From the NCBI RefSeq assembly GCF_003018255.1, contig NZ_CP027440.1: a DNA stretch of 64,000 nt. One strand, written 5' to 3'. The stretch comes from Escherichia coli. GTDB taxonomy: Bacteria; Pseudomonadota; Gammaproteobacteria; Enterobacterales; Enterobacteriaceae. The position numbers were made by a program, and so were the translations under genes. Positions within the stretch are counted from its first letter, which is position 1, and each line of letters opens with the position of its first letter. Below the pieces are notes generated by a model, which saw only the letters and a list, made by a program, of their open reading frames with translations, did not search any database and was not told the origin of the DNA. Positions 1 through 64,000 of this stretch are shown one piece after another.

Positions 1-16565: not shown

Positions 16566-16832
16566 TTAACGTAACTGGCTGTCTTTCGAACCTCTGCGAT
16601 TATATCCTGTATAAGCTGGTTTTTGTAAATCTTTCTCCTGCTGACAATGAATGCATAAGCGCACACCAGGAATGGCTTCCCGACGGGCTTGCGGGATGGG
16701 GGCTCCGCACTCTTCACATTCATACAGGCTTTCGCCACGCGGAATTTCACCCCGAGCGCGGGCAATCGCATCTTCAATTGTACTGTTGATCTGTTCGTTG
16801 ACGGCGTCATCGTTAGCCCAACCGGATGCCAT
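16566..16832 (-). CDS. ybiI: DksA/TraR-family C4-type zinc-finger protein
   Basis: 88 aa; CEECGAPIPQARREAIPGVRLCIHCQ four-Cys motif. Confidence 0.85.
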   Translation of the reverse strand: MASGWANDDAVNEQINSTIEDAIARARGEIPRGESLYECEECGAPIPQARREAIPGVRLCIHCQQEKDLQKPAYTGYNRRGSKDSQLR

Positions 16833-16905
16833 ATCGTCCTCCCCATATCAATACTTGTACAGTTAAGTGTAGCTAATATAGGGACGAACTCGGGCAGTTC
16901 AAGCG

Positions 16906-17583
16906 TCAGATCTCCGACCATTCCCGCAGCAGATTATGATAAAGATTGAGCAGCGACAGGATCTCTTCACTTTCGCCGTAGCGGCTTTTCAGCGACTGAA
17001 TATTGTTGTCCAGTTCAAACAGCATGGCGCGCTTTTTATCATCGCGGATCATCGACTGGATCCACATAAATGATGCCACTCGTACGCCGCGGGTTACGGG
17101 TGTCACGCAATGCAGGCTGCTGGAGGGATACAACACCAGATCGCCTGCCGGAAGTTTTACCCGATGTTGCCCGAAGGTGTCATTAACGACCAGTTCGCCG
17201 CCATCGTAGCTTTGTGGATCGCTTAAAAACAGCGTGGCAGAAAGGTCAGTGCGCATCCAGCCGTTTTGTGGGTGACTGCGTACTGCGCCATCCACATGAA
17301 AACCATAGGTTTCATTGTTCTGATAGCGATTAAACAGCGGCGTGGAAAGGGTACGCGGCAAGGCCGCGGCAAAGAACAAAGCATGTTGGTTAACCGCGTT
17401 CAGCACCTCATTTTGCAGGGCGGCGTATAACGTGCTGCGGGTGTCTACCTGTTGATTGTTCTTAACTTGCGCACCTTGTGCGCCAGTGGTGACGCGTCCA
17501 TCCACCCATTCGGCTTGTTCCAGTTGTTCGCGAAAACGGGCGACGTCCTGTGGCGATAGCACGCCGGGAATGTGGTACATCAT
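16906..17583 (-). CDS. ybiX: PKHD-type Fe(II)/2-oxoglutarate-dependent hydroxylase
   Basis: Start placed at the internal MMYHIPGVL (225 aa); immediately downstream of fiu in the same orientation. Confidence 0.85.
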
Positions 17584-17624
17584 ACAAGTTCTCCAAAAAG
17601 TGGGGCCTGCGCCCCACATCTCAA

Positions 17625-19907
17625 TCAGAAATGCATATTGGCCGTGAGCAAGAAGGTTCTTGGCTCGCCCGGGTGATAACGGTAGCCGCTCTTGTTGATT
17701 GAGGCGACGTAATCGGTATCAAACAGGTTGTAGACGTTTAGCTGGAAGTCGAGATTGCGATTAACCCGATACCCCAGTTTAGCGTCGGCGACCCAATAAC
17801 CTTCGGTAAACGCTGGCGTTCCCACCGCGCCGTCAGAACCTTTATGCATACTGCCGATATAGCGTGCGCCCGCACCAACGGAAATATCATCGGTTGCCTG
17901 ATACTGGCTCCATAAGGTAAAGGCGTGCTCCGGGGTATACGGCAGCGATGAGGAACCATCCTGGGCAACATCTTTGCCGTTTTTGATGGTTGCTTTTTGC
18001 TGGGTATAGCCGCCAATCACCTGCCACGCGGGAGTGATATTCCCGGCCACGGATATCTCATAGCCTTCGACGCGTTTCTTACCGTATTGCGAGTAAGTTC
18101 CGTCATCATTTTGCTCAACTTCATTTTTGATATCAGTACGGAACAGCGCGGCGGTGAGCAACAGGCGTTTATCCAGAACCTGCCATTTGGTGCCAATCTC
18201 GCTGGTGTTGGCTTTTTGCGGTTTAAAATCGGTGCGGTTGGCACTGTTACCGCTGCCAGACTGCGCAAGGGCGAAGTTGTTGCCGCCCGGAGGCTGCTGG
18301 GAAACGGCATAGTTAATATAGACATTGCCGTTTTCCGTCAGGTGATACAGCGCCCCGGCTTTCCAGTTCACCAGATTGCCCGACTTGGCGGTATCGACGG
18401 TGGTGACCGGAGAACCTTTTGCCACGCCAGCAGGGCAGGTGATGGCACCGCGTCCGCTGCCGCCGCAGGCGGTGGCACTGTCATATTCAGTATGATAATT
18501 ATCCAGACGGATCCCGCCGTTCAGCTCAAAATCACGGGTGATTTGCAGCGTATCGAAGGCGTAAATTGCGAAGGTATCCGTCTGACCATTGGCGTTTGCG
18601 CCGTTGCGCGTCAGGCCGCCGGGATGAATGCTGCTGTCAGGATGATAAATATTTACCGCAGGTAACGTCACCGGATTAACGCCGTAGTTAGTCTGCGTTT
18701 CACGGGTAAATTCCACGCCGGTACTGACATCATGACCGATAGCGCCGGTATAGAACGTCGAGGTCAGGTTGGTCTGGTTGGTGAGAATTTTATTACTCAC
18801 ATCTTTAGTATTCGCCGTGCGTGACCAGGTCCAGCTATTCACATCGCTGGTGGGCTGGGTAATATTCGACGCCCCGCCCATAATCGCCGTCATCAGGTAA
18901 TCCTGCTTCACGCGCGACCAACGGGTAGTATTGCGAATGGTGGTGTTATCGTTGATGTCGTGCTCAAAACGCATGGTAGCGGTGTCGGTGGTCGAATCGT
19001 CGTAATCGGAATCCGTGCCGTAAAAGTTATGAGTATCAACTTTTCCGGAATGATTCAGAGCCGCTGTTCCCGCAGATGGGGCAGAATAACCCGGTAAACC
19101 GATAGTCGGAATGCCGCCGTCTGGCGTGTTGTGCTGGGTGACATGCAGATAATTAAGATACAAACGATTCGCTGTACCAAGGCCAAAAGCGACAGAAGGG
19201 GCGACGCCGTAACGCTCATTTTTGACTTTGTCGCGTCCGGCATCGTGCGTTTTTTCGCCCATTACATTCAGGCGCACCGCAGTGGTATCACCAATGACCT
19301 GATTGACGTCCAGCGTGCCGCGGCGGAACCAGGCGCTGCCAATACTGGCGGAGGCGTCAATGCCGGAATCATTGCGCGGCTGTTTGCTGATCATATTGAT
19401 CGAGCCTGTCGGCGCGCTGCGCCCGTAGTCGGTGCCGGACGGCCCTTTAATTACTTCGACCTGCTCGGTATTGAAGGTGTCGCGCGAGACGCTGCCGATA
19501 TCGCGAATGCCATCGATATAAATACTGTTAGAGGTATCGGCACCGCGCATATAAATGGCGTCGCCAGTGGTGGAGTTACCGTTCTCACCCGCAAAAAACG
19601 CACCCACGCCGGGGACGTTTTTGAGCGCGTCGGTAAGGTTGGTTGCACCCTGATCTTTAATCACTTGTTCAGAAATCACCGTCATCGTGCGGGTAGTATC
19701 CGCTACCGGACGCGAGAATTTCGGATCGGCAGATTGTTGTGGCGCATAAAGCGAAGGCGTTGATGCTTCGACAACCAGCGTGTCATCCGCGTTAGCTTGC
19801 CCTTCGGCAGCGAGTGCCTGCGCCACAGGCGTAATACCAATACAAAGACCGGCAAAGAACGTGAGCGAATGAAATTGTCTGGCAGGGAAATTGCGATTGT
19901 TTTCCAT
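17625..19907 (-). CDS. fiu: TonB-dependent outer membrane receptor for catecholate siderophores
   Basis: 760 aa; signal peptide, TonB box region, C-terminal aromatic residue (…TANMHF) typical of beta-barrel receptors. Confidence 0.92.
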
Positions 19908-20011
19908 TTTGCAGGTGACTTTTTCTTATATGGTGAAATTTTCACTGTCACGAGAAAGCATCTCTGCGGATGCGATGCCACTGTTAATCCCGTGATAGCG
20001 TCCGTGCAAGT

Positions 20012-20037
20012 GATAATAATTTTGATAAGCATTATCA
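20012..20037 (-). promoter_or_regulatory. Fur box in the fiu promoter region
   Basis: gataataattttgataagcattatc resembles the Fur consensus GATAATGATAATCATTATC; lies ~105-130 bp upstream of the fiu start. Confidence 0.55.
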
Positions 20038-20171
20038 CTTGGCGCGATTTTCTATCACCCATTGCGCGAAAAAGAAATACATTTATTTACATTGCGTTCA
20101 TATTTGATGTTTTTTGCTTACAAATTGGACGAAAACTGCATCCAGAGGCGAATGCAGTTACGTTGGTGGGG

Positions 20172-20432
20172 TTATTTGTAGATGATTGCAGTACCGAACA
20201 TCTGGTCATTTCCGCCTGCGGAATTAATGACATAACCTTTCGCGCCTTGTTCGCGCGCTTTTTCTGCCAGTTTATCCTCCAGATCGCTTAGGTTTGATGC
20301 GCCAGTTGCCGAAACGGTACCGGCGGGCCGTAGTTGACCACTGTCCAGGTTACTCATCGGTTGCGCGGCATAAGCCGTGAGAGAGATTCCGCTCAGGACG
20401 GTGGCAATCAGTAGTGTGAGGCACTTTTTCAT
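20172..20432 (-). CDS. mcbA: DUF1471 (YhcN family) small periplasmic protein, colanic-acid/biofilm associated
   Basis: Start at internal MKKCLTLL (86 aa, signal peptide); C-terminal ...GTAIIYK; the ORF-track N-terminal extension was not used. Confidence 0.85.
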   Translation of the reverse strand: MKKCLTLLIATVLSGISLTAYAAQPMSNLDSGQLRPAGTVSATGASNLSDLEDKLAEKAREQGAKGYVINSAGGNDQMFGTAIIYK

Positions 20433-20707
20433 AATGACATCCTCATAAATACAACGGGTAGTGCCAGATAAGTGTAGGTCGCCTGCGCGATGAAAATGAC
20501 GCAAAAAATTGACAGAGATGCGCTTATTTTTTGAACAATATATTTTTACAAAATAAGATAAATCAATGACATGCATGATGATGATTTTTATGGTGAATTA
20601 CCATAAACCATAGCCATGTGAAGGTTTTTAGAAATGATAAACGCAGCCAGATATTTACCCTGTCGCGTTATGCGGGTATCTTACGCCGCTGCTTAAAGGA
20701 GAATGCT

Positions 20708-21634
20708 ATGTCCGCCCAGAAACCGGGGTTGCATCCGCGCAACCGTCATCACAGCCGCTACGATCTCGCCACGCTTTGTCAGGTCAATCCTGAACTCAGG
20801 CAATTCCTCACGCTTACACCCGCCGGGGAGCAAAGCGTAGACTTTGCCAATCCGCTGGCGGTGAAGGCGCTCAATAAGGCGTTGCTGGCCCATTTTTACG
20901 CCGTAGCGAACTGGGATATCCCGGACGGTTTTCTCTGCCCGCCAGTACCGGGCCGGGCGGATTATATTCATCACCTTGCCGATTTACTGGCTGAAGCAAG
21001 CGGAACAATTCCAGCTAATGCCAGCATTCTGGATATCGGTGTTGGTGCGAACTGTATTTATCCGCTGATTGGCGTACATGAATATGGCTGGCGTTTTACC
21101 GGTAGTGAAACCAGCAGCCAGGCGTTAAGCAGTGCGCAGGCGATCATCAGTGCTAATCCGGGGCTTAACCGCGCCATTCGTCTGCGTCGGCAAAAAGAGA
21201 GTGGGGCGATTTTTAACGGCATCATCCATAAAAACGAGCAATACGATGCGACCTTGTGTAACCCGCCATTCCACGATTCCGCCGCTGCGGCACGGGCAGG
21301 TAGTGAACGTAAACGCCGTAACCTGAGGCTGAACAAAGACGATGCACTGAACTTTGGTGGTCAGCAACAGGAGTTGTGGTGTGAAGGCGGTGAGGTCGCT
21401 TTTATCAAAAAGATGATTGAAGAGAGCAAAGGCTTCGCGAAGCAGGTGATGTGGTTTACCTCGCTGGTATCTCGTGGTGAAAACTTACCGCCGTTGTATC
21501 GTGCTTTGACGGACGTAGGTGCGGTGAAGGTGGTAAAAAAAGAGATGGCCCAGGGGCAAAAGCAGAGCCGCTTTATAGCCTGGACCTTTATGAACGACGA
21601 GCAGCGCCGCCGTTTTGTCAATCGCCAGCGTTAA
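20708..21634 (+). CDS. rlmF: 23S rRNA m6A1618 methyltransferase
   Basis: Start at [15 protein letters not shown] (308 aa); SAM-binding [14 protein letters not shown] and NPPF motifs. Confidence 0.9.
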
Positions 21635-23856
21635 AGCGTTGGCTCCCCCGGCGGCAACGGTTCAGCCGGGGCCGCGCCCGGAGCTGGCAGCACCTGATAA
21701 GTCTGCACCGGCGCGCGAACACCCGCCAGGTCGAAATGTTTTTTCACCTGGCTGTCGAGGGCAAAGCGGACCGTCCACTGTTTGAGTGGCAGCGTGGTGA
21801 ACGAAACACGCAGTGTAAACGCGGTATTGCTTAAGCCGACAATCCCGGCAAAGTTCGGTTCACCAATAACCAGCCCGCGAATTTCTTCGTTTTCCATCAA
21901 TTCTGCTACCGCATCTTTCAGTGCCTGATTGGCTTTATCAGCATCTTCATGGCGATCAACATCGTAGTTTGCCACTACCGAACCAATACCGCGGACGAAG
22001 TTAGCAAAGGTGGTTATCGAAGACCACGGAATGATGTGATACGCCCCGGTATCCTGGCGCACGCCCACGGAGCGAATCGACATCCGTTCCACAGTGCCGG
22101 TCAACGGCCCGATAGTCACCAAATCTCCAGTGTTCATGCCGTTTTCAAACTGAATAAATACCCCGGTGATAATATCTTTCACCAGCGTTTGCGAACCAAA
22201 AGAGATAGCCAGACCTAATGCCCCGGCACCTGCCAGCAATGGCGCGATATTAACGCCGATTTCCGACAACACAATCATGATGGTGATGGTACTGATAATC
22301 ACCGCCAGCGCGTTACGGAACAGCGTCAGCAGGGTACGCGTACGGGCGCTGGGTAGTGGGCGGCCATGAATATCCGAAGCCAGCCGGTTTTCGATCAAAC
22401 TGGCGAGCACCGTCCAGCCAACCGCCGAGAAGAAAAGAATGAGTGCGATACGGATCAGGATATCTACGGTTTTCTGCCCCGCACCGTTTTGCAGCCAGTT
22501 CCAGAAATCGAATAATCCCCATGCGCTCAACAGCAGCATTACCGCCACGCAGACGGTCAGAATACGCGCCGTTTTCAGCGCCGCCGAAAGCCAGCCATTC
22601 AGCCGTTTTTGCAGCTCCGGATAATTTCGCTGAGTATGTGGCGAGAGGGTGATGGTTTTCGCCAGCCAGCGGGAAAACATACCGGAAACAAATGCTGCGA
22701 TACCAATAATCGCCAGGCTGCGCACCGTTGCACCCATCATAAATTTCAGGCTGTTGCCCGGATCGAACAACGAAAAGAAAAACAGCACGATAAAATAGGC
22801 GCTTGCCAGCCAGTGCCACACCAGCGCAAAGGCGCGGATAAACAAGCTGAAAAAGGCCAGCGAATGCTCCGCAAAGTTGAGCAAATGTTGGGTAATCTCT
22901 TTTTTATTACGAAAGATCAGGTACAACGCCCAGATGGTCATGCACAGCATAATGATGACGTTCGCCAGCGCGCCAATTTGTACATTCACCTGATTAGAGA
23001 TAATCGGCACGGCCACAATCAGGCCATAACCTATCAAACTGCTTAACCAGCTCAGGCGACGGCTCCAGTAACGGGCGGTCTCGTCATGAATCGTGAATGG
23101 GCGCAGCTCCGCCACATTTGGGCAAAAAATCAGGCGTAGTACAGCTTTGAAAAATTCAATCAGGGCAAAGGCGTTGAGAAACAAACTTTGTTGGAAAGCG
23201 ATGGTGCGACTGCCCGCATTCAGGTTGTCGCTTAAAACCTGACCGACAAATAATGTCAGTGCCAGTAACAGCAGGTCGATAATAAACGCCCCGATAATCA
23301 TCGCCGGAAGCTGCAACCAGTTACTGCGCTCACGATTTTTTTGCCGCGCCCACTGGCCCATTTTGCGATACAGCGGAAGTGCGCACAGGCGAATCAGCCA
23401 GTAAAAACCAAACACTAATACCGCTAACATTGAAAAATGGGTCAACGCATTGCTGAAGGTTTGTGGATTAAACGGCTTATGCGGGGAGCCGGTGATATTG
23501 CGATAAAGTTGTCCGAAGCGGGCGGAAAGGGCTTCACCATAATGGCGGCTGACTTCGGTGACTTTTTGCAGCACGGTTTGCTCTTCAACCAGCGTCGGCG
23601 GCACGATCTTCGGTACGGGTTCCGCAGGGGGCGTCGCGGCGACGGTGCGCAACTGGTCGATCAACTCTTTACGTGAGGTGTCATTATCCAGCACATCCGC
23701 CAGTGCACCATAGGCCGCTTTTTTTTGTTCGATATCCGGTTCCGGGGCCGGTTCAGTCGTTGAGTCCGTTGTCGTTGTGGTTGTAACGCCGGGTATGGAT
23801 ACCGCGTGGGCAGGTGCGCCCAGCAGGCAGAAGAGGATGAACAGGATCCACCGCAT
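21631..23856 (-). CDS. ybiO: MscS-family mechanosensitive channel
   Basis: 741 aa from MRWILFILF (signal peptide); multiple TM segments and MscS-like C-terminal domain. Confidence 0.9.
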
Positions 23857-23972
23857 GACTCCTCCAGTGAGAAAACAGAGCAAAAAGATAAGTATAGATG
23901 CTGGAGGAGGGGCGATTTTAAATGAGAGGAATCTGGTGTGCCTCCCTTTCGGAGGAAAGGGAGGCTGAGAAG

Positions 23973-24695
23973 TTAAGAGACGTGCTGCAAAAATTCCTGC
24001 AAGCGCTGGCTCGGTGGGTTCTTGATCAACACCTGCGGATCGCCATCTTCCGCAATCCGGCCTTTGTCGATAAAGATCAGGCGCGAAGCTACTTTCTCGG
24101 CAAAACCGATTTCGTGTGTCACGATCACCATCGTCATCCCTTCTTCAGCCAGATCCTGCATAACCTTCAGCACTTCATGGCGCAGTTCCGGGTCAAGAGC
24201 GGAAGTCGGTTCATCAAACAGCATCATTTTCGGCTTCACCGCCAGCGCGCGTGCGATCGCCACACGCTGCTGTTGACCACCAGAAAGTTCGGAAGGGTAG
24301 TGATGTGCACGTTCTGCCAGACCGACTTTCGCCAGCAGCTCACGCGCCAGTTTTTCCGCCTCTTCTTTGTTCGCGCCACGCACGCGTAGCGGACCAAACA
24401 TGACGTTTTCCAGCGCCGTCAGATGCGGGAAGAGGTAAAACTGCTGGAACACCATACCTGCTTCCTGGCGAATCAGGCGCTCGTCAACTTTCGGATCGTT
24501 AACCTTCAGGCCATCGACAATCAGATCGCCGGAAGTGATTTCTTCCAGTTTGTTGATGCAGCGCAGCAGGGTCGATTTACCGGAACCGGACGGCCCGATA
24601 ATCACCACGACTTCGCCCTGAGCAATGTTCAAATCGATATTGTGCAGCACCTGGGTTGGACCAAAATGCTTGGAGACGTTTTTAAATTCAATCAC
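23973..24695 (-). CDS. glnQ: Glutamine ABC transporter ATP-binding protein
   Basis: Walker [13 protein letters not shown] signature [15 protein letters not shown], Walker [13 protein letters not shown]. Confidence 0.95.
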
Positions 24696-25351
24696 AGGAT
24701 TTTCATCCTTCTTTCCAGACGACGCAGAATAAAGCTCAGCACCAGGGTAATAATCAGATAGAACACCGCCACGGCGCTCCAGATCTCAAGGGCGCGGAAG
24801 TTACCGGCAATAATTTCTTGCCCCTGACGGGTCAGTTCCGCCACGCCGATAACAATAAACAGCGAGGTGTCTTTAATGCTGATGATCCACTGGTTACCCA
24901 GCGGCGGCAGCATACGACGCAGTGCCAGCGGTAAAATGACGTAGCGAATGGTTTCCCAACGTGAAAGACCGAGCGCCAGTCCTGCTTCACGAAAACCTTT
25001 GTGAATAGACAGCACCGCACCACGCGTGATTTCCGCAATGTATGCGCCGGAGTTGATCATGATGGTGACCACCGCCGCAGTAAATGGGTCGATGCGTAAG
25101 TCGTTAAATGCCATCGGCAGGGCGAAATAGATAAACATCACCTGGACGACGATAGGTGTGCCGCGGATCACTTCAATAAAGACCAGCGCGACGTGGTTGG
25201 CTATCCAACCACCGAAGGTGCGTGCAAAACCTGCCAGCAATCCGATCACCAGGCCGCCAGCCAGACCGAGGACCGAGATCCACAGGGTCATTTTGGCACC
25301 TTCAATCAGAAGCGGAATGGCAGGCCAGATGGCACTCCAGTCAAACTGCAT
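24692..25351 (-). CDS. glnP: Glutamine ABC transporter permease
   Basis: 219-aa membrane protein, 4-bp overlap with glnQ. Confidence 0.95.
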
Positions 25352-25409
25352 ATGTTGTTCCTGTTACCGTGGTGTAAATAATCAAATTCAGGGTAATTAA
25401 TGGCCCCGG

Positions 25410-25480
25410 AGCGGGTTTGCGCCCCTCACCCTAATCCTCTCCCCAGAGGGGAGAGGGAACTGCCAGTGCGCCTTACAGGC
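25410..25480 (-). repeat. Intercistronic palindromic element between glnH and glnP
   Basis: Perfect palindrome cctctccccagaggggagagg (25436-25456) embedded in a GC-rich block. Confidence 0.5.
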
Positions 25481-25489
25481 GTAGCGTTA

Positions 25490-26251
<762 letters not shown>

Positions 26252-26282
26252 CTATCCACGGGACGATCCCCTGCGTGACATT

Positions 26283-26307
26283 CACATATATGAAAAAATC
26301 GTGCCAG
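26283..26307 (-). promoter_or_regulatory. Candidate sigma-54 (-24/-12) promoter for glnH
   Basis: Minus-strand reading TGGCACGATTTTTTCATA: GG at -24 and a weak -12 element (TTTCA for TTGCA), ~45-70 bp upstream of the glnH ATG. Confidence 0.45.
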
Positions 26308-26379
26308 TTTTGCAACTCATTGATTTTTCGAGATGCGGCAAAAACGTGATGCACGATTTATAGGGCAATACCCTGAAGA

Positions 26380-26430
26380 TGCACCATTCTGGGGCACCAA
26401 ACTGGTGCGCTAAAATTGTGCACTCAACAC
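26380..26430 (-). promoter_or_regulatory. Candidate NtrC enhancer sites upstream of glnH
   Basis: tgcaccattctggggcaccaaactggtgcgc contains overlapping TGCACC-N-GGTGC dyads resembling NtrC sites. Confidence 0.4.
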
Positions 26431-26639
26431 AGTGATTATTTAGCGTAAAACCTGATGAAAAAACAATCTTTATGTAACGATTGTGTGATGATGTGGATAC
26501 AAAAAATTTACTTAATCAGCTGAAGATAGCAGATGGATGCACTAAATAAGTGCGTTGAGGCGGGCTACAAAACAAAACGGCCTCCTGTCAGGAAGCCGCC
26601 TTTATCGTGTACTAAAGTTCTGCACCATCAGCGATGGAT

Positions 26640-27317
<678 letters not shown>

Positions 27318-27442
27318 TTATTTGCTCGCCAGGAATTTTCGGAATAAATATGCTTTTGCATAATTCGATATATAAAGACGGTGTAGAGGAAAAGTAGCGA
27401 TAAATTCTGCATGGTTATGCATAACCATGCAGAAATGTAAAT

Positions 27443-28330
27443 TTAATTAATGTCTAATTCTTTTATTTTGCTCTCTTTGCGTACTGTCAGCGTAGAACCC
27501 ATTGAAGCGGCGATAATTGCGCCGAGCGCCAGCAGCTGTATGGGTGTCAGTGTTTCTCCGAGGAAAATCATCCCGGAAACGGCAGCCAGTGCCGGTTCCA
27601 TGCTCATCAGCGTACCAAATGTCCGCGTTGGCAAACGGGTGAGGGCAATCATTTCCAGCGAATAAGGCAGAGCGGTCGAGAGAATAGCGACCGCCAGACC
27701 CAATGGAATAACCGACCAGTGCCAGAGTGCTTCACCAGCCTGAAGCGCTCCAATTGGCACGAAAATTAACGCTGCAATCAACGAACCAATTGCCACCGTC
27801 GCAGGGCCATGTTCCGCTCCTGCGCGTTGCCCACTTAAAATGTAAATAGCCCAACAAGCCCCTGCTCCCAGTGCCAGCGCACAGCCGGTTAAATCGACAT
27901 GGGAAACGTCTTGCCCCAGCGGTAGCAGGAACCACAGACCAAGAGCCGCCAGAACAACCCAGACGAAATCTACCGGGCGACGAGAAGAGAACAGCGCCAC
28001 CGCCAGTGGTCCGGTGAACTCCAGCGCCACCGCAATACCCAGCGGTACCGTCTGAATAGAAAGATAAAAAAGATAATTCATCCCCCCCAGCGAAACGCCG
28101 TAAAACAACAGCGGTAACCGCTGCTCTTTGGCAAAGCGCAGTCGCCATGGCTTAAAGAACGCGATGAGGATCAGCGTTCCTAATGCCAGACGCAGCGCAG
28201 TGACACCCGGTGCGCCCACCAGAGGAAAAAGTGACTTAGCTAACGAGGCTCCACCCTGAATAGACGCCATGGCAACGAGCAATATGACTATTGGTAACCA
28301 GACCGGCATTTTACGTAATGAACCAGGCAT
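27443..28330 (-). CDS. rhtA: Threonine/homoserine exporter (DMT/EamA family)
   Basis: 295 aa from MPGSLRKMPVWL; ten-TM DMT architecture. Confidence 0.9.
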   Translation of the reverse strand: MPGSLRKMPVWLPIVILLVAMASIQGGASLAKSLFPLVGAPGVTALRLALGTLILIAFFKPWRLRFAKEQRLPLLFYGVSLGGMNYLFYLSIQTVPLGIAVALEFTGPLAVALFSSRRPVDFVWVVLAALGLWFLLPLGQDVSHVDLTGCALALGAGACWAIYILSGQRAGAEHGPATVAIGSLIAALIFVPIGALQAGEALWHWSVIPLGLAVAILSTALPYSLEMIALTRLPTRTFGTLMSMEPALAAVSGMIFLGETLTPIQLLALGAIIAASMGSTLTVRKESKIKELDIN

Positions 28331-28682
28331 CCTTTCTCCCACAAATATCTAAACCTAAGTAAAGCGTGGAGTGTACTGGATATACCCAATGCTGGTTGAG
28401 CATTTGTTGAAAAAATTTTCCCCCGTTTTGACTAAAATGCGCCAGGATTGATGGAATCATTAGTCTGGTGATTAGGAATAATCTGGATGAATGACAGGGA
28501 AAACATGCGTAATACTTATGCAGTTCTCTGAAAAAGTGATTTAAATTTAGATGGATAGCGGTGTATGGAAACGTTCTGTTACATGAAATGGCCCGTTAGA
28601 CATCACAAATCGCGAAGAGTTTCCCATTAATTTTTGATATATTTAAAACTTAGGACTTATTTGAATCACATTTGAGGTGGTT

Positions 28683-29198
28683 ATGAAAAAAATTGCATGT
28701 CTTTCAGCACTGGCCGCAGTTCTGGCTTTCACCGCAGGTACTTCCGTAGCTGCGACTTCTACCGTAACTGGCGGTTACGCACAGAGCGACGCTCAGGGCC
28801 AAATGAACAAAATGGGCGGTTTCAACCTGAAATACCGCTATGAAGAAGACAACAGCCCGCTGGGTGTGATCGGTTCTTTCACTTACACCGAGAAAAGCCG
28901 TACTGCAAGCTCTGGTGACTACAACAAAAACCAGTACTACGGCATCACTGCTGGTCCGGCTTACCGCATTAACGACTGGGCAAGCATCTACGGTGTAGTG
29001 GGTGTGGGTTATGGTAAATTCCAGACCACTGAATACCCGACCTACAAACACGACACCAGCGACTACGGTTTCTCCTACGGTGCTGGTCTGCAGTTCAACC
29101 CGATGGAAAACGTTGCTCTGGACTTCTCTTACGAGCAGAGCCGTATTCGTAGCGTTGACGTAGGCACCTGGATTGCCGGTGTTGGTTACCGCTTCTAA
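28683..29198 (+). CDS. ompX: Outer membrane protein X
   Basis: 171 aa from MKKIACLSALAAVLAFTAGTSVA (signal peptide); beta-barrel ending ...GVGYRF. Confidence 0.95.
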   Translation: MKKIACLSALAAVLAFTAGTSVAATSTVTGGYAQSDAQGQMNKMGGFNLKYRYEEDNSPLGVIGSFTYTEKSRTASSGDYNKNQYYGITAGPAYRINDWASIYGVVGVGYGKFQTTEYPTYKHDTSDYGFSYGAGLQFNPMENVALDFSYEQSRIRSVDVGTWIAGVGYRF

Positions 29199-29213
29199 TC
29201 ACTTCGGTGATAT

Positions 29214-29249
29214 AAAAAATCCGCCTCTCGGGGCGGATTTTTGTTTTTA
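29214..29249. terminator. Bidirectional rho-independent terminator (ompX / opgE)
   Basis: aaaaaatccgcctctcggggcggatttttgttttt: hairpin flanked by an A-run and a T-run. Confidence 0.8.
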
Positions 29250-30830
29250 AGGTTTCGGGTCGAAAATATCGGTTCCGAGATGGTTGTAATCTACCTTCTG
29301 TAACTGGAAGTTGGTGATGTATATCGGCCCGGCTTTCTTCTCAGATATAAACGGGTATTTGATATTTATTTCCTTCGCTTTAATTCCCGTCCACTGGGAG
29401 AAAAAGCCTAAGAAGTCATTGGCAGAGCGGCGGGCTTTAATCACCCGATGCGCTTTATCGTCGCTCGAAATGACCATAAAAGGCACCTGGAAATTTTGCT
29501 GATACTTATCATCATGGGCAAGGTATTGCACGTCTTTGCCACGCTCTTTAAAGGCCAGACCGTGGTCAGAAAAGTAAACCAGCGAGAAGCTACTGCCGCT
29601 GTTGCGTAACTGATCGTACAGCTTACGCAGTAAATCGTCTGTTTGCGTCATGGTATAGAGATAGCACGACGTTTCTTTCGATTGCACAAAGGTTTCGTAT
29701 TTGCCTTGTGTCCGGTCGCAGGCCTGCGGATGTGAGCCCATCAGATGTAAAACAATCAGCTGCGGTTGCGAGTGCTCTTGCGCCAGCACTTGAGCGGTCA
29801 TATCCAGTAACGCTTCGTCTTTCGTGTTTTTATCTGCTTCAAAATTACCTTCTTTCAGGAAGTACACTTCATCTGCACGTTTGGCGATGCTGGCGATGGC
29901 GGTATCGTATTCGCCGATTTGGCCCTGGTTGGAAAACCACCAGGTCTGGAAGCCCGCGCGATTTGCCAGGGTGACAAAGTTATCCTGAAACTGTGGTTTG
30001 CCATCGACAACGCGATTGAGCGTTAAGCCAAGCGATTTCTGCGTGGAGCCACTGGCGGCAATGTAGTCAGCAAATATCAAACCGTTAACGCTGCTGGCAA
30101 ACGGGGTATTGTCCCAGTGACCGCCAAAGGCACCGAGGGCATCGCGACGCGCGCTTTCTCCGATCACCACCACATAGGTCTGATACTTCGGCTTAACGGC
30201 AGTGACCGTCCAGGTATCTTTCATTCCGGACAGTTTTGCCATCCGTTCTTGCTCTTCAATCACCTCGTTATTATTGACGATGACATCCTTAGCAAAACGA
30301 AATACCGGATAGCCAGTATCTTTCAGTTTAAATACGCCACCCCAGGCCAGGTTTTGCACGGGAGCAACAAAAAATGTCGCCACACTGAATACCAGACACA
30401 GGCTGTCGAAGGTATTCCAGCGCGCTTTTTCACTCTCTTTTTTCCGCCTGATTGCTATTACGCCGAGCGCAAAAATAAATAAGCCGACCAGGTAGCTGTA
30501 CCACGGAAAAATCGTCAGGATTTCGGTCGACTCTTCCATATTGGTGGAGTGCAATGCCAGCAATGTATTGAAATTAGGTGCGCCGTAGGCCTGAGCAAAA
30601 GGGAAATAACAAGCCGCCACCAGCGAACTGACACCGACCAGAACTTTTTGTACGCGAGGCAATGTTCGCCATAGCAAAAGCAAAATAGCCGTAAACGCAG
30701 CGGTGTAGAGCAAACTGAAGGGATAACCTAAGCCGAGGTTAATTAATAGCGACTGTAAAAAGTAGAACGCAGTCCACGGGCTAAATACCCGGCTACGGGT
30801 AACAAGCGATTCTTTGAGGGTTAAATTCAT
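29247..30830 (-). CDS. opgE: Phosphoethanolamine transferase for osmoregulated periplasmic glucans (sulfatase-like)
   Basis: 527 aa; N-terminal TM segments plus C-terminal sulfatase/alkaline-phosphatase-like domain; position matches ybiP/opgE. Confidence 0.85.
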   Translation of the reverse strand: MNLTLKESLVTRSRVFSPWTAFYFLQSLLINLGLGYPFSLLYTAAFTAILLLLWRTLPRVQKVLVGVSSLVAACYFPFAQAYGAPNFNTLLALHSTNMEESTEILTIFPWYSYLVGLFIFALGVIAIRRKKESEKARWNTFDSLCLVFSVATFFVAPVQNLAWGGVFKLKDTGYPVFRFAKDVIVNNNEVIEEQERMAKLSGMKDTWTVTAVKPKYQTYVVVIGESARRDALGAFGGHWDNTPFASSVNGLIFADYIAASGSTQKSLGLTLNRVVDGKPQFQDNFVTLANRAGFQTWWFSNQGQIGEYDTAIASIAKRADEVYFLKEGNFEADKNTKDEALLDMTAQVLAQEHSQPQLIVLHLMGSHPQACDRTQGKYETFVQSKETSCYLYTMTQTDDLLRKLYDQLRNSGSSFSLVYFSDHGLAFKERGKDVQYLAHDDKYQQNFQVPFMVISSDDKAHRVIKARRSANDFLGFFSQWTGIKAKEINIKYPFISEKKAGPIYITNFQLQKVDYNHLGTDIFDPKP

Positions 30831-31101
30831 ATGCCACTATCGTAACAAACGCCATGTGCTTACCCTGGCGTCAAGGGTCAATACCTGCAAGAGTGCGTGG
30901 AGAGGGGAAAGGGGTCCGCATCCGCGAGCCGCAATATACGCAGGGCTGCAAGAAGATAGAGCGAGCCGCCGTTCAGGTCAACTACTGACGAACAAATCTT
31001 TTGCGAAGGGGATTGCAAATCCGACAAAAAGTGGGGTTTTTCAGACCAAAACGCGTTATGCCTGCATAAAAGCAGGAGTGAAGCGGCGTACCGCGACGCC
31101 G

Positions 31102-31230
31102 CTATTTATCTGAAGGTTTATCTTGCTGCGGTTTGTTGTTGACCATATCGCACAACATAGAGAGCAGCATTAACCGTACTTTAAAGGGAGAATGACTAAA
31201 CACGCGCATACACCTCTTGAACTCATTCAT
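31102..31230 (-). CDS. mntS: Small protein MntS (42 aa), manganese homeostasis
   Basis: Hand-translated from the minus strand: MNEFKRCMRVFSHSPFKVRLMLLSMLCDMVNNKPQQDKPSDK*; below the ORF-track length cutoff. Confidence 0.8.
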   Translation of the reverse strand: MNEFKRCMRVFSHSPFKVRLMLLSMLCDMVNNKPQQDKPSDK

Positions 31231-31284
31231 AAGACCTCCTGACTTGCTAATCCCGTCGATCCTTGAGGGATGATTGCATTACAT

Positions 31285-31325
31285 ACAGATATAGCACAGG
31301 CTATATTATATAGCTATTGCTAAAA
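31285..31325. promoter_or_regulatory. Putative MntR operator(s) between mntS and mntR
   Basis: Palindromic atagcacaggctatat and the adjacent tatagctattgc resemble the MntR half-site pattern ATAGC...GCTAT; lie ~60-95 bp upstream of mntS. Confidence 0.5.
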
Positions 31326-31415
31326 CGTTAATTTTTTGTACCTTCGCAACTCTGGTTTACAATGTGCGCACGAAATGAGAACGCTATGTATGCGTCACCA
31401 TAATGAGGAAGCACA

Positions 31416-31883
31416 ATGAGTCGTCGCGCAGGTACGCCAACAGCAAAAAAAGTGACGCAGTTAGTGAACGTGGAAGAGCACGTTGAAGGGTTCCGCCAGG
31501 TCAGAGAGGCGCATCGGCGCGAGCTGATTGATGATTACGTTGAGCTGATTTCTGACTTGATCAGGGAAGTGGGGGAAGCTCGTCAGGTAGACATGGCTGC
31601 TCGTTTGGGAGTTTCGCAACCGACGGTGGCTAAAATGCTTAAGCGACTGGCAACCATGGGGCTGATTGAAATGATCCCCTGGCGTGGCGTGTTTTTAACG
31701 GCAGAAGGAGAGAAACTGGCGCAGGAAAGCCGCGAGCGACATCAGATAGTCGAAAATTTCTTGTTGGTGTTGGGCGTCAGTCCGGAAATCGCCCGTCGCG
31801 ACGCGGAAGGCATGGAGCACCATGTTAGTGAAGAGACGCTGGATGCCTTTCGTTTGTTTACCCAGAAACACGGTGCCAAATGA
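31416..31883 (+). CDS. mntR: Mn(II)-responsive transcriptional regulator (DtxR family)
   Basis: 155 aa; HTH ([17 protein letters not shown]) followed by metal-binding domain. Confidence 0.92.
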
Positions 31884-32998
31884 GCCTGCCTTTTTTACGC
31901 ACGCTGCAAGGCGATCGTTTTTTTCAGTTATTAATTCTTGTTGGCATCGGATTAAGTTTTTTCGTTCCCTTTGCACCGAAATCCTGGCCTGCTGCTATCG
32001 ACTGGCACACCATCATCACCTTAAGCGGCCTGATGCTGCTGACCAAAGGTGTGGAGTTAAGCGGTTATTTTGATGTGCTGGGGCGCAAAATGGTGCGCCG
32101 CTTTGCTACGGAGCGTCGGCTGGCGATGTTTATGGTGCTGGCGGCGGCGCTGCTTTCTACCTTTCTGACCAACGATGTCGCGCTGTTTATTGTTGTTCCG
32201 CTGACTATCACGCTAAAAAGACTGTGTGAGATCCCGGTTAATCGGCTGATTATTTTTGAGGCGCTGGCAGTCAACGCTGGTTCGCTACTGACGCCAATTG
32301 GCAACCCGCAAAATATTCTTATCTGGGGACGTTCTGGTCTTTCGTTTGCCGGATTTATTGCCCAAATGGCACCGCTGGCTGGCGCAATGATGCTGACACT
32401 CCTGCTGTTGTGCTGGTGTTGTTTCCCTGGAAAGGCGCTGCAATACCATACGGGGGCGCAAACGCCGGAGTGGAAACCGCGGCTGGTGTGGAGTTGTCTG
32501 GGGCTGTATATCGTCTTTCTGATGGCGCTGGAGTTAAAACAAGAGCTGTGGGGACTGGTGATTGTGGCGGTGGGCTTTGCGCTGCTGGCACGTCGCGTGG
32601 TGCTCAGTGTGGACTGGACGCTGCTGCTGGTGTTTATGGCGATGTTTATCGACGTCCATTTACTAACCCAACTGCCAGCTTTGCAGGGGGTGTTAAGTAA
32701 CGTGAGTCATTTATCCGAACCCGGATTATGGTTAACGGCAATCGGTTTATCGCAGGTGATCAGTAACGTGCCGAGTACCATATTGTTGCTGAACTATGTG
32801 CCGCCGTCGTTGCTGCTGGCATGGGCGGTAAACGTAGGGGGCTTTGGTTTATTACCCGGATCGCTGGCAAATTTGATTGCGTTACGGATGGCGAACGATC
32901 GCCGTATCTGGTGGCGTTTTCATCTTTATTCGATACCGATGCTGTTGTGGGCGGCGCTGGTGGGATATGTTTTGTTGGTTATGATCCCGGCCTGGTAG
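31880..32998 (+). CDS. ybiR: Inner membrane transporter
   Basis: 372-aa polytopic membrane protein, 4-bp overlap with mntR. Confidence 0.85.
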
Positions 32999-33009
32999 GG
33001 TCTGGCAAA

Positions 33010-33045
33010 TAAAAAAGGCGGATTATGAGTCCGCCTTTGTTTTAC
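33010..33045. terminator. Bidirectional rho-independent terminator (ybiR / ldtB)
   Basis: aaaaaaggcggattatgagtccgcctttgtttt: hairpin with flanking A-run and T-run. Confidence 0.8.
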
Positions 33046-33055
33046 GTTTTGACGA

Positions 33056-33976
33056 TTAATTCAGACGAACCGGCATCCCGGAACGATTTTTGATCGCTTC
33101 ATCAAGAACAACCTGGTCAACATCTGGCTGACCGGTCACTGTCTGCACGCTCTTCGTCAGGGTAATTGGCACAATTTCCTGACCTTCAAACTGGGCTTCG
33201 GTGGTAGACAGCGGGTTATGGACTTCAATGTAACGGCTGCCGTCTGGTTCGGTAGTCGCTTTCACCGGCTCATCAATAAACTGCACGCGAGTACCGACAG
33301 GCACTTTCTCGAACAGGAATTTAATGTCTTCGTTACGCAGACGCACACAGCCATGACTTACACGCAGGCCGATACCGAAGTTGGCGTTGGTGCCATGGAT
33401 AGCGTACAGGCGACCGATGTAGAGTGCATACAGACCCATCGGGTTATCCGGACCTGCCGGAACGACAGCCGGAAGCGGTTCGCCCGCAGCGCGGTACTCT
33501 GCGTGCATTTTGGCGGTCGGCGTCCAGGTCGGGCCTGCTTTTTTACGCTCAACTTTGGTGGTCCAGTTGATAGGCGTGTCTTTGCCTAACTGACCAATGC
33601 CGATCGGCAGCACGATAACGGTGTTGGTTCCTTTCGGATAGTAATACAGACGCATCTCTGCACTGTTAATGACGATGCCTTCATGAACGGTATCCGGCAG
33701 GATCAGCTGCTGCGGAATGTTCAGTACAGTACCGCCTTTCGGCAGGAAGGTATCCACACCCGGGTTCGCTTCCATCATATTGGAAAGTCCCATCTGGTAC
33801 TCGGCGGCAAAATACTCCAGCGGCTGAGTGTTACCTTCAGGAATGGTGATCACCTGATTCTGACCAACCAGGCGACTCCCGTCGGTTGGCAGAGGATAAG
33901 TTACCGCAGAGGCGGTACTGCAAAAGCCGACAACAGCGAAGGCCGCTGCGAATAATGTTTTCAATTTCATATTCAT
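33056..33976 (-). CDS. ldtB: L,D-transpeptidase (YkuD family) attaching Lpp to peptidoglycan
   Basis: 306 aa; signal peptide; catalytic motif SHGCVRL. Confidence 0.92.
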
Positions 33977-34194
33977 GTTAAGCGAGATTTTGTGCCTGGC
34001 AGGCCATTGGGTTGAGAATATTAGAGTATTGGAAGCGCATTATAAGTTCATTCCAGCTCACAGTGAAATCAGATGTGTACGAAATCACATTTTTTGCCTT
34101 TGGCTTGAGTGTAGACCTTAAGCGAGGAGCAGGATCTTCTTTCAGATTTATGGCATAATGCGCGGTTTGTCATATCTCTTTTCAGGATACGCCT

Positions 34195-35787
34195 GTGTTA
34201 GTTTCCAGTAACGTCACCATGCAGTTCGGCAGTAAGCCGTTGTTTGAAAACATTTCCGTCAAATTTGGCGGCGGCAACCGTTACGGCCTGATTGGCGCGA
34301 ACGGTAGTGGTAAATCCACCTTTATGAAGATCCTCGGCGGCGACTTAGAGCCGACGTTGGGTAACGTTTCCCTCGATCCCAACGAGCGCATTGGTAAGCT
34401 GCGTCAGGATCAGTTTGCCTTTGAAGAGTTCACTGTGCTGGATACGGTGATCATTGGGCATAAAGAGTTGTGGGAAGTGAAGCAGGAGCGTGACCGCATC
34501 TATGCTTTGCCGGAAATGAGTGAAGAAGACGGCTATAAAGTGGCCGATCTGGAAGTGAAATACGGCGAAATGGACGGTTACTCTGCGGAAGCTCGCGCCG
34601 GTGAACTGTTGCTTGGCGTGGGAATTCCAGTGGAACAGCACTACGGCCCGATGAGTGAAGTTGCTCCTGGCTGGAAGCTGCGTGTGCTGCTGGCGCAGGC
34701 GCTGTTTGCTGATCCGGACATTCTCCTGCTCGACGAACCGACCAACAACCTCGACATCGACACCATTCGTTGGCTGGAACAGGTGCTGAACGAGCGTGAC
34801 AGCACCATGATCATCATCTCGCACGACCGTCACTTCCTTAACATGGTTTGTACCCACATGGCGGATCTGGATTACGGCGAGCTGCGCGTTTATCCAGGTA
34901 ACTACGATGAGTACATGACGGCGGCGACCCAGGCGCGTGAGCGTCTGCTGGCTGATAACGCCAAGAAGAAAGCGCAGATTGCTGAGCTGCAATCTTTCGT
35001 TAGCCGCTTTAGTGCCAACGCCTCGAAATCTCGCCAGGCAACTTCGCGCGCGCGCCAGATTGATAAAATCAAACTGGAAGAGGTGAAAGCCTCCAGCCGT
35101 CAGAACCCGTTCATCCGTTTTGAACAGGATAAGAAACTGTTCCGTAACGCGCTGGAAGTGGAAGGTCTGACCAAAGGGTTTGATAACGGTCCGCTGTTTA
35201 AAAATCTCAACCTGCTGCTGGAAGTCGGTGAAAAACTGGCGGTACTGGGTACCAACGGCGTCGGTAAATCAACACTGTTGAAAACGCTGGTGGGCGATCT
35301 GCAACCGGACAGCGGCACCGTAAAATGGTCTGAAAACGCGCGCATTGGTTACTACGCCCAGGACCACGAATATGAGTTCGAAAATGATCTTACCGTGTTC
35401 GAATGGATGAGTCAGTGGAAGCAGGAAGGCGATGACGAGCAGGCGGTACGCAGCATTCTCGGTCGTTTGCTGTTCAGCCAGGACGACATCAAAAAGCCAG
35501 CGAAAGTGCTTTCCGGTGGGGAGAAAGGGCGGATGCTGTTTGGTAAGTTAATGATGCAGAAGCCGAACATTCTGATCATGGACGAACCGACCAACCACCT
35601 GGATATGGAATCCATTGAGTCGCTGAACATGGCGCTGGAACTGTATCAGGGCACGCTGATCTTTGTGTCTCACGACCGTGAGTTTGTAAGCTCCCTGGCG
35701 ACCCGAATTCTGGAAATCACCCCGGAACGCGTGATCGACTTTAGCGGTAATTACGAAGATTATCTGCGTAGTAAAGGGATCGAGTAA
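34195..35787 (+). CDS. ybiT: ABC-F family ATPase with two nucleotide-binding domains and no membrane domain
   Basis: 530 aa; Walker [10 protein letters not shown] and GTNGVGKST, two LSGGE-type signatures. Confidence 0.92.
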
Positions 35788-35847
35788 GTTATTATCCGTC
35801 AGCCCGATACTGTCGGGGTGACGGCGGCTGATGACAAACGCAAGATT

Positions 35848-35946
35848 GCCTGATGCGCTATGCTTATCAGGCCTACGCAGTACCTGCAATATATTGAATC
35901 TGCAGGACTTTGTAGGCCGGATAAGGCGTTAACGCCGCATCAGGCA
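35848..35946. repeat. BIME (two inverted REP units), near-identical to the copy at 11050-11148
   Basis: gcctgatgcgctatgcttatcaggcctacg ... gtaggccggataaggcgttaacgccgcatcaggcat. Confidence 0.8.
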
Positions 35947-36027
35947 TTAACAAAGCGCATTTGTCAGCAATCTGAGTAACGTTGAATCGATTTTCTTAAT
36001 CCCACATCAATTCACTTCCATTAACTC

Positions 36028-37287
36028 TCAAACATCCATGCCCAGTGCGCGCTTACCGTGAATGTTCAGATCCTCCAGCGTAAAGCGGCCTTCCCAGTTT
36101 GCTTCATAATCTTCCCGCGGGAAGTCGCCAGGTGATGCGCCTTTTTCCAGCGCCATTTTGACTTTGTGTGCATAAGCCCGATTTTTCTCGCACATTGGCG
36201 CAGCAGGGATATACATCACGTTGCCCCAACCCTGTTGATTGTCTACTGGCGCGACGGAGTGAATCACATCGCAGTGCCACCAGACGGAATCCCCTGCTGT
36301 TATCGCGGGAATGGAAGTCAGCGCTTTAAGCAGTAGTGGATGCCATTTCTCTGAAATGGGCAGAACTTTGCCAGGTGCAACCCCGCACAGTTCATCGTCC
36401 GGTACGTCATCCAGCAGCGGGCGCAATAAAACATACGCCATCGCTTCCGGGATAGGCACCACATGTAACAATCCCTGACCCGATAACATATCAGAGAGCG
36501 CCGTCCAGCCCTGAAACGTGCGGAACACCGAACATTTTGTAGTGTTATCTACCGTGTACTCTTCGACATCGGTCCGGTGTGCAGCATCCCAGGGATCGTA
36601 ATCATCGAAATTACCATTAAACACATTGGCAAAAACGCGCTGATAAGCGGGTAATAACCACCGTTCCAGCGCACCAGAATCGGTATGCGCGCCCAGGCCT
36701 TTAGATGTAGTACCTGGAGGGCGGCGGCGGATCCTGTCTGGATAAATCACACTGATATCAGGATTAAACCACTGTTTGCCGTTGCTTTCAGACTTCCACA
36801 GTCGGTTTAGAAAAGATTGCACAGCAGCCATGTTTTCGCTCTGCCGCGCCTGCATCTGTGCTTGCGACCAGTAAATGGGATAGATTTCGGGACGAGAAGC
36901 CTCCAGCGAGCCGAAAAAACTGTCGCCAGGGCCTTTATAAACATCATCAAAATGATTGATATCAAGATAATCGAGCATGGCACGATCCCACGCCATCGCC
37001 TGCTCGCGAGGGAAATGGCCTTTTATGACTGCACAACCGCGACGTTTAATTTCATTGCGAGTGGCATCGCTTACTGTACCTGCGGCAATATCACTATAAG
37101 AAACTTCCGGCCAAACCGGCAGCCCTTGCGCTTTTAGGGCATCGATTTCAGCAACACGCGTTTCGATTTTTGCAGAGAGTGTATCGAAAACCTGTTGCAC
37201 ATCACTGAGCTGTTCCCGCAGCGCAGCTTTCATCTCTCGGATAGCTGCTTTCGCATCTGTGGGCAGCGTCTCACAGGAAAAAGTCAT
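36028..37287 (-). CDS. ybiU: DUF1479 family protein
   Basis: 419-aa ORF; position between ybiT and ybiV; identification by synteny and size. Confidence 0.8.
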   Translation of the reverse strand: MTFSCETLPTDAKAAIREMKAALREQLSDVQQVFDTLSAKIETRVAEIDALKAQGLPVWPEVSYSDIAAGTVSDATRNEIKRRGCAVIKGHFPREQAMAWDRAMLDYLDINHFDDVYKGPGDSFFGSLEASRPEIYPIYWSQAQMQARQSENMAAVQSFLNRLWKSESNGKQWFNPDISVIYPDRIRRRPPGTTSKGLGAHTDSGALERWLLPAYQRVFANVFNGNFDDYDPWDAAHRTDVEEYTVDNTTKCSVFRTFQGWTALSDMLSGQGLLHVVPIPEAMAYVLLRPLLDDVPDDELCGVAPGKVLPISEKWHPLLLKALTSIPAITAGDSVWWHCDVIHSVAPVDNQQGWGNVMYIPAAPMCEKNRAYAHKVKMALEKGASPGDFPREDYEANWEGRFTLEDLNIHGKRALGMDV

Positions 37288-37438
37288 ATCAACCTCGCTT
37301 CTTTCATTCGAAAGTAAAATGATTGCGATTGATACATTAAGTTAAAAATAAGTTAACGCAAGATAAAAATATTGAGTCAGTGCACAAAGCGAGCAAAAAG
37401 GAGAGAGGCCGAAGTGGTCACTTCGGCCAGGGGGAAGA

Positions 37439-38254
37439 TCAACTATTGAAAGGAGCGATATTATCCAGCACCGCCTGAATCACATTCAGCGCGCCTTCAT
37501 GATTATTATCATCGGTAGCGTAACGGGCGATTTGTTTAATGTTTTCCGCAGCATTGCCCATCGCAAAGGAATAACGCGCCATTTTCAGCATCTCCGCATC
37601 GTTACCGCTGTCGCCAATCGCTACCACATTTTGCGGTGACAGATCCCAGCGTTTCAGTAACCGCGAAATACCGTTTGCTTTATGTAGACCGGGAATAATC
37701 AAGTCGATAAAGCCAAAACCACTGGTGACGGGTTTCATAATGCCATCCAGCGCTATGTGCAGTTTGTCGATCACTAACGGGATTTGTTCATCCGGCAGGT
37801 TGAGCGAAAACTTGAACAGTACGTCGTCAATCTCCTGATAATCTTTTACAGGTTTCAGGCGATGGTAGTGTTTTGCCATCAGTGCGACGAATGCTTCGGG
37901 GGCATTTTCGCTGACATATGCACTTTGCAGACCGCAGGCGACAAAATTGAGTTGCTTATCTTTTAGCAACTCGCCAATAACAATCCGCGATTCATGTCGG
38001 GTCAGTTCGCCGTGGAACAACTGCTTGCCATGTTCGTAAACCAGTGCGCCGTTTTCCGCGACAAAAGAGATCTCATCCTTTAGCTCAGGAAAGAACGAAA
38101 TAAGCTGGTAATACTGATTACCGCTGGCGACAACGAACTCAATGCCGCGCTTTTTCAGTTCCTGATATTGCGCCATAAAACGTGGTTGGTTGTACGTTTT
38201 GGCGTCGTTAAGAAAAGTACCGTCCATGTCTGTGACGATAACTTTTACGCTCAT
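37439..38254 (-). CDS. ybiV: HAD-superfamily (Cof-type) sugar phosphatase
   Basis: 271 aa; N-terminal DMDGT motif (VTDMDGTFL), C-terminal GDSGND. Confidence 0.9.
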
Positions 38255-38399
38255 AGGTGTGCTCCTGGCTCGAAAATGAAACCGTAACAGTGTAATAACA
38301 ATGTGACGCAGAGCACAAATTATATTTCGAATGAAAGCGAGGCTGAAATTGATGATGTGAATGATTTGGCCCGGCGACGACGACGCCGGGCTGAGGGGA

Positions 38400-40832
38400 T
38401 TACAGCATGTGTTCGGTACGGGCGATGATATCGTCCTGTGCGTCTGGAGAGAGCGCGGTGAAGAAGGCGGAATAACCCGCTACGCGTACCACCAGATCGC
38501 GGTATTGATCCGGATGTTTCTTCGCCTCCAGCAATGTTTCGCGGGAAACAATGTTGTACTGAATATGCCAGCCTTTATGCACTTCAAAGAAGGTACGCAG
38601 CAGGATCATCAGTTTCTGCTTGTCAGATTCATTCTCCAGCGTTGCCGGATTCAGTTTCTGGTTGAGCAGCACGCCGCCGAGAATTGCTGCCGTAGGCAGT
38701 TTACCCACCGAGCCAATGACCGCAGTAGGGCCGAGATGGTCAGTACCGGAGGCCGGACTAGCGCCTTCTGCCAGCGGGGTATGTGCTTTACGTCCGTCCG
38801 GCGTTGCCATCGTCTGCGCGCCAAACGGTACGTTAGCGGAGATAGACGATGTGCCCGCATAATAGTTGCCGCCAATCGGACCACGACCGTAGCGCGGGTT
38901 ATGGTACTGCTTCAGTTCGTCGATATAGGTCTGATAAGCGCGAGCCAGCAGCGTATCGACAGTATCATCGTCGTTGCCGTACTTCGGCGCACCGTTAATC
39001 AGCCGCTGACGCAGCTGCTCGTGAGTCAGGCCGTCGAAGTCATCCGCCAGTGCGGCAGCCAGCTGTTGCTGACCAATCGCGCCCTGTTCAAATACCAGTT
39101 TCTTCACTGCCGCCAGGCTGTTGCCGAGGTTAGCAATGCCGACCTGCAGGCCAGAAACCCAGTCATATTTCGCGCCGCCTTGCTTGATACTTTTCGCTCG
39201 CTCAATACAGTCATCGACCAGCGCCGAGCAGAGAATATCGTGTACGTTCTCTTCCAGCATGGTATCGACGACATATTCGATTTCGATTGATTTACGCGTG
39301 TAGTAACGGATTTGCGTATCCCATGCGTCCATTACTTCATCGAAGTTGTTGAAGTTACCCGCTGACAACGCTTTTGCTTGTGGCAGGAACACTTTGCCGC
39401 TGGTGGCATCACGACCACCTTCCAGCGCCGCCAGCATCACGCGGGCGAAGTTGATAAAGCTCATGCCGGTACAGCGATAGCCCCATTTGCCACCGACGGC
39501 GGTTTCGATACAACCAATTGCTGCGTAGTCGTAAGCGTCCTGCGGTTCAATACCGAGTTTAATAAATTCCGGGATCACGATTTCGTCGTTGTTGAACGCC
39601 GGCATCCCGAAGCCGCAGCGGATCACCTGAACACAGGCGTCGAGGAAATCGTTACTCATACCCGCATGGTAACGCACGCTGAGGTTAGGCTGAGTCGAAC
39701 GCAGGCGACCGCAAGATTCGAGGATCGCATAAGAGAGTGGATTTACCGCGTCCATCGGTTGACCATCAACCAGATTTTGCCCGCCAATGGTGACGTTCTG
39801 ATACAGCGGACTTCCCGCAGAGGCTTTTGAGTGTGAGCCGGAGCGGATTTTGTTCACTTCCAGCAGTTTCAGCCAGCAGCTATGCAGCATCTCGATGGCG
39901 TGTTCGCGATCCAGTGTCTGGTTCAGTTCAACGTCACGGCGATAGTATGGGTAGAGATACTGGTCCATACGACCAAACGATACCGAGTGACCGTTAGATT
40001 CGATCTGCAAAATCAACTGGATGAAGTAGCACAGTTGCAGCGCCTGCCAGAAAGTCTGCGGCGGCTGGTGGGCGATAAGATCGCAGTTTTCTGCTATCGT
40101 CAGCAGTTCATCGCGACGGCTTTCGCGGGTTTCGGTTGCGGCCATTTCACGCGCCAGGGCAGCGAAACGTTCAATGTGTTCACTGACTGCCACCAGCACG
40201 ATATCAATCGCTTTCAGGAATTGCTCGCCGTGCAGATCTTCCAGAACCGTCAGATTGATGCGCGAGCGACGTTCCGCCACTTTCTCACGCAGACCATCAA
40301 GACCTTTTTCCAGCAGTAGCGGGAAATTGACCGCCAGGTGCGCATCGCCGGAGGTCATATTGCCCTCCGCTTTAATGATGCCGGTCGCCAGCAGACCTTT
40401 TTGCTCATCGGTAAACATGCCGTAGCAGCGATCCTGTACGGTCTGACCGCGCCACCACGGGCACACTTCATGCAGAACGCGTTTGTTCTCTTCGCTCACC
40501 GCAAAACCAGCACCGGGACGATCTGCCAGATCATCAATCTCTTTTTCGATCCAGGAGACGGTATATTCCGGGAAGATCGGCGCGGCGCGAACTTCGCTTG
40601 CCTGGTTGCCAATGATCAATTCATCATGTTTGATCCAGATGGTGCGATTCGCCAGGTGATGCGCCAGTGCCAGCGCGCGACGTACCGGGATTGGCTTATC
40701 GAGATGTTGTTGATACATCTCGGTATAGTGTTGTGCTCGTTCGGTACAGACCGGCGGTTTCACAATATGCACCAGCGCATTTTTGTGCGCTTTAATGCGG
40801 TCGCTGAGCGTATCCAGTTTTAGTGTTGTCAT
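38400..40832 (-). CDS. ybiW: Glycyl radical enzyme (pyruvate formate-lyase-like)
   Basis: 810 aa; C-terminal glycyl-radical motif RVAGYSAFF; followed by its activase gene. Confidence 0.92.
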
Positions 40833-40837
40833 GATTG

Positions 40838-41764
40838 TTATCCTCGTAAGGTCGCGGTTAACCCTTTCTGGCAGGCATACTGCTGGGCAAAGTCGAGCAG
40901 TTCTGGCGCATCAAGCGGTTTTTCCGGGGCGTCATAGGGCAGATTAAGTAAGTGATATTTGTTGATGCCCAGCGTGTGGTAGGGCAGGAAATGAATTTCA
41001 CCAACGTGCAGCTCGTCGGCGGCAAAATCGGTAATGGCTTTCACAGAGGTTTCGTCGGCATTAAAGCCCTGAATCAGCGGCACGCGGATAATGATTTTTT
41101 TGCCCGCTGCGGCGAGTTTTTTCAGGTTATCCAGCACTCTGGCGGCGTTACCGTCGGTCCACTGTTTAAATGGCGCGTCGGCAACGTGTTTTAAATCGGC
41201 AAGAAACAGATCGATATAGGGCAGAGAAGGGGCGATATATTTCCACGGCACATGCAGACAGGTTTCTACCGCAGTATGAATGCCGGCCTCGTGGCTGGCT
41301 TGCAGCAGCGCCGTCGCCATTTCCGGCTGCATAAACGGTTCACCGCCAGAAAGCGTTAAGCCGCCGCCGCTGCGCTCGTAAAACGGTTTATCGCGCAAAA
41401 CGGTTGCCATGATCTCCTCAACGCTTTTCACTTCACCACATACGGTTAACGCCTGTGTCGGGCAGCAGTCGGTTAACGCCGTAAAATGCTCCGGGGTTAA
41501 CTTTTCCCGATGGATAAGCAAACCATTCAGCGCGCGCTCAATCACTTCCGGCGCGGCCTTAGCGCACAGCTCGCAGCCTTCCAGACACAGTCGTGCGTCA
41601 TACAGCAGATCCTGCGTGCGGGCGCGGCTTTCCGGGTTCTGACACCAGCGGCAGCCCAGCGAACAGCCTTTAAGAAATACGACCGTGCGGATACCGGGGC
41701 CATCATGGGTCGAGTAGCGCTGAATATTGAAAATCATAGTTGCCTCTCTGTTTCGTTCAAACAT
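40838..41764 (-). CDS. ybiY: Glycyl-radical enzyme activating protein (radical SAM)
   Basis: CxxxCxxC cluster (CSLGCRWC); alternative start at MIFNIQRY (41737). Confidence 0.9.
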
Positions 41765-41867
41765 TAAAATACTTTCGAATGAAAGTTAGATTGATGTGCG
41801 TCAACTGTTCAGAGAGTTTTCCCGTGATAGTCTACATTCAGACAAAAAGTACATTTTGAGGATGGTT

Positions 41868-42530
41868 ATGGAACTGTATCTGGATACTTCAGACGTTGTT
41901 GCGGTGAAGGCGCTGTCACGTATTTTTCCGCTGGCGGGTGTAACCACTAACCCAAGCATTATCGCCGCGGGTAAAAAACCGCTGGAGGTTGTGCTTCCGC
42001 AACTTCACGAGGCGATGGGCGGTCAGGGGCGTCTGTTTGCCCAGGTAATGGCTACCACTGCTGAAGGGATGGTGAATGACGCACGTAAATTGCGTTCTAT
42101 TATTGCGGATATCGTGGTGAAAGTTCCGGTGACCGCTGAGGGGCTGGCAGCAATTAAGATGTTAAAAGCGGAAGGGATTCCGACGCTGGGAACCGCGGTA
42201 TATGGCGCAGCACAAGGGCTACTGTCGGCGCTGGCAGGTGCGGAATATGTTGCGCCTTACGTTAATCGTATTGATGCTCAGGGCGGTAGCGGCATTCAGA
42301 CTGTGACCGACTTACACCAGTTATTGAAAATGCATGCGCCGCAGGCAAAAGTGTTAGCCGCAAGTTTCAAAACCCCGCGTCAGGCGCTGGACTGCTTACT
42401 GGCAGGATGTGAATCAATTACTCTGCCACTGGATGTGGCACAACAGATGATTAGCTATCCGGCGGTTGATGCCGCTGTGGCGAAGTTTGAGCAGGACTGG
42501 CAGGGAGCGTTTGGCAGAACGTCGATTTAA
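41868..42530 (+). CDS. fsaA: Fructose-6-phosphate aldolase 1 (transaldolase-like)
   Basis: Start at [10 protein letters not shown] (220 aa); the ORF-track N-terminal extension was not used. Confidence 0.92.
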
Positions 42531-42617
42531 CCGGACGTTCTGCATCCTCATAAATTGCTGATGACGTGGCGGAGTGCACCGATGCCTGCCACGTCTTATC
42601 AGGCCTGGAGGTGGCAA

Positions 42618-43367
42618 TTACTGCCCGCACACCTCACACCCCGGATTGCGCATCAGTTTCATTTCGCGAAACTGACAGGTCATCGCATCGTACATCACGA
42701 TTTTCCCGCTGGCTGGTTTGCCATAACCTGCCAGCAGTTTGATCGCTTCCATTGCCTGCAACGAACCAATTACGCCGATCAACGGTGCCATCACGCCTGC
42801 TTCTACGCAGGTTAACGCGTTCTCGCCAAACAAACGGCTAAGGCAGCGATAGCACGGTTCGCCGTCCTGATAAGTGAAGACCGTGATTTGCCCTTCCATA
42901 CGAATTGCCGCGCCGGAAACCAGCGGCACCTTCGCGGCAAAACAGCCTGCGTTCAGTTGATTACGTACTGCAACGTTATCCGTACAGTCGAGCACCAGAT
43001 CGTGTTTTGCAATCATCGCAGCAAGTTCAGCGTCATCAAGCAGCGCATTGACTGGCGTAATCGCGATATGTGGGTTGATCCGCGTCAGGGCGTCACGGGC
43101 GGATTCCACCTTTGGTTGCCCGACCGTGGCATCACTGTGCAGCGTCTGGCGTTGCAGATTGGAGAGCGAAACCGTGTCGAAGTCGAGCAGCGTCAGGTTG
43201 CCGACACCGGCGCTTGCCAGATACTGCGAAGCTGCGCAGCCGAGTCCACCAAGGCCGACGACCAGCACGCGGGAATCTTTCAATGCTTCCTGACCGTCAA
43301 AATCAAAACCGCGCAGAATGATTTGCCGGTTGTAGCGCAGCATCTCCTGATCGCTGAGTTCTGCCAT
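42618..43367 (-). CDS. moeB: Molybdopterin-synthase adenylyltransferase
   Basis: 249 aa; ThiF/MoeB nucleotide-binding GLGGLGCAAS; C-terminal CxxC pairs. Confidence 0.95.
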   Translation of the reverse strand: MAELSDQEMLRYNRQIILRGFDFDGQEALKDSRVLVVGLGGLGCAASQYLASAGVGNLTLLDFDTVSLSNLQRQTLHSDATVGQPKVESARDALTRINPHIAITPVNALLDDAELAAMIAKHDLVLDCTDNVAVRNQLNAGCFAAKVPLVSGAAIRMEGQITVFTYQDGEPCYRCLSRLFGENALTCVEAGVMAPLIGVIGSLQAMEAIKLLAGYGKPASGKIVMYDAMTCQFREMKLMRNPGCEVCGQ

Positions 43368-44602
43368 TACAGGCCTCCGAACAACGCGTTAAATGGTTCT
43401 ACTTCCACCCATTCGCCCGCTTCTACATTGCCGCGCTCGCGTTCCAGTACGATAAAGCAGTTGCCGAGGCTAAAAGAGCTAAATATATGTGAGCCCTGAT
43501 GCCCGGTGGTGGTGACTTCCAGTTCACCGTCAGCATTACGTTGCAGCACGCCGCGCTGGAAATCAAGGCGTCCTGGCGATTTCTTCAGAGGCGATGTCGT
43601 GCGTACGCGCTGACGCGCGGGCAGGCCGCTGGCGGTGTTGCCGCTCAATTTTGCCAGTAACGGCTGTACCAGTTGATAGAAGGTCAGCGTTGCTGAAACC
43701 GGATTACCCGGCAGGCCGCAGAACCAGCTATTGCTGAGTTTACCGAACGCGAACGGTTTACCCGGTTTAATCGCCAGCTTCCAGAAGGCGATTTCACCCA
43801 GCTCTTCGAGAATGGTTTTGGTGTAATCCGCTTCACCCACTGAAACACCGCCGGAACTGATCACTACATCCGCCTGGCTGTCGGCTTCAATAAATGCGGC
43901 GCGCAGGGCATGGGGATCGTCGCGGATAATCCCTAAGTTGATTACCTCGCAACCCAGCTGTTCTAACATCAGGTGTACGGCGAGACGGTTGGTATCGTAG
44001 ATTTGGCCATCGCCCAGTGGCTGACCAGGCAACTGGAGTTCATCACCGGTAGAAAACAGCGCTACACGCACTTTACGAATCACCGGAACTTCGGCAATCC
44101 CCAGTGAAGCAATCACTGGCAGTTCAGCGGTAGTCAGGCGAGTTCCCGCCGGGAAAACAACCGCACCTGCAGAGATATCTTCACCGCGACGGCGAATATT
44201 TTGCCCGCTACGCACTTCAGCAGTAAAACGCACGCCATTGTCCGTTTGTTCAGTCTGCTCCTGCATCACCACCCCTTCGCAGCCTTCTGGCACCGGCGCA
44301 CCGGTCATAATACGAATGCAGGTACCCGCAGGCCATTCACCATGGTACGGCTGACCGGCAAAGGATTTACCGGCAACGGGCAGCGGTTGCCCGGAGGCAA
44401 TATCGGCTAAACGCACCGCGTAGCCGTCCATAGCGGAGTTATCAAACCCCGGGACATCCAGTGGCGAAACGACATCGCTCGCCAGAATACGACCAAAACA
44501 CTGAACCAGTGGCAGCGTTTCCTGGGCGGTCAGTGGGGTAACGCGAGAAAGCATCTCATTAAGCGCGGTGTCGAGCGACATCAATCCGGTGGTAAATTCC
44601 AT
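43367..44602 (-). CDS. moeA: Molybdopterin molybdenumtransferase
   Basis: 411 aa; stop/start overlap with moeB. Confidence 0.95.
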
Positions 44603-44805
44603 GAAAACACTCCTGCGGAGGCAAAATCGAATTTGCCTATTATGTCAGAAAAACGCCACAGACTGTATGCCACCTCGGGCGTAGTGCTGGCTCCTGCCTT
44701 TACATGCCATATCCATCTTTCTATATTCAAAAATTGAATGAGTAATTCATAAAAATTCTGATATTTATAGCAAAAGTGGCGAGCCACCCTTAATGGACGA
44801 ATACT

Positions 44806-45771
44806 ATGGGCAAAGCTGTCATTGCAATTCATGGCGGCGCAGGTGCAATTAGCCGCGCGCAGATGAGTCTGCAACAGGAATTACGCTACATCGAGGCGCT
44901 GTCTGCCATTGTTGAAACCGGGCAGAAAATGCTGGAAGCGGGCGAAAGTGCGCTGGATGTGGTGACGGAAGCGGTGCGTCTGCTGGAAGAGTGTCCACTG
45001 TTTAACGCCGGAATTGGCGCTGTCTTTACGCGTGATGAAACCCATGAACTGGACGCCTGTGTGATGGATGGTAACACCCTGAAAGCCGGTGCGGTGGCGG
45101 GCGTTAGTCATCTGCGTAATCCGGTTCTTGCCGCCCGGCTGGTGATGGAGCAAAGCCCGCATGTGATGATGATTGGCGAAGGGGCAGAAAATTTTGCGTT
45201 TGCTCATGGCATGGAGCGCGTCTCGCCGGAGATTTTCTCCACGCCTTTGCGTTATGAACAACTACTGGCAGCGCGCGAGGAAGGGGCAATGGTTCTCGAC
45301 CATAGCGGTGCGCCACTGGATGAAAAACAGAAAATGGGCACCGTGGGGGCCGTGGCGTTGGATTTAGACGGCAATCTGGCGGCAGCCACGTCCACGGGCG
45401 GAATGACCAATAAATTACCCGGACGAGTTGGCGATAGTCCCTTAGTGGGGGCCGGATGCTACGCCAATAACGCCAGTGTGGCGGTTTCATGTACCGGCAC
45501 GGGCGAAGTCTTCATCCGCGCGCTGGCGGCATATGACATCGCCGCGTTAATGGATTACGGCGGATTAAGTCTCGCGGAAGCCTGCGAGCGGGTAGTAATG
45601 GAAAAACTCCCTGCGCTTGGCGGTAGCGGTGGCTTAATCGCTATCGACCATGAAGGTAACGTCGCGCTACCGTTTAACACCGAAGGAATGTATCGCGCCT
45701 GGGGCTACGCAGGCGATACGCCAACCACCGGTATCTACCGTGAAAAAGGGGACACCGTTGCCACACAGTGA
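44806..45771 (+). CDS. iaaA: Isoaspartyl peptidase / L-asparaginase (Ntn hydrolase)
   Basis: 321 aa; autoprocessing/nucleophile region GTVGAVALD. Confidence 0.92.
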
Positions 45772-47629
45772 TGAACTTGATGCCGGTGATGTGCTGGCGG
45801 TTGAAAATCTGAATATTGCCTTTATGCAGGACCAGCAGAAAATAGCTGCGGTCCGCAATCTCTCTTTTAGCCTGCAACGCGGTGAGACGCTGGCAATTGT
45901 TGGCGAATCCGGCTCTGGTAAGTCAGTGACTGCGCTGGCATTGATGCGTCTGTTGGAACAGGCGGGCGGTTTAGTGCAGTGCGATCAAATGCTGTTGCGG
46001 CGGCGCAGTCGTGAAGTGATTGAACTTAGCGAGCAGAGCGCTGCACAAATGCGCCATGTGCGCGGTGCGGATATGGCGATGATATTTCAGGAGCCGATGA
46101 CATCGCTGAACCCGGTATTTACTGTGGGTGAACAGATTGCTGAATCTATTCGTCTGCATCAAAACGCCAGTCGTGAAGAAGCAATGGTCGAGGCGAAGCG
46201 GATGCTGGATCAGGTACGCATTCCGGAGGCACAAACCATTCTTTCACGTTATCCGCATCAACTCTCTGGCGGGATGCGCCAGCGAGTGATGATTGCGATG
46301 GCACTGTCATGCCGCCCGGCGGTGCTGATTGCCGATGAGCCAACCACCGCGCTGGATGTCACTATTCAGGCGCAGATCCTGCAATTAATCAAAGTATTGC
46401 AAAAAGAGATGTCGATGGGCGTTATCTTTATCACTCACGATATGGGCGTGGTGGCAGAGATTGCCGATCGGGTACTGGTGATGTATCAGGGCGAGGCGGT
46501 GGAAACGGGTAGCGTCGAACAGATTTTTCATGCACCGCAACATCCTTACACCCGTGCGCTGTTAGCTGCTGTTCCGCAACTTGGTGCGATGAAAGGGTTA
46601 GATTATCCCCGACGTTTCCCATTGATATCGCTTGAACATCCAGCAAAACAGGAACCACCCATCGAGCAGAAAACGGTGGTGGATGGCGAACCTGTTTTAC
46701 GGGTGCGTAATCTGGTCACCCGTTTCCCTTTGCGCAGCGGTTTGTTGAATCGCGTAACGCGGGAAGTGCATGCCGTTGAGAAAGTCAGTTTTGATCTCTG
46801 GCCTGGCGAAACGCTATCGCTGGTGGGCGAGTCTGGCAGCGGTAAATCCACTACCGGGCGGGCGTTGCTGCGCCTGGTCGAATCGCAGGGCGGCGAAATT
46901 ATCTTTAACGGTCAGCGAATCGATACCTTGTCATCCGGTAAACTTCAGGCTTTGCGCCGGGATATTCAGTTTATTTTTCAGGACCCTTACGCTTCGCTGG
47001 ACCCACGTCAGACCATCGGTGATTCGATTATCGAACCGCTGCGCGTACACGGTTTATTGCCAGGTAAAGAAGCGGCTGCACGCGTTGCGTGGTTGCTGGA
47101 GCGCGTGGGCCTGTTACCGGAACATGCCTGGCGTTACCCGCATGAGTTTTCCGGCGGTCAGCGCCAGCGCATCTGCATTGCTCGCGCGTTGGCATTGAAT
47201 CCAAAAGTGATCATTGCCGACGAAGCCGTCTCGGCGCTGGATGTTTCTATTCGCGGGCAGATTATCAACTTGTTGCTCGATCTCCAGCGTGATTTCGGCA
47301 TTGCGTATCTGTTTATCTCCCACGATATGGCCGTGGTAGAGCGGATTAGTCATCGTGTGGCGGTGATGTATCTCGGACAAATTGTTGAAATTGGTCCACG
47401 GCGCGCGGTCTTCGAAAACCCGAAGCATCCTTATACGCGTAAATTACTGGCGGCAGTTCCGGTCGCTGAACCGTCCCGACAACGACCGCAGCGTGTACTG
47501 CTGTCGGACGATCTTCCCAGCAATATTCATCTGCGTGGCGAAGAGGTTGCAGCCGTCTCGTTGCAATGCGTCGGGCCGGGGCATTACGTCGCACAACCAC
47601 AATCAGAATACGCATTCATGCGTAGATAA
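45758..47629 (+). CDS. gsiA: Glutathione ABC importer ATPase (two fused ABC domains)
   Basis: Two Walker A motifs GESGSGKS; N-terminus PHSDELDAG has only an in-frame TTG (45758), overlapping the iaaA stop by 14 bp; the ORF-track ATG at 45650 lies inside iaaA. Confidence 0.85.
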
Positions 47630-47648
47630 CATTCAGGCGGAGAATAAA

Positions 47649-49187
47649 ATGGCAAGAGCTGTACACCGTAGTGGGTTAGTGGCGCTGGGCATTGCGACAG
47701 CGTTGATGGCATCTTGTGCATTCGCTGCCAAAGATGTGGTGGTGGCGGTAGGATCGAACTTCACCACGCTCGATCCGTATGACGCAAATGACACGTTATC
47801 TCAGGCCGTAGCGAAATCGTTTTACCAGGGGCTGTTCGGTCTCGATAAAGAGATGAAACTGAAAAACGTGCTGGCGGAGAGTTATACCGTTTCCGATGAC
47901 GGCCTTACTTACACCGTGAAACTGCGGGAAGGAATTAAATTCCAGGATGGAACCGACTTCAACGCAGTGGCGGTAAAAGCGAATCTGGACCGGGCCAGCG
48001 ATCCGGCGAATCATCTTAAACGCTACAACCTGTATAAGAATATTGCCAAAACGGAGGCGATCGATCCGACAACGGTAAAGATTACTCTCAAACAGCCGTT
48101 CTCAGCGTTTATTAATATTCTTGCCCATCCGGCGACCGCGATGATTTCACCGGCAGCGCTGGAAAAATATGGCAAGGAGATTGGTTTTCATCCGGTGGGA
48201 ACCGGGCCGTATGAACTGGATACCTGGAATCAGACCGATTTTGTGAAGGTGAAAAAATTCGCGGGTTACTGGCAGCCAGGATTGCCCAAACTGGACAGCA
48301 TAACCTGGCGTCCGGTGGCGGATAACAACACCCGCGCGGCAATGCTGCAAACCGGTGAAGCGCAGTTTGCTTTCCCCATTCCCTACGAGCAGGCCGCACT
48401 GCTGGAGAAAAACAAAAATATCGAGTTGATGGCCAGTCCGTCAATTATGCAGCGTTATATCAGTATGAACGTGACGCAAAAGCCGTTCGATAACCCGAAG
48501 GTCCGTGAGGCGCTGAATCACGCCATTAACCGCCCGGCGCTGGTGAAAGTGGCCTTCGCGGGCTATGCAACGCCAGCTAGTGGTGTGGTACCGCCGAGTA
48601 TCGCCTACGCGCAAAGTTATAAACCGTGGCCTTACGATCCAGTGAAAGCGCGCGAATTACTGAAAGAGGCGGGATATCCCAACGGTTTCAGTACCACGCT
48701 GTGGTCGTCACATAACCACAGCACCGCGCAGAAAGTGCTGCAATTTACCCAGCAGCAGTTAGCGCAGGTCGGGATTAAAGCCCAGGTGACTGCGATGGAT
48801 GCCGGACAGCGGGCGGCAGAAGTCGAAGGTAAAGGGCAAAAAGAGAGCGGCGTGCGGATGTTCTACACTGGCTGGTCGGCTTCAACCGGCGAAGCCGACT
48901 GGGCTCTATCGCCGCTGTTTGCCTCGCAGAACTGGCCACCAACGCTGTTTAATACCGCGTTTTACAGCAATAAACAGGTGGATGACTTCCTGGCTCAGGC
49001 ACTGAAAACTAATGATCCGGCGGAAAAGACCCGCTTGTATAAGGCGGCGCAGGATATCATCTGGCAAGAGTCGCCGTGGATCCCGCTGGTGGTAGAAAAA
49101 CTTGTGTCGGCACACAGTAAAAACCTGACCGGTTTTTGGATCATGCCAGACACCGGCTTCAGCTTTGAAGATGCGGATTTGCAATAA
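47649..49187 (+). CDS. gsiB: Glutathione-binding periplasmic protein (SBP family 5)
   Basis: Start at [26 protein letters not shown] (512 aa, signal peptide), 20 bp after gsiA. Confidence 0.92.
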
Positions 49188-49204
49188 GCAACGCAGGGAG
49201 TGGA

Positions 49205-50125
49205 ATGCTTAATTACGTTATCAAACGCTTACTGGGGTTGATTCCGACGCTGTTTATCGTCTCGGTGCTGGTGTTTTTATTTGTCCACATGCTGCCCGGC
49301 GATCCGGCGCGATTAATTGCCGGGCCCGAAGCTGATGCGCAGGTTATAGAACTGGTGCGTCAGCAGCTGGGGTTGGATCAGCCGCTGTATCACCAGTTCT
49401 GGCACTATATCAGCAATGCTGTGCAGGGGGATTTTGGCCTGTCGATGGTGTCGCGTCGTCCGGTTGGCGATGAGATTGCCAGCCGCTTTATGCCAACGCT
49501 GTGGCTGACCATAACCAGTATGGTCTGGGCGGTGATATTTGGTATGGCGGCGGGAATTATCGCCGCCGTCTGGCGTAACCGTTGGCCGGATCGATTGAGT
49601 ATGACTATTGCGGTGTCGGGGATTTCGTTTCCGGCATTTGCTCTGGGGATGCTTTTAATTCAGGTATTCTCTGTTGAACTGGGCTGGCTGCCTACCGTGG
49701 GAGCAGACAGTTGGCAGCACTACATTTTACCCTCCCTGACGCTCGGCGCGGCAGTGGCCGCCGTGATGGCGCGCTTTACCCGCGCGTCGTTTGTCGACGT
49801 TTTAAGCGAAGATTATATGCGTACCGCGAGGGCGAAAGGGGTGAGCGAAACCTGGGTTGTCCTCAAACACGGGCTACGCAACGCGATGATCCCGGTAGTG
49901 ACCATGATGGGCTTACAGTTTGGATTTTTACTCGGTGGTTCCATCGTGGTGGAGAAAGTTTTCAACTGGCCCGGACTTGGACGCTTACTCGTTGACTCCG
50001 TTGAAATGCGCGATTACCCGGTGATTCAGGCGGAAATTCTGCTTTTCTCGCTGGAATTTATTCTTATCAACTTAGTGGTGGATGTGCTTTACGCCGCCAT
50101 TAACCCGGCTATCAGGTACAAGTAA
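49205..50125 (+). CDS. gsiC: Glutathione ABC transporter permease
   Basis: 306-aa membrane protein, Dpp/Opp-type permease layout. Confidence 0.92.
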
Positions 50126-50127
50126 GG

Positions 50128-51039
50128 ATGCGACTATTTAACTGGCGACGTCAGGCGGTGTTAAACGCCATGCCACTGGTCAAACCTGACCAGGTACGTA
50201 CACCGTGGCATGAATTCTGGCGACGATTTCGCCGTCAGCATATGGCGATGACCGCCGCATTGTTCGTTATTTTATTGATTGTGGTGGCCATTTTTGCACG
50301 CTGGATCGCTCCCTATGACGCCGAAAATTATTTTGATTATGACAATCTGAATAACGGACCTTCTTTGCAGCACTGGTTTGGTGTCGATTCACTGGGGCGC
50401 GACATTTTCAGCCGTGTCCTGGTTGGTGCGCAAATATCGCTGGCGGCGGGCGTGTTTGCCGTGTTTATCGGTGCGGCGATCGGGACGTTGCTGGGCTTGC
50501 TGGCTGGATATTATGAAGGCTGGTGGGATCGGCTGATCATGCGCATTTGCGATGTGTTGTTTGCCTTCCCGGGTATTTTACTGGCGATCGCTGTTGTTGC
50601 GGTGTTGGGAAGCGGCATTGCTAACGTGATTATCGCAGTCGCCATTTTTTCCATCCCCGCGTTTGCCCGGCTGGTGCGCGGCAACACGCTGGTGTTGAAA
50701 CAGCAAACCTTTATCGAGTCAGCACGCAGTATTGGTGCCAGCGATATGACCATTTTGTTGCGTCATATCTTGCCTGGGACCGTCTCTTCTATCGTGGTGT
50801 TTTTCACCATGCGCATTGGCGCCTCGATTATCTCTGCCGCCAGCCTGTCATTTCTCGGCCTCGGTGCGCAGCCGCCGACACCAGAGTGGGGTGCAATGCT
50901 CAATGAGGCACGAGCGGATATGGTTATCGCGCCGCATGTCGCTGTTTTTCCGGCCCTGGCTATTTTTCTGACCGTACTGGCGTTCAATTTGTTGGGCGAT
51001 GGTTTACGCGATGCGCTGGATCCGAAAATTAAAGGATAG
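50128..51039 (+). CDS. gsiD: Glutathione ABC transporter permease
   Basis: 303-aa membrane protein immediately after gsiC. Confidence 0.92.
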
Positions 51040-51215
51040 TTACGTTTGAATATTGCTTGAAAGGGTAATCACCTCACAGGAAATTATTGCCCTAAGCAAG
51101 TGTTGTAACTTTCTGCTGATTTTGTAGAATCGGGTAATTTGGTTAAAAAGCCGCAGCAAGGGACTATTTTGCAGCGGCACAGCGTTCAGACAGTTATTTT
51201 GTTAAATGTATTAAC

Positions 51216-53564
51216 ATGCTGAGTTTATACGAAAAGATAAAGATAAGGCTGATAATTTTATTTTTATTGGCAGCACTGTCATTTATTGGTCTTTTTTTCA
51301 TCATTAACTATCAACTGGTATCGGAACGCGCGGTAAAACGTGCCGATAGCCGCTTTGAACTTATTCAGAAAAACGTTGGCTATTTCTTTAAAGATATTGA
51401 ACGTTCGGCCCTGACATTAAAGGACTCACTATATTTATTAAAAAATACAGAGGAGATTCAACGCGCCGTAATTCTGAAAATGGAAATGATGCCATTTTTA
51501 GACTCGGTGGGACTGGTACTTGATGATAATAAATATTATCTCTTTTCGCGGAGGGCGAATGATAAAATCGTTGTTTATCATCAGGAACAAGTAAATGGAC
51601 CGCTTGTCGACGAGTCAGGGCGGGTTATTTTTGCCGATTTTAACCCATCGAAACGACCGTGGTCGATGGCTTCAGATGACTCTAACAACAGCTGGAATCC
51701 GGCATACAATTGCTTTGATCGTCCGGGTAAAAAATGTATCTCTTTTACGCTACGCATCAACGGCAAAGATCACGATTTGTTAGTGGTGGATAAAATTCAT
51801 GTCGATTTAAACTGGCGATATCTGAACGAGTATCTTGATCACATCAGCGCTAATGATGAAGTTCTATTTTTAAAGCAAGGTCATGAGATCATTGCCAAGA
51901 ATCAACTCGCGCGTGAAAAATTGATTATTTATAATAGCGAAGGTAATTATAATATTATTGATTCTGTCGATACGGAATATATTGAAAAAACATCAGCGGT
52001 GCCAAACAACGCATTATTCGAAATCTATTTTTATTATCCTGGTGGTAATTTATTGAACGCATCAGATAAACTTTTTTATCTGCCGTTTGCGTTCATTATT
52101 ATCGTATTGTTGGTGGTTTATTTAATGACCACTCGTGTGTTCCGTCGGCAATTTTCTGAAATGACCGAGCTGGTTAATACGCTGGCGTTTTTGCCCGACT
52201 CAACGGATCAGATCGAGGCTCTGAAAATTCGCGAAGGCGATGCGAAAGAGATTATCAGCATCAAAAATTCGATCGCGGAAATGAAAGATGCCGAAATTGA
52301 ACGGTCAAATAAATTGCTCTCACTGATCTCTTACGATCAGGAAAGCGGTTTTATTAAAAATATGGCGATTATTGAATCCAACAATAATCAGTATCTGGCT
52401 GTGGGGATCATCAAACTGTGTGGTCTGGAAGCTGTGGAAGCGGTGTTTGGTGTTGATGAACGCAATAAAATCGTCAGGAAATTGTGTCAGCGAATTGCCG
52501 AGAAATATGCGCAATGCTGCGATATCGTGACATTTAATGCCGATCTCTATTTACTCCTGTGCCGGGAAAATGTACAGACGTTTACCCGTAAGATAGCGAC
52601 GGTAAACGATTTTGACAGCAGTTTTGGCTACCGCAATCTGCGCATCCATAAGTCTGCTATTTGTGAACCTTTGCAGGGGGAAAACGCCTGGAGTTACGCA
52701 GAAAAGCTGAAACTGGCGATTTCCAGTATCCGCAACCATATGTTCTCAGAGTTTATTTTCTGTGATGATGCGAAACTCAACGAAATAGAAGAGAATATCT
52801 GGATTGCGCGTAATATTCGCCATGCAATGGAAATTGGCGAACTATTCCTCGTCTATCAACCGATCGTTGATATTAACACCCGCGCCATTCTGGGCGCGGA
52901 GGCGTTGTGCCGTTGGGTGTCTGCGGAGCGGGGGATCATTTCACCGCTGAAGTTCATTACCATTGCTGAAGATATCGGGTTTATCAATGAGCTGGGCTAT
53001 CAAATTATTAAAACCGCGATGGGTGAATTCAGACATTTTAGTCAGCGTGCGTCGCTGAAGGATGATTTCTTACTGCATATTAATGTTTCGCCCTGGCAGT
53101 TAAACGAACCACACTTTCATGAGCGTTTTACTACCATCATGAAAGAAAATGGCCTGAAGGCGAACAGCCTTTGTGTTGAGATCACTGAAACCGTGATTGA
53201 GCGAATTAATGAACATTTTTATCTCAATATTGAACAACTGCGTAAACAAGGGGTACGGATATCGATTGATGACTTTGGCACCGGTTTGTCAAACCTGAAA
53301 CGTTTTTATGAAATTAATCCAGACAGCATAAAGGTGGACTCGCAGTTTACCGGCAATATTTTTGGTACTGCGGGAAAAATTGTGCGCATTATTTTCGATC
53401 TGGCACGCTATAACCGGATCCCGGTGATTGCGGAAGGCGTAGAGAGCGAAGACGTTGCGCGCGAATTAATCAAATTAGGATGTGTTCAGGCTCAGGGGTA
53501 TCTGTACCAGAAACCCATGCCATTCTCCGCCTGGGATAAAAGTGGAAAATTAGTAAAAGAGTAG
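51216..53564 (+). CDS. pdeI: Membrane-anchored c-di-GMP phosphodiesterase (EAL domain)
   Basis: 782 aa; N-terminal TM/periplasmic region; EAL motif (GAEALCRW) in the C-terminal domain. Confidence 0.9.
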
Positions 53565-53571
53565 TTTACGT

Positions 53572-54900
53572 ATGTCCAGAATCAATAAGTTCGTACTTAC
53601 AGTCAGTCTGCTGATTTTTATCATGATTTCAGCAGTTGCCTGCGGGATCTACACTCAAATGGTAAAGGAACGGGTGTATAGCCTGAAACAGTCCGTTATT
53701 GATACTGCTTTTGCGGTGGCAAATATTGCTGAATATCGGCGTAGCGTGGCAATTGATCTTATCAACACGCTAAATCCCACGGAGGAACAGCTGTTGGTTG
53801 GCTTACGCACAGCTTACGCCGACTCGGTTTCACCCTCTTATTTGTACGATGTCGGTCCTTATCTGATTTCCAGTGACGAATGTATTCAGGTAAAGGAGTT
53901 CGAGAAAAATTATTGTGCAGATATTATGCAGGTTGTGAAGTATCGACATGTCAAAAATACAGGGTTTATCTCTTTTGATGGTAAAACCTTCGTCTATTAC
54001 CTCTATCCGGTAACTCACAATCGTAGTCTGATATTTTTGCTTGGTCTGGAACGTTTTTCTTTACTGTCAAAATCGCTGGCGATGGATAGCGAGAACCTGA
54101 TGTTCTCCCTGTTCAAGAACGGTAAATCGGTGACCGGTGATGAATATAACGCTAAAAACGCCATCTTCACTGTTTCGGAAGCGATGGAGCACTTCGCCTA
54201 TTTGCCGACCGGGTTGTACGTATTTGCTTATAAAAAAGACGTTTATTTTCAGGTATGTACATTGATTATTTTCTTTGCCGCATTGGTGGCAGTGATATCG
54301 GGTGCCAGTTGCCTCTATCTGGTACGCAGAGTGATTAATCGTGGTATTGTGGAGAAAGAAGCCATTATTAATAACCATTTTGAACGCGTACTGGATGGCG
54401 GGCTTTTCTTTTCGGCTGCCGATGTCAAAAAACTCTACAGTATGTATAACTCGGCATTCCTGGACGATCTGACCAAAGCGATGGGCAGAAAATCCTTTGA
54501 CGAAGATTTAAAAGCGCTGCCGGAAAAAGGCGGTTATTTGTGCCTGTTTGACGTCGATAAATTCAAAAACATTAACGACACCTTCGGTCATTTGCTGGGC
54601 GATGAAGTGTTGATGAAAGTGGTGAAAATCCTTAAATCACAGCTCCCCGTAGATAAAGGTAAAGTCTACCGCTTCGGCGGTGACGAATTTGCGGTGATTT
54701 ATACGGGTGGAACGCTGGAAGAGTTGCTATCGATTCTAAAAGAAATTGTTCATTTCCAGGTGGGAAGCATTAATTTAAGCACCAGTATCGGTGTAGCGCA
54801 TTCAAATGAATGTACTACCGTCGAACGCTTGAAAATGCTGGCGGATGAGCGACTGTATAAGAGTAAGAAAAACGGCAGGGCGCAGATTAGCTGGCAGTAG
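53572..54900 (+). CDS. dgcI: Membrane-anchored diguanylate cyclase (GGDEF domain)
   Basis: 442 aa; active-site motif RFGGDEF; 8 bp downstream of pdeI. Confidence 0.9.
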
Positions 54901-54914
54901 AATTAGAATAGTGT

Positions 54915-54940
54915 TAGTACCCCTTAATCAAGGGGTACTA
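54915..54940. terminator. Perfect inverted repeat just after the dgcI stop (left edge of TA islet)
   Basis: tagtacccctt-aatc-aaggggtacta: 11-bp stems, 4-nt loop; no strong U-tract on either side. Confidence 0.4.
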
Positions 54941-54969
54941 ATGAATGTGGTAAATCATTTGCAAACATT

Positions 54970-55299
54970 TTACTTTGCAAAAACTTCCGGCCCTTTTATT
55001 GCCAATGTATTCAAAATACGTAATGCCGGGCCGCTCGGTTTTATTTCATTACGTTCCCATTTCGAGACACTTTCTTTTGACATTCCCATTGTATGTGCCA
55101 GCACGGATTGTGACATGCCGTATCGGGTGCGGATGGCTTTGATCTCTTCACCCGTCATTGATTTGACTTTGGCTATACGGGCGCTGACTTCACGAGCTTT
55201 GACCATGACGGCAATGGCATCAACTTCACTATCAGACATCAGGCCCAGTGCATTCAGTTCCTTTGCATCTTCCAGCATCATTTGTAATTTATCGCTCAT
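54970..55299 (-). CDS. Type II antitoxin, XRE-family helix-turn-helix protein (HigA-like)
   Basis: 109 aa; HTH segment GMSQSVLAHTMGMSKESVSKWERNEIKPSGPALRIL; start overlaps the upstream toxin ORF by 11 bp. Confidence 0.75.
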   Translation of the reverse strand: MSDKLQMMLEDAKELNALGLMSDSEVDAIAVMVKAREVSARIAKVKSMTGEEIKAIRTRYGMSQSVLAHTMGMSKESVSKWERNEIKPSGPALRILNTLAIKGPEVFAK

Positions 55300-55675
55300 T
55301 TTTCACCTCAATCAAAAAGCCAGTTTCGATCAAATCCTCTATTTGCTTATTGCTAAAGGCCAGAAATGCATTTGCCATTTTTTTGTAGGCCGCCAGTTCA
55401 TCATCTTCGATTTCTTTGGTTCCTTTACTGCTTAGACCACTCTTGGACCAACCATCATAAAAAAACACATGATTTGCTGATTTAAAAAAGATAATTGTTC
55501 TGGCTCCACCACTCTTTCCTTGTTGGAGGGGTAAACGTTTTTTGATGACACCGCTACCTAAATCAGCCTCCCATATGCCCTGAATCACTTCTTCAGCGGC
55601 AGCCATGAGAACTTTATCGTGAATACCAAGTTTTTTCGTGCTTTGGCTGAATCGTCTTGCCTTATACACACCCAT
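55289..55675 (-). CDS. Type II toxin, RelE/HigB-like (probable mRNA interferase)
   Basis: 128 aa; family-typical segments LPLQQGKSGGARTIIFF and FFYDGWSKS; AAGGA ribosome-binding site ~7 bp upstream of the ATG; toxin-first operon order. Confidence 0.7.
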   Translation of the reverse strand: MGVYKARRFSQSTKKLGIHDKVLMAAAEEVIQGIWEADLGSGVIKKRLPLQQGKSGGARTIIFFKSANHVFFYDGWSKSGLSSKGTKEIEDDELAAYKKMANAFLAFSNKQIEDLIETGFLIEVKNER

Positions 55676-55685
55676 ACATCCATCC

Positions 55686-55720
55686 TTGTGGTAATGTTTA
55701 CTATAGTAACCATTACGCTT
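55686..55720 (-). promoter_or_regulatory. Putative promoter/operator of the toxin-antitoxin operon
   Basis: Imperfect palindrome ggtaatgtttactatagtaaccattac containing a -10-like hexamer (minus-strand tactat), 15-45 bp upstream of the toxin ATG. Confidence 0.4.
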
Positions 55721-55900
55721 ATTTCAAGTAATTGCGATCAAAACTTTAATTTGGTGTGAAAAAGTGAGAGTTGCCTCGAGTACGATTCATTTTTCTCGAT
55801 TTATGCGTCAGGGGATTTTGTGCGTAAGGGTAGGACATCGGGAAGGGTAGCAGAGGCAGATCGAAGAACAATATCCTTGTTAGATCTGCCTTAAGATTAA

Positions 55901-57226
55901 TTAAACCCGGCTACCCCACAAATCGTACTCATCGGCGTGCTCGACTTTCACACGCAGGATATCACCCGGCTTAACGTTGGTTTCACCATTGAGATAAACC
56001 GCGCCGTCGATTTCCGGTGCATCTGCCATGCTGCGACCAATCGCACCTTCTTCGTCCACTTCGTCGATAATCACCAGAATTTCACGGCCCACTTTCTCTT
56101 GCAGGCGCTCGGCGGAAATCTGCTGCTGCAACTGCATGAAACGGTTCCAGCGTTCTTCTTTCACTTCTTCCGGAACCTGGTCAGGCAGGGCATTGGCGTC
56201 TGCACCTTCAACCGGGCTGTATTTAAAGCAGCCAACGCGATCCAGACGTGCTTCTTTCAGGAAGTCGAGTAGCATCTGGAAATCTTCTTCCGTCTCGCCA
56301 GGGAAGCCGACAATAAAGGTTGAGCGTAGGGTCAGTTCCGGGCAGATTTCGCGCCACTGTTTGATGCGCGCGAGTTGGCGATCTACAGAACCCGGACGCT
56401 TCATCAGTTTGAGAATGCGCGGGCTGGCGTGCTGCAACGGAATGTCCAGATAGGGCAGGATTTTGCCTTCTGCCATCAGTGGGATGACGTCGTCCACATG
56501 CGGATAAGGGTAAACGTAGTGCAGACGTGTCCAGATCCCCAGTTTCGATAACTGTTCGCACAGGCTGACCATGCTGGTTTTTACCGGCTCGCCGTTGTGG
56601 AAGCCAGTACGATGTTTAACATCGACGCCATAGGCGGAAGTATCCTGCGAGATCACCAGAATCTCTTTAACGCCCGCATCAACCAGACGTTTCGCTTCAC
56701 TTAACACTTCGCCAATCGGACGGCTCACTAGGTCGCCGCGCATAGACGGAATAATGCAGAAGGTGCAGCGGTGATTACAGCCTTCAGAAATTTTCAGATA
56801 GGCATAATGACGCGGCGTCAGTTTCACACCTTGTTCTGGCACCAGGCTCAGGAATGGGTTGTGTTTCGGTTTTGGCACGTAGTGATGAACGTGCTCCAGA
56901 ACCTGCTCATAGCTATGAGGCCCGGTGATTTCCAGCACTTTCGGGTGGACTTCGCGGATCTGATCTTCTTTTGCCCCCAGACAACCGGTCACAATTACCT
57001 TGCCGTTTTCATTCAACGCTTCACCAATGGCTTCCAGTGATTCTTGTACCGCGCTGTCAATAAAGCCGCAGGTGTTGACGATCACCATGTCCGCATCGTC
57101 ATAGCTCGGTACCACGTCATAACCTTCAGTGCGTAGTTCGGTGAGAATACGCTCTGAATCGACAAGGTTTTTCGGGCAGCCAAGGGAAACAAAGCCGATT
57201 TTCGGCTGGGGAGTTACTTTGCTCAT
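55901..57226 (-). CDS. rimO: Ribosomal protein S12 methylthiotransferase (radical SAM MTTase)
   Basis: 441 aa; radical-SAM CxxxCxxC (CNHRCTFC); N-terminal MTTase domain and C-terminal TRAM region. Confidence 0.95.
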
Positions 57227-57438
57227 AGCTTAAAAAATATTCAGTTACAGTAAAGGTCAGGGCAGGGATTCTACAGAGTTCTGGATAAAATTTGTATCGC
57301 AATCTCATTCGCTGGCGGAGGCGAAGGAAATGTAAATTTTGTTAATTCGGCGTGAAGAATTGATCCTAGACAGCATTTTGCTCAAAAAATAGCCATACTA
57401 TTTAATTGCAACAAGGCTGGAAAGAGGAGGATCGAAGT

Positions 57439-57822
57439 ATGTTCGTTGACAGACAGCGAATCGATCTGCTGAACCGGTTGATCGACGCACGCGTTGACCT
57501 CGCCGCATACGTGCAACTGAGGAAGGCAAAAGGATACATGTCCGTCAGCGAAAGCAATCATCTACGAGATAACTTTTTTAAACTGAATCGCGAACTGCAC
57601 GATAAATCGCTGCGGTTGAATCTTCATCTGGATCAGGAAGAGTGGAGTGCTCTTCATCATGCTGAAGAAGCATTAGCGACAGCCGCAGTATGTTTGATGA
57701 GTGGGCACCATGATTGCCCGACTGTTATTACCGTCAACGCCGATAAGCTTGAAAATTGTCTGATGAGCTTAACGCTGAGTATCCAGAGCCTGCAGAAGCA
57801 CGCCATGCTTGAGAAGGCCTGA
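57439..57822 (+). CDS. bssR: Biofilm regulator BssR
   Basis: Start at MFVDRQRIDLLNRL (127 aa); the ORF-track 138-aa form is an N-terminal extension. Confidence 0.85.
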   Translation: MFVDRQRIDLLNRLIDARVDLAAYVQLRKAKGYMSVSESNHLRDNFFKLNRELHDKSLRLNLHLDQEEWSALHHAEEALATAAVCLMSGHHDCPTVITVNADKLENCLMSLTLSIQSLQKHAMLEKA

Positions 57823-57932
57823 AAACTAAGGGGGAGAAAGCGTCTCTCCCTTCATGTTTAAGTTTTTGTAAAAATAAATTTGTTATCTCCTCCACTGACT
57901 ACGCTTTAAGCCAGAGTCAATCCGGAGGCGTT

Positions 57933-59048
57933 ATGCATCGACAATCCTTTTTCCTTGTGCCCCTTATTTGTCTTTCTTCCGCTCTCTGGGCGGCTCCTGC
58001 AACGGTAAATGTCGAAGTACTGCAGGACAAACTCGACCATCCCTGGGCGCTGGCCTTTTTACCCGACAATCACGGTATGTTAATCACTCTGCGCGGCGGC
58101 GAGTTGCGTCACTGGCAAGCAGGAAAAGGATTATCTGCGCCGCTTTCCGGAGTGCCGGACGTTTGGGCGCACGGGCAGGGCGGCCTGCTGGACGTGGTTT
58201 TAGCGCCCGATTTTGCTCAGTCGCGCCGCATCTGGTTAAGTTATTCCGAAGTTGGCGATGATGGCAAAGCCGGAACTGCTGTGGGTTATGGCCGCTTAAG
58301 TGATGATCTCTCAAAAGTGACCGACTTCCGCACCGTCTTTCGTCAGATGCCAAAACTGTCTACCGGCAACCATTTTGGCGGGCGGATGGTATTTGACGGT
58401 AAAGGTTATCTTTTTATTGCTCTGGGCGAAAACAATCAGCGCCCGACGGCGCAGGATCTGGATAAATTACAGGGCAAACTGGTGCGACTGACCGACCTGG
58501 GAGAAATCCCGGATGATAATCCTTTTATAAAGGAATCCGATGCACGCGCCGAGATCTGGTCTTATGGCATTCGTAATCCGCAAGGAATGGCGATGAATCC
58601 GTGGAGTAATGCACTATGGCTGAATGAACATGGCCCGCGCGGTGGCGATGAAATTAATATCCCGCAAAAAGGCAAAAACTACGGCTGGCCGCTGGCAACC
58701 TGGGGAATCAACTATTCAGGCTTTAAGATACCGGAGGCGAAAGGGGAGATCGTCGCCGGGACCGAGCAACCTGTTTTTTACTGGAAAGATTCGCCCGCCG
58801 TGAGCGGCATGGCCTTCTATAACAGCGACAAATTCCCCCAGTGGCAGCAAAAATTATTTATTGGCGCGCTGAAAGATAAAGATGTCATTGTGATGAGCGT
58901 CAACGGCGACAAAGTGACAGAAGATGGCCGTATTTTAACGGACAGAGGGCAGCGAATTCGTGATGTTCGCACTGGACCCGACGGTTATTTATACGTTCTC
59001 ACCGACGAGTCCAGTGGGGAATTACTTAAAGTTAGCCCACGCAATTAG
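57933..59048 (+). CDS. yliI: Soluble aldose sugar dehydrogenase (PQQ-dependent beta-propeller)
   Basis: 371 aa with signal peptide; size and position match yliI. Confidence 0.88.
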
Positions 59049-59671
59049 CTAACGGGAATCATCACCACTTTGCGCACTGCGGGGCGTTCAGTGAGTTGCT
59101 GATACCAGCGTTGCAGATTTGGACGCGGTGTCCAGGTCAGGCCAACGTTAAACAAATTGTAGATGAACGGTGCGATAGCGATATCGCCCACACCAAACTC
59201 GTCGCCTGAGAACCATTTTACTTTTGCCAGTTCCGCATCGAGCAGGGCAAACAGGGCGTCGCACTCTTTGCAACTGGCATCAATGGCGGCCTGATCGCGC
59301 TCTTCCGGTGGTGTTCTGACTAATCCCATCAGGATCCCGCGATGAGCATTACTGAGCGTCTGGTTTGCCCAGTCCATCCATTTTTCGGCTTCCGCACGAC
59401 GTGCCGGTGAGTCGATCCACAGGCGTTTTTGCCCGTACTGTGCCGCCAGATAGCGGACAATGGCGTTTGATTCCCAAAGAATGAGATCACTTTCGTCGTC
59501 ACGCAACAACGGCACCAGCCCGTTAGGGTTCATCGCCAGAAAATCAGCATCGTGATTTATCCCAAACTCACGGCCCGCGAGAATTTGCTCATAAGGTAGT
59601 TCCAGTTCTTCGAGCGTCAGCAATACTTTTTTTACGTTGGTTGAATTATTCCGACCCCACAGCGTAATCAT
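59045..59671 (-). CDS. gstB: Glutathione S-transferase
   Basis: GST N- and C-terminal fold; start chosen at [10 protein letters not shown] (208 aa); alternative ATG two codons upstream (59677). Confidence 0.88.
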
Positions 59672-59917
59672 ACTCACCCCTTTTCCGACAGGCAGCCACA
59701 GGCTGAACAGGACTCCGATGGTGAAGTAAAGTTAACTTTTAAGCAACAGCTGGCAAAAAAATGACACCAGAAGCAGCGAAGCGGCAGGATATTGCATAAA
59801 CTTTAAAAACTTTACCAACTTACGGTTTCTTTAAGTTTGTGTGTGCGTTATTAATCACCGAACTTATCATACGGCGATATAACGTATTTTTTTTGAATGG
59901 ATACTCGGGTGGCATTT

Positions 59918-61120
59918 ATGACGCAATACTCCTCTCTCCTTCGTGGTCTTGCAGCGGGTTCTGCATTTTTATTCCTTTTTGCCCCAACGGCATTCGCGGC
60001 GGAACAAACCGTTGAAGCGCCGAGCGTGGATGCGCGTGCATGGATTTTAATGGATTACGCCAGCGGTAAAGTGCTGGCAGAAGGCAATGCGGATGAAAAA
60101 CTGGACCCCGCGAGCCTGACTAAAATCATGACCAGCTATGTGGTTGGGCAGGCGCTTAAGGCCGATAAGATTAAACTCACCGATATGGTGACGGTCGGTA
60201 AAGATGCCTGGGCGACGGGAAATCCGGCACTGCGTGGTTCATCGGTAATGTTCCTCAAACCGGGCGATCAGGTTTCGGTGGCAGACTTGAACAAAGGTGT
60301 GATTATCCAGTCCGGTAATGACGCCTGTATTGCGCTGGCTGATTACGTTGCCGGGAGCCAGGAGTCATTTATTGGTCTGATGAATGGTTATGCCAAAAAA
60401 CTGGGTCTGACCAACACTACCTTCCAGACGGTGCACGGTCTGGATGCGCCGGGGCAGTTCAGTACCGCGCGCGATATGGCATTGCTGGGTAAAGCATTGA
60501 TCCACGATGTGCCGGAAGAGTACGCCATTCATAAAGAGAAAGAGTTCACCTTCAACAAAATTCGTCAGCCTAACCGTAATCGTCTGCTGTGGAGCAGCAA
60601 TCTGAATGTTGATGGCATGAAGACAGGAACCACGGCAGGCGCGGGATATAATCTGGTTGCTTCGGCTACCCAGGGCGATATGCGTTTAATCTCCGTAGTG
60701 CTGGGGGCGAAAACTGACCGTATCCGTTTTAATGAGTCTGAGAAATTATTGACCTGGGGCTTCCGTTTCTTTGAAACCGTGACGCCAATTAAACCTGATG
60801 CCACATTTGTGACTCAGCGCGTCTGGTTTGGTGATAAGAGCGAAGTGAATCTCGGGGCAGGCGAAGCGGGCTCAGTGACCATACCGCGTGGGCAGCTGAA
60901 AAACCTGAAGGCGAGTTATACGTTAACGGAACCGCAGCTTACCGCACCGCTGAAAAAAGGTCAGGTTGTCGGCACCATTGATTTCCAGCTTAACGGTAAA
61001 TCCATTGAGCAGCGTCCGCTGATCGTGATGGAAAATGTGGAAGAGGGCGGATTCTTTGGTCGGATGTGGGATTTCGTGATGATGAAATTCCATCAGTGGT
61101 TCGGCAGCTGGTTCTCTTAA
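59918..61120 (+). CDS. dacC: D-alanyl-D-alanine carboxypeptidase (PBP6)
   Basis: Start at [10 protein letters not shown] (400 aa); SxxK (SLTK), SxN (SGN) and KTG motifs present. Confidence 0.95.
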
Positions 61121-61166
61121 TCTTCTGATAACCGGATGGCGCGAAACGTCATCCGGTTATACGTCA

Positions 61167-61925
61167 TTAATACATCAACTTAATACGCTGCGTCTGCGCG
61201 TACTTCACATACTCATCTTCCGGGCAACAATCGCTCACAACAATATCAAAGCGTTTCAGGTCACCCATGCGCGCCGGACGCACCTTGCCAAATTTACTGT
61301 GGTCGACAACCAGCACATGCTTTTGCGCCATCGACATGGCCCAGTGTTTTACCGGCAACTCTTCAAGATTAAAGCAGGTAGCGCCTTTACTGACATGCAC
61401 GCCCGCAGCGGAATAAAAAGCGATATCCGGGCAAAAATTATTCAGCGTTTGCTGAAAATCGATGGGTTTGAAAATGGCGTTGCTGGCGTGAAATTCACCA
61501 CCGCAAAGAAACGCGCGGCAATGGGGTTTCTCTTTCAGCGCCAGAAAGGTATTTAGCGAATAACAAACGGCGGTAAAAGGGATTTCATTATCAATTGCTT
61601 CAATAATCCACGGCGTGGTGGTGCCACAGTCAAAAAAGAGGGTCTGATCGGGTTCTACCAGCGTCGCAGCCAGTTTTGCCGCCCGGCGTTTTTCTTCCAC
61701 CAGGCGGGATTTTTGATCGCTTAACAGGTAATGGCTGGCGCTGCGTGGTTCCAGAACAATATAGCCGCCGAGCAAAACGACGGGCGCACTGTGGTTGTTC
61801 AGATCGCGACGAATCGTCATCTCCGAAACCCCAAGCAGGGCGGCGGCGTCTTTAAGATGTAACTTATCACTGCGTTTTAATTCTTGCAGCAGCTGCCCGA
61901 TACGCTCTTCGCGACGTGTTTCCAT
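61167..61925 (-). CDS. deoR: DeoR-family transcriptional repressor
   Basis: 252 aa; N-terminal HTH (LKDAAALLGVSEMTIRRDLN) and sugar-phosphate-binding C-terminal domain. Confidence 0.92.
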   Translation of the reverse strand: METRREERIGQLLQELKRSDKLHLKDAAALLGVSEMTIRRDLNNHSAPVVLLGGYIVLEPRSASHYLLSDQKSRLVEEKRRAAKLAATLVEPDQTLFFDCGTTTPWIIEAIDNEIPFTAVCYSLNTFLALKEKPHCRAFLCGGEFHASNAIFKPIDFQQTLNNFCPDIAFYSAAGVHVSKGATCFNLEELPVKHWAMSMAQKHVLVVDHSKFGKVRPARMGDLKRFDIVVSDCCPEDEYVKYAQTQRIKLMY

Positions 61926-61982
61926 AATCCCTCTGAATAGTTATTGAAGCGAGCCGCTCAATACTACACTTTTTAGCAGAGA

Positions 61983-62579
61983 TCAGTCACGCACCCAGCC
62001 TTTGCGGATCGGTAATGCAAAACAGAAGCGATACCACGATTGCAGACGTTGATAGAGTTTATGCCCCATCGCTTGCCAGATAATCTGGGCGCTAAGGCAG
62101 CCAATCATACCTGCCAGCAATCCACCGAGCATATCCAGCGGCCAGTGGACGCCAAGATAAACGCGCGACCAGGCAATGACGACGGCCAGCACCATTAAAA
62201 GTGAGCCGGACCACAGGCGATGCCAGCATAAAAATGCCAGTGCAAAGGTGAAAATCACCGTACCGTGATCGCTCGGGAATGAGTCATCCGCCGCATGATG
62301 CAGGAAGTTATAGCCGATATTTTCGACAAAGGGTCGGTCGTGCGGAAAAAGATGCCCCATCGACCAGGACACAAACAGGCTGACCGCCAGCGCGATAGCG
62401 ATTTTTATCACCAGTTGCCGTTGTGCTGTAAGCCCCCACAGCCAAAGTACCGCGGCCAGCAACGGCACCACGGTAATCAAATCTTTTGCAATAAAAATCG
62501 CCAACGAGATCATCCACGGCGCAGAGTCTGGCGTCGCGTTAATAAGAGAGAATAGAGAGAGATTCAAATTTTCCAGCAT
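61983..62579 (-). CDS. ybjG: Undecaprenyl-pyrophosphate phosphatase (PAP2 family)
   Basis: Start at MLENLNLSLF (198 aa); PAP2 motifs (PSDHG, ...H...D). Confidence 0.9.
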   Translation of the reverse strand: MLENLNLSLFSLINATPDSAPWMISLAIFIAKDLITVVPLLAAVLWLWGLTAQRQLVIKIAIALAVSLFVSWSMGHLFPHDRPFVENIGYNFLHHAADDSFPSDHGTVIFTFALAFLCWHRLWSGSLLMVLAVVIAWSRVYLGVHWPLDMLGGLLAGMIGCLSAQIIWQAMGHKLYQRLQSWYRFCFALPIRKGWVRD

Positions 62580-62863
62580 AACTTCCCGACGCAAAGTGAT
62601 TAAAAGGGAGCCAATACAGGCAAGTCGTTGAGAATAAAGTGCAGGTTAAACTGGGTAAAGCGGCATCGTCTTATTTCCCTCAAGCGGCCTGTTTACGGTG
62701 GGTGATTGTAACGGGCAAAGGTTAAATAAAACTTAAAGAAAGCGTAGCTATACTCGCAATAATGTAAGAATGTGCTTAACCGTGGTTTCAGCTACAAAAT
62801 TCGCTTTCTCGTTAGCTGCGCTTTTATTAAACTTTGCGCGATTATTATTGGCGAAGAAATTGC

Positions 62864-64000
62864 ATGCAAAATAAATTAGCTTCCGGTGCCAGGCTTGGAC
62901 GTCAGGCGTTACTTTTCCCTCTCTGTCTGGTGCTTTACGAATTTTCAACCTATATCGGCAACGATATGATTCAACCCGGTATGTTGGCCGTGGTGGAACA
63001 ATATCAGGCGGGCATTGATTGGGTTCCTACTTCGATGACTGCGTATCTGGCGGGCGGGATGTTTTTACAATGGCTCCTGGGGCCGTTGTCGGATCGTATT
63101 GGCCGCCGTCCGGTGATGCTGGCGGGAGTGGTGTGGTTTATCGTCACCTGTCTGGCAATATTACTGGCGCAAAACATTGAACAATTCACCCTGTTGCGCT
63201 TCTTGCAGGGCATAAGCCTCTGTTTCATTGGCGCTGTGGGATACGCCGCAATTCAGGAATCCTTCGAAGAGGCGGTTTGTATCAAGATCACCGCGCTAAT
63301 GGCGAACGTGGCGCTGATTGCTCCACTACTTGGTCCGCTGGTGGGCGCGGCGTGGATCCATGTGCTGCCCTGGGAAGGGATGTTTGTCTTGTTTGCCGCA
63401 TTGGCAGCGATCTCCTTTTTCGGTCTGCAACGAGCCATGCCTGAAACCGCCACGCGTATAGGCGAGAAACTGTCGCTGAAAGAACTCGGTCGTGACTATA
63501 AGCTGGTGCTGAAGAACGGCCGCTTTGTGGCGGGGGCGCTGGCGCTGGGATTCGTTAGCCTGCCGTTGTTGGCGTGGATCGCCCAGTCGCCGATTATCAT
63601 TATTACCGGTGAGCAGTTGAGCAGCTATGAATATGGCTTGCTGCAAGTGCCTATTTTCGGGGCGTTAATTGCGGGTAACTTGCTGTTAGCGCGTCTGACC
63701 TCGCGCCGCACCGTACGTTCGCTGATTATTATGGGCGGCTGGCCGATTATGATTGGTCTGTTGGTCGCTGCTGCGGCAACGGTTATCTCATCGCACGCGT
63801 ATTTATGGATGACCGCCGGGTTAAGTATTTATGCTTTCGGTATTGGTCTGGCGAATGCGGGACTGGTGCGATTAACCCTGTTTGCCAGCGATATGAGTAA
63901 AGGTACGGTTTCTGCGGCGATGGGGATGCTGCAAATGCTGATCTTTACCGTCGGTATTGAAATCAGCAAACATGTCTGGCTGAACGGGGGCAACGGACTG
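62864..64000 (+). CDS. mdfA: Multidrug efflux MFS transporter, 3' end beyond window
   Basis: ATG at 62864 opens a frame with no stop to the window end (379 codons): [20 protein letters not shown]...; absent from the ORF track because it is incomplete. Confidence 0.9.

What the first reader, a model, noticed from the sequence alone, without database searches (positions are those of the whole stretch)
25410..25480. Perfect GC-rich palindrome in the glnH-glnP intercistronic spacer
The 138-bp gap between glnH and glnP contains cctctccccagaggggagagg (a perfect 9-bp-stem hairpin) within a GC-rich block. Such a structure between a binding-protein gene and the membrane-component genes is the classic arrangement for a partial terminator or RNA stabiliser giving high binding-protein to permease expression ratios.
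Basis: partly seen in the sequence, partly recalled or inferred. Interest (0 to 1): 0.25.

Follow-up and report, generated by a model that had tools for sequence, protein, structure and literature searches.

The report
BoxC repeat hairpin ending glnH mRNA
The palindrome between the E. coli glutamine-transporter genes glnH and glnP is real, is a copy of the known dispersed "BoxC" repeat, and sits exactly where published RNA-end mapping finds a stable RNA 3' end, so it probably protects a glnH-only message; this is an ordinary mechanism carried by a repeat not previously credited with it.

Summary
The window is E. coli. The 138-bp glnH-glnP spacer (25352-25489, genes on the minus strand) holds a perfect 9-bp/3-nt-loop hairpin at 25436-25456.

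It is the core of a BoxC repeat (also called PIT or TMECO), a GC-rich element present at a median of about 10 places per E. coli genome. The glnHP copy is 34/36 identical to the commonest K-12 copy.

- Published Term-seq data (Adams 2021) list an RNA 3' end at MG1655 847200(-), which is window 25432. That is 4 nt after the stem, and it appears in all three growth conditions.
- The spacer of 77 other Enterobacteriaceae species (≤250 nt) also carries a strong stem-loop after glnH, but of unrelated kinds: REP-like, or terminator-like with a T-run. BoxC occupies this site only in E. coli.
- No U-tract follows the stem. The site is not in the published Rho-termination list. PIT elements showed no terminator activity in earlier reporter tests.

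The best reading is therefore an exonuclease-blocking 3'-end stabiliser of a glnH-only mRNA, analogous to REP in malEFG, rather than a partial terminator. A glnH excess over glnPQ was not measured here. Interest is low to moderate.

The parts
25490..26236 (-). glnH (periplasmic glutamine-binding protein), first gene of glnHPQ
   Evidence: ORF of 248 aa. Annotated glnH in a strain identical over the queried stretch and in MG1655.
25352..25489 (-). glnH-glnP intercistronic spacer, 138 nt
   Evidence: Present at >=95% identity in 5401 of 5426 complete E. coli genomes.
25411..25471 (-). BoxC / PIT / TMECO-type repeat copy. Approximate limits: 5' flank gcgcactggcagtt, a 36-nt three-block core at 25422-25457, 3' flank cgcaaacccgc.
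   Evidence: Alignment with ten MG1655 copies gives 32 invariant columns out of 71. The core is 34/36 identical to Table 1 entries 9/16/19/22 of Holder 2015. A 90-nt query finds a median of 10 places per genome.
25448..25456 (-). 5' arm of the RNA hairpin (CCUCUCCCC), within C-rich block 1 (25449-25457)
   Evidence: Invariant in six E. coli alleles.
25445..25447 (-). Hairpin loop (UCU here; UAU in K-12; GCC in ST131 and DE17)
25436..25444 (-). 3' arm of the RNA hairpin (GGGGAGAGG), within G-rich block 2
   Evidence: Invariant in seven E. coli alleles, including the IS-disrupted B2.3 allele.
25432..25432 (-). Position equivalent to the published Term-seq RNA 3' end, MG1655 847200(-): the A of GGAUUA, 4 nt after the stem
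   Evidence: Adams 2021 Supplementary file 1. Coordinates mapped through L002: window x = MG1655 x + 821768.
25422..25431 (-). Third G-rich block (GGGTGAGGGG), the potential triplex-forming strand of the repeat. It lies downstream of the RNA 3' end.
   Evidence: Polymorphic among E. coli strains: GGGTGAAGGG, or a 1-nt deletion.
25467..25479 (-). Small strain-specific hairpin CGCCU-GUA-AGGCG (-6.4 kcal/mol). It is absent in K-12, which reads CACCUGUAAAACG.
25375..25401 (-). AU-rich single-stranded segment (19% G+C) between the repeat and the glnP ribosome site. Inferred entry site for endonuclease.
   Evidence: Composition. The nuclease role is inference only.
25352..25374 (-). Conserved glnP leader CACCACGGUAACAGGAACAACAU: Shine-Dalgarno sequence and GlnZ sRNA pairing site (C-18 = 25369)
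   Evidence: This part of the spacer is conserved in nearly all of the 78 species spacers extracted; only the Serratia loci diverge. GlnZ pairing just upstream of the SD is shown in Walling 2022 and Miyakoshi 2022.
24692..25351 (-). glnP (permease)

Best explanation
The palindrome is the Watson-Crick hairpin (blocks 1 and 2) of a BoxC/PIT repeat. In E. coli this repeat occupies the slot just downstream of glnH. Related species have a REP-like or terminator-like stem-loop in that slot instead.

The hairpin is transcribed as part of glnHPQ mRNA. It defines a stable RNA 3' end 4 nt after its base. This step is shown by published Term-seq data.

The most likely way this end arises is inferred, not shown. 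The full-length transcript is cut or decays in the AU-rich spacer or in glnPQ. The 3'-to-5' exonucleases PNPase and RNase II then trim back and stall at the -18 kcal/mol stem. This leaves a long-lived glnH-only message while glnPQ sequences are lost. The outcome would be more binding protein than permease and ATPase, as REP does in malEFG and hisJQMP.

Translation of glnP is controlled separately, about 55 nt downstream, by the GlnZ sRNA.
For: Identity as a BoxC copy:
- The core is 34/36 identical to the commonest K-12 copy and the flanks are shared.
- A 90-nt query finds a median of 10 places per genome in 5425 genomes.

RNA 3' end:
- MG1655 847200(-) is in the curated Term-seq list for all three conditions, with 30,332 and 130,459 reads in the two LB conditions. 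It maps to the A 4 nt after the stem.
- Two further BoxC copies have Term-seq ends 3-4 nt after block 2: lldD at 3781065(+) and antisense to rluF at 4231270(-). They are transcribed in the opposite orientation, so the third block is not what sets the end. For lldD the predicted fold is the same block 1-block 2 hairpin. For the rluF copy the minimum-energy fold pairs the outer C block with block 2 instead.
- This matches the general finding that stable 3' ends lie just downstream of stem-loops without U-tracts, which protect against PNPase and RNase II (Dar & Sorek 2018 abstract).

Comparative evidence:
- All 77 orthologous spacers of 250 nt or less have a hairpin of -14.9 kcal/mol or stronger.
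- The median fold z-score over 79 spacers is -2.6.
- A pattern scan of the 80 loci gave 36 REP-like, 30 terminator-like with a T-run (4 of them both), 16 other and 2 with no spacer recovered. None outside E. coli has BoxC.

Within E. coli:
- Both stem arms are invariant in six alleles, while the loop, the third block and the upstream flank vary.
- The glnHP copy carries T where ten other copies have G, which makes the stem perfect: -18.3 versus -16.7 kcal/mol.

Discoordinate behaviour of the operon:
- In Salmonella, a GlnZ pulse lowers glnP and glnQ more than 4-fold, and glnH is not on the list.
Against: - I could not obtain any measurement of glnH versus glnPQ mRNA or protein levels, or of their half-lives.
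- Term-seq shows steady-state ends only. It cannot separate termination from processing, and it does not prove the hairpin causes the end.
- Other BoxC copies show no Term-seq end: the one after the highly expressed adk, and those at pstA-pstB and zntA-tusA. So BoxC is not generally sufficient. Peak calling used uniquely mapped reads, which could hide ends inside near-identical copies.
- Stem invariance across six alleles is weak evidence. By my own rough estimate, about 9 variable sites spread over about 77 nt would miss all 18 stem positions by chance with p of about 0.09.
- BoxC could have been fixed at this site neutrally.
Confidence: 0.6

Rival explanations
1. Partial transcription terminator. 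RNA polymerase stops at the hairpin in a fraction of rounds, so fewer transcripts reach glnPQ.
For: A 3' end lies right after a GC-rich stem. In about 30 of the 80 related loci the equivalent hairpin is followed by a T-run, like an intrinsic terminator, for example CAGGGGCGGCUUUCGCCCCUG followed by CUAUUUUUGA. This suggests attenuation at this site may be ancestral.
Against: The E. coli stem is followed by AUUAGGGUGAGGGG, with no U-tract, and the scan found no minus-strand terminator-like site in the spacer. The end is 4 nt after the stem, shorter than the usual 7-9 nt (the usual distance is from my own knowledge). PIT/BoxC elements were reported to have no promoter or terminator activity. The site is not among the bicyclomycin-sensitive Rho regions.
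Confidence: 0.15
2. Passenger repeat with no selected function. BoxC is a dispersed, possibly once-mobile element that landed in or replaced the spacer's middle part. The RNA end is an incidental result of any stable stem in a transcript.
For: BoxC copies lie in many unrelated intergenic contexts with no functional pattern. The middle of the spacer is non-homologous even among Escherichia species. TMECO loci are reported to be unusually variable. One strain has an IS element inside the hairpin.
Against: The site holds some strong stem-loop in every species examined, so loss appears not to be tolerated. The locus is fixed in 5401 of 5426 E. coli genomes at >=95% identity. This copy has a stem-perfecting base that ten other copies lack.
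Confidence: 0.2
3. DNA-level element. The three blocks fold into an intrastrand purine-motif triplex (H-DNA-like) on the displaced non-template strand. This would affect replication, recombination or RNA polymerase passage.
For: Consensus TMECO oligonucleotides form stable triplexes in vitro, and the loci are associated with genomic variability (Holder 2015). In glnHPQ the G-rich, triplex-capable strand is the non-template strand.
Against: In vivo DMS footprinting in that paper did not support stable triplex formation. The glnHP copy departs from the triplex consensus, since block 2 ends in A. Its third block is polymorphic or shortened in major lineages while the hairpin arms are invariant. 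The RNA end lies between blocks 2 and 3, and copies in the opposite orientation give the same kind of end.
Confidence: 0.05

Closest known systems
BoxC repeat of E. coli, also called PIT element (Hoyne et al. 2000) or TMECO triplex motif (Holder et al. 2015, PMC4666352)
   Same: Same three-block core and the same flanks. It is 34/36 identical to the commonest K-12 copy. It is intergenic and multi-copy.
   Different: Block 2 ends in A rather than G, so it fails the strict TMECO search pattern and is not among the 23 listed K-12 copies. It has T rather than G in block 1, which gives a perfect block 1-block 2 hairpin. It coincides with a strong RNA 3' end, whereas in the sources I read no RNA-level function is ascribed to the family.
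REP/BIME stem-loops in malE-malF and hisJ-hisQ (Newbury et al. 1987; named from established knowledge, not read here)
   Same: A stable stem-loop without a U-tract, immediately after the binding-protein gene of an ABC importer operon. An RNA 3' end lies at its base. The proposed protection from 3' exonucleases would give more binding protein than membrane components.
   Different: Unrelated sequence family. Stabilisation and differential expression have not been tested for glnHPQ. Sister Escherichia species, Citrobacter, Enterobacter and Salmonella do have REP-like hairpins at this very site.
Protective 3' stem-loops of Rho-dependent or processed transcripts (Dar & Sorek 2018, PMC6061677)
   Same: A precise steady-state 3' end immediately downstream of an energetically stable stem-loop that is not followed by uridines.
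   Different: No Rho-dependent termination region is reported downstream in glnP. The upstream event that exposes a 3' end is therefore unknown.
Intrinsic (Rho-independent) terminator or attenuator
   Same: A GC-rich stem after a gene. Orthologous spacers in Kosakonia, Buttiauxella, Cedecea, Atlantibacter and others carry a true terminator-like stem plus T-run.
   Different: The E. coli element has no U-tract.

Membership tests
BoxC dispersed repeat | Sequence similarity over roughly 50-56 bp to the other genomic copies | tested here: met
   Alignment A4 with ten MG1655 copies has 32 invariant and 5 near-invariant columns out of 71. The flanks gcgcac-ggac/tggc-agt and aac..cccgc are shared.
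BoxC dispersed repeat | Many dispersed copies per genome, in intergenic DNA | tested here: met
   A 90-nt query finds 58,302 places in 5425 genomes, with a median of 10 per genome. All fetched copies lie between genes. Published counts are 22-32 copies.
TMECO / PIT strict intrastrand-triplex motif | Pattern CCCTCNCCC N3-6 GGGNGAGGG N3 GGGNGAGGG | tested here: not met
   Block 2 is GGGAGAGGA, one base off. The locus is absent from Table 1 of Holder 2015. It matches only when the pattern is relaxed.
TMECO / PIT strict intrastrand-triplex motif | Forms an intrastrand triplex | not testable with these tools
   This needs CD, NMR or chemical probing of this variant. The third block is polymorphic among strains.
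Intercistronic mRNA-stabilising stem-loop (REP-like function) | Stable stem-loop just downstream of the upstream cistron, transcribed within the operon | tested here: met
   The hairpin is -18.3 kcal/mol. Its 5' arm begins 34 nt after the glnH stop codon, on the mRNA strand.
Intercistronic mRNA-stabilising stem-loop (REP-like function) | In vivo RNA 3' end at the 3' base of the stem | tested here: met
   Looked up in published Term-seq data: 847200(-) on all three condition sheets, 4 nt after the stem.
Intercistronic mRNA-stabilising stem-loop (REP-like function) | Upstream segment more abundant or longer-lived than the downstream segment, and dependent on the stem | not tested
   No accessible dataset gave glnH versus glnPQ levels or decay. 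The only indirect hint is the Salmonella GlnZ pulse, which affects glnPQ but not glnH.
REP / BIME sequence family | REP consensus sequence (GCC[GT]GATG...CATC[CA]GGC type or CCCGG...CCGGG type) | tested here: not met
   The E. coli spacer has no REP-type arm. Sister species do.
Intrinsic terminator | GC-rich stem followed within 0-2 nt by a run of at least 5 U in 8 | tested here: not met
   No minus-strand site in the spacer. The tail is AUUAGGGU.
Rho-dependent terminator | Bicyclomycin-sensitive read-through region | tested here: not met
   Adams 2021 Supplementary file 2 has no entry at 8457xx, 8464xx or 8470xx-8472xx; the single '8470' string hit in that file was not at this locus. This rests on one published dataset in one condition.
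Rfam RNA families | Match at or above the gathering score | tested here: not met
   The best overlapping hits score 15 bits against thresholds of 37-40.

The most novel reading that the evidence does not exclude
BoxC/PIT elements have been discussed for 30 years as DNA triplex or 'instability' motifs, with no RNA-level function ascribed to them in the sources I read. Some of them may in fact act at the RNA level as exonuclease-blocking 3'-end stabilisers. Under this reading, a BoxC copy at glnHPQ functionally replaced the ancestral REP or terminator hairpin. It was then tuned by a stem-perfecting G-to-T change and now sets the GlnH:GlnPQ ratio in E. coli.
Probability: 0.35. Interest if true: 0.4.

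Novelty: new member of a known kind. Interest (0 to 1): 0.3.

Why it matters
If the hairpin does stabilise a glnH-only message, three things follow.
- It would give a concrete RNA-level role to one copy of a repeat family whose function has stayed open since the 1990s.
- It would show unrelated structured elements (terminator, REP, BoxC) swapping into the same regulatory slot of an operon during enterobacterial evolution.
- It would explain how the GlnZ sRNA can repress glnPQ without touching glnH.

The mechanism itself is textbook (malEFG, hisJQMP), so the gain is incremental.

Tried and rejected
- Rfam scan of 24600-26600 at permissive E-values found only sub-threshold chance hits.
- A search for other copies of the repeat in the 64-kb window found none.
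- The terminator scan found no minus-strand site in the spacer. The plus-strand hits at 25467-25512 have no upstream plus-strand gene and were dismissed.
- The plus-strand ORF 25400-25900 (166 aa), antisense to glnH, was treated as spurious.
- The spacer of the locus labelled 'E. coli' SCPM-O-B-8794 (L013) was tested as a possible alternative E. coli allele. Its full length occurs in 0 of 5426 E. coli genomes, so I infer it belongs to a separate Escherichia lineage.
- Further 3'-end or expression data could not be retrieved. Supplements of Dar & Sorek 2018 and Choe 2022 are not held. The TERMITe supplements have no glnH or glnP entry. Li et al. 2014 is not held. Mao 2007 has no Northern or glnP data.
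- A literature search for BoxC together with glnH found nothing relevant.
- The idea that all BoxC copies mark RNA ends was rejected. The adk, pstA-pstB and zntA-tusA copies have none in Adams 2021.

Full report
**1. The observation**

The window is E. coli. A 90-nt stretch around the finding is 100% identical to many sequenced strains. The flanking ORFs are annotated ybiO, glnQ, glnP, glnH, dps and rhtA in such a strain and in K-12.

All of these genes are on the minus strand. glnH is 25490-26236 and glnP is 24692-25351.

The palindrome CCTCTCCCC-aga-GGGGAGAGG lies at 25436-25456 and is perfect, with a 9-bp stem and a 3-nt loop. In the mRNA sense it reads CCUCUCCCC-UCU-GGGGAGAGG. Its predicted energy is -16.8 to -18.3 kcal/mol, and it forms in the minimum-energy fold of the whole spacer, whose z-score is -2.6.

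A perfect 9-bp stem is only mildly surprising by itself. Shuffled windows give 1.5 entries, or 0.24 with at least 7 G-C pairs, and the real window has about 11 such loci. Its significance comes from what follows.

**2. What it is**

The hairpin is blocks 1 and 2 of a three-block repeat. On the mRNA strand, 25457-25422 reads CCCTCTCCCC-TCT-GGGGAGAGGA-TTA-GGGTGAGGGG.

This is the BoxC element. It was later renamed PIT, for potential intrastrand triplex, and then TMECO. The published consensus is CCCTCNCCC N3-6 GGGNGAGGG N3 GGGNGAGGG (Holder et al. 2015).

- The glnHP copy is 34/36 identical to the commonest K-12 copy, CCCTCGCCCCTCTGGGGAGAGGGTTAGGGTGAGGGG.
- I fetched ten K-12 copies and aligned them. 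There are 32 invariant columns out of 71, and the similarity extends into both flanks.
- A 90-nt query finds a median of 10 places per genome in 5425 of 5426 complete E. coli genomes.
- The family is listed at 22-32 copies of 50-56 bp in earlier surveys.
- The glnHP copy is absent from the published list of 23 K-12 TMECOs. The reason is that its block 2 ends in A rather than G.
- It also has T where all ten other copies have G in block 1. This removes the internal G·A mismatch and makes the block 1-block 2 hairpin perfect, at -18.3 versus -16.7 kcal/mol.
- Rfam has nothing for this sequence.

**3. Evidence on function: RNA ends**

Such data already exist.

Adams et al. 2021 (eLife, Supplementary file 1) list a curated Term-seq 3' end at MG1655 847200(-) on all three condition sheets. 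The counts are 30,332 reads in LB OD 0.4 and 130,459 in LB OD 2.0. The third occurrence is on the remaining sheet, and I did not read its count. The authors class the end as 'orphan' because it lies 58 nt past the glnH stop codon, just outside their 50-nt rule for 'primary' ends.

I mapped coordinates through locus L002: window x = MG1655 x + 821768. The end is the A of GGAUUA. This is window 25432, 4 nt after the last paired G and immediately before block 3.

The site is not in the paper's table of bicyclomycin-sensitive Rho termination regions.

Two further BoxC copies have Term-seq ends 3-4 nt after block 2. One is the primary end of lldD at 3781065(+). The other is an RNA antisense to rluF at 4231270(-). 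Both are transcribed in the opposite orientation. The third block therefore cannot be what sets these ends. For lldD the predicted fold is the same block 1-block 2 hairpin. For the rluF copy the minimum-energy fold pairs the outer C block with block 2 instead.

Not all copies behave this way. No ends are listed at the copies after adk, between pstA and pstB, or between zntA and tusA. One caveat applies: peaks were called on uniquely mapped reads, which could hide ends inside near-identical copies.

**4. Evidence on function: comparison across species**

I recovered the orthologous locus from 80 species representatives and extracted 78 glnH-glnP spacers.

- None outside E. coli contains BoxC.
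- All 77 spacers of 250 nt or less contain a hairpin of -14.9 kcal/mol or stronger.
- The median whole-spacer fold z-score is -2.6, and 71% of spacers are below -2.
- The hairpins are of unrelated kinds.
  - REP-like GCCCGG...CCGGGC occurs in E. albertii, a cryptic Escherichia lineage, Citrobacter, Enterobacter and Salmonella.
  - Terminator-like GGGGCG...CGCCCC plus a T-run occurs in Kosakonia, Buttiauxella, Cedecea, Atlantibacter and others.
  - Long palindromes plus CAGAGG..CCUCUGUUUU occur in Klebsiella and Raoultella.
- Two parts of the spacer align among the Escherichia species: the first few bases after the glnH stop codon, and the last 35 nt or so.
- That last stretch is also conserved in nearly all the other species; only the Serratia loci diverge. 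It holds the Shine-Dalgarno sequence and the experimentally verified GlnZ sRNA pairing site.

So a stem-loop after glnH is maintained while its sequence family turns over. That is what selection for structure, rather than sequence, would produce.

Within E. coli the locus is fixed: 5401 of 5426 genomes carry it at >=95% identity over 191 nt. In six alleles sampled across the identity range, both stem arms are invariant. The loop varies (UCU, UAU, GCC). The third block varies (GGGTGAGGGG, GGGTGAAGGG, or a 1-nt deletion). The upstream flank also varies. This pattern favours the hairpin over the triplex as the constrained feature. With so few variable sites the statistical weight is small; my rough estimate is p of about 0.09.

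**5. Mechanism**

Shown:
- A BoxC hairpin is transcribed within glnHPQ.
- A reproducible steady-state RNA 3' end lies 4 nt after it.

Inferred:
- The end arises by 3'-exonuclease trimming that stalls at the stem, after cleavage or decay downstream. The 19% G+C segment at 25375-25401 is a plausible endonuclease entry site.
- This leaves a stable glnH-only mRNA and therefore an excess of binding protein.

This matches the general rule reported by Dar & Sorek 2018, that stable ends lie just after U-less stem-loops which protect against PNPase and RNase II. It also matches the classical REP cases in malEFG and hisJQMP, which I cite from established knowledge rather than from papers read here.

A true partial terminator is less likely.
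- The stem is followed by AUUAGGGU, and no minus-strand terminator-like site is detected.
- PIT elements were reported to lack promoter and terminator activity.
- No Rho signal is listed for the site.

The discoordinate response in Salmonella is compatible with a separately stable glnH segment. There, a GlnZ pulse lowers glnP and glnQ more than 4-fold, and glnH is not listed. However, that species has a REP-like hairpin at the site rather than BoxC.

**6. What remains untested**

- I could not retrieve any dataset giving glnH versus glnPQ mRNA or protein levels or half-lives.
- Causation by the stem is not shown.
- The element could still be a passenger repeat that produces an incidental RNA end.

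**7. Comparison with known systems, and novelty**

By sequence this is a member of the BoxC family. It is a near-miss of the strict TMECO triplex pattern.

By function it resembles REP-type intercistronic stabilisers, but it is not a REP. It is not an intrinsic terminator.

The element, the locus and even the RNA end are already in public data for the best-studied bacterium. I did not find the connection between them in the literature I could search: a BoxC hairpin as the 3'-end determinant of glnH mRNA, occupying a slot that REP or terminator hairpins fill in relatives.

I rate it a new member of a known kind, with low-to-moderate interest.

Noticed in passing
L097:1-1723 (E. coli strain B2.3); breakpoint equivalent to about window 25452: An IS21-family element (ISEc10, istA/istB) is inserted inside the 5' arm of the BoxC hairpin, separating glnH from glnPQ. 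This recalls IS targeting of REP hairpins and the reported instability of TMECO loci.
   Followed up: partly
window 25467-25483: This segment just after the glnH stop is highly polymorphic among E. coli strains. The window strain has a 5-bp hairpin CGCCU-GUA-AGGCG. ST131 has UGCGC..GCGCA. K-12 has no pairing here.
   Followed up: partly
window 23940-23965 (minus strand): An 11-bp perfect hairpin GCCUCCCUUUC-cucc-GAAAGGGAGGC lies right after glnQ. It also has no U-tract and is likely the 3'-end structure of the whole glnHPQ transcript. The glnQ-ybiO spacer is much shorter here than in K-12 (about 116 nt in the matching strain 7/2 versus about 260 nt).
   Followed up: no
L005:496-530 (MG1655 pstA-pstB spacer): Another BoxC copy sits in an intercistronic spacer of an ABC-transporter operon (pstSCAB), transcribed in the opposite orientation. 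No Term-seq 3' end is listed there in Adams 2021.
   Followed up: partly
MG1655 848057(-) and 848340(-), approximately window 26289 and 26572: Adams 2021 also lists a 3' end 53 nt upstream of the glnH start, inside the glnH 5' UTR (LB OD 2.0), which could be an attenuation or processing site. A strong end at the dps terminator coincides with weak Rfam hits at 26567-26600.
   Followed up: no
L042 (Intestinirhabdus alba, 466-nt spacer) and L090 (Serratia sp. H1w, 232-nt spacer): These glnH-glnP spacers are much enlarged by additional structured inserts. In L090 there is a -34 kcal/mol long palindrome. This shows the site repeatedly accepts repeat insertions.
   Followed up: no
Alignment A4, column 24 (window 25452): In all ten other K-12 type-A BoxC copies, block 1 has a G. 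That G mismatches block 2 but wobble-pairs with block 3, so their RNA prefers block 1-block 3 pairing (for example -28.4 kcal/mol for the adk copy). The glnHP copy has T, which switches the preference to the simple block 1-block 2 hairpin.
   Followed up: partly

What the first reader, a model, noticed from the sequence alone, without database searches (positions are those of the whole stretch)
26283..26430. Sigma-54-type promoter with upstream NtrC-like dyads before glnH
On the glnH strand the sequence reads TGGCACGATTTTTTCATA (GG and a weak -12 TTTCA), with TGCACC...GGTGC dyads 70-130 bp further upstream. This fits nitrogen-regulated control of the glutamine transporter. The -12 element deviates from consensus, implying a weak promoter that depends on activator and DNA bending.
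Basis: partly seen in the sequence, partly recalled or inferred. Interest (0 to 1): 0.2.

Follow-up and report, generated by a model that had tools for sequence, protein, structure and literature searches.

The report
Known nitrogen-regulated glnH promoter (glnHp2)

Summary
The window is E. coli; the dps-glnH spacer is 98.6% identical to K-12. TGGCACGATTTTTTCA lies at 26306-26291 on the minus strand. Published construct coordinates put the glnHp2 start at 26279, so GG is at -26/-25 and TC at -14/-13. Two overlapping NtrC dyads are centred at -109 and -122.

Each motif alone is no more frequent than chance. The combined arrangement occurred in 0 of 4000 simulated 64-kb sequences. In 38 Enterobacterales glnH upstream regions, fetched through a coding-sequence pattern, TGGCA is invariant. 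The non-consensus T at -14 is kept in 33 of 38. The promoter-to-dyad distance is fixed at 83/96 bp.

Held papers report sigma-54 ChIP-seq, NtrC ChIP-seq, gSELEX and IHF ChIP-qPCR signals here.

The two differences from K-12 inside the finding fall at degenerate positions.

The only possibly new items are side observations. One is a conserved third NtrC-like dyad about 158 bp upstream of the enhancer. The other is a conserved palindrome over the glnHp1 -35 region.

The parts
26291..26306 (-). Sigma-54 core promoter glnHp2, TGGCAC-GATTT-TTTCA. GG is at -26/-25; TC is at -14/-13 in place of the consensus GC.
   Evidence: Identical to the ChIP-seq motif OS06. TGGCA, T-16, T-15 and C-13 are invariant in 38/38 Enterobacterales; T-14 is T in 33, C in 3, G in 2.
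26279..26279 (-). glnHp2 transcription start (+1, G). The 5' UTR is 43 nt, with the ATG at +44.
   Evidence: Mapped from the published -289..+63 construct and both primer sequences in PMC1865078. The two primers give the same position.
26313..26325 (-). IHF core site AATCAATGAGTTG (WATCAANNNNTTR), at -46..-34, preceded by an A-tract.
   Evidence: Exact consensus match. It lies inside the IHF ChIP-qPCR amplicon 26388-26283 of PMC8407004. An IHF bend is required at glnHp2. CAA/TTG conservation is 0.76, but the strict core occurs only in Escherichia.
26380..26396 (-). Promoter-proximal NtrC dyad TGCCCCAGAATGGTGCA, centre -109.
   Evidence: 1 mismatch. Half-site conservation 0.83. The GG-to-centre distance is 83 bp across genera. 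NtrC ChIP-seq and gSELEX support occupancy.
26393..26409 (-). Distal NtrC dyad CGCACCAGTTTGGTGCC, centre -122. It shares a half-site with the proximal dyad, offset by 13 bp.
   Evidence: 2 mismatches. Half-site conservation 0.78. The GG-to-centre distance is 96 bp across genera.
26406..26422 (-). Third, weak NtrC-like dyad TGCACAATTTTAGCGCA, centre -135. It completes the 43-bp palindrome and is seen essentially only in Escherichia.
   Evidence: Columns are poorly conserved. Its function is not supported.
26327..26379 (-). Looping spacer between the IHF site and the enhancer. The sequence is free but the length is fixed.
   Evidence: Conservation is 0.36 against an intergenic mean of 0.505. The length is invariant except for an 11-bp (one-turn) shortening in two genera.
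26430..26430 (-). Approximate start of the upstream sigma-70 promoter glnHp1 (-151 relative to glnHp2). The NtrC dyads lie at about +29 and +42 of this transcript.
   Evidence: Derived from the published CRP site ttgTATCCacatcaTCACAcaa centred at -61.5 of glnHp1. No strong sigma-70 consensus was found, consistent with the reported weak sigma-70 holoenzyme binding.
26481..26502 (-). Degenerate CRP site for glnHp1.
   Evidence: Sequence printed in PMC1865078 and found exactly in the window.
25490..26236 (-). glnH, the periplasmic glutamine-binding protein and first gene of glnHPQ (glnP 25351-24692, glnQ 24695-23973).
   Evidence: ORFs. RefSeq annotation of the K-12 locus. GlnH is 100% identical to K-12.
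26574..26602 (-). dps intrinsic terminator, the upstream boundary of the glnH control region.
   Evidence: 13-pair stem followed by a T-run.

Best explanation
The finding is glnHp2, the nitrogen-regulated sigma-54 promoter of the E. coli glutamine ABC transporter operon glnHPQ.

Sigma-54 holoenzyme binds TGGCAC-N5-TTTCA (26306-26291) as a closed complex. That complex is comparatively weak because the -12 element has T where the consensus has G. Under nitrogen limitation, phosphorylated NtrC oligomerises on two overlapping dyads centred at -109 and -122. IHF bound at -46..-34 bends the intervening DNA so that the NtrC ATPase contacts the closed complex and drives open-complex formation. Transcription starts at 26279, 43 nt before the glnH ATG.

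A weak CRP-assisted sigma-70 promoter, glnHp1, starts about 151 bp further upstream and supplies expression when nitrogen is not limiting.

Shown here: the presence, geometry and conservation of the sequence elements. Shown in cited papers: sigma-54, NtrC and IHF occupancy, and NtrC/sigma-54 dependence. Inferred: that this strain, with 2 SNPs at degenerate positions, behaves like K-12, and that the conserved T at -14 is selected to keep the promoter weak and dependent on the enhancer and the bend.
For: Identity: the window is E. coli. The region is found in 5421 of 5426 complete genomes, is 98.6% identical to K-12, and is flanked by annotated dps and glnH. Only two differences from K-12 fall inside the finding: the central spacer of the distal dyad and the NNNN of the IHF core.

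Geometry: +1 = 26279 from the published construct coordinates. The dyad centres then fall at exactly -109 and -122, and the IHF core at -46..-34.

Chance: the joint arrangement occurred in 0 of 4000 simulations.

Conservation across 38 Enterobacterales upstream regions, fetched through a coding pattern that is blind to the promoter: the sigma-54 16-mer scores 0.91 against a 0.505 background. TGGCA is 38/38. GG-to-dyad distances are 83/96 bp even in Yersinia, where the module lies 132-274 bp from the ATG. The only length change is 11 bp.

Literature:
- sigma-54 ChIP-seq motif and up-regulation of glnH on sigma-54 overexpression
- NtrC ChIP-seq 74.8-fold
- gSELEX RpoN 74% and NtrC 87%
- Salmonella glnHPQ 7.1-fold WT/delta-rpoN, with site TGGCATGATTTTTTCATT
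- IHF bend needed, and IHF ChIP-qPCR on this amplicon
- weak promoter
- tandem p1/p2 with primer extension
Against: Nothing substantive. Single-motif counts in the window are not above chance. The strict IHF core is confined to Escherichia; other genera have AAACAAnnnnTTG, 1 mismatch, and the IHF 13-mer is not significantly conserved (0.61). IHF GeF-seq signal at glnH was below that study's threshold. The primary footprinting and in vitro transcription papers (Claverie-Martin & Magasanik 1991; Carmona et al. 1997) are not held. The -109/-122 values and the 'weak closed complex' rationale are therefore corroborated only by my coordinate mapping, by secondary citations and by memory. No experiment was done on this strain's allele.
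Confidence: 0.97

Rival explanations
1. The dyads act mainly as an operator for the upstream sigma-70 promoter glnHp1. NtrC bound at +29/+42 of the glnHp1 transcript blocks or dampens it, rather than (or as well as) serving as the enhancer of glnHp2.
For: The dyads lie downstream of the inferred glnHp1 start at 26430. The p1/p2 architecture is described as very similar to glnA, where NtrC sites overlap p1.
Against: The GG-to-dyad distance, not the dyad-to-glnHp1 relationship, is what stays fixed when the module moves. NtrC and sigma-54 dependence of glnH expression is published. As an additional role this is not excluded; as the sole role it conflicts with the data.
Confidence: 0.02
2. Chance co-occurrence of degenerate motifs; glnHPQ is transcribed only from a sigma-70 promoter.
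For: Each motif alone is at or below the number expected by chance in 64 kb.
Against: The joint arrangement occurred in 0 of 4000 simulations. The core bases and the spacing are invariant across 38 species while flanking DNA diverges to 35-60% identity. There is direct ChIP and gSELEX occupancy. No sigma-70-like promoter lies near the site.
Confidence: 0.005
3. A sigma-54 promoter, but driven by an enhancer-binding protein other than NtrC.
For: In Salmonella a promiscuous bEBP (DctD250) can activate glnHPQ, so the core promoter is not activator-specific.
Against: The dyads match the NtrC box TGCACCAnnnTGGTGCA, including the most conserved A7/T11 positions. NtrC ChIP-seq and gSELEX peaks are at this locus.
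Confidence: 0.005

Closest known systems
E. coli K-12 glnHp2 (glnHPQ; Claverie-Martin & Magasanik 1991, cited)
   Same: The same locus and the same elements at the same positions. The core promoter, both dyad half-sites and the IHF CAA/TTG bases are identical.
   Different: Two SNPs inside the finding: T instead of A at 26401 (centre of the distal dyad spacer) and T instead of G at 26319 (NNNN of the IHF core). Both are at positions the consensus leaves free.
Salmonella Typhimurium glnH sigma-54 promoter (PMC3844500)
   Same: Same gene and same unusual TTTCA -12 element. Experimentally sigma-54-bound (ChIP-chip ratio 16) and rpoN-dependent.
   Different: TGGCAT instead of TGGCAC at -22, a C/T polymorphism split 22/16 across genera.
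E. coli glnAp2
   Same: An NtrC-activated sigma-54 promoter downstream of a CRP-responsive sigma-70 p1.
   Different: Its NtrC sites are at -108 and -140, 32 bp apart rather than overlapping at 13 bp. It has no obvious IHF site and transcribes well without IHF. It gave higher expression than glnHp2 in the synthetic-enhancer comparison.
Klebsiella pneumoniae nifH/nifU promoters (IHF-assisted sigma-54 class)
   Same: A weak sigma-54 promoter, an IHF site between the enhancer and the promoter, and bend-assisted looping.
   Different: The activator is NifA, not NtrC, and the regulon is different.

Membership tests
Sigma-54 (RpoN) -24/-12 promoter | GG and GC doublets exactly 10 bp apart within TGGCAC-N5-TTGCW | tested here: met
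   TGGCAC-GATTT-TTTCA has 10 of 11 specified bases. The G of the GC doublet is T. The spacing is exact, and the same variant is a ChIP-seq-verified sigma-54 site.
Sigma-54 (RpoN) -24/-12 promoter | Transcription starts about 12 nt downstream of the -12 element | tested here: met
   Not measured here. The published +1, transferred through the construct primers, is 26279, which is 12 nt after A26291.
Sigma-54 (RpoN) -24/-12 promoter | Occupancy by sigma-54 holoenzyme and rpoN-dependent expression | not testable with these tools
   Literature only: ChIP-seq OS06 and up-regulation on sigma-54 overexpression, gSELEX, and Salmonella WT/delta-rpoN 7.1-fold.
NtrC-dependent enhancer (Ntr regulon) | One or more TGCACCAnnnTGGTGCA dyads at least ~70 bp upstream of the promoter | tested here: met
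   Two dyads with 1 and 2 mismatches, centred at -109 and -122, both with A7/T11. Both are conserved at a fixed distance.
NtrC-dependent enhancer (Ntr regulon) | NtrC binding and glnG-dependent activation under nitrogen limitation | not testable with these tools
   Literature only: NtrC ChIP-seq 74.8-fold, gSELEX 87%, and glnHp2 described as NtrC-P-dependent.
IHF-assisted sigma-54 promoters | An IHF site (WATCAANNNNTTR) between the enhancer and the core promoter | tested here: met
   An exact match at 26325-26313, at -46..-34. The window as a whole has 8 such matches against 2.3 expected, so the match alone is weak evidence. Conservation outside Escherichia is only partial.
IHF-assisted sigma-54 promoters | IHF binding and stimulation of activation | not testable with these tools
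   Literature only: bend needed at glnHp2. ChIP-qPCR is positive on amplicon 26388-26283, but the GeF-seq signal was below threshold.

The most novel reading that the evidence does not exclude
The conserved TGCAC-N7-GTGCA dyad at 26554-26538 (-267 of glnHp2, -116 of glnHp1) may be an undescribed third NtrC site, or the site of another regulator. It sits about 158 bp (15 helical turns) upstream of the -109 dyad in roughly 20 genera. By looping to the enhancer it would enclose the glnHp1 core promoter. Such a loop could supply a third NtrC dimer for the activating oligomer and silence glnHp1, giving a p1-to-p2 switch under nitrogen limitation.
Probability: 0.2. Interest if true: 0.3.

Novelty: already known. 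Interest (0 to 1): 0.08.

Why it matters
It matters little as a discovery.

This check adds three things. The elements and the published coordinates map exactly onto this strain. The strain's two SNPs avoid all specified bases. A cross-genus footprint shows that the non-consensus T at -14 and the 83/96-bp promoter-enhancer spacing are maintained across Enterobacterales. This is consistent with selection for a deliberately weak, geometry-dependent promoter.

Tried and rejected
- Primary papers were not obtainable: Claverie-Martin & Magasanik 1991, Carmona et al. 1997 and the Reitzer & Schneider review. The supplement with the glnHp2 IHF mutants is not held, and the IHF sequence is not printed in PMC8899819.
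- The sigma-70 scan of the spacer found no promoter-like site, so glnHp1 could only be placed through the published CRP site.
- Rfam found nothing above gathering score. The only hits were sub-threshold ones on the dps terminator, including STnc70 at E = 0.47.
- The 5'-UTR hairpin is not supported statistically. The single-sequence fold has z = -0.24. The alignment fold gives 3 pairs and a covariation term of -0.24.
- The first chance simulation timed out and was redone vectorised. One repeat finder failed on strand syntax and was redone.
- I considered the third dyad at -135 as part of the enhancer and rejected it, because it is not conserved outside Escherichia.
- Pseudomonas GlnH homologues (~70% identity) show no comparable site within 460 bp, so the module appears limited to Enterobacterales.

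Full report
**1. What is in the sequence**

On the minus strand the window carries dps (stop codon at 26642-26640). This is followed by a strong intrinsic terminator (26602-26574), a 403-bp spacer, and then glnH (26236-25490), glnP and glnQ.

The region 26150-26720 is present in 5421 of 5426 complete E. coli genomes. It is 100% identical to one strain and 98.6% identical to K-12, where the flanking genes are annotated dps and glnH. The encoded GlnH is identical to that of K-12.

The dyads are TGCCCCAGAATGGTGCA (26396-26380) and CGCACCAGTTTGGTGCC (26409-26393). An inverted-repeat search that uses no consensus recovers this enhancer as one 43-bp palindrome at 26380-26422.

**2. Is it more than chance?**

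Individually, no. One sigma-54-like site was found where 3.5 are expected in shuffles, and four NtrC-like dyads where 3.2 are expected.

Jointly, yes. A sigma-54-like site with at least two such dyads 50-150 bp upstream occurred in 0 of 4000 Markov-1 simulated 64-kb sequences. With at least one dyad it occurred in 74 of 4000.

**3. Coordinates against published experiments**

PMC1865078 describes a glnHp1p2 fusion spanning -289 to +63 of glnHp2 and prints both primers. Both primers independently place +1 at window 26279, a G on the minus strand. The other elements then fall as follows:

| Element | Position relative to +1 |
|---|---|
| GG | -26/-25 |
| TC (in place of GC) | -14/-13 |
| Last base of TTTCA | -12 |
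| Dyad centres | -109 and -122 |
| glnH ATG | +44 |

The ATG position matches the '44' distance listed for ChIP-seq site OS06. The -109/-122 values match what I remember from the abstract of Claverie-Martin & Magasanik 1991, which I could not retrieve.

A perfect IHF core, AATCAATGAGTTG, lies at 26325-26313, which is -46..-34.

The published CRP site of the upstream sigma-70 promoter glnHp1 is present verbatim at 26502-26481. That puts the glnHp1 start near 26430, which is the upper edge of the finding.

**4. Differences from K-12**

Eight substitutions occur in 571 bp. Only two are inside the finding: 26401, the middle of the distal dyad's spacer, and 26319, inside the NNNN of the IHF core. 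Neither touches a base that the consensus specifies.

**5. Independent comparative test**

To avoid selecting for the promoter, I fetched glnH loci with a degenerate coding pattern for the peptide DTAFVPFEF. This gave 120 loci. I then located the GlnH start by tblastn.

Almost every Enterobacterales genus sampled has its best sigma-54-like site at 66-82 bp before the ATG. I aligned 39 upstream regions, 38 after dropping the K-12 near-duplicate. Their identity to the window falls to 35-60%.

- T-27, G-26, G-25, C-24, A-23, T-16, T-15 and C-13 are invariant in 38 of 38.
- The 16-mer has mean conservation 0.91 against 0.505 for the spacer as a whole. Only 0.3% of contiguous blocks of the same size do as well.
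- Dyad half-sites score 0.83 and 0.78.
- The looping spacer 26327-26379 scores only 0.36.
- The non-consensus T at -14 is T in 33, C in 3 and G in 2 (both Rahnella). The species are phylogenetically related, so these counts are not independent events.

The geometry is even more constrained than the sequence. The distance from GG to the dyad centres is 83 and 96 bp, within 2 bp, from Escherichia to Serratia, Pantoea and Erwinia. It is the same in Yersinia, where the whole module sits 132-274 bp from the ATG. The only departures are Phytobacter and Pluralibacter at 72/85 bp, shorter by 11 bp, which is one helical turn.

This pattern is what a looping enhancer-promoter unit predicts. The elements are constrained, the phase is constrained, and the intervening sequence is free.

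Pectobacterium, Brenneria and the ~70%-identical Pseudomonas homologues lack the module.

The strict IHF core is found only in Escherichia. Most other genera have AAACAAnnnnTTG. CAA/TTG conservation is 0.76, and the 13-mer as a whole is not significantly conserved.

**6. Published functional evidence**

All of this comes from held papers.

[quoted passage not shown] Both were seen by primer extension. CRP activates p1 and represses p2.
- Sigma-54 ChIP-seq lists CTGGCACGATTTTTTCA upstream of glnH, marked as confirmed in EcoCyc. glnH is one of five genes induced by sigma-54 overexpression.
- NtrC ChIP-seq in nitrogen-starved cells gives a 74.8-fold peak at glnHPQ.
- gSELEX finds RpoN holoenzyme and NtrC peaks in the dps-glnH spacer.
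- In Salmonella the site TGGCATGATTTTTTCATT is sigma-54-bound, and glnHPQ is 7.1-fold higher in the wild type than in delta-rpoN.
- An IHF-induced bend is needed for looping at glnHp2.
- IHF ChIP-qPCR used an amplicon that corresponds to 26388-26283, although the GeF-seq signal there was below threshold.
- glnHp2 is reported as a weak sigma-54 promoter and gave lower expression than glnAp2, nacp and glnKp in the synthetic-enhancer comparison.

**7. Mechanism**

Sigma-54 holoenzyme forms a closed complex on 26306-26291. NtrC-P assembles on the overlapping dyads at -109 and -122. IHF at about -40 bends the DNA and brings the ATPase to the closed complex. Open-complex formation follows, with initiation at 26279.

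- Sequence anatomy and conservation are shown here.
- Occupancy and genetic dependence are shown in the cited papers.
- That the conserved T at -14 is selected to keep the promoter weak, and so dependent on the enhancer and the bend, is an inference. It agrees with my recollection of Carmona et al. 1997, which I could not check.

**8. Verdict**

The feature is already known. One correction to the reasoning: activator dependence is intrinsic to sigma-54 promoters and does not follow from the weak -12 element.

**9. Side observations not in the finding**

(a) A third NtrC-like dyad, CGCACTTATTTAGTGCA, lies at 26554-26538. That is -267 of p2 and -116 of p1, about 20 nt after the dps terminator.
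- It forms a conservation island. GCAC scores 0.8-0.9, while the flanks score 0.2-0.5.
- It is closer to consensus in other genera: 12 of 12 in Superficieibacter and 11 of 12 in Citrobacter.
- It sits 240-243 bp from GG in about 20 genera, which is 158 bp from the -109 dyad.
- It only partly satisfies the A7/T11 positions stressed.
- No held paper that I read mentions it.
- The glnHp1 core lies between it and the enhancer, which suggests a loop. That idea is untested.

(b) A 22-bp palindrome, ACAATCGTTA-CA-TAAAGATTGT, lies at 26484-26463 over the glnHp1 -35 region. It is conserved at 0.6-0.9.

(c) The 5'-UTR stem GGGG-AUCG-(U/C)CCC is conserved in Enterobacteriaceae and is replaced by different hairpins in Pantoea, Mixta and Erwinia. 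The statistical support is weak.

Noticed in passing
window 26538-26554 (minus strand): A far-upstream NtrC-like dyad, CGCACTTATTTAGTGCA, centred at -267 of glnHp2 and -116 of glnHp1, about 20 nt after the dps terminator. It is a conserved island. It is closer to the NtrC consensus in other genera (up to 12/12) and sits at a fixed 240-243 bp from the GG doublet in about 20 genera, roughly 158 bp or 15 turns from the -109 dyad. It is not mentioned in any held paper I read.
   Followed up: partly
window 26463-26484: A 22-bp palindrome (ACAATCGTTA CA TAAAGATTGT on the minus strand, 90% complementary), centred at about -43.5 of glnHp1 and overlapping its -35 region. Both arms are conserved across Enterobacteriaceae. 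No binding protein was identified.
   Followed up: no
window 26256-26276 (minus strand, +4..+24 of the glnHp2 transcript): A 5'-UTR stem-loop, CAC-GCA-GGGG-AUCG-UCCC-GUG, conserved in Enterobacteriaceae. Pantoea, Mixta and Erwinia have hairpins of different sequence at the same place. The fold z-score (-0.24) and alignment covariation (3 pairs, term -0.24) are weak.
   Followed up: partly
L118 (Phytobacter massiliensis) and L062 (Pluralibacter gergoviae) upstream of glnH: The promoter-to-enhancer distance is 72/85 bp instead of 83/96 bp. This is an 11-bp (one helical turn) shortening that preserves phase.
   Followed up: partly
L003, L042 (Yersinia) and L057 (Edwardsiella hoshinae): The whole sigma-54/NtrC module keeps its internal spacing but sits 120-274 bp from the glnH ATG, implying a much longer 5' UTR or inserted DNA. 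Pectobacterium (L025) and Brenneria (L045) have no recognisable sigma-54 site within 460 bp.
   Followed up: no
window 26406-26422: A third overlapping dyad, TGCACAATTTTAGCGCA, centred at -135, makes the enhancer a symmetric 43-bp palindrome of three sites 13 bp apart. It is present in Escherichia but poorly conserved elsewhere.
   Followed up: partly
L093 (record titled Escherichia coli strain SCPM-O-B-8794): GlnH is 99.6% identical to the window's, but the 345 bp upstream are only 76% identical. By contrast, 5421 complete E. coli genomes are at least 95% identical over this region. This record may be a divergent or mislabelled Escherichia lineage.
   Followed up: no
window 25352-25489 (glnH-glnP spacer): A 138-bp spacer inside the operon. 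The plus-strand ORF that starts inside this spacer (25400-25900) begins with 'APHPNPLPRGERE'. From memory, that is typical of REP/BIME-type repeats. Not verified.
   Followed up: no
window 26568-26649 (minus strand): A sub-threshold Rfam match to the enterobacterial sRNA STnc70 (19.5 bits against a gathering score of 40, E = 0.47) over the dps 3' end and terminator.
   Followed up: no

What the first reader, a model, noticed from the sequence alone, without database searches (positions are those of the whole stretch)
31102..31330. mntS (42-aa protein) missed by the ORF track, with candidate MntR operators
Hand translation of the minus strand 31230-31102 gives MNEFKRCMRVFSHSPFKVRLMLLSMLCDMVNNKPQQDKPSDK, the small Mn-chaperone-like protein MntS. 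The divergent spacer before mntR contains two ATAGC...GCTAT-type dyads (31289-31320), consistent with MntR repression of mntS. This shows that sub-60-aa genes exist in this window and that similar ones could be missed elsewhere.
Basis: partly seen in the sequence, partly recalled or inferred. Interest (0 to 1): 0.35.

Follow-up and report, generated by a model that had tools for sequence, protein, structure and literature searches.

The report
Known E. coli mntS gene, MntR operators
This is the already characterised E. coli small-protein gene mntS (42 aa) with its two known MntR repressor sites over its promoter; it is real and conserved, and it was missed only because the ORF list stopped at 60 aa.

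Summary
Window 31102-31230 (-) encodes exactly the 42-aa peptide quoted. RefSeq annotates it as mntS, and it scores 96 bits against the NCBIfam MntS equivalog (cutoff 36). The window is E. coli chromosome with gene order opgE, mntS, then divergently mntR-ybiR.

Two ATAGC-N4-GCTAT dyads lie in the 185-bp spacer. As 18-bp sites they are 31289-31306 (perfect) and 31308-31325, 19 bp centre to centre. In the K-12 annotation the RybA/mntS transcript starts at window 31297, so the sites span about +9 to -28 and cover the TSS and the TATAAT -10. That geometry fits repression by promoter occlusion.

Across 80 Enterobacteriaceae mntR loci:
- The ORF is present in 77, with pN/pS 0.17, an invariant ATG and a near-universal AGGAGG.
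- Both dyads are the most conserved part of the spacer, always 19 bp apart.
- The same core occurs at mntH, mntP and dps.

All of this is published (Waters 2011; Martin 2015; Wright 2023/24; PMC11275975). The chaperone idea was tested and not supported, and MntS is now shown to bind and inhibit the MntP exporter.

Novelty: already known. Interest: low.

The parts
31102..31230 (-). mntS coding sequence (42 aa plus TAG stop)
Evidence: RefSeq annotates it as mntS, WP_001001761.1. It scores 96 bits against NCBIfam NF033226 small_MntS, cutoff 36. It is present in 77 of 80 orthologous loci with a coding signature: variable columns by codon position 20/14/34 of 37, and pN/pS 0.17.
31235..31240 (-). 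Shine-Dalgarno sequence AGGAGG, 4 nt upstream of the mntS ATG
   Evidence: Read directly from the sequence. AGGAGG or a near variant is present upstream of the ATG in nearly all 78 orthologues, although the flanking UTR bases vary.
30958..31297 (-). RybA/mntS transcript as annotated in K-12 (ncRNA rybA b4416); the 5' end (TSS) is at 31297
   Evidence: K-12 annotates rybA at 852725-853064. K-12 and the window are collinear with only 4 substitutions over 600 bp, so the coordinates map directly. Martin 2015 describes several RNA species of 205 to about 400 nt with a common 5' end.
31305..31310 (-). mntS promoter -10 hexamer TATAAT
   Evidence: It lies 7 nt upstream of the annotated 5' end at 31297. 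Shimada 2014 predicts the same hexamer for mntS, in a spacer bound by RpoD holoenzyme.
31326..31331 (-). Candidate mntS -35 hexamer TTAACG (I count a 15-nt spacer; the paper gives 16)
   Evidence: Predicted in PMC3946193. The bases are highly conserved across genera. The consensus scanner did not call it because of the short spacer. This assignment is an inference.
31289..31306 (.). MntR operator 1: perfect dyad ATATAGC-ACAG-GCTATAT, spanning +9 to -9 of the mntS promoter and centred on the TSS
   Evidence: locate it. Mean column conservation is 0.99 over 74 distinct spacers, and the core is perfect in all 74. The same core occurs at mntH, mntP and dps. PMC11275975 describes paired MntR sites overlapping the mntS promoter.
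31308..31325 (.). MntR operator 2: ATATAGC-TATT-GCTAAAA (core has 1 mismatch), spanning -11 to -28 and overlapping the -10 hexamer
   Evidence: locate it. Core conservation is 0.95; it is present at <=1 mismatch in 72 of 74 spacers and is a perfect dyad in several genera. It always starts 19 bp from operator 1.
31082..31103 (-). GC-rich stem-loop that begins inside the stop codon; the first (leaky) terminator of the mntS transcript
   Evidence: The scan finds an 8-bp stem with 6 GC pairs. The hairpin is present in all 76 distinct orthologous downstream sequences, and a U-rich tail follows it in 50 of them. The E. coli tail UUCACUCC is degenerate, which fits the several longer RNA species reported.
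31416..31883 (+). mntR, the Mn-sensing DtxR-family regulator that acts on the operators
   Evidence: It scores 269 bits against NCBIfam NF008273 MntR equivalog (cutoff 153) and carries Pfam Fe_dep_repress and Fe_dep_repr_C. RefSeq annotates it as mntR.
31336..31363 (+). Candidate mntR promoter TTGTAC-16-TACAAT, 13 bp from operator 2
   Evidence: Both hexamers are nearly invariant across genera while the spacer between them varies. This is an inference only. Shimada 2014 predicts a different mntR promoter, ATTACA-18-TATATT at 31278-31307.

Best explanation
This is the E. coli mntS gene, carried on the RybA transcript, together with its Mn-responsive control region. The 185-bp divergent spacer between mntS and mntR holds two adjacent 18-bp MntR operators (31289-31306 and 31308-31325). 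Together they cover the mntS transcription start and -10 element. When intracellular Mn is high, Mn-loaded MntR dimers occupy both sites, probably cooperatively given the 19-bp spacing, and block RNA polymerase, so mntS is off. When Mn is scarce, MntR leaves and the strong TATAAT promoter fires. The 42-aa MntS is then translated from a canonical AGGAGG-N4-ATG start. [quoted passage not shown] Shown here: ORF identity, family membership, purifying selection, conserved translation signals, operator sequence, position and conservation, and the shared core with mntH, mntP and dps. Taken from the literature: MntR/Mn-dependent repression, protein expression and MntP inhibition. Inferred: steric occlusion and cooperativity.
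For: The translation is exact. RefSeq annotates mntS at this position, and a homologous stretch is present in 5,421 of 5,426 complete E. coli genomes. NCBIfam MntS equivalog scores 96 bits against a cutoff of 36, and 247 database homologues are named MntS or carry PF26599. In 80 mntR loci from about 20 genera, 77 carry the ORF divergent from mntR. The ATG is invariant, AGGAGG is conserved, third-codon-position variation dominates, and pN/pS is 0.17. The extended dyad is enriched (3 found, 0.11 expected, 0 of 100 shuffles). Both dyads are the best-conserved block of the spacer (0.99 and 0.95 against about 0.77 for the flanks), with fixed 19-bp spacing. The K-12 rybA 5' end maps to 31297, which puts the operators at +9 to -28. 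The same core occurs at mntH, mntP (two sites) and dps. Literature: transcription of mntS is repressed by MntR:Mn; a PmntS-gfp fusion is repressed by Mn only when MntR is present; paired MntR sites overlap the mntS promoter with the spacing of the cooperative B. subtilis sites; MntS binds and inhibits MntP.
Against: No experiment was or could be done on this strain. The primary paper that defines the sites and the TSS (Waters 2011) was not readable here, so the TSS rests on the K-12 annotation plus a perfectly placed TATAAT. The -35 element is poor (15-nt spacer), and the consensus scanner did not call the promoter. A 205-nt RNA starting at 31297 would end inside the terminator hairpin (about 31093), so either the reported size or the mapped 5' end is approximate. 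Cooperativity of E. coli MntR at these sites is inferred by analogy with B. subtilis.
Confidence: 0.95

Rival explanations
1. The locus acts as the non-coding small RNA RybA, and the ORF is incidental or a secondary feature.
For: K-12 annotates a 340-nt ncRNA rybA around the ORF. RybA has been reported to repress aroF and aroL under peroxide stress (Gerstle 2012, cited) and to be bound by ProQ and RhsFI.
Against: The ORF has a strong coding signature (pN/pS 0.17, third-position variation, invariant ATG, conserved SD). No conserved, covarying structure was found in the 5' UTR, and there is no Rfam match. Frameshift alleles abolish the Mn phenotype, and the effect is Hfq-independent. A second, RNA-level role is not excluded.
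Confidence: 0.03
2. MntS is a manganese metallochaperone that delivers Mn to client enzymes.
For: This was the early hypothesis, based on mntS mutants being defective in Mn-dependent activities. The conserved Cys7, His13 and Cys27 could in principle ligate metal.
Against: Purified MntS did not aid MnSOD metallation. [quoted passage not shown] MntS changes total cellular Mn, and loss of MntP mimics MntS overproduction. MntS needs MntP to act and binds it.
Confidence: 0.04
3. The paired dyads mainly serve autoregulation of the divergent mntR-ybiR operon, and any effect on mntS is secondary.
For: The sites lie in the shared spacer. One predicted mntR promoter (ATTACA-18-TATATT, 31278-31307) overlaps operator 1. 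The conserved TTGTAC-16-TACAAT promoter starts 13 bp from operator 2.
Against: The sites are centred on the annotated mntS TSS and -10. In relatives the same pair sits at the same distance upstream of an MntS-like ORF or of sitA. Mn/MntR repression of PmntS has been shown experimentally. I found no report of mntR autoregulation in the papers held. Both roles could coexist.
Confidence: 0.05

Closest known systems
E. coli K-12 mntS (b4705) / rybA (b4416) with its MntR-repressed promoter (Waters, Sandoval and Storz 2011; Martin et al. 2015; Wright et al. 2023/2024)
   Same: The protein sequence is identical. The DNA differs from K-12 at 4 of 600 positions, and the one substitution inside the ORF is synonymous. 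The spacer is identical, and so are both operators, the -10 hexamer, the SD and the neighbouring genes (opgE, mntR-ybiR).
   Different: Nothing of substance. This is the same gene in another E. coli strain (100% identical to strain JNE112863).
Signal peptide of MntS-like SitA proteins (sitABCD Mn importer divergent from mntR)
   Same: The motif SHSPF-(K/R)(V/L)RLML and the length are shared. The arrangement is divergent from mntR, and the same paired MntR boxes lie 19 bp apart upstream (L089). This is consistent with the published origin of MntS from a SitA signal peptide.
   Different: MntS has lost the AXA cleavage motif and the periplasmic binding domain, and it is less hydrophobic. A single-pass MntS profile did not retrieve any full-length SitA at E<=1e-3. 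The link was seen only through a frameshift-split sitA.
Paired MntR operators of B. subtilis mneP/mneS
   Same: There are two adjacent 18-bp inverted-repeat sites with the same spacing, which suggests cooperative dimer-dimer binding.
   Different: In B. subtilis the paired sites activate exporter genes from upstream positions. Here they overlap the core promoter and repress. The half-site sequence is the enterobacterial ATAGC type.
Single MntR box of E. coli mntH (AAACATAGC-N4-GCTATGTTT) and the box at dps
   Same: The ATAGC-N4-GCTAT core is identical, and these genes are also repressed by MntR:Mn.
   Different: mntH and dps each carry one site, whereas mntS carries two in tandem.

Membership tests
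MntS small protein (NCBIfam NF033226 / Pfam PF26599) | The sequence matches the curated equivalog model above its cutoff | tested here: met
   96 bits against a cutoff of 36, E 6.3e-28, residues 1-39 on profile positions 1-40 of 41. The local Pfam copy gave no hit, but database homologues carry the precomputed family PF26599:MntS.
MntS small protein (NCBIfam NF033226 / Pfam PF26599) | About 41-44 aa with the conserved N-terminal core MNE..RC..VF.HSPF.VRL.L | tested here: met
   The protein is 42 aa. M1 N2 E3 R6 C7 V10 F11 H13 S14 P15 F16 V18 R19 L20 L22 K33 are invariant in 42 diverse orthologues, and all are present here.
MntS small protein (NCBIfam NF033226 / Pfam PF26599) | Encoded divergently from mntR | tested here: met
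   The spacer to mntR is 185 bp. The same arrangement holds in 77 of 80 loci. Two exceptions are truncated contigs and one is a secondary deletion.
MntS small protein (NCBIfam NF033226 / Pfam PF26599) | It is a translated protein, not only an RNA | tested here: met
   Computational evidence: pN/pS 0.17, codon-position variation 20/14/34, invariant ATG and conserved AGGAGG. Direct detection of the protein comes from the literature only ('conserved and expressed').
MntS small protein (NCBIfam NF033226 / Pfam PF26599) | Binds and inhibits the MntP exporter and raises intracellular Mn | not testable with these tools
   Reported for the identical K-12 protein.
Enterobacterial MntR operator | Inverted repeat with the ATAGC-N4-GCTAT core shared by validated MntR targets | tested here: met
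   Operator 1 is perfect and operator 2 has 1 mismatch. The same core is found upstream of K-12 mntH (perfect), mntP (one perfect, one with 1 mismatch) and dps (perfect).
Enterobacterial MntR operator | Position compatible with repression (overlap of the core promoter) | tested here: met
   With the K-12 rybA 5' end mapped to 31297 and TATAAT at 31305-31310, the two 18-bp sites span +9 to -28. PMC11275975 states that the two sites overlap the promoter. The TSS comes from annotation and was not measured here.
Enterobacterial MntR operator | Evolutionary conservation above the neutral background | tested here: met
   Conservation is 0.99 and 0.95 against 0.76-0.78 for the flanks over 74 distinct spacers, with invariant 19-bp spacing. 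The same pair is present in distant MntS-like and sitA loci.
Enterobacterial MntR operator | Physical, Mn-dependent binding of MntR | not testable with these tools
   Only literature statements are available. The primary papers (Waters 2011, Yamamoto 2011) were not held.
   The literature tested this and did not support it. MntS gave no stimulation of MnSOD metallation, and mutants of the candidate ligand residues remained active.
Structured regulatory RNA (RybA as an Rfam-type family or riboswitch-like leader) | Conserved secondary structure with covariation | tested here: not met
   There is no Rfam family hit at this locus. RNAalifold on 70 distinct 5' UTRs gives only a trivial 4-bp stem at -1.3 kcal/mol with no compensatory changes. 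Only the terminator hairpin is conserved.

The most novel reading that the evidence does not exclude
The paired MntR operator is bifunctional. Besides occluding the mntS promoter, it may set the level of the divergent, translationally coupled mntR-ybiR operon (autoregulation). The conserved TTGTAC-16-TACAAT promoter begins 13 bp from operator 2, and an alternative predicted promoter overlaps operator 1. If so, the uncharacterised CitMHS-family transporter YbiR, which is coupled to mntR by an ATGA overlap in 75 of 78 loci, would be tied to Mn status. I found no test of this in the papers available. It may already be addressed in Yamamoto 2011 or Waters 2011, which I could not read.
Probability: 0.25. 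Interest if true: 0.25.

Novelty: already known. Interest (0 to 1): 0.08.

Why it matters
For discovery purposes it matters little, because the gene, its regulator, its operators, its target (MntP) and its evolutionary origin are all published. Its value is methodological. It is a clean positive control showing that a 60-aa ORF cutoff hides real, functional genes. In this window the cutoff hides mntS (42 aa), yliM (21 aa) and ybiE (19 aa in K-12). It also shows that a reader working from sequence alone can correctly recover a small gene and its operator.

Tried and rejected
- The Pfam scan of the 42-aa protein gave no family. This is a limitation of the local library copy, because PF26599:MntS exists in the precomputed annotations.
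- An Rfam gathering search of the whole window found nothing at rybA.
- The consensus promoter scanner did not call the mntS promoter, because its spacer is 15 nt. It called the terminator hairpin only on the + strand.
- The 10-base core dyad alone is not statistically enriched in the window. I therefore used the 14-base extended dyad and cross-species conservation.
- I looked for a conserved 5'-UTR structure that might indicate a Mn-sensing leader and found none.
- To confirm the SitA signal-peptide homology I ran a word-indexed profile search (top 120 all MntS) and an exhaustive profile search. The exhaustive search gave 34 hits, none of SitA length. The link appeared only indirectly, through a frameshift-split sitA.
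- Waters 2011 (PMC3194919), Wassarman 2001 (PMC312727) and Yamamoto 2011 (PMC3067631) are not held. The exact published TSS and footprint data could therefore not be checked.
- The idea that the ORF is a chance ORF was rejected on the coding signature and family match.

Full report
**Observation.** The ORF appears in the mechanical six-frame list as soon as the minimum length is lowered to 20 aa, so it was "missed" only because of a 60-aa threshold. It faces away from a 155-aa ORF at 31416-31883 (+), across a 185-bp spacer. The spacer contains ATAGCACAGGCTAT at 31291-31304 (a perfect dyad) and ATAGCTATTGCTAA at 31310-31323 (one mismatch).

**Identity.** A 1.1-kb stretch around the ORF is 100% identical to E. 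coli strain JNE112863. A homologous stretch is present in 5,421 of 5,426 complete E. coli genomes, where the features under the match are annotated mntS, mntR and ybiR. In the identical genome the CDS at window 31102-31230 is "manganase accumulation protein MntS", and its neighbours are opgE, mntR and ybiR.
- The peptide scores 96 bits against the NCBIfam equivalog model small_MntS (cutoff 36).
- The neighbouring protein scores 269 bits against the MntR equivalog (cutoff 153).
- The local Pfam copy gave no hit for the peptide, but homologues in the large protein database carry a precomputed PF26599:MntS family.

**Is the ORF a real gene?** I fetched 80 mntR loci from one genome per species across Escherichia, Citrobacter, Salmonella, Enterobacter, Klebsiella, Raoultella, Kluyvera, Kosakonia, Leclercia, Lelliottia, Franconibacter and other genera.
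- Seventy-seven carry the ORF in the same divergent position.
- Two of the three exceptions are contigs that end just upstream of mntR.
- The third (Citrobacter sp. R56) has an AT-rich insertion that replaced mntS, with its breakpoint inside the first dyad.
- Over the first 37 codons of 75 distinct DNA sequences, 20, 14 and 34 columns vary at codon positions 1, 2 and 3.
- Mean pS is 0.571 and mean pN is 0.096, a ratio of 0.17.
- The start is ATG in 78 of 78, the length is 41-44 aa, and AGGAGG sits a few bases upstream almost everywhere although the surrounding UTR varies.

This is the signature of a translated gene under purifying selection. A profile of 42 diverse orthologues retrieves 247 database proteins, and the top 120 are all MntS of about 42 aa.

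**The operators.**
- *Statistics.* The 10-base core alone is not enriched in 64 kb (3 found, 1.48 expected). The 14-base extended dyad ATATAGC-N4-GCTATAT is enriched at up to two mismatches (3 found, 0.11 expected, 0 of 100 shuffles). The three hits are the two mntS sites and one site in the dps promoter.
- *Conservation.* In an alignment of 74 distinct spacers the two sites form the best-conserved block. Mean column conservation is 0.99 for site 1 and 0.95 for the site-2 core, against 0.76-0.78 for the flanks. Site 1 has a perfect core in all 74. Site 2 is within one mismatch in 72 and is a perfect dyad in several genera. The start-to-start distance is always 19 bp.
- *Shared core.* The same ATAGC-N4-GCTAT core lies upstream of K-12 mntH (perfect), mntP (two sites) and dps. 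All of these are reported MntR targets.

**Position relative to the promoter.** The curated K-12 record annotates the ncRNA rybA at 852725-853064 on the mntS strand. K-12 and the window are collinear here, with four substitutions in 600 bp, and the one inside mntS is synonymous. The rybA 5' end therefore maps to window 31297.
- A perfect TATAAT lies at 31305-31310, 7 nt upstream of that 5' end.
- Shimada et al. 2014 found RpoD holoenzyme binding in this spacer and predicted the same -10, with TTAACG as the -35.
- The 18-bp sites therefore span +9 to -9 (31289-31306) and -11 to -28 (31308-31325). They cover the start site and the -10, which is the classical geometry for repression by occlusion.
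- PMC11275975, citing Waters 2011, says the same: mntS has two MntR sites overlapping the promoter. Read as 18-bp sites, their spacing matches the cooperative paired sites of B. subtilis mneP/mneS.
- Experimentally, mntS transcription is repressed by MntR:Mn. A PmntS-gfp fusion is repressed by Mn only when MntR is present.

**Transcript features.**
- No conserved or covarying structure was found in the 67-nt leader, and Rfam has no match at this locus.
- A GC-rich hairpin that begins inside the stop codon (31082-31103) is conserved in all 76 distinct downstream sequences. In most genera a U-run follows it. In E. coli the tail is degenerate, which fits the several RNA species of 205 to about 400 nt that have been reported.
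- One loose end remains. A 205-nt RNA starting at 31297 would end inside this hairpin, so either the published size or the mapped 5' end is approximate.

**Function.** Martin et al. 2015 found the following:
- Purified MntS did not help metallate MnSOD.
- Mutants of the candidate ligand residues stayed active.
- Frameshift alleles abolished the phenotype, so the product acts as a protein.
- Loss of MntP mimicked MntS overproduction.

Wright et al. then showed that MntS needs MntP to act and binds it. MntS also self-associates in the presence of Mn, which is proposed as its off-switch. An additional RNA-level role for RybA has been reported and is not excluded.

**Origin.** Wright et al. propose that MntS descends from the signal peptide of a SitA encoded divergently from mntR.
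- My exhaustive single-pass profile search found no full-length SitA at E<=1e-3. This is not in conflict with their report, since they needed iterated searches.
- One divergent hit, P0142 (…FSHSPFRLRLMLVGMIVALITGNAQAAD…), is encoded divergently from an mntR gene. It runs, across a frameshift in an A9 tract, straight into a ZnuA/SitA-family protein (…KKFKVVTTFTVIQ…), which is followed by an ABC ATPase and two permeases.
- Its upstream spacer carries the same pair of boxes 19 bp apart, and the proximal box is identical to E. coli site 1.
- A 65-aa standalone MntS-like ORF next to mntR in another lineage has the same pair.

These findings independently support the published model, and they imply that the mntS operator pair was inherited from a sitABCD promoter.

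**Verdict.** Everything is already known, so interest is low. The curated K-12 annotation lists two further sub-60-aa genes in this span, yliM (21 aa) and ybiE (19 aa), plus the sRNAs RybA and ZbiJ.

Noticed in passing
window 27191-27208 (core 27193-27206): A third MntR-type dyad (GTATAGCACCAGCTATGT) lies 50 bp upstream of the dps start codon and overlaps the apparent dps -10 (TATACT). MntR repression of dps is published (Yamamoto 2011, listed in PMC4207228). The window therefore holds two MntR-regulated promoters 4 kb apart.
   Followed up: partly
window 28565-28630 (+) and 15968-16096 (+): There are other sub-60-aa genes in the window. yliM (21 aa) is identical to K-12. ybiE is 19 aa in K-12, but in this strain a substitution removes its stop codon, giving a 42-aa ORF. 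The ZbiJ sRNA (15900-15996, -) overlaps the start of ybiE on the opposite strand.
   Followed up: partly
window 31880-31883 and 31880-32998: mntR and ybiR (a CitMHS-family transporter of unknown substrate) overlap by 4 nt (ATGA). The overlap is conserved in 75 of 78 loci across many genera, which suggests translational coupling of an uncharacterised transporter to the Mn regulator.
   Followed up: partly
window 31336-31363 (+): TTGTAC-16-TACAAT has nearly invariant hexamers and a variable spacer across genera, so it is a likely mntR promoter 13 bp from MntR operator 2. A published prediction instead places the mntR promoter at 31278-31307, overlapping operator 1. Whether MntR autoregulates was not resolved.
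   Followed up: partly
window 35869-35911 (-): This is the only Rfam gathering-level hit in the window: ES036 (CssrF) sRNA, 41.6 bits, in the gap between the convergent 3' ends of ybiT and ybiU.
   Followed up: no
window 11231-11428; about 51204-53551; about 54957-55662: The strain differs from K-12 in three places. ybiA is reduced to a NADAR-family fragment. pdeI is annotated as frameshifted. A RelE/ParE toxin plus HTH antitoxin pair sits between dgcI and rimO, where K-12 has nothing.
   Followed up: no
L014 2100-2420 (Citrobacter sp. R56): mntS has been deleted and replaced by AT-rich foreign DNA that encodes a 265-aa protein. The breakpoint falls inside MntR operator 1, leaving half of operator 1 and all of operator 2 next to mntR.
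   Followed up: partly
L089 1671-2811; L090 4810-5198: L089 shows mntR divergent from a sitABCD operon whose SitA has an MntS-like signal peptide, split from the mature domain by a frameshift in an A9 run (it could be an assembly error). L090 and L091 carry a 65-aa standalone MntS-like ORF. Both L089 and L090 carry the same paired MntR boxes 19 bp apart.
   Followed up: partly

Follow-up and report, generated by a model that had tools for sequence, protein, structure and literature searches.

The iaaA–gsiA junction of Escherichia coli

The stretch of DNA considered here (64,000 nt in length and referred to as the window; positions are counted from its first letter) contains the iaaA-gsiABCD region of E. 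coli. The features at the junction of iaaA and gsiA are collected in Table 1. The product of the iaaA open reading frame (ORF) was matched by the NCBIfam equivalog model NF007589 over residues 1-321 of 321, with a score of 714 bits (cutoff 567). In the gsiA frame, the codons that follow the TTG (cca cac agt gat gaa ctt gat) read P H S D E L D, and the iaaA ORF ends with a TGA beyond this TTG, so that the two reading frames share 14 nt. An earlier note on this DNA had placed a TTG in frame before the sequence PHSDELDAG and overlapping the end of iaaA, and both codon reading and the ORF list bear this out. The note was equally right to place the nearest in-frame ATG at 45650, where the mechanically called ORF in the gsiA frame begins; this ORF encodes 659 aa, 36 codons more than the TTG form. 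An in-frame GTG nearer to the TTG was overlooked in that note. The description of the junction is a reading of codons and not a statistical signal, and the question of chance hardly applies to it.

Table 1. Features at the iaaA–gsiA junction, in window coordinates
Feature	Position	Strand	Basis
iaaA CDS (beta-aspartyl / isoaspartyl peptidase), 321 aa, TGA at 45769-45771	44806..45771	+	ORF list, NF007589, RefSeq (K-12, GF43)
In-frame ATG, 36 codons 5' of TTG, rejected as start	45650..45652	+	Weak pairing, not conserved, substitution pattern
In-frame GTG, 6 codons 5' of TTG, rejected as main start	45740..45742	+	Weak pairing, not conserved
iaaA AAA (Lys) codon where most related genera have the stop TAA	45745..45747	+	Alignment A1, upstream protein tails
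Shine-Dalgarno AAGGGG of gsiA, inside iaaA, 6 nt 5' of TTG	45746..45751	+	Duplex with 16S rRNA 3' end, alignment
gsiA initiation codon TTG	45758..45760	+	Start in RefSeq K-12 b0829 and PGAP GF43, orthologous codons, NF007613 position 1
gsiA/iaaA overlap, 14 nt, TTGCCACACAGTGA (gsiA 5' end, iaaA 3' end)	45758..45771	+	Codon reading, ORF list
gsiA CDS, 623 aa, glutathione ABC importer ATP-binding subunit, two fused ATPase domains	45758..47629	+	NF007613, RefSeq

The junction was found throughout the species. Of 5426 complete E. coli genomes, 5425 gave a match to a 701-nt junction query, in every case with the genes annotated as iaaA and gsiA, the best identity being 99.4% (strain GF43), and the 30-mer at 45743-45772, which holds the Shine-Dalgarno sequence, the TTG and the overlap, was present at 100% identity in 5233 of the 5426 genomes. 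Five of the 5426 junction matches lay on plasmid-labelled records, and one genome carried two copies. In the H30 record NZ_CM172609.1, only 675 of the 701 nt were matched and the annotation names a generic ABC-domain protein, pointing to a disrupted gsiA in this record.

Existing annotation and the GsiA family model

The TTG start of gsiA, overlapping iaaA, is already known and is the accepted reference annotation. In the RefSeq record of K-12 MG1655, iaaA (b0828) occupies 866568-867533 and gsiA (b0829, NP_415350.2; formerly yliA) occupies 867520-869391, again with a 14-nt overlap, and K-12 position 867520 is the first base of this very TTG, the surrounding junction sequence being identical. 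The identity between the window and K-12 extends over 45698-45789, taking in the Shine-Dalgarno sequence, the TTG, the overlap and the iaaA stop, and both proteins are 623 aa long; the two genes differ elsewhere, and only by strain-level substitutions such as D11 in the window versus N11 in K-12. The same TTG was chosen by PGAP as the start of gsiA in the closest strain, GF43. The gene order is that of iaaA-gsiA-gsiB-gsiC-gsiD in the collinear K-12 annotation, with the iaaA ORF upstream and a gsiB-like ORF downstream of gsiA in the window.

The family model gives the same boundary. The curated NCBIfam equivalog for GsiA, NF007613, which is 623 positions long, scored 1376 bits (cutoff 1077), and its positions 1-623 match the long ORF from residue 37, which the TTG codon encodes, to residue 659. 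In a collection of 15 billion proteins, the 623-aa K-12 form was recorded on at least 1000 contigs, a 659-aa form on six and a 629-aa form, which begins at the GTG, on three. The longer forms thus exist on few contigs, and therefore some pipelines have called them, albeit rarely.

TTG was described as a ‘rare’ start in the earlier note; it reportedly initiates about 3% of E. coli genes. This wording holds in the sense that TTG is uncommon, but it is not exceptional: codons other than ATG account for about 12% of the starts annotated in E. coli (PMC9825163). The TTG start of gsiA is an ordinary feature.

Conservation of the start codon in related genera

The position of the start was followed across the Enterobacterales in a scan of one genome per species, which yielded 80 gsiA loci, 33 of which have a match that reaches residue 1. 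The codon aligned to the TTG is a start codon in 32 of these (TTG in 10, GTG in 12 and ATG in 10), which come from Escherichia, Citrobacter, Salmonella, Enterobacter, Klebsiella, Leclercia, Lelliottia, Buttiauxella, Cedecea, Rahnella, Mixta and others, the exception being an Enterobacterales metagenome-assembled genome in which, from a reading of its junction sequence, an ATG lies seven codons upstream. At 20 of the 32 loci, an in-frame stop is found 4-28 codons upstream with no ATG, GTG or TTG in between, and therefore the aligned codon is the sole start that retains the conserved N-terminus.

A second comparison, alignment A1, was made from eight Escherichia and Citrobacter sequences and 14 sequences from other genera. 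Neither the T and G of the start codon nor the CC of the proline codon after it varies in this alignment, a Shine-Dalgarno sequence of the form AAGGGG or AAGGAG is conserved, and the eight Escherichia and Citrobacter sequences show no difference in the 14-nt overlap. The junctions of Enterobacter, Klebsiella, Salmonella, Lelliottia and other genera resemble that of E. coli in the position of the start, in the Pro-His-Ser N-terminus and in the AAGGGG or AAGGAG motif. They differ in that many of them begin with GTG or ATG and in that the iaaA stop, TAA, is located 10-11 nt ahead of the start, inside the Shine-Dalgarno region, hence without overlap.

Shine-Dalgarno strength and competing start codons

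Five in-frame candidate starts were compared by pairing the 20 nt upstream of each with the 3' end of 16S rRNA. The TTG at 45758 gave -7.8 kcal/mol, with six pairs formed by AAGGGG, whilst the values for the others were -1.5 kcal/mol (ATG 45650), -3.0 kcal/mol (GTG 45740), -3.0 kcal/mol (GTG 45791, with a spacer of only 2 nt) and +0.4 kcal/mol (ATG 45824). The TTG is therefore alone among the five in having a good Shine-Dalgarno sequence, with a 6-nt spacer that falls within the range of about 5-9 nt expected before a genuine TTG start. The TTG start that the earlier note had called probable agrees with RefSeq, with PGAP, with NF007613, with 32 of 33 relatives and with the one good Shine-Dalgarno sequence.

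The alternative that gsiA begins at ATG 45650, such that the first 36 residues of a 659-aa protein are encoded by the 3' region of iaaA in another frame, was also raised in the earlier note. This ATG is the nearest one in frame, the reading frame is open from it and the 659-aa form has been annotated on the six public contigs, but the comparative data contradict the extended protein and it is scarcely credible. The ATG has no Shine-Dalgarno sequence, adjoins a hairpin that is predicted to be stable (-16.7 kcal/mol, z -2.28) and is missing from E. albertii, and most other genera have the in-frame stops mentioned above. NF007613 leaves the residues of the extension uncovered, and homology to the ATPase domain starts about 10 residues past the TTG. 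When the 108 nt between ATG 45650 and the TTG were compared with six Escherichia and Citrobacter relatives, the gsiA frame showed three synonymous and 82 non-synonymous codon changes, the iaaA frame 77 and nine, respectively; this stretch therefore evolves as iaaA coding sequence without constraint at the protein level in the gsiA frame. ATG 45650 was rejected as a start on Shine-Dalgarno strength, conservation and substitution pattern.

A further possibility is that gsiA is translated wholly or partly from GTG 45740, giving a 629-aa form, perhaps as a second proteoform beside the TTG form. As a start codon, GTG usually outperforms TTG, and this one is in frame in both the window and K-12 and has been annotated as the start on the three contigs with the 629-aa form. 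Against it stand the weak pairing with the anti-Shine-Dalgarno sequence and the codons found at this position in relatives (GCG in the two other Escherichia species, E. albertii among them, and GGG in Citrobacter), which make it unconserved even among close relatives. In addition, a study using INRI-seq, in which synthetic RNAs from -30 to +120 are translated in vitro with retapamulin, lists no alternative initiation site for gsiA, though the construct includes GTG 45740 (PMC9825163 Table S3). As the main start GTG 45740 was thus discarded, being unconserved in other Escherichia and Citrobacter and weak in its Shine-Dalgarno sequence; the proposal as a whole is very improbable, and in E. coli this GTG is a formally possible minor start.

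Initiation downstream of the TTG, at GTG 45791 or ATG 45824, would leave PHSDELDAG untranslated. Both are start-type codons in frame, and published data contain no experimental initiation signal at the TTG itself, but the Shine-Dalgarno sequences of these two codons are poor or absent and the position of GTG 45791 is occupied by GTA, GTT or GTC in relatives. The N-terminal PHS(D/E)EL is kept at the protein level with mostly third-position changes (CCA/CCG, GAA/GAG, CTT/CTG), and a start at ATG 45824 would cost the ATPase domain its first conserved strand. The Protein Data Bank (PDB) yielded no structure of GsiA, only homologues such as Rv1281c and DppD, which align from residue 9-12. The conservation of PHS(D/E)EL together with ABC ATPase homology from residue 9-12 therefore makes a downstream start very unlikely, and both codons were set aside on pairing, codon conservation and family alignment. 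The start of gsiA at TTG 45758 is thus shown by the combination of annotation, conservation, Shine-Dalgarno strength and substitution pattern.

RNA structure at the junction

Sequestration of the gsiA ribosome-binding site in an RNA structure was considered as a coupling device and rejected, as no conserved or significant fold was found. RNAalifold gave -1.37 kcal/mol for the junction with no covarying pair, and hence no conserved structure, and neither the -30 to +15 region nor the INRI-seq construct folded better than shuffled sequence. A long-range helix is predicted in E. coli between 45726-45738 and 45779-45790 (-25.6 kcal/mol, z -1.76), which, as read from the alignment, is broken in Citrobacter. 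The predicted hairpin next to ATG 45650 spans 45621-45646 inside iaaA (the GCGGUAGCGGUGGCUUAAUCGCUAUCG region), directly 5' of that codon, and four of 200 shuffled sequences folded as well.

Origin of the overlap

Alignment A1 also indicates how the overlap arose. All 14 sequences from other genera read GAA-TAA-GG at the end of iaaA, versus GAA-AAA-GG in Escherichia and Citrobacter (GAG-AAA-GG in Citrobacter sp. FP75). In the other genera, IaaA ends ...IYRE*, with the TAA inside AATAAGG(G/A)G and 10-11 nt before the gsiA start; in Escherichia and Citrobacter, eight further residues (KGDTVATQ) follow before a TGA is reached inside gsiA. The change from TAA to AAA in these two genera therefore identifies the overlap as a lineage-specific loss of a stop codon. 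Judging from the aligned sequences, the overlap is a derived state, in which the ancestral iaaA stop TAA (inside AATAAGGGGG) was changed to AAA, so that iaaA is read eight codons further, into gsiA. Salmonella retains the TAA, therefore the change was common to Escherichia and Citrobacter, or arose twice, or was transferred.

Other forms of the junction were observed elsewhere: TAATG or TGATG in Buttiauxella and Cedecea, and ATGA in Rahnella. The distances from the iaaA stop to the gsiA start were +11, -13/-14, -2 (TAATG or TGATG) and +1 (ATGA), and were at most 14 nt wherever the stop was located by script. At five loci where the script located no iaaA stop, a reading of the junction sequences showed a TAA (a TGA in one) just 5' of the start. 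In Salmonella enterica subsp. diarizonae, the 3' end of iaaA (about 2380-2500 of that locus) is divergent, ending ...RLNRDTPGTGIYRE*, and the script found no long ORF in a non-gsiA frame ending near the gsiA start, therefore iaaA may be rearranged or disrupted there.

Published initiation and N-terminus data

As a check on the start of gsiA, the earlier note had proposed initiation-site profiling or N-terminal proteomics, and published data of both kinds exist; neither the TTG nor an alternative start is detected in them. By INRI-seq, the gsiA site at 867520 gave 0 CPM in five of five replicates with the RNA present at 151 CPM (PMC9825163 Tables S2-S4), the in vivo Ribo-RET value for gsiA is also 0 (PMC9825163 Table S2), and gsiB, gsiC and gsiD were detected by INRI-seq (PMC9825163). 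The null result for gsiA is unspecific, because INRI-seq missed about 30% of annotated starts, that of iaaA itself among them (PMC9825163); it is compatible with weak stand-alone initiation at the TTG that needs coupling. For iaaA, the annotated ATG (K-12 866568, window about 44806) was seen in one of five replicates (PMC9825163 Table S2), and an in-frame ATT 15 nt downstream (866582, window about 44820) was reported as an alternative site in three replicates (PMC9825163 Table S3).

The N-terminomics supplement of TRAINSPOTTER does not list gsiA, and a Salmonella riboproteogenomics supplement has no gsiA entry. A literature search on the gsiA start codon and retapamulin returned nothing relevant, and no direct proof of the N-terminus was found in it. 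The annotated N-terminus of IaaA is listed in the TRAINSPOTTER supplement.

Co-transcription and translational coupling

Coupled overlapping gene pairs in bacterial operons have ATGA or TAATG junctions, and re-initiation takes place near the stop codon. The iaaA–gsiA pair is similar to these in that both genes are on the same strand, stop and start are at most 14 nt apart and the Shine-Dalgarno sequence lies inside the upstream gene, and the classical forms are themselves present in the orthologues of Rahnella (ATGA) and of Buttiauxella and Cedecea (TAATG or TGATG). It differs in that its 14-nt overlap is longer than the commonest overlaps of 1 and 4 nt. In the literature, iaaA and gsiABCD have been described as operonic (PMC10355420), and the five genes have been grouped as co-regulated targets of CysB (PMC3224099). 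The sole sigma-70-like match in 44400-46400 is TTTACA-17-TATATT (10/12) at 44699-44727, upstream of iaaA in the space between moeA and that gene; this is a candidate operon promoter, recognized from its match to the consensus, with one such site found versus 1.3 expected by chance. A consensus scan revealed no terminator-like site on the + strand at the iaaA–gsiA junction. iaaA and gsiABCD would thus probably form one transcription unit, and translational coupling of gsiA to iaaA is plausible.

Taken as a whole, the most convincing account, and one that is very probably correct, is that gsiA is translated from TTG 45758 as a 623-aa protein, with ribosomes recruited through AAGGGG and probably with assistance from iaaA, and that the overlap arose by stop loss. 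The AAGGGG, lying 6 nt 5' of the TTG within the last codons of iaaA, would recruit ribosomes to gsiA. The iaaA stop is positioned 11 nt 3' of the TTG, and therefore ribosomes terminating on iaaA probably contribute to gsiA initiation, which may occur through local re-initiation or through clearing of the site. A stronger and more speculative version can be put forward, which we consider rather unlikely: initiation at the weak TTG would be essentially obligately coupled to iaaA, the stop loss would have retuned the IaaA:GsiA output, and E. coli might make the 629-aa proteoform from GTG 45740 in minor amounts. Were coupling obligate, the zero stand-alone initiation of gsiA in vitro would be explained, and on this version the TAA-to-AAA change would have shifted iaaA termination across the gsiA start, from a site 13 nt before it to one 11 nt past it.

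The relevance of these findings beyond the quality of annotation is small. They confirm the TTG start of gsiA in the reference and identify the 659-aa and 629-aa forms in databases as over-extended calls. The understanding of the glutathione importer is changed neither by the stop-loss origin of the overlap nor by the absent initiation signal, whilst the missing experimental initiation signal for gsiA may be of interest for work on translational coupling and on the annotation of start sites.

What the first reader, a model, noticed from the sequence alone, without database searches (positions are those of the whole stretch)
54901..55900. Strain-specific toxin-antitoxin islet inserted between dgcI and rimO
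dgcI (stop 54900) and rimO (stop 55901) are full length (442 and 441 aa) but separated by ~1 kb, whereas in the K-12 map as I recall it they are neighbours with only a short spacer. The extra DNA is visibly AT-rich and holds two overlapping minus-strand ORFs in toxin-first order. ORF 55289-55675 (128 aa) carries RelE/HigB-type segments (GKSGGARTIIFF, FFYDGWSKS). ORF 54970-55299 (109 aa) has an XRE-type HTH (GMSQSVLAHTMGMSKESVSKWERNEIKPSGPALRIL). The pairing, 11-bp overlap, small size and composition suggest a horizontally acquired addiction module. Both proteins belong to known families, so the novelty lies in the locus and context rather than in a new mechanism.
Basis: partly seen in the sequence, partly recalled or inferred. 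Interest (0 to 1): 0.7.

Follow-up and report, generated by a model that had tools for sequence, protein, structure and literature searches.

The report
Ordinary HigBA2-type toxin-antitoxin islet
The extra 1 kb between dgcI and rimO is a small, self-regulated toxin-antitoxin gene pair of a well-known family (HigB2/HigA2), carried by about a fifth of sequenced E. coli genomes and already labelled as such in reference annotations, so it is real but ordinary.

Summary
Window 54900-55895 (996 bp) takes the place of the short dgcI-rimO spacer that K-12 (46 bp) and E. fergusonii (40 bp) have.

- **Genes:** two overlapping minus-strand genes. The toxin (55289-55675, 128 aa) matches Pfam RelE PF06296, the HigB-2 family, at E 3e-32 over its full length. 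The antitoxin (54970-55299, 109 aa) has a C-terminal XRE-type HTH.
- **Closest solved relatives:** V. cholerae HigB2 and HigA2, for the toxin by fold and by profile, for the antitoxin by profile.
- **Active site:** three of four HigB2 active-site residues are invariant. The fourth, Tyr82, is Trp76 here.
- **Regulation:** a sigma-70-like promoter lies upstream. Its -10 sits inside a 26-bp palindrome whose 12-bp core is invariant in 11 genera. I read this as the operator for autorepression.
- **Pairing:** 76 of 79 related loci keep the toxin-first pair.
- **Distribution:** 1,138 of 5,426 complete E. coli genomes carry the islet, always at this site. Carriers include O157:H7 Sakai, where it is annotated "addiction module toxin RelE". 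Divergence inside the islet is core-like and mostly synonymous.

The label "strain-specific" is therefore overstated, and there is no new mechanism. No paper on this locus was found. Toxicity and the biological role remain untested. Interest is low.

The parts
54900..55895 (.). Islet-specific DNA (996 bp). It replaces 41 bp of the K-12-type dgcI-rimO spacer plus the third base of the dgcI stop codon.
   Evidence: Comparison with the empty sites in strain CAR / K-12. Identity breaks at the dgcI stop codon (TAA in K-12, TAG here) and resumes at 55896 (attaa + rimO stop). Megablast finds the interval in 1,138/5,426 genomes.
55289..55675 (-). Toxin gene, HigB2-like (Pfam RelE PF06296), 128 aa.
   Evidence: Pfam PF06296, E 3.3e-32, model positions 1-120 of 120. 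AF2 model pLDDT 86. Foldseek top six PDB hits are all V. cholerae HigB2. Profile hit to HigB-2 at E 3.5e-4, with R47/R59/K78 aligned to Arg51/Arg64/Lys84. A Shine-Dalgarno AAGGA lies 8-12 nt upstream of the ATG.
54970..55299 (-). Antitoxin gene, HigA2-like, 109 aa. The N-terminal ~45 residues are the presumed toxin-neutralising segment; the C-terminal part is an XRE-type HTH.
   Evidence: HTH_3 E 3.4e-9, plus weak MqsA C-terminal and NadS matches. The family profile's best PDB hit is VcHigA-2 at E 1.4e-13. It lies next to a toxin homolog in 76/79 loci. Its start overlaps the toxin's 3' end by 11 bp, with a GAGGTG Shine-Dalgarno.
55700..55727 (-). Sigma-70-like promoter of the toxin-antitoxin operon: -35 TTGAAA (55727-55722), 16-nt spacer, -10 TATAGT (55705-55700).
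   Evidence: Consensus scan, 10 of 12 matches. The position is conserved upstream of toxin homologs in other genera. On its own, the scan does not find more sites than shuffled sequence gives.
55691..55716 (.). 26-bp palindrome GTAATGTTTACTA|TAGTAACCATTAC overlapping the -10 hexamer. Presumed operator for the HTH antitoxin.
   Evidence: Inverted repeat I7, 12 of 13 complementary, no gap between arms. The core TTACTATAGTAA is invariant in 11 genera although the surrounding upstream DNA cannot be aligned. blastn hits it on both strands in the Kluyvera and Siccibacter loci.
54914..54941 (.). Perfect 12-bp-stem hairpin (TTAGTACCCCTT aatc AAGGGGTACTAA) between the convergent dgcI and antitoxin stop codons. 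Probable bidirectional terminator.
   Evidence: Inverted repeat I6, 100% complementary, 4-nt loop. It occupies the place of the K-12 spacer hairpin caggccgg...cccggcctg. Function is inferred.
55854..55891 (-). Hairpin (GGCAGATC...GATCTGCC) just downstream of the rimO stop. Possible rimO terminator.
   Evidence: Inverted repeat I2. It is the only stable element in the RNA fold of 55728-55900. It has no U-tract, so its function is uncertain.
55732..55853 (.). Non-coding islet DNA of unknown origin. Together with the hairpin above, it makes up the ~165 bp between the conserved promoter and rimO.
   Evidence: Not shared with the homologous modules of other genera. Found only as part of the islet. 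No Rfam match. Fold z-score -0.7.
53572..54900 (+). Left flank: dgcI (442 aa), intact. Its stop codon is TAG rather than the TAA of K-12.
55901..57226 (-). Right flank: rimO (441 aa), intact.

Best explanation
The interval holds a type II toxin-antitoxin operon of the HigBA2 kind, with toxin family Pfam RelE PF06296. It was acquired horizontally by some E. coli lineage and now sits as an accessory islet in place of the ancestral dgcI-rimO terminator spacer.

Proposed mechanism:
- One promoter (55727-55700, minus strand) transcribes toxin then antitoxin. The two genes are translationally coupled through an 11-bp overlap.
- The toxin is a RelE-fold, ribosome-dependent mRNA endonuclease that cleaves codons in the ribosomal A site and stops translation.
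- The antitoxin binds the toxin through its N-terminal ~45 residues.
- The antitoxin's C-terminal HTH dimer binds the 26-bp palindrome that overlaps the -10 hexamer, which represses the operon.
- When the labile antitoxin is not replenished, free toxin arrests growth.

Shown here: family membership of both proteins, gene order, pairing across taxa, the conserved palindrome at the promoter, presence/absence among genomes, and purifying selection.

Inferred by analogy with V. cholerae HigBA2: RNase activity, neutralisation by the N-terminal segment, operator binding, antitoxin lability, and any physiological role.
For: **Toxin**
- PF06296, E 3.3e-32, full length. PF06296 is the HigB-2 family (PMC11980606).
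- The AF2 model (pLDDT 86) has V. cholerae HigB2 as its top six PDB fold matches, five of them at probability 1.00.
- The family profile hits HigB-2 chains at E 3.5e-4. R47, R59 and K78 align to the catalytic Arg51, Arg64 and Lys84 of PMC5416850. All three are invariant in 30 homologs.

**Antitoxin**
- HTH_3, E 3.4e-9.
- The family profile's best solved relative is VcHigA-2, E 1.4e-13.
- In a fused toxin-linker-antitoxin model, the N-terminal residues 2-41 are predicted as confident helices.

**Pairing and regulation**
- 76 of 79 toxin-homolog loci from diverse bacteria have the antitoxin homolog immediately downstream, usually overlapping.
- The promoter TTGAAA-16-TATAGT carries the palindrome over its -10. 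The palindrome core is invariant in 11 genera.

**Accessory status**
- Present in 1,138 of 5,426 E. coli genomes.
- K-12 and E. fergusonii have short hairpin spacers instead.
- No other Escherichia species representative has a close homolog. The nearest are 73% (Enterobacteriaceae UBA5654) and 68% (Kluyvera).

**Selection**
- Between the window and O157, 8 of 10 coding differences are synonymous.
- The antitoxin protein is identical in the window, O157 SS52 and CE10.
Against: - No experiment exists, and I found no paper on this locus.
- Identity to the characterised VcHigB2 is only ~14%, and single-sequence phmmer finds no PDB relative.
- The fourth HigB2 active-site residue, Tyr82, is Trp76 here. 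It is W, F or Y across the family, so the catalytic chemistry may differ.
- The antitoxin N-terminus does not align in sequence with that of VcHigA2. It is predicted as two helices rather than a helix plus a strand.
- No mobility signature (direct repeats, IS, integrase) explains how the islet arrived.
- The direction of the event within E. coli is not proven.
Confidence: 0.82

Rival explanations
1. The pair belonged to the ancestral E. coli chromosome and was lost from K-12 and most lineages. On this view the short spacer is the derived state in E. coli, and the event was a deletion or replacement rather than an insertion.
For: - Islet divergence between the window and O157 (13 of 996, 1.3%) lies within the range of the flanking core genes (dgcI 2.3%, rimO 0.8%).
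- Carriers include distant lineages: O157:H7/O55:H7, CE10 and others.
- The K-12 and E. fergusonii spacers are not alignable with each other, so the short spacer is not demonstrably one conserved ancestral sequence.
Against: - E. fergusonii, which has the same gsiD-pdeI-dgcI-rimO-bssR synteny, has only a 40-bp hairpin spacer in four independent contigs.
- No other Escherichia species representative has a close homolog.
- About 79% of E. coli genomes are empty.
- Relatives of the module sit in unrelated contexts and on conjugative plasmids in other genera.
- Either way the module was acquired horizontally at some point. Only the timing differs.
Confidence: 0.2
2. The module is a decayed or domesticated remnant. 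The toxin would no longer be toxic, and the HTH protein would act only as a transcriptional regulator.
For: - Tyr82 of HigB2 is replaced by Trp76.
- Truncated toxin variants exist in some strains: the 104-, 108-, 81- and 73-aa forms and strain BS-01, where the antitoxin gene is deleted but a 122-aa toxin remnant persists.
- Many chromosomal TA modules have no measurable phenotype (general knowledge).
Against: - In the window both ORFs are full length and match the models from end to end.
- R47, R59 and K78 are invariant.
- Substitutions between lineages are mainly synonymous in both genes.
- Promoter, operator, Shine-Dalgarno sequences and the overlap are all intact.
- The Trp/Phe/Tyr aromatic at position 76 is a feature of the whole family, not a lesion of this copy.
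Confidence: 0.12
3. The module's main role is anti-phage defence by abortive infection, rather than addiction or a stress response.
For: RelE/ParE-superfamily toxins, PF06296 members included, are discussed as defence toxins (PMC11980606). The antitoxin HTH weakly resembles HTH components of PADLOC systems.
Against: - The toxin matches no PADLOC model.
- The islet lies between housekeeping genes, not in a defence island.
- No relative was found in the phage collection.
- Nothing in the sequence distinguishes this role from others.
Confidence: 0.08

Closest known systems
Vibrio cholerae HigB2-HigA2 (superintegron higBA-2; PDB 5JAA, 5JA8, 5J9I; Hadzi et al. 2017, PMC5416850)
   Same: - Same Pfam toxin family (PF06296) and same toxin-first gene order.
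- RelE-like fold, with a Gly/Lys-rich beta2-beta3 loop followed by the catalytic Arg (GKSGGAR here, GKGKRGGSR in VcHigB2).
- Arg51, Arg64 and Lys84 equivalents are conserved.
- The antitoxin is about the same size (109 vs 104 aa) and has the same inverted layout, with the neutralising segment N-terminal and the HTH C-terminal.
- Both proteins' best solved relatives are this pair.
   Different: - Only ~14% toxin identity.
- The toxin is ~18 aa longer, with two C-terminal helices and a final strand in the model.
- Tyr82 is replaced by Trp76.
- The antitoxin N-terminus is unalignable and is predicted as two helices rather than a helix plus a strand.
- The location is a single-module islet between core genes, not an integron cassette.
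- No biochemical data exist.
E. coli K-12 RelBE and the other RelE/ParE-superfamily mRNA interferases (YafQ-DinJ, YoeB-YefM, HigBA/YgjNM)
   Same: BECR/RelE fold, a presumed ribosome-dependent mRNase, and autoregulated two-gene type II operons. YafQ is the next-best fold match after HigB2.
   Different: - Different Pfam families (K-12 RelE is in PF05016).
- RelBE, DinJ-YafQ and YefM-YoeB have the antitoxin first, with an RHH or Phd-type DNA-binding domain and a C-terminal neutralising segment.
MqsRA (E. coli) and NadS-type HTH antitoxins
   Same: Toxin-first order. The C-terminal HTH of the antitoxin gives sub-threshold matches to the MqsA C-terminal domain and to NadS.
   Different: - There is no zinc-binding CxxC N-terminal domain.
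- The scores are well below the NCBIfam cut-offs (47 vs 61.8 bits; 36.7 vs 60).
- The toxin is not an MqsR (PF15723).
Plasmid-borne PF06296 modules of Providencia, Moellerella and Xenorhabdus conjugative plasmids
   Same: Same two-gene module, ~68-71% DNA identity across parts of both genes, annotated as a RelE/ParE family toxin plus an HTH protein.
   Different: These are on plasmids and are a different lineage. The closest chromosomal relatives (UBA5654 at 73%, Kluyvera at 68% protein identity) are nearer.

Membership tests
HigB2 / Pfam RelE (PF06296) toxins | Significant full-length match to the family profile | tested here: met
   PF06296, E 3.3e-32, score 111.7, query 1-124 against model 1-120 of 120. 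All 71 database homologs carry PF06296.
HigB2 / Pfam RelE (PF06296) toxins | RelE-type (BECR) fold resembling the solved HigB2 structure | tested here: met
   AF2 model pLDDT 86, pTM 0.83. Foldseek PDB ranks 1-6 are all VcHigB2 chains: ranks 1-5 at probability 1.00, rank 6 at 0.96, TM 0.45-0.64. YafQ comes next. This rests on a predicted structure, not a solved one.
HigB2 / Pfam RelE (PF06296) toxins | Active-site residues Arg51, Arg64, Tyr82 and Lys84 of VcHigB2 (PMC5416850) | tested here: inconclusive
   The profile alignment maps R47, R59 and K78 to Arg51, Arg64 and Lys84, and all three are invariant in 30 homologs. Tyr82 maps to Trp76, which is W, F or Y across the family. Three of four residues are kept; the aromatic is retained but its hydroxyl is lost.
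HigB2 / Pfam RelE (PF06296) toxins | Ribosome-dependent cleavage of mRNA and growth arrest on expression | not testable with these tools
   This needs expression and cleavage assays. No published data on this locus were found.
HigBA2-type type II TA operon | Toxin gene upstream of, and adjacent to or overlapping, a cognate antitoxin gene, with the pairing conserved across taxa | tested here: met
   11-bp overlap in the window. 76 of 79 homologous loci have the antitoxin homolog immediately downstream, typically overlapping by 4-32 nt.
HigBA2-type type II TA operon | Antitoxin with a C-terminal HTH DNA-binding domain related to HigA2 | tested here: met
   HTH_3, E 3.4e-9. phmmer hit to 5jaa_A at E 5.7e-4 in the same register. 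The family profile's best PDB hit is HigA-2 at E 1.4e-13.
HigBA2-type type II TA operon | N-terminal antitoxin segment that binds and neutralises the toxin | tested here: inconclusive
   A ~45-residue N-terminal extension precedes the HTH. In the fused single-chain model it is predicted as two helices with pLDDT above 90. No coordinates or PAE were available to check contacts, there was no unfused control, and the segment has no sequence similarity to the VcHigA2 N-terminus.
HigBA2-type type II TA operon | Autoregulation through an operator at the promoter | tested here: inconclusive
   A 26-bp palindrome overlaps the -10 hexamer. Its core is invariant across 11 genera while the flanking DNA diverges. 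Binding and repression were not tested.
Horizontally acquired genomic islet | Variable presence at a fixed site among conspecific genomes and absence from the outgroup | tested here: met
   1,138 of 5,426 E. coli genomes carry it. K-12 and about 79% of genomes have the 46-bp spacer. E. fergusonii has a 40-bp spacer. No close homolog exists in other Escherichia species representatives.
Horizontally acquired genomic islet | Mobility signatures (flanking direct repeats, IS, integrase, tRNA target) | tested here: not met
   There are no terminal direct or inverted repeats at 54900 and 55895, no transposase or integrase ORF and no phage match. Entry by recombination is inferred, not shown.
MqsRA | MqsR toxin (PF15723) and MqsA with an N-terminal zinc-finger domain | tested here: not met
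   The toxin matches PF06296 only. The antitoxin matches only the C-terminal HTH part of MqsA (profile positions 51-122), below the curated cut-off, and it has no CxxC motifs.

The most novel reading that the evidence does not exclude
The Enterobacterales branch of PF06296 toxins, which carries Trp (or Phe) where VcHigB2 has the catalytically important Tyr82 and has a longer C-terminal region, could cleave RNA with a different chemistry or specificity, or have a target other than A-site mRNA. The islet could also have a locus-specific effect, for instance through its own convergent promoter and new terminators between dgcI and rimO, or as an abortive-infection defence. None of this is indicated by the data. 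It is only not excluded.
Probability: 0.08. Interest if true: 0.35.

Novelty: already known. Interest (0 to 1): 0.12.

Why it matters
It matters little beyond bookkeeping. The result adds one more accessory type II toxin-antitoxin module to the E. coli pan-genome. It gives exact islet boundaries and a well-supported promoter/operator. It also shows that the pair belongs with V. cholerae HigBA2 rather than with the K-12 RelBE or HigBA modules.

Possible uses are as a lineage marker (it is present in O157:H7 and O55:H7, among others) and as a convenient E. coli-native HigBA2 homolog for experiments. It opens no long-standing question and shows no new mechanism.

Tried and rejected
- **Rfam scan of 54700-56100 at E<=1:** no match. 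The RNA fold of the unassigned 55728-55900 segment is no better than shuffles, z = -0.7, so there is no evidence for an sRNA.
- **Phage collection, distant blastn:** no match, so this is not a prophage remnant.
- **Plasmid collection:** the only near-identical hits are chromosomes or chromosome fragments filed as plasmids. True plasmid relatives are only ~70% identical and occur in other genera. A recent plasmid origin in E. coli is not supported.
- **PADLOC:** no model hits the toxin. **NCBIfam:** no model hits the toxin, and the antitoxin hits are all below the curated cut-offs.
- **Single-sequence phmmer of the toxin against PDB:** nothing. A profile and a fold search were needed.
- **Terminal direct or inverted repeats and IS elements at the islet ends:** none.
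- **A separate origin for the 171 bp next to rimO:** the segment occurs only inside the islet.
- **Literature searches** by accession numbers, old and new Sakai/EDL933/042 locus tags, and yliF/yliG plus toxin-antitoxin: nothing on this locus.
- **Mosaic flank haplotypes:** considered as a way to date or trace the acquisition, but too few genomes were compared to conclude anything.
- **Phylogroup-resolved distribution:** could not be computed with the available tools.
Full report

Yes. The ORF listing gives dgcI at 53572-54900 (+, 442 aa) and rimO at 55901-57226 (-, 441 aa). The 1000 bases between them hold two minus-strand ORFs, 55289-55675 (128 aa) and 54970-55299 (109 aa).

K-12 MG1655 has dgcI and rimO 46 bp apart. 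The islet has 41.5% GC against 51.3% for the whole window. However, pdeI (41.4%) and dgcI (43.3%) are equally AT-rich, so composition separates the islet only from rimO.

**2. What are the two proteins?**

*Toxin.* The 128-aa protein matches Pfam RelE PF06296 from end to end (E 3.3e-32). A 2025 survey of the RelE/ParE superfamily states that PF06296 is the family of V. cholerae HigB-2: ribosome-dependent mRNases with toxin-then-antitoxin gene order (PMC11980606).

Single-sequence phmmer finds no solved relative. Two other approaches do:
- A profile of 30 homologs (A1) hits HigB-2 chains at E 3.5e-4.
- An AlphaFold2 model (pLDDT 86, pTM 0.83) has VcHigB2 chains as its six best Foldseek PDB matches. 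Ranks 1-5 have probability 1.00, and YafQ comes next.

In the profile alignment, the residues shown by mutagenesis to matter in VcHigB2 (Arg51, Arg64, Tyr82, Lys84; PMC5416850) map to R47, R59, W76 and K78. R47, R59 and K78 are invariant in the 30 homologs. Position 76 is Trp here and Phe or Tyr in more distant members. So three of four residues are conserved, and the fourth keeps an aromatic ring but not the Tyr hydroxyl.

*Antitoxin.* The 109-aa protein has an XRE-type HTH at residues ~48-100 (HTH_3, E 3.4e-9). It gives sub-threshold matches to the MqsA C-terminal domain and to NadS. Its family profile (A2) has VcHigA-2 as its best solved relative (E 1.4e-13), ahead of P22 C2 and MqsA. The layout is the same as in VcHigA2, with an N-terminal extension of about 45 residues followed by the HTH.

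In a fused toxin-linker-antitoxin AlphaFold model, that extension forms two confident helices. I could not inspect contacts, so neutralisation through this segment remains an inference from VcHigA2.

**3. Is it a conserved module?**

Yes. A scan of one genome per bacterial species returned the best 80 of 110 loci encoding toxin relatives. In 76 of the 79 non-E. coli loci, an antitoxin homolog lies immediately downstream on the same strand, usually overlapping.

DNA similarity between the islet and the nearest foreign modules (Enterobacteriaceae UBA5654, Kluyvera sichuanensis, Siccibacter colletis) starts ~56 bp upstream of the toxin start and ends exactly at the antitoxin stop, which is window 55731 to 54969. 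That upstream stretch holds two features:
- A sigma-70-like promoter, TTGAAA-16-TATAGT, at 55727-55700 on the minus strand.
- A 26-bp palindrome over its -10 hexamer, GTAATGTTTACTA|TAGTAACCATTAC, at 55691-55716.

In an alignment of 11 genera, the palindrome core TTACTATAGTAA is invariant while everything further upstream is unalignable. This is the expected signature of an operator for an HTH dimer that represses its own promoter. Binding itself is untested. Shine-Dalgarno motifs precede both starts.

**4. Boundaries and origin of the islet**

Against the empty site, identity breaks at the third base of the dgcI stop codon (TAA in K-12, TAG here). It resumes 5 bases before the rimO stop. Window 54900-55895 (996 bp) therefore replaces 41 bp of the K-12 spacer, including its hairpin.

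The islet brings its own perfect 12-bp-stem hairpin between dgcI and the antitoxin gene (54914-54941) and another hairpin after rimO (55854-55891). It has no terminal repeats, IS element or integrase. It matches no phage record and no Rfam family. About 165 bp next to rimO (55732-55895) have no counterpart outside the islet and no notable fold. Their origin is unexplained.

**5. Distribution**

Megablast of the islet finds it in 1,138 of 5,426 complete E. coli genomes, essentially always as one chromosomal copy between dgcI and rimO. The three plasmid hits are chromosomes or chromosome fragments that were misfiled.

Identity to the window falls into two groups. In 700 genomes it is at least 99%. 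In 436 genomes it is 95-99%, and the O157:H7/O55:H7-type copy at 98.7% belongs to this group. The 21% figure is thus partly a sampling effect of heavily sequenced lineages.

Carriers include O157:H7 Sakai, SS52, O55:H7 and O7:K1 CE10. From my own knowledge these belong to different phylogroups (E and F). The protein accession CBG33750.1 is, as far as I recall, from strain 042 (phylogroup D).

The outgroup E. fergusonii has the same gsiD-pdeI-dgcI-rimO-bssR synteny but only a 40-bp hairpin spacer. No other Escherichia species representative has a close toxin homolog. The one 99% hit there is an E. coli contaminant contig in a Collinsella MAG. This favours acquisition within E. coli.

Between the window and O157, the islet differs at 13 of 996 positions. 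That is comparable to the flanking genes (14 of 599 in dgcI, 5 of 600 in rimO). Of 10 coding differences, 8 are synonymous. The antitoxin protein is identical in the window, O157 SS52 and CE10. The islet is therefore old in the species, or has been passed around by homologous recombination, and both genes are under purifying selection. Whether some empty lineages lost it secondarily cannot be decided here.

**6. How it most likely works**

It works as a HigBA2-type type II TA. The toxin is a ribosome-dependent mRNase. The antitoxin neutralises it through its N-terminal segment and represses the operon through the palindrome. If the antitoxin is depleted, the toxin is freed.

The family assignments, architecture, operator conservation and population data are shown here. 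The biochemical activities are inferred from V. cholerae HigBA2 (PMC5416850). The physiological role (addiction or stabilisation, stress response, phage defence) is unknown. PADLOC gives no support for a recognised defence system.

**7. Novelty**

This is a member of a known family. PGAP already annotates the pair as "type II toxin-antitoxin system RelE/ParE family toxin" plus an HTH protein in over a thousand genomes. The Sakai reference genome annotates ECs_5400 as "addiction module toxin RelE" and ECs_5399 as "transcriptional regulator".

I found no paper that studies this locus. What is missing is experimental characterisation, not recognition. I rate it already known, with low interest.

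Noticed in passing
L003 (JAIJJM010000872.1, 1-1198): A 1.2-kb contig in a 'Collinsella sp.' MAG is 99% identical to the E. coli islet plus the 3' end of dgcI. It is almost certainly an E. coli contaminant binned into the MAG.
   Followed up: partly
PLSDB records NZ_CP134663.1, NZ_CP141089.1, CP088669.1 (hits H31-H33): Records of 4.9 Mb, 4.9 Mb and 730 kb in the plasmid collection carry the dgcI-rimO islet. They are chromosomes or chromosome fragments filed as plasmids.
   Followed up: no
L086 (E. coli BS-01, NZ_CP172816.1 852011-855677): A degenerate form of the islet. The antitoxin gene is deleted and a 122-aa toxin-derived ORF remains next to dgcI. The same strain has an internal stop in pdeI.
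   Followed up: partly
window 55732-55895: About 165 bp of islet DNA between the conserved TA promoter and rimO have no homolog outside the islet. The stretch contains an imperfect 17-nt tandem repeat (55800-55833) and a 41-codon TTG ORF (55746-55871, minus strand). There is no Rfam hit and no unusual fold. Its origin and function are unexplained.
   Followed up: partly
window 51216-54900 (pdeI, dgcI): pdeI (41.4% GC) and dgcI (43.3% GC) are as AT-rich as the islet, while the window averages 51.3%. The closest DgcI outside E. coli and Shigella is E. fergusonii at 78% identity, followed by proteins at only ~40% identity. The pdeI-dgcI pair itself looks like a compositionally atypical, Escherichia-restricted block.
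   Followed up: no
window 51216-53564 vs L001 1-2165: pdeI is an intact 782-aa ORF in the window. In strain JNE23-011 it is annotated as frameshifted, although that strain is 100% identical to the window over 54400-56400.
   Followed up: no
hit H23 (E. coli strain 410, NZ_CM132960.1): An IS1 insertion splits dgcI in a genome with the empty dgcI-rimO spacer.
   Followed up: no
window 55289-55675: No NCBIfam model matches the toxin at E<=0.01, even though PGAP names it a RelE/ParE family toxin. The name must come from another evidence type. The toxin protein differs between lineages (I31M, T86S), whereas the antitoxin protein is identical.
   Followed up: partly

What the first reader, a model, noticed from the sequence alone, without database searches (positions are those of the whole stretch)
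55686..55720. Palindromic operator overlapping a -10-like element upstream of the toxin gene
Between 15 and 45 bp upstream of the toxin ATG lies an imperfect palindrome (ggtaatgtttactatagtaaccattac) that contains a -10-like hexamer on the minus strand, preceded by an AAGGA ribosome-binding site. This is the expected layout for antitoxin-mediated autorepression and supports the view that the pair is an autonomous, self-regulated operon.
Basis: inference. Interest (0 to 1): 0.35.

Follow-up and report, generated by a model that had tools for sequence, protein, structure and literature searches.

The report
Conserved operator of a HigBA2-like toxin-antitoxin cassette
The palindrome is real and is very probably the DNA site where the antitoxin of a small, mobile E. 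coli toxin-antitoxin cassette sits on its own promoter to shut it off; this is an ordinary kind of control, here backed by strong conservation across many bacterial genera.

Summary
A 26-bp palindrome lies at 55691-55716 (13-nt arms, 12/13 complementary), 15 nt upstream of the toxin ATG. Its centre is the -10 hexamer TATAGT of a minus-strand sigma-70-like promoter (TTGAAA-16-TATAGT). An AAGGA ribosome-binding site follows it.

Palindromes of this quality are rare: 4 in the 64-kb window against 0.2 expected.

The gene pair is a HigB2/HigA2-type module: a PF06296 toxin and an XRE-HTH antitoxin. It sits on a ~1-kb cassette present between dgcI and rimO in 1128 of 5426 complete E. coli genomes.

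In about 40 homologous cassettes from other Enterobacterales the flanking DNA is unalignable. The motif cGTAA-N5-ACTATAGT-N5-TTACg is nevertheless kept 13-26 nt before the toxin start. Two loci that lost the toxin keep it directly before the antitoxin.

Each half is itself GTAA-N3-TTAC, with centres 15 bp apart. That resembles MqsA and C-protein operators more than the single 7-N5-7 operator of V. cholerae HigA2.

Best explanation: an antitoxin operator that occludes the promoter and gives autorepression (confidence about 0.85). Binding is inferred, not shown. It is a new member of a known kind and of modest interest.

The parts
55691..55716 (-). 26-bp dyad-symmetric operator, GTAATGGTTACTA|TAGTAAACATTAC on the minus strand
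   Evidence: Inverted repeat I2, 12/13 complementary. Unique in the window even at up to 4 of 16 mismatches to the family motif. Conserved in about 40 homologous loci.
55706..55716 (-). Promoter-distal sub-site GTAATGGTTAC (4-N3-4), lying in the spacer between -35 and -10
   Evidence: Exact GTAANNNTTAC match. Sub-site symmetry peaks at position -8 (0.72) across 29 loci.
55691..55701 (-). Promoter-proximal sub-site GTAAACATTAC (4-N3-4), covering the last 2 nt of the -10 through the predicted transcription start
   Evidence: Exact GTAANNNTTAC match. Sub-site symmetry peaks at position +8 (0.83).
55700..55705 (-). -10 hexamer TATAGT
   Evidence: Promoter scan. The hexamer is TATAGT or TATAAT in 29 of 31 distinct homologous upstream regions.
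55722..55727 (-). -35 hexamer TTGAAA, 16-nt spacer to the -10
   Evidence: Promoter scan. A TTG-type -35 at 15-19 nt is found in 16 of 31 homologous regions.
55683..55687 (-). Shine-Dalgarno AAGGA, 7 nt before the toxin ATG
   Evidence: Read directly from the sequence.
55289..55675 (-). Toxin gene, 128 aa, HigB2-type RelE-fold (Pfam PF06296)
   Evidence: ORF list. Pfam E 2.9e-32. A profile of the family hits V. cholerae HigB-2 in the PDB at E 3e-4. The AF2 model's best Foldseek hits are HigB2 chains 8a0x_C and 5ja8_E.
54970..55299 (-). Antitoxin gene, 109 aa: N-terminal helical region plus C-terminal XRE-HTH domain. It overlaps the toxin gene by 11 nt.
   Evidence: ORF list. HTH_3 E 1.9e-9. 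HigA-2 5jaa E 6e-4. AF2 pLDDT 89; top Foldseek hit is the HigA2 C-domain 5j9i, rmsd 1.5 A.
54900..55895 (.). Extent of the toxin-antitoxin cassette, relative to cassette-free E. coli
   Evidence: Comparison of the window with empty-site locus L002.
55854..55891 (-). Stable hairpin at the rimO-proximal end of the cassette, with no T-tract; possible insulator against rimO read-through
   Evidence: Inverted repeat I1. RNA fold -16.2 kcal/mol, z -3.6. The function is inferred.
54913..54942 (.). Stable hairpin after the antitoxin stop and the dgcI stop
   Evidence: Palindrome scan. RNA folds -17.7 and -21.6 kcal/mol, z -4.1 and -4.9. The function is inferred.

Best explanation
The palindrome is the operator of a HigBA2-type toxin-antitoxin operon.

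Proposed mechanism. The 109-aa antitoxin dimerises through its C-terminal XRE-HTH domain. Alone or with toxin bound to its N-terminal region, it recognises the conserved GTAA/TTAC blocks. These blocks flank and overlap the -10 hexamer TATAGT and the predicted transcription start, around 55692-55695. The site fills the stretch from just after the -35 to about +1, so a bound repressor excludes RNA polymerase and the operon represses itself.

Likely stoichiometry (inferred). The site is most simply read as two 11-bp sub-sites, GTAA-N3-TTAC, with centres 15 bp apart. [quoted passage not shown] One dimer centred on the TATA dyad with extra flank contacts remains possible.

What is shown and what is inferred.
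- Shown: the sequence anatomy, the family assignments, and the co-conservation of site and antitoxin.
- Inferred: binding, repression, stoichiometry and the effect of the toxin.
For: 1. The palindrome is real and rare, and its centre is the -10 of a 10/12 sigma-70 match.

2. Conservation across 28 non-redundant homologous loci from many Enterobacterales genera, with toxins only 34-73% identical:
- Information content peaks at -13..-10 (GTAA, 0.9-2.1 bits), at -5..+4 ([T/G]ACTATAGT) and at +10..+13 (TTAC, 0.6-1.6 bits).
- It is lower, 0.1-0.9 bit, at +/-6..9.
- It is mostly 0.0-0.3 bit in the flanks beyond about +/-16, apart from a -35-like rise near -25 and a purine-rich rise near +22.

3. Mirror complementarity is 69.5% in register against 12-37% when shifted by 1-3 nt.

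4. In 273 kb of fetched loci, scanned on both strands, the 26-bp motif with at most 3 of 16 mismatches gives 29 hits lying 13-26 nt upstream of a placed toxin start. Eleven more hits lie at loci where my script placed no start or the start was off. By eye nearly all of these sit at the toxin or antitoxin 5' end, and one is a clear stray.

5. Two loci that lost the toxin (L044, L047) keep the motif directly upstream of the antitoxin.

6. The antitoxin recognition helix SVSKWER is invariant in the whole clade, matching the invariant half-sites.

7. The positions that vary (+/-6..9) do not preserve pairing. This is block-wise protein recognition, not a hairpin.

8. The conserved AC before TATA and the non-consensus G in TATAGT are explained as the inner half-sites of the two sub-sites. 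Sub-site symmetry peaks exactly at -8 and +8, at 0.72 and 0.83.

9. The closest solved relative, V. cholerae HigA2, footprints on a single inverted repeat that starts after the -35 and extends over the -10, and it represses in vivo (PMC11006873). A. baumannii HigA2 also represses its own promoter, with the toxin acting as co-repressor (PMC5906591).
Against: - No binding, footprint, transcription start or reporter data exist for this pair.
- The central 8 bp could be conserved for promoter function alone.
- A TTG-type -35 at 15-19 nt is recognisable in only about half of the homologous regions.
- Statistical covariation of mirrored positions is weak (p 0.02-0.07 for individual pairs), and the loci are phylogenetically related.
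- The alignment was anchored on the central TATA, which inflates conservation there, though not at +/-10..13.
- The operator sequence and geometry differ from the V. cholerae HigA2 operator, and all four of its base-contacting residues are replaced here. The analogy is therefore one of position, not of sequence.
Confidence: 0.85

Rival explanations
1. The site is only a promoter. The central TATAGT is the -10, and the symmetric flanks are incidental or help RNA polymerase, with no repressor involved.
For: The -10 and -35 match is good, and the most conserved columns include the -10 hexamer.
Against: - GTAA at -13..-10 and TTAC at +10..+13 are about as conserved as the -10 itself. They lie in the spacer and at the transcription start, where sigma-70 promoters have no sequence requirement.
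- They are mirror images of each other.
- The non-consensus G of TATAGT and the AC preceding TATA are kept.
Confidence: 0.05
2. The site is an operator for a host-encoded or other trans-acting regulator, not for the cognate antitoxin.
For: No direct evidence identifies the binding protein. XRE-type sites of similar shape exist for many regulators.
Against: - The motif travels with the cassette across many genera and different chromosomal contexts.
- It stays with the antitoxin when the toxin is lost.
- The antitoxin is the only DNA-binding protein that co-travels, and its recognition helix is invariant.
- The motif occurs only once in the 64-kb window.
Confidence: 0.05
3. The palindrome acts as a nucleic-acid hairpin: an RNA structure in a longer leader, a terminator for rimO read-through, or a DNA cruciform.
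For: rimO is upstream on the same strand, and no canonical terminator lies between it and the palindrome. A 13-bp stem could form.
Against: - The RNA fold of 55660-55730 (minus strand) is no better than shuffles: -11 kcal/mol, z -0.02.
- There is no T-tract and no Rfam match.
- Across homologues, 4 of the 13 stem positions do not keep pairing, while the conserved blocks keep sequence rather than merely pairing.
- The predicted transcription start falls inside the palindrome.
Confidence: 0.03
4. The site is a recombination site that mobilises the cassette, such as an Xer/dif-like or integron attC-like site.
For: The cassette is an insertion/deletion polymorphism. V. cholerae higBA2 is an integron cassette, and the site has two arms around a short AT-rich core.
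Against: - There is only one copy per cassette.
- It lies about 180 bp inside the cassette boundary at 55895, not at a junction.
- Its distance to the start codon and its overlap with the -10 are fixed across loci.
- No similarity to the dif or attC consensus was seen by inspection.
Confidence: 0.02

Closest known systems
Vibrio cholerae higBA2 operator bound by HigA2 (PMC11006873; PDB 8a0w, 8a0x)
   Same: - Toxin-first operon.
- The toxin is in Pfam PF06296, and the HigB2 fold is the best structural match.
- The antitoxin has an N-terminal toxin-binding region plus a C-terminal XRE-HTH dimerisation domain; the best structural match is 5j9i at rmsd 1.5 A.
- The operator is an inverted repeat placed from just after the -35 across the -10.
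   Different: - The V. cholerae site is a single 7-N5-7 repeat (TGTACGC-N5-GCGTACA, 19 bp) bound by one dimer. Here the site is 26-30 bp, with conserved blocks at +/-10..13 and +/-3..5.
- The half-site sequence is unrelated.
- The base-contacting residues R68, E71, N72 and R77 are replaced by E76, S79, K80 and E85.
- Protein similarity is remote: E about 6e-4 for the antitoxin, and about 3e-4 for the toxin only when a profile is used.
Restriction-modification controller (C) protein operators, e.g. C.Esp1396I OL+OR (PMC2504287)
   Same: - XRE-HTH dimers of similar fold appear among the top structural neighbours (4yba, 2b5a, 3clc).
- The operator is built of two 4-N3-4 units (GACT-TAT-AGTC there, GTAA-N3-TTAC here).
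- Centres are 15 bp apart, around conserved TATA elements overlapping promoter hexamers.
- In some homologues the central motif GACTATAGTC closely resembles a C-box.
   Different: - C proteins control restriction-modification genes and both activate and repress.
- TATA sits at the centre of each C-protein sub-site, whereas here it lies between the two sub-sites.
- There is no evidence here for activation or for binding by a tetramer.
E. coli MqsA operator (AACCT-N3-AGGTT; PMC4894380)
   Same: - Toxin-first type II module.
- The antitoxin HTH domain is related: TIGR03830 E 1.8e-12 over residues 35-106, and 3fmy rmsd 1.8 A.
- The palindrome unit has the same N3 geometry and occurs in the module's own promoter.
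   Different: - The antitoxin lacks the N-terminal zinc-binding domain of MqsA, and its score of 47 is below the family cut-off of 61.8.
- The toxin is not MqsR.
- The half-site sequence differs.
Acinetobacter baumannii higBA2 (pAB120) autoregulation (PMC5906591)
   Same: A toxin-first HigB2/HigA2-named module. Its promoter is repressed by the antitoxin, and more strongly by the complex, in GFP reporter assays.
   Different: The operator was not mapped in that work. The sequence relationship to the E. coli pair was not tested here.

Membership tests
HigBA2-type (PF06296 toxin / XRE-HTH antitoxin) type II toxin-antitoxin operon | The toxin belongs to Pfam PF06296 and has a RelE/HigB2 fold | tested here: met
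   Pfam E 2.9e-32, 111.9 bits against a cut-off of 27. A profile hits HigB-2 5ja8/5ja9/8a0x at E 3e-4. The top Foldseek hits are HigB2 chains.
HigBA2-type (PF06296 toxin / XRE-HTH antitoxin) type II toxin-antitoxin operon | Toxin gene first, with an overlapping or adjacent downstream antitoxin that has a C-terminal XRE-HTH domain like HigA2 | tested here: met
   Gene order and an 11-nt overlap. HTH_3 E 1.9e-9. HigA-2 5jaa E 6e-4. Foldseek rank 1 is 5j9i, rmsd 1.5 A, TM 0.79-0.82 normalised to the target.
HigBA2-type (PF06296 toxin / XRE-HTH antitoxin) type II toxin-antitoxin operon | Toxicity of the toxin and its neutralisation by the antitoxin | not testable with these tools
   Needs expression experiments. 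Indirect hint: several homologous loci carry decayed toxins beside intact antitoxins.
Antitoxin operator giving autorepression (as mapped for V. cholerae HigA2) | Inverted repeat located between the -35 and across the -10 of the operon's own promoter | tested here: met
   Palindrome at 55691-55716, with the -35 at 55727-55722 and the -10 at 55705-55700. The same layout is seen in homologues.
Antitoxin operator giving autorepression (as mapped for V. cholerae HigA2) | The site co-evolves or co-travels with the cognate DNA-binding antitoxin | tested here: met
   The motif is conserved in about 40 of 55 homologous loci against unconserved flanks. It is kept upstream of orphan antitoxins. The recognition helix is invariant.
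Antitoxin operator giving autorepression (as mapped for V. cholerae HigA2) | Same operator sequence and geometry as V. cholerae (TGTACGC-N5-GCGTACA, one dimer) | tested here: not met
   Different half-sites and a longer, dual-symmetry site. The base-contacting residues are replaced.
Antitoxin operator giving autorepression (as mapped for V. cholerae HigA2) | Physical binding of the antitoxin and repression of transcription | not testable with these tools
   Needs EMSA, footprinting and reporter assays.
C-protein-like dual operator (two HTH dimers 15 bp apart) | Two internally symmetric 4-N3-4 sub-sites with centres 15 bp apart | tested here: met
   GTAATGGTTAC and GTAAACATTAC are exact matches. 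Sub-site symmetry peaks at -8 and +8 across 29 loci. The C.Esp1396I geometry is taken from PMC2504287.
C-protein-like dual operator (two HTH dimers 15 bp apart) | Occupancy by two dimers, with cooperative binding and an activation/repression switch | not testable with these tools
   Needs stoichiometry measurements (ITC, SEC-MALS, crystal or cryo-EM structure) and reporter titration.
MqsA-family antitoxin | N-terminal zinc-binding (CxxC) toxin-binding domain plus the C-terminal HTH; score above the family cut-off | tested here: not met
   TIGR03830 scores 47.1 bits against a cut-off of 61.8, and only over the HTH part. There are no cysteines in the 109-aa sequence.
Intrinsic terminator or structured RNA element | A stable conserved stem, a T-tract or a known RNA family | tested here: not met
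   z-score -0.02. No terminator call on the minus strand. No Rfam match at E up to 1. Pairing is not conserved at +/-6..9.

The most novel reading that the evidence does not exclude
The operator is a dual-symmetry site bound by two antitoxin dimers on opposite faces of the DNA, 15 bp apart. This would be the architecture known from restriction-modification controller proteins rather than that of V. cholerae HigA2. It would give cooperative, switch-like autoregulation of a toxin-antitoxin module, with the toxin possibly bridging or breaking the dimer-dimer contact. The Enterobacterales HigBA2-like clade would then have converged on, or share ancestry with, the C-protein genetic switch.
Probability: 0.35. 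Interest if true: 0.45.

Novelty: new member of a known kind. Interest (0 to 1): 0.3.

Why it matters
The result gives a precise, testable operator and consensus, cGTAA-N3-[T/G]TAC-TATA-GTA[A/C]-N3-TTACg, for an uncharacterised HigBA2-like module carried by about a fifth of complete E. coli genomes and by many other Enterobacterales.

It shows that the module is a self-contained cassette with its own promoter.

It also suggests that operator architecture within the HigA2 family is not uniform: a single 7-N5-7 site in Vibrio, and two 4-N3-4 sites here. This bears on how toxin-to-antitoxin ratios are sensed.

The motif can be used to annotate promoters of this family and to spot orphan antitoxins that still autoregulate. 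It does not change general understanding of how toxin-antitoxin modules are regulated.

Tried and rejected
- RNA structure. The fold of the leader region is no better than shuffles and there is no Rfam hit. Rejected.
- Terminator for rimO read-through. The scan finds no terminator on the minus strand. Rejected for the palindrome. The separate hairpin at 55854-55891 may play that role.
- Recombination site. The palindrome is internal to the cassette, not at its junctions. Rejected.
- Direct sequence search of the toxin against the PDB found nothing. Only a family profile reached HigB-2.
- NCBIfam has no model for the toxin.
- Literature searches for the locus (rimO/dgcI plus toxin-antitoxin; the protein accessions) found nothing.
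- Column-shuffle covariation tests on mirrored positions gave only weak signals, p 0.02-0.07. I do not rest the case on covariation.
- I looked for a link between recognition-helix variants and half-site variants. The helix core is invariant. Only a loose association was seen between SKE/SVE-type antitoxins and the inner half-site being TAC or GAC. Not conclusive.
- Not attempted: operator polymorphism within E. coli (too little divergence to be informative) and protein-DNA complex modelling (no tool).

Full report

Yes. The repeat finder reports an inverted repeat with arms 55691-55703 (GTAATGTTTACTA) and 55704-55716 (TAGTAACCATTAC). The arms are 13 nt each, 92% complementary, and have no spacer.

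On the minus strand, which is the coding strand of the adjacent genes, the region reads TTGAAA-TAAGC-GTAATGGTTAC-TATA-GTAAACATTAC-CAC-AAGGA-TGGATGT-ATG. The consensus scan finds a sigma-70-like promoter on that strand:
- TTGAAA at 55727-55722
- a 16-nt spacer
- TATAGT at 55705-55700, giving 10 of 12 matches

The -10 hexamer is therefore at the palindrome centre. AAGGA (55687-55683) lies 7 nt before the ATG at 55675. In the direction of transcription it follows the palindrome.

Palindromes of this quality are rare. Only four distinct ones occur in the 64-kb window, against 0.2 expected. The other three are terminator-like hairpins. The promoter match on its own is not above chance for the region.

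**2. What are the genes?**

- ORF 55289-55675 (minus strand, 128 aa) matches Pfam PF06296 'RelE' end to end, at E 2.9e-32. According to a 2025 survey of the superfamily (PMC11980606), this is the family that contains V. cholerae HigB-2.
  - A direct search of the PDB found nothing.
  - A profile of 19 homologues hits HigB-2 chains at E 3e-4.
  - An AlphaFold2 model (pLDDT 82) has HigB2 as its two best Foldseek matches, followed by RelE, YafQ and ParE-family chains among others.
- ORF 54970-55299 (minus strand, 109 aa) overlaps the toxin gene by 11 nt.
  - It carries an XRE-type HTH (HTH_3, E 1.9e-9).
  - It matches HigA-2 in the PDB at E 6e-4.
  - Its model (pLDDT 89) superposes best on the HigA2 C-terminal domain: 5j9i, rmsd 1.5 A over 61 residues. 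The HigB2-HigA2-operator complex 8a0x is also among the top hits.

The pair is therefore a toxin-first HigBA2-type module. RefSeq annotates it only generically.

**3. Is the pair autonomous?**

A megablast of 54850-55950 against 5426 complete E. coli genomes finds the full region in 1128 of them. The remaining matching genomes align only over the dgcI and rimO gene ends.

In a cassette-free strain, a 46-bp spacer separates dgcI from rimO. In the window, about 996 bp (54900-55895) take its place. The cassette carries its own promoter region and is bounded by two stable hairpins:
- 55854-55891, z -3.6
- 54913-54942, z -4.1 and -4.9 on the two strands

**4. Is the palindrome functional? Comparative test.**

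The antitoxin family alignment (23 sequences, down to 47% identity) has an invariant recognition-helix core, S77-V-S-K-W-E-R83. The family's operator half-sites should therefore be conserved too.

A scan of one genome per species returned 55 loci, almost all from Enterobacterales. In most of them a toxin gene, 34-73% identical, lies immediately upstream of the antitoxin.

The DNA upstream of those toxin genes is unalignable except for one block: cCGTAA-N5-ACTATAGT-N5-TTACGg.

On 28 non-redundant loci:
- Information content peaks at -13..-10 (GTAA, 0.9-2.1 bits), at -5..+4 ([T/G]ACTATAGT) and at +10..+13 (TTAC, 0.6-1.6 bits).
- It is lower, 0.1-0.9 bit, at +/-6..9.
- It is mostly 0.0-0.3 bit beyond about +/-16. 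The exceptions are a rise near -25 to -23, where a -35-like TTG sits at variable spacing, and a purine-rich rise near +22, the ribosome-binding region.

Mirror-image complementarity is 69.5% in register, and 12-37% when one arm is slid by 1-3 nt.

A search for the 26-bp motif (at most 3 of 16 mismatches) over all 273 kb of fetched loci, on both strands, gives the following:
- 29 hits lie 13-26 nt upstream of a toxin start that my script could place.
- 11 more hits lie at loci where the script placed no start or the start was off. By eye, nearly all of these sit at the toxin or antitoxin 5' end.
- One hit is a clear stray.
- In the 64-kb window the motif is unique even at 4 mismatches.

Two natural deletion variants are telling. 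L044 (Silvania) and L047 (Xenorhabdus) have lost the toxin gene but keep the motif directly upstream of the antitoxin. By contrast, loci whose toxin 5' end was deleted together with the upstream region have lost the motif (L021, L048, L035, L045, L051, L052).

The -10 is TATAGT or TATAAT in 29 of 31 distinct upstream regions. It ends 22-35 nt before the start codon in all but two loci where the start was misplaced. A TTG-type -35 at 15-19 nt is recognisable in about half.

**5. Anatomy of the site.**

Each half of the palindrome is itself an inverted repeat, GTAA-N3-TTAC. In the window these are GTAATGGTTAC and GTAAACATTAC, both exact matches.

Across 29 loci, a scan for 4-N3-4 symmetry peaks sharply at -8 (0.72) and +8 (0.83), against at most 0.59 elsewhere. 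The two sub-sites are therefore 15 bp apart, centre to centre.

This reading explains three features that a bare promoter does not:
- the conserved AC before TATA;
- the non-consensus G in TATAGT, which is the inner half-site of the proximal sub-site;
- the unconserved triplets at the sub-site centres.

Some symmetric substitutions occur:
- TAC...GTA against GAC...GTC;
- ATTATAAT in L010;
- C/G against T/A at +/-15.

The column-shuffle statistics are only weakly significant (p 0.02-0.07), and the loci are related to one another. I treat this as supporting evidence, not decisive evidence.

**6. Mechanism.**

The distal sub-site fills the promoter spacer. The proximal one covers the end of the -10 and the predicted start at about 55692-55695. 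A bound HTH protein would exclude RNA polymerase. This gives negative autoregulation by the antitoxin, probably strengthened by bound toxin, as was shown for A. baumannii HigBA2 (PMC5906591).

Two binding modes remain open:
- **(a) Two dimers, one per sub-site, on roughly opposite faces of the DNA.** I rate this about 50% likely, given that the site is an operator. C.Esp1396I does exactly this on two 4-N3-4 units 15 bp apart (PMC2504287). MqsA, whose HTH domain is related, binds AACCT-N3-AGGTT (PMC4894380). This mode also fits the low conservation at +/-6..9.
- **(b) One dimer on the central dyad, with the N-terminal region contacting the outer blocks.** I rate this about 30% likely. It would extend the 'fuzzy' flank contacts that the HigA2 disordered region makes in Vibrio (PMC11006873).

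Binding, repression, stoichiometry and the transcription start are all inferred.

**7. Comparison with known systems.**

The closest characterised system is V. cholerae higBA2. Its operator is a single TGTACGC-N5-GCGTACA repeat, footprinted from just after the -35 across the -10, and it is bound by one HigA2 dimer (PMC11006873).

- Same here: position and logic.
- Different here: sequence and geometry. In addition, all four base-contacting residues (R68, E71, N72, R77) align to different residues in this antitoxin (E76, S79, K80, E85).

The protein is not an MqsA-family member. It has no zinc-binding domain and scores below the family cut-off.

**8. Rivals.**

- A promoter with incidental symmetry fails to explain the mirrored conservation at +/-10..13.
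- A host-factor site fails to explain co-travel with the antitoxin across genera and contexts.
- A hairpin function is contradicted by several results: the fold is no better than shuffles (z -0.02); there is no T-tract or Rfam match; and pairing is not conserved at +/-6..9.
- A recombination site would be expected at the cassette junctions, not 180 bp inside the cassette at a fixed distance from the start codon.

**9. Verdict.**

In kind, the element is ordinary: an autoregulatory operator of a type II toxin-antitoxin module. It is a new member of that kind, with a well-defined consensus and a dual-symmetry layout that differs from the one characterised HigA2 operator. Interest is modest, at 0.3.

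Noticed in passing
window 54900-55895: The whole toxin-antitoxin module is an insertion/deletion cassette between dgcI and rimO. It is present in 1128 of 5426 complete E. coli genomes. It replaces a 42-bp hairpin-containing spacer found in cassette-free strains. A short AATTA microhomology is seen at both junctions.
   Followed up: partly
window 55854-55891 and 54913-54942: Two stable hairpins without T-tracts bound the cassette (RNA z-scores -3.6 and -4.1/-4.9). They may insulate it from rimO or dgcI transcription. No canonical terminator separates rimO from the toxin-antitoxin promoter on the same strand.
   Followed up: partly
window 55800-55833: Tandem 17-nt direct repeat TTTATGCGTCAGGGGAT / TTTGTGCGTAAGGGTAG (76% identical), in the 180-bp stretch between the operator and the cassette end. 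Its function is unknown.
   Followed up: no
window 27405-27434: Perfect 30-bp palindrome TTCTGCATGGTTATGCATAACCATGCAGAA, immediately after the stop of the rhtA-like ORF (27443, minus strand) and upstream of the dps-like ORF. It is probably a terminator hairpin.
   Followed up: partly
L013, L014, L036, L046; L021, L035, L045, L048, L051, L052; L044, L047: Many homologous loci have a decayed or deleted toxin gene beside an intact antitoxin. The damage is frameshifts, premature stops or 5' deletions. L013 also has a 4-bp deletion in the right half of the operator, and L015/L016 have lost the right outer half-site.
   Followed up: partly
L003 (contig JAIJJM010000872.1, 1198 bp): A contig binned as 'Collinsella sp.' in a metagenome-assembled genome carries the antitoxin at 100% identity and the toxin at 99% identity to the E. 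coli cassette. It is most likely a binning contaminant.
   Followed up: no
window 48075-48085: A third exact GTAANNNTTAC match (GTAAAGATTAC) lies elsewhere in the window. It stands alone, without a partner sub-site, and is probably chance.
   Followed up: no
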